Assembly: GCA_951406725.2 (NCBI GenBank)
Contig: OX597837.1
Coordinates: forward strand, 43,772,001-43,836,000
Direction: 5' to 3'
Length of the DNA stretch: 64,000 nucleotides
Source of the DNA: Octopus vulgaris
Lineage: Eukaryota
Positions within the stretch are counted from its first letter, which is position 1. Each line of letters starts with the position of its first letter. The translations under genes and the position numbers were made by a program. The notes under the pieces were generated by a model. That model did no database searches and was not told the origin of the DNA. It saw only the letters and a program-made list of their open reading frames with translations. Below, piece by piece: positions 1-64,000 of this stretch.

Positions 1-169
1 TAGACTGCGGACATACTGGGGCACCGCCTTGGAGAATTAATCGACCGCAGTACTTATTTCTTTCAGCCTGGTACTTATTTTATTAGTCTCTTTTACCGAG
101 CGCTAAGTTACGCGGAAATAAGCACATCAGTACCGATTATGAAGCGGTGGTGAGGGGCAAGCACAGAAT

Positions 170-172
<3 letters not shown>
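1..172 (-). mobile_element. SINE family A, 3' portion
   Basis: Reverse complement matches the 3' half of the full copy at 22749-23147 (GTAACTTAGCG...AATAAGTAC...AAGGCGGTG); followed by (CA)n. Confidence 0.75.
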
Positions 173-209
<37 letters not shown>

Positions 210-311
210 CAAACACACACATACATACATATATCAAATCAAATTTATTGGCAGGAGAAGAGTACAATGTGCTTAAGCCATGTAAAAAAACAGTTATTGT
301 TATATACAGTT

Positions 312-1140
312 TTATACATAGTCGCCATAGTTGTCCAGATCCTCTTTGAACAGGGGAGTGGTGGGCAGTTGAATGATATCTTGTGGTACCTTGTTCCACG
401 GTGTTGCGATACGGAGGGGGAATGCGGTCGAAAGTGTCGGGATGGAGTTTACGATCATGCCCACGAAGACTTCTATCCGGCGCAGGGGTGAAAAACTCCG
501 CAAATGGTAGGTTTATATTCCCGTTAAATATGTTGAAATCCAGGATGAGATTTCCCCGCCTCCTCCGTCGTTCCAGTGAAAGTAATACCAGCCGTTGGAG
601 GCGTTTCTTATACGTAAGCTTAAACAAACCCGCGACTATTCGGGTGGCTAAGTGCTGAACCCGTTCAAGATGCTGAATGTCTTTCTGGAGATTTGGGTTT
701 GAGGCCTGGATGCAATATTCGAGGATGGGTCGAGCTAGAGTGACGTATATAAGGCAAAAGAGGTCCATTGAAAGGTTGACAATATTGGACATACGGTCGC
801 TTTCCTCCAGTCTTCCAGTACAGTTCCTTGCTCAAAACAAAGATTGAAAAGAGATGGGAGAGAAGTCGCTAGAAAACGTACTAGGACACGTAGAACAGCT
901 GCATGGAGATTATCTGGGCTGACGCTTTTGTCTCGATGAAGTTTTGAAAGGATAATATAGACTGCATGAGGTGAGATGGTGACTGGAGGCATCGGTTCGA
1001 TTTGCCTATCTGATATCAGAGACTCACGCCCATCATCTATTCGGGAGATAGAAGAGAACATTGCAGCAAAGCGAAAACTTTGTAAGGCGGAGACTGTGAC
1101 AATATTTCCATCGATATCTCTCAATGCAACCACTCAGTTA
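312..1140 (-). pseudogene. CR1-group LINE ORF2 remnant with the RT core deleted
   Basis: ORF 735-1133 gives KSVSPDNL...LFNLCFEQGTVLEDWRKATVCPI (RT N-terminal region). ORF 169-792 gives YVTLARPILEYC...LERVQHLATR...SLERRRRRGNLI. ORF 312-503 gives RIATPWNKVP...FKEDLD, a typical CR1 C-terminus. Frameshifted. Confidence 0.85.
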
Positions 1141-1233
1141 TTCAGTGTGTACAGTTAACTATTTGTTTATTTTAGTATTTCTAAACTATAAACCATTTCC
1201 ACAGAATTTGAATTCTCTTTATAGTAATATATA

Positions 1234-1392
1234 GGCGCAGGAGTAGCTATGTGGTAAGTAGCTTGCTTACCAGCCACACGGTTTCGAGGTCGGTCACATT
1301 GCGTAGCACCTTGGGCATTTGCTGCTATAGCCTCGGGCTCAATAAAGCCTCGTGAGTGGATTTGGAAGACGGAAACTGAAAGAAGCCTGTTG
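1234..1392 (+). mobile_element. SINE family A, 5' portion (tRNA-like head)
   Basis: GGCGCAGGAGTAGCTATGTGGTAAGTAGC...GGAAACTGAAAGAAGCC, shared with copies at 22749, 27482 and 31376. Confidence 0.8.
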
Positions 1393-1529
<137 letters not shown>

Positions 1530-2158
1530 TACTATGAATGTGATATATAATATATTTAATGTAATATAGTTTCTTTTCTACTCGCTTCACACATTGGGAC
1601 ACTGTTGAAGAATTTTAATCAGATGGATGGACGCCGCTACTTATTTTTTCTATTTTAAAATCCTGATACTTATTCTATCCTTCTATTCTGCCGAACCGCT
1701 AAGTTACGGTGACAGAAACGTACCATCACCGACTGTCAAACGATGATGGAGGACAAACACAAAGATACGCACGCGGCACGCACACACACTCTAACCACTT
1801 GGCCACTCGCCTTCGCTCACATCACCATGACTACTAAAATACGCTACACAGGAATATATTTATTTAAACTCAAAAGTGAAACTAATCGATCAAGAGTAAT
1901 AGAACAACGCACATAATTATAATGTGAATTTAATATTTCCAAACAAGCCGGCTAATACAACACAGACGCATCTAAAAGTGTAATTAAAAACGGAATAACA
2001 ACGTAAGTTTTATAATTAACCTAGTTTTACAGTATTTTAAAACATTGCTGTAAAATAATTAGGAAGAACGAATGATAAATATTGAGAACGTAGGTAAGAG
2101 TTCTCAAGATGTCCGCCATTTATTATCACCAAACTGTCGTACCACGTGGTTTACTCCT

Positions 2159-3205
2159 CACACAACCCATTCACCACACGTCGTATCTCAACTGTTGTTC
2201 TCCGCTTTTCACAACACTGTGGAGGTGGTAATATAAATGCAATGGTACTACCAGTATGAATATGCCAGTAGCATGTTCAATTTCACCTCACAGTGACAGA
2301 TTTTTTCTCCATGACAAAACACAGTGAGTGGCCCCTTTATGGGTTCGAACCTGCCACTGGTATATTCACACAACCCATTCACCACACGTCGTATCTCAAC
2401 TGTTGTTCTCCGCTTTTCGCAACACTGTGGAGGTACTAATACAAATCCAATGGTACTACCAGTATGAATATGCCAGCATCAGGTTCAAACTCACCTCATA
2501 GTGCCACCAGCGAGAGATTTTTCTCCATGACAAAACACAGCGAGTGGGCCCTTTATGGGTTCGAACCTGCCACTGGTATATTCACATAACCCATTCGCCA
2601 CACGTCGTATTTCAACTGTTGTTATCGGCTTTTCGCAACACTGTTATTACTAGTACGAATACGCCAGTGGCAGGTTCAAACTCACCTCACAAGGCCACCA
2701 GTGAGAGATTTTTTCTCCATAACAAAGCACAGCGAGTGGCTCCTTTATGGGTTCGAACCTGCCACTGGTATATTCACACAACCCATTCGCCACACGTCGT
2801 ATCTCAACTGTTGTTATCGGCTTTTCGCAACACTGTGGAGGTGGTAATATAAATGCAATGATACTACCAGTACGAATATGCCAGTGACAGGTTCAATCTC
2901 ACCTCACAAGGCCACCAGTGAGAGATTTTTTCTCCGTGATAAACCACAGCGAGTGGCCTCTTTATGGGTTCGAACCTGCCACTGGTATATTCACACAACC
3001 CATTCGCCACACGTCGTATCTCAACTGTTTTTATCGGCTTTTCGCAACAATGTGGAGGTACTAATACAAATCCAATGTTATTACTAGTACGAATATGACA
3101 GCAGCAGGTTCAAACTCACCTCACAGGGCTACCATTGAAAGGTTTTCTCCATGACAAAACACAGCGAGTGGCCTCTTCATGGATTCGAACCTGCCACTGG
3201 CATAT
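2159..3205. repeat. Tandem repeat of about 5 units of 192-217 bp, each with an internal inverted repeat
   Basis: (C/T)AACCCATTC recurs at 2163, 2371, 2587, 2779 and 2996. In unit 3, 2657-2684 is complementary to 2748-2775 at 24 of 28 positions. Confidence 0.9.
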
Positions 3206-3358
3206 CCGAACTGGTAATAACATTGCAATTATAGACATTACAGCTCGTAATTTATTCACTATGAGTCGCCGATTAACGCTACAAGCCGACGTACGACGAT
3301 TGGAATAACGTAAGAGATATTGTCTTCCTTATCAGTTCGCAGCGCCACCGTCCGGTTT

Positions 3359-3406
3359 CTGTGACTGAAGAGGAGATAACCACTCCGAAATGTTTACATC
3401 TCACAG
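3359..3406 (+). ncRNA. Type I hammerhead ribozyme, canonical core
   Basis: Stem I CTGTGA/TCACAG; CTGAAGA at 3365-3371; stem II GGAG/CTCC; GAA; stem III ATGT-tt-ACAT; cleavage triplet ATC, cut after 3400. Confidence 0.85.
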
Positions 3407-3453
3407 TCTGGACACATGGCGCCGTGAGCTGACTTAAGTGCATTTACACCTTT

Positions 3454-3454
3454 A

Positions 3455-3520
<66 letters not shown>

Positions 3521-3556
3521 ATTATCATCATCATCACCATCATCATTATCATCATT

Positions 3557-3615
<59 letters not shown>

Positions 3616-3633
3616 TGTTATTATTATTATTAT
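3454..3633. repeat. (TTA)n/(TCA)n microsatellite
   Basis: Directly visible. Confidence 0.95.
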
Positions 3634-3899
3634 TTCTCACTGATAAATACGGTGAGAAATTCTCTCCTTCACAAAACATAGTAAATGGCTTGTTTGCGAG
3701 TTCGAACTCGTAATAACGTTGCATTCCTACAGACCTATGCTTAGCGCTCCCACACCGTAACTAATAGAAATGCCCGCTGCTCCTTTCCACAAAGAAGTGG
3801 GCAAAGTTTTGTTGGGAAAATAGCAAAAAAGTAAAAACGCACTCAGTACATAACAAGAAGCACAGCATGCAGCATCTGTACTTGACGGCTGGGAATCTA

Positions 3900-4154
3900 A
3901 TATGATAATGATTAAGATGATGATGATGGTGATTATGATAAAGATGACGGTTGTGATGACGACGAAGATGATGATGATAGTGATGATGTTGGTACTACTG
4001 CTGATGATGGTGATGGTAATGATGATGATAACGATAACGATGAAGATGATGGTGGTGATGATGTTGATGATCATCATAATCATCATCATCGCCATCATTA
4101 CCATTATCATCCTCATCACCATCTCCATGAGGATGATGATAATGATGTTGTTGT

Positions 4155-4194
<40 letters not shown>

Positions 4195-5365
4195 AATGTT
4201 GTTGATGATGGTGACGATGAAGATGATGATGGTGATGGTGATGAGGATGATGATCATGATCATGATCAGCATCATCATCATCATCATGGAGATGGTGATG
4301 ATGGCGATGATGATGATAATGATGATCATGATCATGATGGTGATGGTTATGAGGATGACGAAGATGGTAATGATGATGATTATTGATGATGATGGTGAGG
4401 AGGAGGAGGAGGATGGGGAACGGAGGGGTATGGTGGTGGGGTGATGATGATGAGGATGATGATGGGGATTGTGATGGTGGTAATGATCATGATGGTGAGG
4501 ATAGTGATGATAAGGATAATGATGATCATCATGATAACGTTAATGACAGACGACGGCAGATGACAATGATCGCAACGCTGACGACTGCAACGCTGGCCAC
4601 TCCAACGATGACCATCTCAACGATGACGATTGCAATGATGACGACCGCAACGACGACTATGATGATCATCATCACCATGATCATGATCATGATGACGCGA
4701 CGACGATGACGATGGTAATGATATTAATCAAGGGAATGGTGGTGGTTTTCTTGATGGTGATGATGACGAGTTGGAGGAGGAGGGGGATGAGGTGGGGGAG
4801 AGGATGGGGTTGAGGAGGAAGGGGAGGAGCCGAGAAGGAGGAGAGGAAGAGGACGGGAAGAGGAGAAGGAGGGTGAAGGGGAGGAAGATGAAAGGGAGGA
4901 AGATGAAGAGGAGGAAATGAATGGGGAGGGAGGAGGAGGAGAGAAGAAGGAGAGGAGTCGAGGAGGATGAAGAGGGGGAGAAGGAGGATGAAGAGGGGGA
5001 GAAGGAGGATGAAGAGGGGGAGAAGGAGGATGAAAAGGAGGAGGAGGGGGAGGAGGAGGGTGATGAAGAGGCAGAGGAAAGATGAGGAGGAGGAGGAAGA
5101 GGGGAAGGAGGAGGAGGCGGTGGAGAAGTGAGAGGAGGAGGTGGAGGAGGAAGAATAAGAGGAGGAGGTCGATGGCGACCATGACGAAGAAGACGATGAC
5201 GACAATCCCAACGATGACGACGACGATGATGATGATGGTGATATCGATGACAAAGACAATAACGACGATGACAACGGTAATGATGATGAGGATGACCACG
5301 ACCACGCCCACAACGACAACGCTGAAGCTGAATAACAACAACAACAACAACAACAGCAGCAGCAG
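3900..5365. repeat. Degenerate trinucleotide low-complexity block (GAT/GAC/GAG/CAA) with a short 21-bp minisatellite near 4963-5030
   Basis: Directly visible; it explains the poly-M/I/D/P ORFs in all frames. Confidence 0.9.
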
Positions 5366-5500
5366 CTACGTTGCAGGAAAAGATAACAAAAACCCCAACA
5401 AACAAACAAAACAAAGAAAATATGAGAGAAACGTCAGACGTTTGATGATTGCATCATTTATAATTAAATGGTAATCGTTCATCTGAAAGCCAAAGAGAAC

Positions 5501-5538
<38 letters not shown>

Positions 5539-5730
5539 ACACACACACTCACACACACATGTACAAACACACATACATACAGACAGACAGAGACATACAG
5601 GTATTCACACATACACACATAGACAAATATACGTGCATATACACATACATACACACACAATCATACACACAATCACACATACACAAACATACGTATACAT
5701 ATTTACCTACACATGCACACACACACACAT

Positions 5731-5764
<34 letters not shown>

Positions 5765-5945
5765 GCATTGACATATGTACGCATATACAATCAGACACAG
5801 CCGCCATCTTAAAAAGCAAGCACATATTCATCCGCAGCACAATATGTTTAAATACGAAGCAAATATATATTTACAGATTTACAGATTTATGTATCCATAT
5901 ATATATATATATGTATATATATATAATGTGTGTGAGTATATATAC

Positions 5946-5996
<51 letters not shown>

Positions 5997-6093
5997 GATA
6001 TATGTATATATATGTATATGTATATATGATATGGGTGGTTAATTCGGTATTTTATAATTTTATAACCTAAGGCCAGAAATATATACGTCATTA

Positions 6094-6241
6094 AAGTGAC
6101 AAAGGCCATTAATTAACACCAGTATTGATAGAAATGAGAGTCAAAACAACTCAATGGCTGGCAAGATAGTGCTGGTGTGGCTACTGAGAAGTATTGACTC
6201 TTATTTCTAGCAATGCTGGTGCCTATTAGTGCCATTTGTCA

Positions 6242-6244
<3 letters not shown>
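6094..6244. repeat. Inverted repeat with ~50-bp arms (MITE-like foldback)
   Basis: AAGTGACAAA...CACCAGTATTGATAGAAATGAGAGTCAA (6094-6144) pairs with TTGACTCTTATTTCTAGCAATGCTGGTG...TTTGTCACTT (6194-6244). Confidence 0.75.
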
Positions 6245-6287
<43 letters not shown>

Positions 6288-6291
<4 letters not shown>

Positions 6292-6483
6292 TGATGTCGA
6301 GTGGTACCCGCGTGAGCGGAAAAGACCACCCAGAAGACCTCCACGACGGTGGAGTTACGATTTCAGGAGGACTATTGTGATCACGTGGATGAGAAAGGCG
6401 CGATCCAGAGAGGAGTGGACAGCGTGCTGTGACCAGCGGTGTCAAATGGACGCCTGACGGACTGGTTGGTCAAGGTGATCAAG

Positions 6484-6489
<6 letters not shown>
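6288..6489 (+). mobile_element. RTE-clade LINE 3' end, 5'-truncated
   Basis: Translation EWYPRERKRPPRRPPRRW...TWMRKARSREEW matches the RTE ORF C-terminal pattern; short tail (CAAGGTGAT)x2; flanked by (TA)n. Confidence 0.8.
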
Positions 6490-6560
<71 letters not shown>

Positions 6561-6641
6561 ATAAGATCGTTATCAAAATATCGAACTTATCAAGTGGCAA
6601 TTATGGGAATAAACACTTTCAACTGTAATAATTATTATTAA

Positions 6642-6981
6642 AATTATAATTTAGGCTATCTAAGAGATACCACCACGCTTGAAATAACAGCCAAAATTTT
6701 ACTCTAAAACCACATTTGTTTAGTTGTGTGCATGCATCTGAGCAGTCGTTCAGCAAATCTATTTATAATCTACTCTTTTGTCAACAATATTGACAGTGAT
6801 TCTTCTTGATGTAACTGGCATTTCCGGGATAGTGTGTTATAGCGAAGCGCGTGTCTGATTATTGAGAAGGTCGGGTCGTATTTTACCATTACTTCCTTGA
6901 ATCGGCAGACGAAATTTTAGAGGCAAATTTTGGCTGCTACTTCAAGCGTGGTGGTATCTCTTAGATACCCTAAATTATAAT

Positions 6982-6982
<1 letters not shown>
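6642..6982. mobile_element. MITE with ~68-bp terminal inverted repeats
   Basis: AATTATAATTTAGGCTATCTAAGAGATACCACCACGCTTGAA... and ...TTCAAGCGTGGTGGTATCTCTTAGATACCCTAAATTATAATT. Confidence 0.8.
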
Positions 6983-7036
<54 letters not shown>

Positions 7037-7037
<1 letters not shown>

Positions 7038-7241
7038 GTAACCTCGTGTGTACCGTTGGCGATTTTTTTCCCTTTGTCTTCCCTTCTCTGGATCTTTCCT
7101 TCTCCTATGTTTCCGACGAAGAGCTCCGCTCGAAACGTTAAACCCTCCTTCGTTACTTCTTTCCTGAGCGTCCAATAATACTATATTTGTTCCACGTCCT
7201 CGCGTTGTTGTGTTTTTTTGTGTTTTCTTGTTTGGATTAAC
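7037..7241 (+). mobile_element. ~205-bp PLE pseudo-LTR-like element (family P1), copy 1
   Basis: Near-identical copies at 8339-8550 and 33271-33463, all in dinucleotide microsatellites; carries a minimal hammerhead. Confidence 0.75.
7109..7143 (+). ncRNA. Minimal type I hammerhead ribozyme, U4C core variant
   Basis: GTTT-CCGACGA-A-GAGC tcc GCTC-GAAACGTT-AAAC: stem I GTTT/AAAC, stem II GAGC/GCTC, palindromic ACGT in place of stem III. Confidence 0.7.
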
Positions 7242-7281
7242 TATATATATATATATTTACATATATATATATATATATGGA

Positions 7282-7384
7282 TGTACCTGATGAGATCCAA
7301 ACTGCAAAATGGATGCAACACATGTTGAACGGAGTCCCATTCATAAGCGACAATAACAGAATGGGTCGAAACGACAGTTGTACA
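7282..7384 (+). ncRNA. Type I hammerhead ribozyme with a large stem II insertion
   Basis: Stem I TGTAC/GTACA; CTGATGA at 7287-7293; stem II GATCCA/TGGGTC enclosing about 60 nt; GAAAC gaca GTT. Confidence 0.7.
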
Positions 7385-7697
7385 AAATGGCGATTAATAC
7401 CAAATCTATCTTTTGGTCACTTAATAAATTATCTCAACTAACAGAGCGGAGTTCCTGAAGTAGATCGAACGTTAACATTCCCCGACTGCAGATGACACCA
7501 GGTAGCCCAAACTGTGCCGGTGCTCTATTCAACACTTCAACACTCTAGTCAATACCTATTAGTCCAATATATATATATATATATATAGGTTACAGGTTTT
7601 GTTGAATTTTCTGCTGCTTTAAATAAAGCATATTACTCTATCACTGGTATTTGAGTACTCTTTTTTCCACATTGTTTCACATTTATGTGTTTACTCC

Positions 7698-7760
<63 letters not shown>

Positions 7761-7766
<6 letters not shown>

Positions 7767-8298
7767 CTTGAATGAAAGAACTTACAGAAGATGGTTCGCA
7801 AAATTCGAAAGTGGAGATTTCAGCCTTGAAGATGAAGATCGAACAGGACGTCCAGTTGAGTTTGATGATAAGCTCCTTGAGGCATTACTTGAATAAAATC
7901 CTGCATTATCAGTTGAATAATTGGCAATAAAGCTTAGTTCAAACCATACAACTGTTTATCGTCATCTTCAACAACTTGGAATGGTTCCTAAACTTGGAAA
8001 ATAGGTGACTCGTGAATTGTCCGAAAGCAACCGCAAATCCCGAGTTGACATCTGCTTTTCTCTCCGTATTCTTCTATCCATTTTGGATAGACTTGTGACT
8101 GGTGACGAAAAATAGATCTTCTATCAAACTGTTAAACGTCGTAAACAGTGGCTTGGTAAAGGAGAAAAGCTCAATCACAACCGAGAAGGGAACTTCATGG
8201 GAAAAAAAGGTTCTTCTCTCTATCTGGTGGGATTGCAAAGGAATAATTCACTTTGAATTGTTACCACCTAATGCAACAATCAATGCTCAAGTCTACTG
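7761..8298 (+). pseudogene. Mariner (Tc1/mariner) transposase fragment
   Basis: RRWFAKFESGDFSLEDEDRTGRP...LVTGDEK...KKVLLSIWWDCKGIIHFELLPPNATINAQVYC with several stops and frameshifts. Confidence 0.9.
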
Positions 8299-8338
8299 TA
8301 TGTACATTCATACATACATTTACATATATATATATATA

Positions 8339-8704
<366 letters not shown>

Positions 8705-9913
8705 CATATACACACACATATGTAAGTATATATATGTATGTATGTAAGTATATATACCTACATAGTATAGTATAAAGTTATGTAGTTCAGCATAGTATTG
8801 TTATACTAATAGAAGTAGAATCAAGTGCATTGGGGGATTCGAATATTCTTCTGCTTCACTTGGTTCTCCGTTTATGCCTGGAGACTCTTACAGTCTAAAT
8901 AATACTTTAACAACATCCGTACAAACTTTTTTTTTCTTTCTAAGTATCGAGTCTTTCTCTCCATCCCTGCATGAACGTAAAAAAATATTAGACACACGCT
9001 GTTCCAGAACTATTTACTGTACTTTCAGTTTCACGATTCTTTTTATAGTATTTTTATTGTCCTTCTTGCTGTTATTATTTTAAAATAAGGAATCGATAAA
9101 AATATAAATGAATTATAGATTTTTTTTTTACGTTTAGTTTAGTTTTGTTTGTGTTTCGTTTTTCAATATGAATATTTCTCCATAGAATAAATAAGAAAAA
9201 GCAAAAAAAAAAAAAATTCCATCTCCACCAACAGAAACAAACAAAACTGTGTCTGTCTCATTTTGCGAAAGCGTTCAACTTTCTGACTTGGGGCAACGTA
9301 ATCTAAATTCGGTGCTTTTGCCTTACAGACAAATAGAGATAAACCGTGAAATTGAATAAAAGACTAGAAAATACTCCAATTCTGGTTCTTAATTCTCGAA
9401 TAAATTTATAGAGAGATAAAAATTAACAAAAACACAACAGTTCTTTTATGAAGTGGTTTGCATCTCGCTTTCGGATTGTACTCTTCATATTCAATACTTT
9501 GCTTGAATGGGAATGAAAATAATGTAGCTTCTTCCTCGAAGGAATTCTTCGTAAATCAATGGAAACTATATCGGAAATTATTGAATGTTGTTGCCATTGC
9601 TTGCAATGTGGCATAAATTAATTAAAATGCATAGTATTCGGTTTCTAACCACTATCAATAATGATTAATGCATTCACATATGCACAATTGTATAGACACA
9701 CTCGAAAACAAGATAAGGGTATATTAATTAATTAATGACAAAGGAAACGGGCGTTACGTAATCACGCTCATTAGCTTACAGCTGTTTCTGCTACAAGAAG
9801 CAGTATACTCAAAGTTTGCCACTAGTATGTGCGTGTGTGTGTGTGTGTGTGCATGCGCGCGTGTGTGTCAATGTACGTATATAGATAGATACACACACAT
9901 ATACATACATATA

Positions 9914-9974
<61 letters not shown>

Positions 9975-9978
<4 letters not shown>

Positions 9979-10327
9979 TTCCGGTTCAGTCCACTGCGTG
10001 GCATTATGGGCAAATGTCTTCTACTATAGCCTCGGGCCTACCAAAACCTTGTGATAGGTACGGAAACTGAAAGAACCCTATCGTATAATGTATATGTATA
10101 TATGTGTGTGTAAATGTTTGTGTGTCTATGTTTGTACCCCCAACATCGCTTGACAACCGATGCTGGTGTGTTTACGTCCCCGTAACTTAACGGTTCGGCA
10201 AAAGAGACCGATAGGATAAATACTAGGCATACAAAGAATAAGTTCCTGGGGACGATTTGCTTGACTAAAGGCGGTGCTCCAGCATGGCCGCAGTCAAATG
10301 ACTGAGACAAGTAAAAGAGTAAAAGAG
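9975..10327 (+). mobile_element. SINE family A, nearly full length
   Basis: GGTTCAGTCC B-box-like motif, body, internal (TA)/(TG) tract, 3' tail (GTAAAAGA)n. Confidence 0.85.
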
Positions 10328-11119
10328 AATATATATAGTACTAGAATAAGAACCACGCTTGAAAAAATAAGTCCTGGGGTCGACTCCTTCGACTAATACT
10401 CTACGGGGTGTTGCCCCAGTGAGGTTGCAGTCTAATGATTGAAAGAAGTAGACGTGTGCGCGCCCAGGTATGCCTGTGTGTGGCTGTAAGTACTACGAAG
10501 CGACTTATGCGAACATAGAAAACGAACGAAGAGTTTTTACGAAATGACTTCCAAACGCTGGTCATTTTATTACGATAGATTAACTGTAAGTAATCTCCTT
10601 CGAATTCTATCTCTCTTTTTTTTTTTTTTTTTCCTATTTTAATCCTTTGTTATTTTGCCGAACACTGCGTTGTTTTAGTTTCATAATAAAACAGGCTCTA
10701 CGGAAACAAGCTTCCAGCTCAGTAAACAAAGAAACAGCAACAAAACAAGAATAGAACAAACGAAAATAAACCAACAGGAGACAGAGATAAACTTATCTTG
10801 CTAAACAATAACTGAACATTGGAAGCGAAGGAGTAAAGGGCTTTTGGAGTACTTGTTATCAAATGCATTGTCTGATGTAAAGGAAACCGTCGGTGTAAGG
10901 AACTATTAGGACAAGAGGTGTGTCTGTTATTTTTGATAGTTCGCACGGGCGCATGTGTGGCTGAGTGTTTAAGAAGCTCACTTTACAACCACATGGTTGC
11001 GCGTTCAGGAGAGTTTTCACTGCGCGGTACCTTGGGTGGGTTGTCTTCTAAAAGAGCCCCAGGACCGACCAAGTTAAGTAGACGGATATTTCATGTATTT
11101 ATTTTTTAAGTATTTTTGG

Positions 11120-11542
11120 CTCGTTTCAGTCATTTGATTGCGGCCATGGTGGAGCACCACCTTAAAGCGTGTTTTAGTCGAAGAAATCGAATCCAGGACT
11201 TGTACTTTGTAAGCTTAGCACTCATCCTGTTTCTTTTGCCGAACCGCTAAGTTACGGGGACGTAAACACACCGACACCGGTTGTCAAGCGTTGGTGGTGG
11301 AGCAAACACAGATACAAAGATACACAAACGCACACACAAACACACATATACATACACACACATATATGTGTATATATATATACGACGGGTTTCTTTCGGT
11401 TTTCGTCTACCAGATTCACTCGCAAGGCTTTGGTCGGTCTGAGGCTGTAGTACAAGACACTTACCCAAGGTGCCATGCAGTAGAACTGAACTCAGAACCA
11501 TTTGGTTGAAAAGTAAGCTTCTAACCACACAACCACACCTGT
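11120..11542 (-). mobile_element. SINE family A, full length
   Basis: Reverse complement of the 22749-23147 structure. Confidence 0.85.
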
Positions 11543-12035
11543 ATGTATAAATGTATGTACGTACGTATGTATGTATGTATGCATGCAGGTGTATGGGTGT
11601 GGGTCTTGTGTAAGCGTGGGTGTGTCTTTGGGTTCGCTTGGCAACCGGTGTTGGTTTGGTTACGTCCTCGTATCTTCAGCTGTTCGACAAAATCGACCGA
11701 TAGAATAAGTATCAGAGTAACAGACCTCAAAAAAAAAATTATATATATATATATATAAAGTACTGGAGTCTAATTGTTCGACTAAAATTCCAAGGCGGTG
11801 CCTTAGACTGGCCGCAGACCGATGGCTAACACAAATAAAGCAAAGACTAAAGAAAACCTAAAGGTAACATAGAAACAGTTTTTTTTTATTGTTTTCTATG
11901 TAAAATATATTAGTCTTCATTTAGTAATTAATGCATATTACAATTAATTAAATTCTTATAAAAAATAAATGACTTTTCCTTATTTGGCATTGTAGTTGAA
12001 GAGCAACTTACCGCAATCGTAAAATTCTTGCAGAC

Positions 12036-39516: not shown

Positions 39517-39520
<4 letters not shown>
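39165..39520 (+). mobile_element. PLE 3' end, family P2, with decayed hammerhead (39444-39480)
   Basis: Homology to 30433-30645; lies between (TA)n tracts. Confidence 0.55.
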
Positions 39521-39575
<55 letters not shown>

Positions 39576-39632
39576 GTATAAATATATATATATATATGTA
39601 TGTATGTATAAATATATATATATATATGTATG

Positions 39633-39696
<64 letters not shown>

Positions 39697-40924
39697 TGCA
39701 TATATATGTATAAGATGACGGTCATTCAGTTCCTTTCTAGTCAATCCACTAACGAGACTTTGAATAGACATTTACCGAAGGTGCTCTGTAGAAGGATTGA
39801 ACCCAGAACCATGTGCTTCTGAAGCAAACTTCTTATCATATATACAATATATTTATGAGTGTGTGTGTGTGTGTGTGCGGGCGTGTGTGTAAAATATAGA
39901 TGGTTACATAAAAACGATCAGAATTAACAACGAATGTAGTTTATGGGCAGATCTCTGTAGATCTATGTGTGCACTTGTATACACTTACGCTCACACACAC
40001 ATAAAAATACACTGCAGATGTACACGCACATTTACATACATACGTACAAACATACATTTATACATACATGCATACATACCAATAGAAACTTCCCTGTATG
40101 AATTTATTTTTGAATATCAATTCATGTTTTTATATTACATTATATATTTTCATAAATACACACAACGCATCCCATGAAACACTGCTCGAACAAGGTAAAT
40201 AAATTGATAAAGCTGTATATTGCGAATATATGTTAAAATTTTCTTTTACTCTCCATAGACAATAAATTTTCTATATAGCTGATATTACGGTCTGCAAACT
40301 TTTTATTTCGCACCTGAAATAGCTCGACTTCAGATATTCTCTCGGCTTATCTCTGCCATTTAAAGTTGTGGCATCAACGTCGTACTACCTTCATTCGCTA
40401 ACTTTCGCGAGAATAAAAAATCCTTTACAGTGTTATTTTTTTTTCTTTTCGTACAAATATGGTGTTTTATAGCACACAATTTCCTTTTCCCTACATGCTT
40501 GTGTGTACGAGAGAGAGAGAGGGGGAGGATATCATTATCGAAATCAATTTTCAAATACCCAGATGCAAAATGGCAGTAGCAACTTTTTTTCCCGTTTATC
40601 TCTTTCTGCTCTCGCCCGCTATATTTGTACGTTGTCATCCTATCCCACCTCGCTAGATAACTATCTACACGTTGCTAAAATTGCCAGGTCATCTTCTAGA
40701 AGTTGTTTCATGTCTGTTAAGCTAATTAATAAAGAAATCTATTTATTACGGATACTCAGTGTTCAGCTGGTACTTCTTTCATCGACCCCGTAACGACGAA
40801 ATGCAAAGTCGACCCCAGCGGCATTTCAACTCAGAACGTAAAGTCGGAAGAAATGCTGTTCAGCATTTTTTTCTGCTGTGGCATCGATTCTACTATTTCC
40901 CCGCCTAATATGACATTGAGTATT

Positions 40925-41725
40925 GCTGTTAGATTTGGGTGTCTCCTCAAGAGTCATATTTGAAAGAATTCATAATCGAGTCTTCTTCTTTTATACAGGG
41001 TGTTCAAAAAAACTCTCTCCGCAGGCGCTACTTCAAGAGTTTTTCGGTGAACGGATTATTTTGAAGGGACTTTGGCCACCAGGATCACCTAATTTAACAC
41101 CACCAGACTTTTTTTTCTGAGGAACAAGTAAAGGATCAGTGTACAAGAATAGCCCGAAAACCATTAATGAGCTAAAAGACGCAAACATAACCTTCACACG
41201 GTCCATACCACGTCAGACTCTCCAAGATGTATCTCAAAACATGTGTAGAAGAGTCAATTTATGTATTGAAAATGAAGGACGACATTTTCAACACCTCTTA
41301 TAAAGTTTTTAAAGTCTTGTAAAGTCTAATATATTCTTTTGTAGTCTTATACCATCTTATAAATATTTTGCAATAAAGTACTGCGGAGAGACTTTTTGAA
41401 CACCCTGTACTAGGTTAGAGTCTTCGGCTCATCGTCCAAATATATCTTCGTTGTGTCTTTACTATAAGTATTCCTATGCTCATTTCTCTGATGAACTTTC
41501 TGGTTTAGTGCCCTCTTCCACGACCTTTAAACATATCGCCATTTTTCTCCTTACCGACGCATCGTTTCTCATTCGAGCTTCCTGTTAGTTATATTATTCA
41601 ATTATTCTAACACTTTCTTTCCTTGAACTGCTCCTCTCTAAAACTCACTACCATAGTTTAGTTTTGCTGTCCTCTAGTCTCTGATATTCAGTCCTTTAAG
41701 CTTTCTATCAATCGACATCTTTTGT
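40925..41725 (+). pseudogene. L2/CR1-group LINE 3' remnant split by a DNA transposon
   Basis: FERIHNRV before 40994; SSLCLYYKYSYAHFSDELSGLVP, NTFFP*TAPL*NSLP and QSFKLSINRHL after 41410. Confidence 0.6.
40996..41407 (+). mobile_element. Internally deleted Tc1/mariner-superfamily element with both TIRs and TA target duplication
   Basis: TA-CAGGGTGTTCAAAAA..TCTCTCCGCAG ... CTGCGGAGAGACTTTTTGAACACCCTG-TA; internal WPPGSPNLTPPDFFF*G...CIENEGRHFQHLL transposase C-terminus. Confidence 0.9.
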
Positions 41726-42524
41726 AATTGTAGGCCCCATTCACCTGCTTTTCTTTCTTTTTTAGTCTCCTGCTCTACCGTGGCCTCAATTGTGCTTCGG
41801 ACAAAATCGTATAGAAAAGAAAAAGGCTGCTTTTAGAGCCTCTAAAATTGATGCTATTATGCTGAATGTTTTATATAATACATGTCTATCTAGTTAAAAC
41901 TATATGAGAAACATTAATGTTTTAAAAAATCATCTTAAATGAGAATTAATATTTCGTTTTTTACTTTACTGGGATTAAACATTTTAAGGAGTGGATTTTA
42001 TCGCTCCTATGGCCCAACTGATACGCATTTTATCGATCCCGAAAGGATAAAAGGCAAATTCGACCACGGTGTAATTTGTATTCAGAATGCAAAAAAAAAA
42101 AAGGCGACGGGCTTAACGTTTCTGCCAGCTACCTTATGTTGCTTCAGAAATAATGAGAGACAAATGGCTTTAAATAATCTACCTGCCCCCACTAAAAACG
42201 AAAATTTATCCCCCATCACCACTAATGACAGAGAAAATCCATCCTCAACACTCATGTTTTCTACAAAGTTTAAACTTAAATCAAAAGTATAAAATTTCGG
42301 TTCTACATTACTTTTCTCCATTTAACCCTAATCGAAATAACATTTTATACCCCAAGAATTATAAACCATAAAAGATTAAACATTTTAAATTAAGACCATA
42401 AATTAAGTTGCTCTCTTAATCCTTTAAATAATTTATTAATGTAATGCAATCAACCAGAGATGATCGCATCTAATTCATGAAATATGATCTAATCTTTATG
42501 CTATCTTTAAAATATTTCCTTAAA

Positions 42525-43097
<573 letters not shown>

Positions 43098-43862
43098 TGA
43101 AATTATATTAATGATATTTTTCTGTCTTATTAATTTTGAAAAAAAAGCTTTCTCGTCAACCTTTTCTACTACATACGCTTATTTTAAATTATATAGTTAT
43201 TTTAAAATCTAATGAATGGTTCAGTGCCCTTCATTGGTTGATGATAATGATTCTAGCAACAACAAATAATTTTATCATTATTTTAGACCATTTTTATTAC
43301 TGTTTTCAATTTATATTTCATAACTCTTAGTATTGTTCACAAACTAATATATTTATTGATTGATTTCAATGCTTTTTTATATTTTATTACTTCTCATTGT
43401 ATATTTATCTATCTTCTTCTTTAATCACAGTAAAATAAGTCTATATACTTATTTTAATTATTTATTTATTTAATCAATTTAAACGTGCGTATAAAAGCTG
43501 GCAAGCCATGACCATCTGAAGAAGGTATATAAATGGCGGTTATGTCACGAATGAAACTAAAACAAACGCAAGAAAGAAAGAAAAAAATAAGGGGAAAAGA
43601 AATAGATAAAGAGATACAGATAAAGTACAGTTAAATGTTTCTGCAGTTAAATCTTTTTGTGGCCTCCATTAATTAAACCTTATTTATGGTTGGTGGATTT
43701 TTGGAAATAAATTACATCTCCCATCTTGCTGGTTTTACAGAGACCATTTTAAAACGTCCACCTTTTCCTTCTCTGTCAGGCTGTCTGTCTGTCTGTCTGT
43801 CTTTCACTAACTTTGCATTGGAAGAAATAATTCCGCGAGGTTTTAGGCGCAGGCGCAGGTGC

Positions 43863-44060
43863 AGGCGTGGCCGTGTGGTAAGAAGTTTACCTGTCAACCA
43901 CATAATTCCAAGATCAGACCCACCGCGTGGCACCTTGAGAAAGTGTCTTCTACTATAGCCTCGGGTCGACCAAAACCTTGTGAGTGGATTTGGTAGACGG
44001 AAACTGTAACAAGCCCGACGTACACACACACACACATATATATATATATGTAGGTATATG

Positions 44061-44143
<83 letters not shown>

Positions 44144-44370
44144 GTATGTATGTGTATATGTGTCTGTGTTTGTCCCTCCGGCACCGCTTGACAACCGATA
44201 CTTGTGCGTTTATGTCCCCGTAACTTAGAGGTTCGGCAAAAGTGACCGATAAAACAATTACCAAGCTTTATAAAAGTATAAGTTGTGGGGTTGAAACATT
44301 CGACTAAAAATTCTTCAAGACGGTGCCCCAGCATGGCCGCATTCAAATGGCTGAAAGAAGTAAAAGATAG
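43863..44370 (+). mobile_element. SINE family A with expanded internal microsatellite
   Basis: Matches the family A head and tail. Confidence 0.85.
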
Positions 44371-44658
44371 ATGATAATAAAAGATAAAAAGCAAAAAGGC
44401 GACTCCATAAAAATCAGTTCGTGATAGAATATAGTTGAAAGAAACACGACCCATTCGAAAACCCACAAAATCTCCGTTAATCTTCTTCAATATAATACAT
44501 TTTAGACGTTGATAGATCAAACTAAGATAATAGAGAATCAAAAGTTTGATTGTTTATCTCTTGCTGGTTTATCTCTTGGTTTATCTCTTGATTCTTCCCA
44601 GTATTTTTCCACTCTTAGCTAATTACGATCTGCTGGCTGATTAGAACTGAATCCTGTA

Positions 44659-45329
44659 TTGGTTTCAAATTTTGACACAAGGCCAGCAATTTCGAGGGAG
44701 GATGAAAAAACAAATCGACCTCGGTGGCATTTGAACTCACAACGTAACGGCAGACGAAATACCTATTTCTTTACTGCCCACAAGGGGCTACACACAGAGG
44801 GGACAAATTGGTTTCAAATTTTGACACAAGTCGACCTCGAAGGAATTTAAACTTGGAACGTAATGACGGATGAAATGCCGCTAAGCATTTGGCCCACGTG
44901 CTAAGGATTCTTATATCTTTATTGCCCACAAGGGGCTAAACATAGAGGGGACAAACAAAGACAGACAAAGTGATTAAGTCGATTACATCGACTGCAGTGC
45001 GTAACTGGTACTTAATTTATCGACCCCGAAAGGATGAAAGGCAAAGTCGACCTCGGTGGAATTTGAACTCACAACGTAACGGCAGACGAAATACCTATTT
45101 CTTTACTGCCCATAAGGGGCTACACACAGAGGGGACAAACAAGGACAGACAAACGGATTAAGTCGGTTAGATCGTTCCCAGTATGCAATTGGTACTTAAT
45201 TTATCGACCCCCGAAAGGATGAAAGGCAAAGTCGACCTCGGCGGAATTTGAACTCAGAACGTAACCGCAGACGAAATACCACTAAGCATTTCGCCCGGCA
45301 TGCTAACATTTCTGCCCGCTCGCCGCCTT
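44659..45329 (-). mobile_element. SINE family B composite/tandem array
   Basis: Four TCGACCTCG...AATTT cores with rearranged units. Confidence 0.85.
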
Positions 45330-46344
45330 CCTTCTAAGGATTCTATCAGCTCCCTGCCATCGCTGTTGTCTATATTTGATGCTCCCTATTTCGCTAATTT
45401 AACTGTTTTTCTGTTTCCCTTAATATTTATTTTCCATCAGAAACAAAATATTCATTCGTATACGTTTGTATAAGCAATAGCACTTCCTACTACGTACAAA
45501 CCTCGGAATTTTGGAGGAGTGGGCTTGTGGATTACATTGACTCCAGTACCAAATCGACATCGGCAGCATATGGACTTACAACGTGAATTCGGAAAAAATG
45601 CCGCTAAGCATTTTGTCCGGCGTCCAAACGATTCTGCCTGCTCGCCTTAAAATATATTTTCCGTCAGCGACAAAAGCGTTTTCACTTCCCTTTGGGGAGA
45701 TCGACTTAATAGGGAAACAGCCGTACAATCCTTAATATACATTGTGTTTACTCCTTAATCTAATTAACGCAATGTACCATGCATTGTTTTAGCCTTCAAA
45801 TGAAGCCACCCCACTGGCTAGGCGAGCTGGCCAACATTACCCCCTTATCGAAAGGGTGACATGAGCAACGTGAAATGAAATGTTTTGCTCAACAACGCGC
45901 CGCCCAGTCTGTGAGTCGAACCTACGACCTAACGTTCGTGGGTGCGACAGCTTAACCACTACGCCACTCGCACTTTTACGTATTATAGACTTATAACCAA
46001 TTTATTGCACATAATTTTTAACATCTTATATGCACCTTCCCCAAGAGTCATGTGCACCTCGGTCGAGAAGCACTGTTCTAACAAAATAATCCGGATATTT
46101 ATGCTTCATTATCTATGCAAAATAATCCACCGAGTTTCGTGGCTTCCTGACAGACGAATCTTACAATTAGCTACAACGCCACTCTATCGCACATGCATAT
46201 CTTAATACTAGACGCCTCTTACTGCAATGCACTTAGCCGAATTCTAATGATACTGAAGCCGAACAATTCCACTCTAAGTGCCAACTTTCTAATAAACCTA
46301 GACACACACACACATATGCACTCACGCAACAAGTAGACACAAAG

Positions 46345-46394
<50 letters not shown>

Positions 46395-46609
46395 ATGTAT
46401 GTATATATATATGTTTATATATATGTATATATGTATATATATATATGCATATATATGTATGCATATATAAATATGTATATATATGTATGTATATATATAT
46501 GTATATATGTATATATATACATATATATATATGTATATATATATGCATATGTATATATGTATACATATATATATATGTATATATATATGTTTATATATAT
46601 GTATATATG

Positions 46610-46760
<151 letters not shown>

Positions 46761-46772
46761 TATATATGTATG

Positions 46773-46811
<39 letters not shown>

Positions 46812-47217
46812 AAAAATGGGAAAAGATCATGATTATAATTACATAGATCATGCTTATATAATATTTACATATATTAGCAGAAATATATAAATTTATATAC
46901 GAAACAAATGGATTTATACTTACATTTATGTATCACATGATAAGTTTCTATACAAGAAGTTACTGTTTATATAAGAGGATACACTGTTTATATAAAAGAC
47001 GATACACACACACACACACACAGATATATTTGTATATATATACGTACAGGTAGTGTATGAATGTATATATTTGAACATACGACTCTTTTGTTGTTAAATA
47101 TACAAACATAAATATTATTATGTACTTCCAAATAGATATATAAAAAAGTTTTCAATACATATATTTACTATTTATAAGAAAACTTTGCTCGTCTGTATAT
47201 ATATATATGTATGTATG

Positions 47218-47251
<34 letters not shown>

Positions 47252-47624
47252 TGTATGTATGTATGTATGTATGTATGTATGTATATATGTATGTATGTAT
47301 ATATCTATGTATATATGTATGTACGTATTAACTTGTCATGAGCCAAAGAAGCAGTATTGGTTCAAAATAGCAATTTTTATATCATACTTAAAGAAGATAA
47401 GTCTGCTAAATTTGGTACTCGTCTCGGGAAAGCATTTCTTACAAACGTATTCTGTTAAAGAACACCATAATATTTAAGCAGTATATATATTTCTTTAATC
47501 TCTTCAATATTTACACACGACAAATACCCAAACATAAACCTGGTATAGGATAAGGCTTGAGGACAGTATTGGATAATTTCGGGAGTGGAAGAGCTTCATA
47601 CTGTATTCTGCCACGTTCCCAACG

Positions 47625-47675
<51 letters not shown>

Positions 47676-47928
47676 ATGTATGTATGTATGTATGTATGTA
47701 TGCATGTATGAATGTATGGTTGTACGTATGTATGTATATATATATATATATATCAATATCAGGGTGGCAAAAAATTCAATAGAAATTATTTCGCCACCAG
47801 CGGTCTAGTGAGAAAGAAAAAATAGTCAACAGACTATATAATGTACATTCAACAATAATATTAAGGAATGGCTTTAATAAGTCATTCAACTCACTAAAAC
47901 GAGCAGCCATATATATATATATATATAT

Positions 47929-48139
47929 TGTTATATTTCGGAATGGTCATTTTGCCAGTTTAGCCAATAAAAACACACGCACTATATATTTGGTGTTACT
48001 TTGCTTCAGTGTTATTTATTTTTTACATTAATCTTAATCTTATTTCTGCCAGAGTTCTTTCGTCACACTCCTGTGACCTCATCAGTGGTCCTTTGTTTTC
48101 TTCTTTCTTATTTGTGTCTCTCTTTACTAACCGTCAGCC

Positions 48140-48140
<1 letters not shown>
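47929..48140 (-). mobile_element. PLE pseudo-LTR-like element (family P4)
   Basis: Lies between (TA)n tracts; fragments of the same sequence at 37475-37533 (opposite strand) and about 55010-55065. Confidence 0.6.
48049..48088 (-). ncRNA. Minimal type I hammerhead ribozyme, canonical core
   Basis: Minus strand CCA-CTGATGA-G-GTCACA ggag TGTGAC-GAA-AG aa CT-C-TGG; CUC triplet. Confidence 0.75.
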
Positions 48141-48186
<46 letters not shown>

Positions 48187-48191
<5 letters not shown>

Positions 48192-48728
48192 CATTAAAAG
48201 GCTTCCAAATAAATAAGCGAGTGCTAGATACACAAAAAGGGGATAAATTCATGAAATAGAATGAAAATCAAAAACGTTTACCAACTCAGCTAATCCTGTA
48301 CTGCAGTTTCATCTTTTTTTTAGCAAATGAATAGAATTTATCTGCCAAGGCCAGAATCGTCAGCAGGAAGCCTTTGTAATCCGAACTGTACATACTGTTA
48401 GAAGCACGTGCAAATCTAACGATCTGAATACCCTAACTTTTCAGACCGGTGCGCAGACGCAAATCATACCCGGCGACAGAGAGGATGCCGGTAAAAATTT
48501 ACGAGCAAATTTATCGAGCAATATTTAAACATAGTAAATAGGGTAATAAAAATATATTATTTATCATTACCAGTGACCTAGCACAAAAGACGATTTAGTC
48601 ATTAGACTATACGTTATTCATATATAAATACATTAAAATGCTTCCAAATAAAGAAGCGAGTGCTAGATACACAAAAAGGGGATAAATTCATGAAATGGAA
48701 TGAAATCAAAAACGTTTACCAACTCAGC
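48187..48728 (-). mobile_element. ~439-bp unit plus ~103-bp terminal direct repeat with a hammerhead (retrozyme / PLE pseudo-LTR-like)
   Basis: 48187-48290 is repeated at 48626-48728; the hammerhead at 48294-48368 abuts the repeat boundary; flanked by TA tracts. Confidence 0.75.
48294..48368 (-). ncRNA. Type I hammerhead ribozyme with extended stem II
   Basis: Minus strand TCCTG-CTGACGA-tTCT...TTGGCAGAT...ATTTGCTAA...AGAt-GAA-ACTGCAGT-A-CAGGA; palindromic stem III, GUA triplet. Confidence 0.75.
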
Positions 48729-49540
48729 ATATATTTGTGTATATAAGTGTTAGAATATATATATACATTTATATGTGTGTGTATAATTGTATATATAAAT
48801 TTATGTATATATATATCCATATATATATGTATCTAAATACACATATATATACACATATAGTTTTACTGTATGTGTATACATACACATATACATGTATATT
48901 TATATACAGACACACATACACACTCACACACACATATATACGTATATATAAAACATGGTATAATTCTCAGTATGGATGTATGTATACCGTTCTGTGTGTG
49001 TGTGTGCGAATGTGTTAGTACGTATAATGTGTGCGTATGTGTTGGTGAACTTGTTACGACAGATATTAATACTTGTATATATGAAGATATCAGAAATTTT
49101 CGTCTGAGGGATAATGAAAATAGCCAAGCAAATTCCATAAAACAGAAGCCGTACAAGTGAGTCGGATGTTCTTTAGAAATGGCAGACATATCGGTCAGTT
49201 CTTATTCCTTGCGGCGATTCGGAATACTTTCGATTTGTTTATTTATTTTAGGATTAACTTTCACACAGATATTTTCGTAACATACATACACACGTGCATA
49301 CATATACACACACAGACACATACAGGCATGCACACGCACGTACACGTACATACACACACGCACGTATACACAGTCGTTCAAACTCATACACACATACATT
49401 AGCACACGTACGTTCATTAATACATACGCATACACAGACATGTAGATATATATGTCTGTAAAAATATATTGACTCTATCCATATATGCGTATGTATATAT
49501 ATATATAATATATATACATACATAAATATATATATGATTG

Positions 49541-49634
<94 letters not shown>

Positions 49635-49710
49635 TCTGTGTGTAAGTGTGTACGTGTGTATGTGTGCAAAGATACATTCTCTCGAAACCAAACATATGCA
49701 AACATATATG

Positions 49711-49753
<43 letters not shown>

Positions 49754-50340
49754 GTGTCTATATATGTTCGTATAAATGTAAATATGTGTGTGTATGTGTG
49801 TGTGCGTGTGTATATGCATACATGTATATATATTAAATATACGTTATATGTATTGTGTGTATATATATACATACGTATATAAAAACACATACACACATAT
49901 GTGTGTGTGTGTGTTTATTTTTGTCTATGTATATATATTTTGTATCCAATCTAGCAAAGATGTCTACCTATATAGATTTACCAACAAACATCTGCGTAAA
50001 TTAACATTCAAACAACTACAGACTAATACGAAGAATATCTAGAAATAAATACATATAAACATAGACGTACAGACTCACACACACACACACACGGAGGCAC
50101 TCACGAATCTACACGCACATCTACAGACACGTATAAATGCGCACGCGCTCAGAATATATATACATATTTTTTAGTTTACATAAAACCGAATGTTATAAAT
50201 CTGGAAGTTTATTAAAAAACACAGCAATCATTCTGACAACGTCGTTAAATCGTCTGACAAATCGACTCGTAACATTCCATTCGGTTCTCGGCAAACATAG
50301 TTCCCATCATGCCAAGGTACTTCAACATATTCCCTTTCTG

Positions 50341-50515
50341 CGAGCTGGCAGAATCGTTAGCACGCCGGGCGAAATGCGTAGCCGTATTTCGTCTGCCGTT
50401 ACGTTCTGAGTTCAAATTCTGCAGAGGTCAACTTTGCCTTTCATCGTTTCGCGGTCGATTAAATAAGTACCAGTTACGCACTGGGGTCGATGTAATCTTC
50501 TTAATCCGTTTGTCC
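50341..50515 (+). mobile_element. SINE family B
   Basis: CGAGCTGGCAGAATCGTTAGCACGCCGGGCG head and core. Confidence 0.85.
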
Positions 50516-50557
50516 TCTCTTCCAAGGAATCTAATGCTCTTAGCTTATTTTTTTTCT

Positions 50558-50737
50558 AGGGCCTGGCGAGATTGGAACAATCTCGACTATAACCAGCCGA
50601 AATTGCAAAGATAATTTGGAACGCGACTGAGAGTAGAAATCTCCGAATGATCCGTCCTTGTTTTCCTTGTATCGTCTGTCTGGATATTTTGTTGTCCCTT
50701 TTTTTTTGTAATATAGCGGCGTACGTACTCTTTGGTC

Positions 50738-50740
<3 letters not shown>
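50558..50740 (+). mobile_element. Family P3 element ending in (TA)n
   Basis: Homologous to the reverse complement of 25896-26110. Confidence 0.5.
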
Positions 50741-50816
<76 letters not shown>

Positions 50817-51485
50817 GTGTGTGTATGTATGTATATATGTTTGTATATATGTATGCATGTATGTATATATGTATGTGTATGTATGCATATACACACACAT
50901 GGTAGTGTGACTTGATGTAGTACATGGTACCAGATATTTTCGACTCAGTGCCCGGATCAATATTCCATTCTTATACCCGTATTGCGTAATATCTGTGGTA
51001 ACCAAGCAAGAATATACTAAATTGTTATTAATATGTGTTGTATATCATTCGAATCATGATTAAATTAATTAATGACATTATTAATGCTTTTAATTCGTAC
51101 GTTTCAACTGGTTACGTAAGCAGTTGTTACGTAATCACTTGAAATATACGTAATAAATGTATTCAAAATATATCAGTTATTTTAAGATTCAAAGAAGCGG
51201 ATTAGTGTACTGGGTATGGGTGGTAAACGAGAGCCATCGTCAACAGCAGGTGACGGGTTTCGATAAATAAATAAATCTTGAGAAGCAAGCAAAATAAATA
51301 AATAATGAACAACAGAATAGATGAGAATTTTAATTATTTCTGTAGTAAAATAAACATTCTAATTATTTATGTGTTAAAATAAGCATTTTCACGCCTAAAA
51401 ATTAATTAATTAATGCTTAAAAATACAGTATAATGCTGCACTGTATAACAAATTAATTAAAATATATTAAAAGAAAATACGTACA

Positions 51486-52272
51486 ATACCTATTTCTTTA
51501 CTACCCACAAGGGGCTAAATACAGAGAGGACAAACAAGGACAGACAAAGGGACTCAGTCGATTATATCGACCCCAGTGTGTAACTGGTACTTAATTTATC
51601 GACCCCGAATGGATGAAAGGCAAAGTCAACCTCGGTGGAATTTGATCTCAGAACGCAACGGCAGACGAAATACCTATTTCTTTACTGCCCACGAGGGGCT
51701 AAACACAGAGGGGACAAAGAAGGACAGACAAAGGGATTCAGTCGATTATATCGAGCCCAGTGCGTAACTGGTACTTAATTTATCGACCCCGAAAGGATGA
51801 AAGGCAAAGTCGACCTCGGTGGAATTTGATCTCAGAACGCAACGGCAGACGAAATACCTATTTCTTTACTACCCACGAGGGGCTAAACACAGAGAAGACA
51901 AAGAAGGACAGACAAAGGGATTCAGTCGATTACATCGACCCCAGTGTGTAACTGGTACTTAATTTATCGACCCCGAATGGATGAAAGGCAAAGTCAACCT
52001 CGGTGGAATTTGAACTCAGAACGTAACGGCAGACGAAATACCTATTTCTTTACTGCCCACGAGGGGCTAAACACAGAGGGGACAAAGAAGGACAGACAAA
52101 GGGATTCAGTCGATTATATCGAGCCCAGTGCGTAACTGGTACTTAATTTATCGACCCCGAAAGGATGAAAGGCAAAGTCGACCTCGGTGAAATTTGAACT
52201 CAGAACGTAACGGCAGACAAAATACAGCTTAGCATTTCGCCCGGCGTGCTAACGTTTCTGCCAGCTCGCTGT
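51486..52272 (-). mobile_element. SINE family B tandem tetramer with 184-bp period
   Basis: Repeated spurious ORFs start at 51576, 51760 and 51944; a single head ends near 52270. Confidence 0.9.
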
Positions 52273-52351
52273 CTGGAAATACGAACAGTACCGTAGACGA
52301 GTTAACAAAGAATCGCACACACTGTATGGAAAACGAAACCCGGTAGGCGAG

Positions 52352-52492
52352 TGTGTGGTGGTGTTTCGTATTTATAATAAAATATACAAATTATTAAAAA
52401 AAATATACAGTACTGTTTCTACTTTGTGGATTTTCACCAATCGCGCGTTGGGGGTTTCGAACCTAACACTCGCGATAGTTGAGGAATTACTG
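52352..52492. mobile_element. pogo/Tigger-type MITE, right half
   Basis: Homologous to 22310-22465; ends GAGGAATTACTG-TA. Confidence 0.65.
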
Positions 52493-52726
52493 TAGTGGGT
52501 ATCTATTTATTTTTCTATGTACGTATATAAATGCACATATATACATACACGTTCACACAGCAAGCACTAACACACACACACAAACATATGCACGCATGCG
52601 CACACGTACATACATGCAAACATATGTGAAATATATAAGTATCTGTATATATACATAATAAAAGTATGCATGTGTATGTATAAATAAATAAGTATGTGTA
52701 CGTGTGCATATATATGTGTGTGTGCG

Positions 52727-52760
<34 letters not shown>

Positions 52761-52864
52761 AACTTACACACACAAATATATGTACACGTATACATACTTA
52801 TATATTTATACATACATATGCATACATTTATTATGTATATATATATATACATATATATATATAC

Positions 52865-52914
<50 letters not shown>

Positions 52915-52931
52915 ATATATACATATACATA

Positions 52932-52977
<46 letters not shown>

Positions 52978-53015
52978 CATATATATATACATATACATAT
53001 ATATACATATACATA

Positions 53016-53100
<85 letters not shown>

Positions 53101-53585
53101 TATATAAATATATTCATATATTCATACATATATGTACATACCTACACACATACACACATATGTATATATATATATAATACATAAATGTATTCATATATAC
53201 ATACATATATGTACATACCTACACACACACACACATATGTGTATATAGCATAGTTCTCATCTGCCAAGCGGGTTGAAGTTTATCTCCGCCGCTTCAATAG
53301 ATGCTAAGTATGTTTGGCAGCCCCTAATACATTGTCAGTTAAATTGGACAAGCTTTTCAACACTAGTTTTAATCAGTTCCAGTTAAAATAATGCTCTCTG
53401 ATAGAGAATGGAGTCACGTGTCCTTTCGATTCCGACAAATGTGTGTCGAGAAAAATAGAAAAAGGAAAAGTCAACAGGAAGGAAAAAGGATAGAAGAGGG
53501 AAGAAAAGAGGAAAAGTGGAGAGAAAGGAACCAGCATTACAACGAATTGTCGTTTGCTAATTAGGTGTCTGCTAATGACACTCAT

Positions 53586-53641
<56 letters not shown>

Positions 53642-53642
53642 C

Positions 53643-53685
<43 letters not shown>

Positions 53686-53769
53686 TATATATATATAAAC
53701 GTATATACATATGTGTATACATACATATATATATATGTGTGTATATATATATGTATATATATATAAAAG

Positions 53770-53844
<75 letters not shown>

Positions 53845-55140
53845 AATGTATGTATGTATGTATTTGTAATACACGCTGGAATATATACATACATATATAT
53901 ATATATATATTTGTAATATACATATGTATCAATGTATATATATATATATACATATATGTATATATACACACATCCATATATATGTGTATATGTGTGCGTC
54001 TATATATTCATATGTACACACACATGCACACTCATACGTATATGTACATATACATATATATATATGTGTGTGTGTTTGTGCGTGTATATATATATATACA
54101 TACATACACTCGCATATTATATACATATATATACAGATTTATAGATATATATGAGTGTGTATGTGCACGTGTATGTGTGCGCAGTATAAAATGCCCGTAA
54201 CAATATTTTTCACTTTTGCACTTTAGTAGAAAGCAAAGAGAATGAGAATTCATTAGAATCCATTATAGAGTTGGCCTGATATCCGGACGTAAGCACTTTA
54301 CTTCGATGAATTCCACATAGAGAGCAAGCAAATAGCTGACGTTCACTGCAGTGATTGAGGTTGTTATGTTTAGCCTACTACTAAAATGAGGTCGCTAATG
54401 AGTTCGTTAAAATGCGATGCGTATATCATAAAGTTTAAAAAGAAAATAATAATAAAGTAAATTATACATGATATAAAATTCAATACAGAGTCCACACTTC
54501 GAAGCGTAAGTTGGTGCAGGTTTTCTGCATTAATTACCTTCAAATAACGACTGTCGCGTATAATTTTTTTTTTCCTTCTATCTGAGATCCTCGGGTGGTG
54601 AACCCGGTCATGGCTAATTTACACAGGATTTACACAGGATTTCTGTCCTTCTTTAGCAATTGTTATTTCCTATTTGCTTATCCCTGGAAAGTATAAAAAA
54701 AAGCTAATATTTCTGTGAAACTTTGCTTTTGTTACATTTTTTCAAGCCCCAACGAATCCCTTTCAACACATGGCTATAATGCTTCCCCAGTATTCCTGCT
54801 CATGATCAGAGATACACATATTGTCAGCCCCTAACGGACATGCTCATGGGGTTATGGTCAAGCATATCTGTGGTATTGTGTAGAATAATTTTTATAACGA
54901 TATTTCTGCTTCAGCAACTCAGCACTAAATCTCTCTGAAATGTAATGGAAAATAGGTCAGTTTCGAACATCTATTGTTGAAATGTAGATATCGTGATATT
55001 TGGGGAGGGTCATATTTTTCCAATTAAACACACGCACTATATATTTGGTTTTACTTCAGCTTCATTATTATTATTATTAATATTATTATTATTTTTATTA
55101 TTATTATTATTATTATAATTATTATTATTATTATTATTAA

Positions 55141-55350
55141 GGTGGTGAGGTGGCAGAATCGTTAGTGTGCTGGGAAAAATGCTTAGCGGCATTTCGTCCG
55201 TCTTCACGTTCTTAGTTCAAATTCCGCCTGGGTCGTCTTTGCCTTTTATTCTTTCGGGGTCGATAAAATAGGTACCAGTTACGCACTGGGTTGTTGAAAT
55301 TGACTAGCCTCTCCCCTCAGATTTCAAGTCTTCTGCCTATTGTAGAAAGG
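55141..55350 (+). mobile_element. SINE family B between (TTA)n tracts
   Basis: Family B head and core. Confidence 0.85.
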
Positions 55351-55351
55351 C

Positions 55352-55415
<64 letters not shown>

Positions 55416-55554
55416 GAAGCAAAAGAGAAGAAGAGTACCATTGTTATCAAGAGAACGATATTCCGACATTTTGTGTCTTCCACAGGTTCAAAAAGTTCGT
55501 GTGCCGTTTAAAAAAAAATGTATTTTTTACGCAAGAATTTATTCAAAAACAACA

Positions 55555-55850
55555 ATTGTTCTTAAAAAAAAAACATCGTTTTCCAAAATCTTCTTCAAGC
55601 GATCTGCCAGCTTTCAGATTTAGTCCAAGTACCAATCCTTTATTTTTTAATCGAAAAATTCTCGAAAGATTTTTTCAACTTCATCAAATGACTCAAATCG
55701 GTGACCTTTCATAAAGTGTTGCATTGATCGCAAGAGACTGTAGTCAGATGGAGCAACGTCCGGAATATAGGCTGGATGCGGCAGAAATTCCACACCGTTC
55801 AATTCTTCAATCTTGTTGCTGGTCTTTCTGGCGGTATGCAGCTTTGCATG
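55555..55850 (-). pseudogene. Mariner transposase C-terminal fragment
   Basis: AKLHTARKT...FLPHPAYIPDVAPSDYSLLRSMQHFMKG, a decayed HPPYSPDLAPSDY motif. Confidence 0.85.
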
Positions 55851-56580
55851 GTGGTGGTGGTGGTGATGGTGGTGATGGTACCGATGATGGTGATAATGAT
55901 GATTACGATGATGATGATGAGGAGGAGGAGGAGGAGGAGGAGGAGGAGGAGGAGGATGATGATGAGGAGGAGGAGGAGGAGGAGGAGGATAATGATTGTG
56001 AAAGAAGGAAACTAAACACCGTAAGGCATTTTGACACCATAATGGCACTACCAATCCACCATCAGTTTTTATCTGGCGCACTTTCAAACTTCTGCCATTT
56101 ATAGACCATTTCTCTCCTACGCTCTGCCGATCCTGCCATTCGACCGACATTTTGTTACCTAAACCCATCTTCCGCCGAATTACAACTGACATATAATCTC
56201 CATTCAGACATGAAATCCTGTCCGAGCATTGTTTCCTAAGAAATTATCATCTAGCAAAATTTATTTTCTTCATTTTAAGTGACAAATACACAAAACAAAA
56301 CGATGGGATTACTTTAAAATGTTGATGGCAATAATTTTATTTAATCATTTTTTTTTAATATTGTATCTCGAAGTCCATAATAGTGATGTAAATATTTGAT
56401 TAAAATCCCCTTTTATATATAAGACTGCCAGTGGGAATCGAAACCACGCCTCCTGTAAATATGACAGGAGTTATATCTCTGATCCAAAGCAATACTTAGA
56501 ATCTTTCTATCCAGTTTAGAAACTTACCAGCGAAAATTGTTGGTCGTTAACGCCATAATACTTATATTGTATTATTTATA

Positions 56581-56942
56581 GACGAAGTGCTTAGCGGTAC
56601 TTCGTCTGCTGCTACGTTCTGACTTCAAATTCCGCCGAGGTCGACTTTGCCTTTCATTCTTTTGGGGTCAATTAAATAAGTACCAGTTACGCACTGGGAT
56701 CGATGTAATCGACTTAATCCGTGTGTCTGTCCTTGTTTGTCCCCTCTGTGTTTAGCCCCTTGTGGGTAGTAAGGAAATAGGTATTTCGCTCGCCGCTACG
56801 TTCTGAGTTCAAATTCCACCGAGGTCGACTTTGCTTTTCATCATTTCGTCGTGGATAAAATTAGTACCAGTTACACACTGGGGTCAATGTAATCTACTTA
56901 ATCCCTTCCCCTAAATTTGAGGCCTTGTGCTTTCGGTAGAAA
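56581..56942 (+). mobile_element. SINE family B dimer
   Basis: Two GAGGTCGACTTTGC cores about 184 bp apart. Confidence 0.85.
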
Positions 56943-57002
56943 TGATTATTTATGGCCACTCTGCTTTGAGATATACTGATCCAAAATAATAATAATAATA
57001 AT

Positions 57003-57062
<60 letters not shown>

Positions 57063-57575
57063 TGATATGAGCATGTACCAAGTAAAGTTATGCAGGAGGA
57101 TGGAAAAGTAATGATACTCTGGGACTTTGATTTTCAGACGGATCGTGTAATCGAACGCCGTTGGCCGGATATTGTCATATTGAGTAAGAGAGACAAATAC
57201 TGTCAGATCATTGATGAAGCCATACCAAATGACATAAATGTTGTGAGTAAAGAGGTTGAAAAAAATCATTAATTACTCCGAATTGAAAGTGGAAATGGTA
57301 AGATTGTATGGAATGCGAGAGGGTGATGTAAAAGTGATACCAGTGGTGACCGGAGGGTTGGGTTCATTCAATGCCACTGAAACTTTAAAACTTCTTAAGG
57401 CAACTGGAAATCCCATGCAAGATTGATGTCTTATATAAAGCAGCCTTATTGGGCACAGCGCACATCCTAAGGAAAGTATTATCTGTCTGAGGTCCTTGTT
57501 GTGACTTGACAGATAACTAAAGAATCCGGTACATTTTTACCTTCACTGTGTTTCGAAGGAATAATAATAATAATA
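57063..57575 (+). mobile_element. R4/Dong-type non-LTR retrotransposon 3' fragment (restriction-like endonuclease)
   Basis: YEHVP...ILWDFDFQTDRVIERRWPDIVI...CQIIDEAIPND...KEVEK...VIPVVTGGLG...KAALLGTAHILRKVL*; (TAA)n on both sides. Confidence 0.85.
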
Positions 57576-57868
57576 ACAGCAACAACAATTTCTAATTTTT
57601 GTACAAGGCCAGTGGGTTCAGGGAAGTGAAATTCGATAGATAAAATCAGAGTCGAATTAGAACCGAGAACGATTCTGCTGCTAGCGCCATCTACTTCCTA
57701 GTTAAAACCGAGCTAGAGGCTGCTTAGTTCACAAATGAAATCCTGTCTGGGAATTGTCTTCTAAGATATTATCACCTAACAAGAGCTATTTCCTCCATTT
57801 TTAAGTGACAAATTCACAAGACAAAACCCATAGGGTCACTTAGTAATAATAACAATAATAATAATAAC

Positions 57869-57933
<65 letters not shown>

Positions 57934-58450
57934 CAACAGTAAAAATGGCGGTGATGCTGATAACATTAGCTACATATATCAATTATACTCTACTTTCAAT
58001 AGATCTGACTACTATGTTGCTAAATTAATACTTCTCATCCTCTTTTAAGTGCTAATGGACTTTTCTTGCGGTTGTCACTACATAATCTTGGAAATATCTA
58101 ATTAGCTTTGACTTGTAGCACGGCATTACGTTGATACCAAACGAAATCTGCCATTTCCAATCAGGGTTATCTTCTCCTTTAACACACTCTTACGTACGAA
58201 GACAGAAAAACACACTCAAAGACATCGTACCGAGCATGTTAGGCATAATGTTGTTGTCGAAAATGGCAACACTGATACGGTGGCACCGAGGTCGAGACAG
58301 GTCTTTTACGGTATTTACTGCGTTTGGCGAAGGAATTAAATTTACAAAATCATTTTCTCTCGTAGACAAGTATATAACAACACACCCGTCCATTCCCAAA
58401 CACGTTGACATATGTACTTGAATGCACGTGCACATACATACATAAACACA

Positions 58451-58550
<100 letters not shown>

Positions 58551-58717
58551 TACGTACGTACATACATACATGCGTACACATATACATATATATGTGCATA
58601 TATGTATGTGCGTATAAGAGTATATGAGTGTATGTGTGAGTATATATATGTGTATGCATATATACATATATATATATACATGTATACATATATACATATA
58701 TATATATACATGTATTC

Positions 58718-58759
<42 letters not shown>

Positions 58760-58783
58760 GAATACATATATACATATACATGC

Positions 58784-58819
<36 letters not shown>

Positions 58820-58862
58820 CTTTTATGTATATGTATATATATATATATATTTTATACATATG

Positions 58863-58936
<74 letters not shown>

Positions 58937-59506
58937 AATATATGTCCCTATATAAATAATTTATATATTTACTTATACACGTATGTATGTACGTATTTAT
59001 GTATGTATGTATGTATGTATGTATGTATGTATGTATGTACGTATGTATGTATGTATGTACGTATGCATGCATGCATCTACGTACGGCTATACATCCACAG
59101 ATGTTCCGACACACTGCCAAACACATAATATCCAATCCCGGCTGCTGTAATTACTTCTTTCCAAACTTCTCCCGCGTCGTCACATTTCCTTCTTCCATCG
59201 ATGTCGCTTCACATTGCGTTTGCGCAAAACAACACCAGCGCAACACACGCTGAATTCATGAATAGATTCATGCGTCTGTGTATAGCAACAGTAACTGCTA
59301 GTGGCCACGGTTAGTTACCGTTGTTCTCCTTGTTGTTGTTGTTGTTGTTGTTGTTGTTATTTTCTATTTGTTTGTTTATTTATTCGATTATTTCATTATA
59401 TGTGAAACCTCCCACACTTCATGTCTGTCTTTGTATTGTCTGCCCCACCTCATCCTGCGCCCTGGTGGTGAATGAAATTATTACTATTATCATTATTATT
59501 ATTATT

Positions 59507-59538
<32 letters not shown>

Positions 59539-59573
59539 TATTATTATTATTATTATTATTATTGTTATTGTTA

Positions 59574-59604
<31 letters not shown>

Positions 59605-59622
59605 CGTCGTCATCATTAATAA

Positions 59623-60348
59623 GGCGGCGAGCTGGCAGAAACGTTAGCACGCCCGGTGAAGTGCTTAGTGGTATTTTGTCTGTGGCTACGTTATGAGTTC
59701 AAATTTCACCGAGGTCGAATTTACCTTTCATCCTTTCGGGGACGATAAATCAAGTACCAGTTGAGCACTGGGTTTATCTAATCTACCTGCCCCTTCCCCC
59801 AAAATTTCAGCCCTTGTGCCTATGGTAGAAAGGAATATTATTGTTATTAGTATTATTATTATTATTATCATTATTATTTCTTTACTGCCCACAAGCGGCT
59901 ACTCACAGAGGGGTCAAACAAGGACAGACAAATGGATTAAATTGATTATATCGATCCCAGTGCGTAACTGGTACTTATTTAATCGACCCCGAAAGGATGA
60001 AAGGCAAAGTTGACCTCAGCAGAATTTGAAATCAGAACGTAACGGCAGACGAAATACCGTTCAGCATTTCGCCAGGCGTGCTAACGTTTCTGCCAGCTCG
60101 AAGCCTTATTATTATCATCATTATTATTATTAAGGCGGTGAGCTGGCAGATTCGTTAGCATGCCCGGCAAAATGCTTAGCGGTTTTCCTCCCATCGCTAC
60201 TTTATGAGTTCAAATTCCACCGAGGTCGATTTTGCCTTTCATCCATTCGGGGCCGATAAATTAAGTACCAGTGAAACACCGGGGTCGATGTGATCGATTG
60301 GCATCCCTCCCAACGAAAATTCAGCCCTTGTGCCTATAATATAAAGGA
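59623..60348. mobile_element. Three SINE B copies in +/-/+ orientation (59623-59833, 59875-60106, 60134-60348)
   Basis: Family B cores separated by (TTA)n. Confidence 0.85.
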
Positions 60349-60399
60349 TTATTATTATTATTATCATTATTATTATTTTAAGGCGGCGATGGGGCAGAA

Positions 60400-61185
60400 T
60401 CGTTTTCACGCCCTTCTGATAGCGGCCGGTTTCGGACCCGTTTTCAAAGGCTGGATCACTGAAATGCACAGCGGCACCTGCTCACTGGTCAAAGTAAGCG
60501 GTCACCTGTCGGAACCGTTTCGCATCGCAAGGTCGGTCCGTGAGGAGTGCCCGCTGTCACCTCTTCTCTACGTGCTGGCCCTCGAGCCTTTGCTGCAGAA
60601 GCTGGATCAGTTAAGTGACATCTCTTTCGAACTGGTACAAGGGACGGCAGTGTCGGTGTGGTCAGACAAGGCCACCGACATGGTACTGGATGTCACCCCT
60701 CTGAAGACGATAGGTACCATTCTAAGGGAATACGAGTCGGTTTCAGGGGTCAAAATCAACGCCGATAAGTCAGGGTGCTTGCAGCTCGGTACCTGGAAAG
60801 GCAGATGAATGCCGTCGGACGGTGTCTTGGGACATTGAACTGACGGACCAGCTAAAGTGGTCGGGGTCAGATTCGGTCCCGACCACGATGGAGATAAGAA
60901 CTTAGACGGGTTGACGAACAGGGTGGCCAGTCTTACTCATAAACGAGCAGAGAGGAGCCTTTTCCTAAAATGTTGGGCAAAGGTGGTGAATGCCTTCATT
61001 GCCGCAGTTATCACTTATTACCTGACTGTCGTACCTTGCCCCGGTTACTTTTTGACCAGGTTGGAGAGTTTAGCTTCTTGCGGAAGGGACGCGTTCCAGT
61101 AGTTAGGCGGTCAGGCTGCTGCCAGCACCCTCTGCGTGGCGGTTTAGGCATGCCGTGGCTTCTGATACGCAGACACGCACTCAAA
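60400..61185 (+). pseudogene. Tx1/L1-clade LINE reverse transcriptase fragment
   Basis: GFGPVFKGWI...SVREECPLSPLLYVLALEPLL (decayed RQGCPLSP)...YESVSGVKINADKS...QHPLRGGLGMP; YADD lost, with stops and frameshifts. Confidence 0.9.
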
Positions 61186-61741
61186 TTCCACGCTTCACAA
61201 ACACATGGACTCGGTTTAATTTCAGTGCACACCAACCTGAGTGAGTAGCTTCTTGTAAAGGCCCGGTCTGAACGCAAAAGTTGAAACGTGGCGAATTGGG
61301 GGAATTGTCAGAGCGTTGCAAAAAATACTTAGAATTATTTCTTTCGATTCCGTACCTTTTTGAGTTAAAATTCCAATATTTAATTTTAATCCTTTTGAGG
61401 TAGATAAACGAAGTACCATTCGATTACAGGAATCAATGTGCATTCATTTATGTGTGTGCGAATGTGTTTGTGTGTGTGTCTTTCCGTGTTTGTGTAGGTC
61501 TGTATGTCATCTGCTCTACTGTGACGTCACTATTGATTCAACGAATCTCCGTCGTGCGCACAAACACAATCAAAAATATCTAAGGAGCGTATGAATGGCT
61601 GAGATCGACTATGTATAGATAGATAAAGAGATAGATAGATACATACATACATACATACATACATACATACATACATACATTCATACATACATTCATACAT
61701 ACATACACACATACATTCATACATTGATAGAGTAACAGAGA

Positions 61742-61780
<39 letters not shown>

Positions 61781-62221
61781 CGATCGATCGATCGATCGTC
61801 TGATTGATAGTCAGACAGATATTGCACAGATTATTTTCATGCAGATAATTTCCAAAGAATTGTCGATATTCGAGTTTATGTTCGGTTGAAAAATGAAGGA
61901 AAGAAGATGATTTGTCTTGGAGAAAGATTCTTCGTTCGATTTTGATATCTAAAGAGAAAGATAAAATGCATTAAACAATGAAACTATCCAAGATGATCGA
62001 ACTGATCGATAATAGAAACCTAACCTGTCTCATTACATAACAAACTAATTGCAAATCCAATTTTTTAGATATTTTTTTCTAGATTTTTCATCAATTTTAT
62101 CGAACCGCTTCTGCTATAAATCAAGATTCTCGCCAATAAAGAAGAATTTAATTTTGAATATCACAAACATTAAAATTACCGTTTTTTTTCAATATTGTAT
62201 ATATGCATGTGAGTGTGTATG

Positions 62222-62293
<72 letters not shown>

Positions 62294-62829
62294 CATATAT
62301 ATATATATTTCGTTTTTGGATTAAAATAAAAATAAGAAATAAGTGGAAATCATAAGGCACAAAAAGAAAATGACTCTCCCCAGACACAACTAAATATATA
62401 TATATGCACGTATATGTATGTGTACAAGCATGTATGTATATATATTTATATATACTTATAGATATATATATATATACATACTCACACAAGTGTGTATGTG
62501 TACGTATGCATGTGTATATAATTTATATAATTATAACCAAAGACAAAGAAGTGAGCAGAATTTTTTTTATTTCTTTGATTTACAATTGTTTCCTCGAAAA
62601 TTGAACTCATGAGCCTTATTATAAATCAGTGAAATGAAAGAACTTGTTCACTCCATTCTCTTTGGTTATAATTGAAGATACTGTGGATTTTCGGGGCTTT
62701 TCAAACTTCTTTTTGATATAACATACAAATACCTGATTACCTGCTGTCTGATAGCCTGGATCCGTGGATGAGCTAATTACAGCTACTGTCAACACCCAAA
62801 TAAAATTACATGCACACGCCTACATATCG

Positions 62830-63162
62830 GGGACACCCTTCGGTCACGAATGACCATGGGATTGCACCTAGAAATTTACCCTGCGAGGCACAAGTCCGGG
62901 TAAGGTTGTTTATAGAAAGCCAGCAGTCGCCCATGAATACCGGCCTCCCCTCTTCACACCACCGATGTTATTCAAGGGAAAGGCAAAGGGGCCGATACAG
63001 CTTGGCACCAGTGATGTCGCAACTCATTTCTACAGCTGAGTAAACTGGAGCAACGTGAAATAAAGGGTCTTGCTCAAGAAGACAACACGCAGCCTCGTCC
63101 GGGATTCGAACTTCAACCTCACGGTCGTAAGTTCGATGCTCTAACCACTGAGCCATGCGCCT
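62830..63162 (-). mobile_element. tRNA-headed SINE related to family C with a different 3' body
   Basis: Minus strand GGCGCATGGCTCAGTGGTTAGAGC...GTTCGAATCC A/B boxes, CTTGAGCAAGAC core, distinct tail. Confidence 0.8.
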
Positions 63163-63714
63163 ACATATATGTGTGCGTATTTCTATGTATGTATGTATCT
63201 TATAGAGAGCGGGAGATCTTATGGCTTGCGCCCTTTCACTTTATGTTAAGTCTATACTAAAGGTCTTTTTTTTCAAAATCCCAAGGTATAATTTTCCACC
63301 CTACCATAAATATTACCCTCTTTCATATTTCATATTCCGCAACCCCAAATCTGAGATCTATAACCGTCGCTTCTAATAGGCGGTAGCTGGGTCCCGTGAA
63401 TTACCCATGTGGCTCCCACGCTACTTCAGTTGATGCAAACACCGTAAACCTGGAAAAACTAAGCTACTTTAGCAGCAGCAGCGTTAGCACCAATGTCCCT
63501 GGTATTAGAGTCATTAACAGCTGAAACCACGGTGAGGAAAATATGATCCATCTTCTTGACTTTTGTACAGCTGGAGATGATTTAAACCTACATTAAAATT
63601 CAGCTAATTATACCACCTCTATATTATCCAATGTCTAGCAATACCTCAAAGGCGACTGATTTGAATACTGATCTTCAAAGTGATGTTCTTAGACTTGAAA
63701 GCCTCCTGCATCTT

Positions 63715-63822
63715 GCAGCTCACCTGCAACGGACCGGCGTGACGTCCAAGTGGGGAACCTATACGCCAAGGAAACCGGGAAACCGGCCCTTATGAGCCAG
63801 GCGTGGATCGAGAAGGAACAAA
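63715..63822 (+). mobile_element. SINE family C 3' fragment
   Basis: CCTGCAACGGACCGGCGT...GAAACCGGGAAACCGGCCCTTATGAGCC. Confidence 0.7.
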
Positions 63823-64000
63823 CAATAGTTTCATATGTTGAGCTATATGGTTTGTGCTTGATGAATATATTTGAGGTATTCCTCAACATATGAAACTATT
63901 AATAACACATAAAAGCATGTATAAAATAACATATGTATATATATATATATATATATATAATATAATCGTGTGTTCGTATGTGTGTGCGTGTGTCTATGAG

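Follow-up and report, generated by a model that had tools for sequence, protein, structure and literature searches.

A hammerhead-bearing, PLE-type repeat of Octopus vulgaris and the position of its copy ends relative to the predicted ribozyme cut

The insert at 48187–48728 of the Octopus vulgaris DNA analysed here (64,000 nucleotides of contig OX597837.1, positions 43,772,001 to 43,836,000, hereafter the window) is best read as a non-autonomous PLE-type element and not as a proven retrozyme, and breakpoints of other copies of its family gather just past the predicted cut of its hammerhead ribozyme. This clustering, a lead from a small sample, is the one point that goes beyond the literature searched, in which we found no report of PLE or retrozyme copy ends clustering at a hammerhead cut (subscription papers and supplements lay mostly outside that search). 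We lean towards a high-copy non-autonomous PLE of the retrozyme type, copied from an internal start on a partly cut multimer or on a cut monomer held together by helix I. More tentatively, the family may be a genomic record of hammerhead cleavage setting the 5' end of a PLE template in vivo, in which inserts of 0.25, 1.25 or 2.25 units would start from the cut and inversions would pair one cDNA ending at the cut with another that halted near the internal UA tract.

Read on the minus strand from 48728 to 48187, the insert (~540 bases) runs through one complete unit and then repeats its beginning (Table 1), much as a preliminary description of this DNA had proposed from a ~439-nt unit followed by a ~103-nt repeat. 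The period is 438 nt from start to start and 439 nt from end to end, and the two repeats (48728–48626 and 48290–48187) are 96% identical (BLAST 96.2% over 104 columns, with three substitutions and one 1-nt gap), four differences that fit later independent drift from identical copies. Motif mapping also places the start where it had been put, 8 nt downstream of the predicted GUA cut: 48728, equivalent to 48290 in the unit, lacks the first 8 nt after the cut, and this boundary cannot slide because the adjoining flank base mismatches the unit. At the opposite end the TATATA merges into (TA)25 (48142–48191), and the same TATATA recurs internally at 48621–48626, both as described before; the internal one would be the site where reverse transcription starts. 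With TA repeats on both flanks, a target-site duplication, which in non-LTR retrozymes exceeds 4 bp where there is one, is indiscernible. No further copy of the unit was found in the 64-kb window.

Table 1 Features of the insert and its surroundings, in window coordinates.
Feature	Positions	Strand	Basis
Whole insert, equal to 1.25 lengths of the non-coding 438-nt unit (GC 35%)	48187..48728	-	
5' copy of the 103-nt repeat (pseudo-LTR), starting 8 nt past the cut-equivalent, without hammerhead	48626..48728	-	
TATATA inside the insert, between pseudo-LTR and body, corresponding to the insert 3' end and within a predicted stem-loop	48621..48626	-	
Non-coding body, family contigs over its full length	48376..48620	-	
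Type I hammerhead	48289..48372	-	motif, predicted fold and family variants
3' copy of the 103-nt repeat, TATATA-terminated	48187..48290	-	
(TA)25 target tract	48142..48191	no strand	
Breakpoint zone, 1–12 nt past the cut (48287, 48288, 48289, 48292, 48298)	48287..48298	-	other family copies

The insert had been described as devoid of an ORF; its longest wholly internal stop-to-stop frame is 65 aa, and two scanned internal frames gave no Pfam match. Neither an RT nor a GIY-YIG domain was matched by Pfam in 122 translated frames of the window, made up of these two and of 120 others (low-repeat frames of at least 55 aa, 220 in total, or other listings). Only one hammerhead is present at the locus, as the repeated 103 nt exclude it, and the locus alone could therefore not release a monomer. 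The unit is predicted to fold better than shuffled sequences (z -3.2 linear, -2.7 as a circle).

Helix I of the hammerhead pairs minus-strand positions 48368–48364 with 48298–48294 (5 bp, with a 4-bp extension past a bulge), the core consists of CUGACGA (48363–48357) and GAAA (48310–48307), and helix II is long, with a U.U at its base in the window copy. The cut is predicted after GUA, between 48299 and 48298, giving a 3' product that begins with CAGGAUUA, then GCUGAG. Helix III and its loop form a perfect 8-nt palindrome, ACUGCAGU (48307–48300). A strict type I motif, defined by a 5-bp helix I and a paired helix III, was present three times in the window as against none in 300 shuffles; Rfam returned no match at gathering, and none of its 12 weaker matches was a hammerhead. 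For a monomer, the predicted hammerhead fold (-14.4 kcal/mol) is outcompeted by a core/helix III-pairing fold at -19.0 kcal/mol. Two copies co-folded without constraints give a double hammerhead with both cores open, at -46.7 kcal/mol compared with -38.0 for two monomers (2 x -19.0). The ribozyme is thus modelled as weak alone and as working in a dimer through its palindromic helix III, a design described for metazoan and PLE ribozymes (PMC4209133; PMC6765202; here and below, papers are cited for the part of their text that was available). Different perfect 8-nt palindromes are found in the window hammerhead at 33616–33547 (33560–33553, GTAC loop) and, by eye, in a sister family seen in two runs (CGCG loop).

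The core and the palindrome contain none of the 10 family-variable sites listed in 48298–48368 (p 0.04, or 0.14 for the core by itself), a count that rests on these sites among the matches listed, beside which 42 more variant rows exist; the sites listed include N7 and U10.1 -> G. An apparent compensatory change at 48364/48298 is unphased and its two frequencies are unequal (0.33–0.40 vs 0–0.18), and a common change at 48368 would disrupt one helix I pair. The case for covariation in helix I is therefore equivocal.

The preliminary description had also supposed a multi-copy, non-coding unit of retrozyme or PLE type residing in (TA)n, a view that public sequencing runs uphold. Parts of the 64-kb stretch occur in 20 of the 24 runs listed, from nine studies, none holding more than 0.41 of its words. 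Four runs (X1, X2, X8 and X16) were aligned to 48186–48640 at 82% likeness, X3–X7, X9–X15 and X17–X24 being left out. These yielded 414, 443, 76 and 11 family contigs, with 29/29 bins covered in each run; the two largest sets come from DNA-type runs with two organism labels and extend across identity bands, although contig counts and summed contig depth give no copy number. The fraction of contigs continuing into unlike sequence was 0.01 and 0.02 in the DNA-type runs and 0.12 and 0.21 in the two small runs, X8 and X16, which are labelled RNA by guess only and were not taken as evidence of expression. The unit is a high-copy family whose body usually accompanies the same pseudo-LTR and hammerhead and is not usually the terminus of another body, with the proviso that the contig pieces listed span 86–198 nt, so that a link to an ORF could escape notice.

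Both loop junctions (hammerhead/pseudo-LTR and pseudo-LTR/body) occur in family contigs. Joints that go back 439 nt were rejected as evidence of a circle, since any 1.25-mer yields them on the aligned stretch 48186–48640. The window copy carries about 9 private differences from the family majority in 455 sites, and both of its repeats share a letter at 48284/48722 that is absent from 87% of the depth in X2 and 51% in X1, where depth is low. One X1 joint (48621 -> 48186) represents a family copy with two extra letters (TA) where pseudo-LTR and body meet internally, so the length of the internal TA run varies. Contig depth at 48570–48617, just 3' of the internal TATATA and in its stem-loop, exceeds that elsewhere in the body several-fold in each of the four runs; the segment could be common to other families (as an RT-binding site or tail) or the peak an assembly effect, and contig depth cannot rank parts of the unit when this peak is set against the optional PLE tail of 30–40 bp. 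Loose ends behind 48282 in X8 and X16 reveal the sister family, which has the same pseudo-LTR, a different 3' half of the hammerhead and a shorter post-cut spacer, and which offers a lead to the autonomous PLE partner.

Three of the five joints among the matches listed bring opposite strands together (48287–48608, 48289–48638 and 48298–48558), with a head-to-head orientation verified for one of the three (X16 record 16). Each has one side no more than 12 nt past the cut, 48298 being unambiguously the first base of the 3' product, and the other sides range from 12 nt before to ~63 nt after the internal TATATA. Loose ends near the cut were found at 48288, where the loose part matches the element's own opposite strand, and at 48292, where it is 11 nt long and too short for placement. 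The contig with the 48288 end (X16 record 10) starts there and runs across the pseudo-LTR into the body, which is the 5' layout of the insert locus. In a small, tool-selected and possibly biased sample (24 of 137 loose ends, 32 of 964 contig pieces), the interval from cut+1 to cut+12 holds 5/18 of the listed breakpoints, that is, of 12 5'-side loose ends and 6 joint sides (p 8e-5 for a fixed window, 0.012 for any window). When 8 loose ends were removed by eye, six of them as diverged continuations and two as belonging to the sister family, the proportion became 5/10 (p 3e-6 and 4e-4, respectively). With the insert locus included there are six breakpoints near the cut, four of them at +9 to +12. 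Clear 5' breaks away from the cut are present at 48382 and 48561. Depth in X1 dips at 48282–48313 and subfamilies seem to differ around helix I, differences at which alignments can break off.

The simplest reading of stops just past the cut is that a cleaved RNA ended there, and the pattern favours a cut-ended linear or nicked template over closed-circle rolling. The preliminary description had offered two routes of copying, up to a ribozyme-cut 5' end or round a circle; breakpoints of other family copies strengthen the former and weaken the latter, given that a closed circle provides no obvious reason to stop at the cut. In the mechanism we propose, the dimer dependence of the hammerhead would leave long transcripts cut at some sites and whole at others, and a PLE RT-endonuclease acting in trans would nick (TA)n DNA. 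Synthesis of cDNA would begin internally, at the UA tract ~111 nt downstream of a hammerhead, a plausible priming site that the preliminary description had also put forward, after which the RT would pass an uncut or rejoined hammerhead and then run off a ribozyme-made 5' end, losing 0–11 nt. The products would be inserts of 0.25, 1.25 and 2.25 units beginning just past the cut, as at 48728. One candidate for such a template is a multimer cut at some of its sites; the other is a cut monomer whose ends are held by helix I and crossed once by the RT. On a cut-to-cut monomer the UA start lies ~111 nt from the 5' end, so that simple priming would give only a quarter unit; we infer that a 1.25-mer must arise on a multimer, on a circle or by the RT jumping over the cut. 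PLE RT is known to start internally (PMC11167929), and partial tandems, inverted 5'-truncated copies and a (TA)n bias are PLE hallmarks (PMC8557442). Counting against a cut-ended template, other hammerhead fragments in the window begin upstream of their cores, which suggests that uncut templates are common in the genome. No two-hammerhead source locus was found at the insert or among the contig pieces listed (86–198 nt), nor did these pieces or the 122 window frames yield an autonomous partner. The U.U in helix II of the window copy also counts against cleavage. Hammerhead cleavage of an Anolis PLE was dispensable for insertion in vitro, and no RNA-seq reads in the available text began or ended at the cut (PMC11167929); in Xenopus, 8/9 retrozyme dimers were without cleavage in vitro (bioRxiv 10.64898/2026.07.22.740005).

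In the published retrozyme model, which we consider unlikely here, the RT would instead be primed at the one UA tract of a ligated 438-nt circle and go round it 1.25 times. More-than-unit copying of circles was proposed as early as 2014 as a source of PLE partial tandems (PMC4209133), coral, mussel and axolotl retrozymes form circles (PMC7229834), and the better-than-shuffled folding of the unit, in linear and circular form alike, would suit one. Given the minority letter that both repeats carry and the fit of their four differences to drift, the two repeats may have been copied from the same nucleotides, and the partner sides of the inversions (48638, 48608 and 48558) are close to one complete turn away from the UA start. 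The presence of both loop junctions in family contigs also agrees with a circle, yet 1.25-mers alone produce both, and no contig among the matches listed (pieces of 86–198 nt) exceeds 1.25 units. Moreover, a closed circle does not end at the cut, and by the time of a second pass helix I would already be tied up in an RNA:DNA hybrid, leaving stops at cut+1 to +12 unexplained. A template that is never cleaved appears an improbable source of these ends as well: the RT would stall at the foot of helix I on an uncut multimeric transcript and produce a structure-biased 5' truncation. This would account for the breakpoints at +9 to +12, which mark the beginning of the extended helix I, and uncut RNA is the dominant in vitro substrate of the Anolis PLE (PMC11167929), PLE hammerheads being poor at cleavage in vitro (PMC4209133). 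However, one joint sits exactly at +1 (48298) and one loose end at +7, other predicted helices of equal or greater length are without a breakpoint cluster among the matches listed, and the palindromic helix III is kept across families.

Ordinary remains make a very unlikely explanation, whether as the end piece of a coding PLE or as a duplication confined to this locus, with 5' truncation by chance. PLE insertions are mostly 5'-truncated partial tandems (PMC8557442), the pseudo-LTR is common to a sister family, and short contigs (listed pieces of 86–198 nt) could hide a rare link to an ORF. Nevertheless, the pseudo-LTR/body junction and the entire body occur at high depth in other runs, only 1–2% of contigs in the DNA runs continue into unlike sequence, and the 122 window frames gave no RT or GIY-YIG match, so the unit is unlikely to be the end of a coding PLE. 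A locus-specific duplication, which the preliminary description had named as one case that would overturn it, is ruled out by the high-copy family contigs in other runs.

Elements are stacked in TA tracts around the insert. Directly downstream of the target tract lies a short minus-strand element (48141–47930) with a (TA)n end and a hammerhead-like motif (48085–48049) in which helix III is not a clean palindrome; its 3' part recurs at 54993–55056 (79%). Hammerhead-like motifs of type I in unrelated sequence are found at 7287–7384 (+), 32739–32817 (+), 33616–33547 (-) and 3365–3406 (+), the first three with long helix II inserts, and the 32739 motif has a degenerate inverted copy just upstream (32571–32769, 68%) in a PLE-like head-to-head layout. 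With several other hammerhead fragments in its TA tracts, the window indicates that such elements are common in the genome. A 170-bp element between microsatellites is present in three copies (7038–7207, 8340–8508 and 33274–33439; 93–95%), carries what by eye is a minimal hammerhead variant in which C replaces U4, and probably represents solo PLE pseudo-LTRs. One of these elements interrupts a mariner transposase remnant (PF01359) at 8099–8476 (+), the only Pfam match above cut-off in the 122 frames, and segments at 60275–60805 (+) and 172–831 (-) resemble LINE RT fragments by eye and had no Pfam match. Between TA tracts, a 254-bp self-inverted segment (32896–33149, 88%) is possibly a MITE or fold-back element. 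Tandem arrays of a dispersed 184/158-bp repeat, which we take to be an abundant octopus repeat, lie at 51485–52225, 44912–45280 and 12849–13326 (4, 2 and 3 copies), and their head-to-tail habit resembles non-autonomous PLE arrays.

The insert is a further retrozyme-type, PLE-dependent repeat, of a kind already known in animals, and its family is valuable as a test case. What hammerheads do in PLEs has been described as unclear (PMC8557442), and a short, high-copy family of modest divergence allows 5' ends to be counted against the cut site, which separates closed-circle, cut-ended and uncut templates. If true, cut-defined 5' ends would be direct evidence on the role of PLE hammerheads, in favour of cut-ended or nicked templates over closed-circle rolling.

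Like metazoan non-LTR retrozymes (PMC7229834; bioRxiv 10.64898/2026.07.22.740005), the insert has a unit that is non-coding and a few hundred nt long, contains a type I hammerhead, has a GC content below 50% and exists in many copies; its 438 nt and 35% GC lie within the retrozyme range of ~150–450 bp and <50%, and the mussel unit measures 350–390 nt (PMC7229834). Two features of the hammerhead, the U.U at the helix II base and the 2-bp helix III with a tetraloop, resemble HHR_Amex2 of the axolotl. Differences from these retrozymes are the long helix II insert and the strict (TA)n end. Active retrozymes have at least two units with complete hammerheads, and it is because the locus has one that we file it as a non-autonomous PLE-type element; in the terms of Li, Clavereau and Pollet 2026 it would be a solo or monomer copy and not an active tandem. 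The two categories may be close, as retrozymes are proposed to be mobilised by PLEs (PMC7229834; bioRxiv 10.64898/2026.07.22.740005) and non-LTR retrozymes are now argued to be non-autonomous PLE derivatives (bioRxiv 10.64898/2026.07.22.740005). No cephalopod retrozyme was found in the literature searched, and hammerhead pattern scans of metagenome contigs, prokaryote genomes and viral contigs gave 0 matches each. In Octopus vulgaris, 190 PLE families account for 6.83% of the genome (PMC13282606), and the available text of octopus repeat papers that report PLEs has no match to 'ribozyme' (PMC13282606, PMC8967140).

Likeness to PLEs with a C-terminal GIY-YIG (Neptune, Hydra and Penelope/Poseidon) and to their non-autonomous partners (PMC8557442, PMC4209133) extends to the pseudo-LTR partial tandem, a microsatellite target without a discernible target-site duplication ((TA)25, at the insert locus only), inverted 5'-truncated junctions (the 3/5 opposite-strand joints listed, head-to-head in the one verified) and, by prediction, a dimer-type hammerhead with a short palindromic helix III. 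The insert differs from them in having no ORF, the RT and GIY-YIG of autonomous PLEs being absent from its frames, and in that, at this locus, the repeat does not include the hammerhead. Naiads share the (TA)n target but are without canonical hammerheads. A further close parallel is Poseidon of Anolis carolinensis, PAc (PMC11167929), which has an internal RT start in a stem-loop downstream of the hammerhead and an AT-rich target, and in which both strands are cut and extended, a possible source of head-to-head junctions. The PAc start site is not homologous to its target, whereas the start at the insert would be a UA tract, and for PAc cleavage was dispensable in vitro and no RNA ends were seen at the cut, whereas in the insert family genomic breakpoints gather there.
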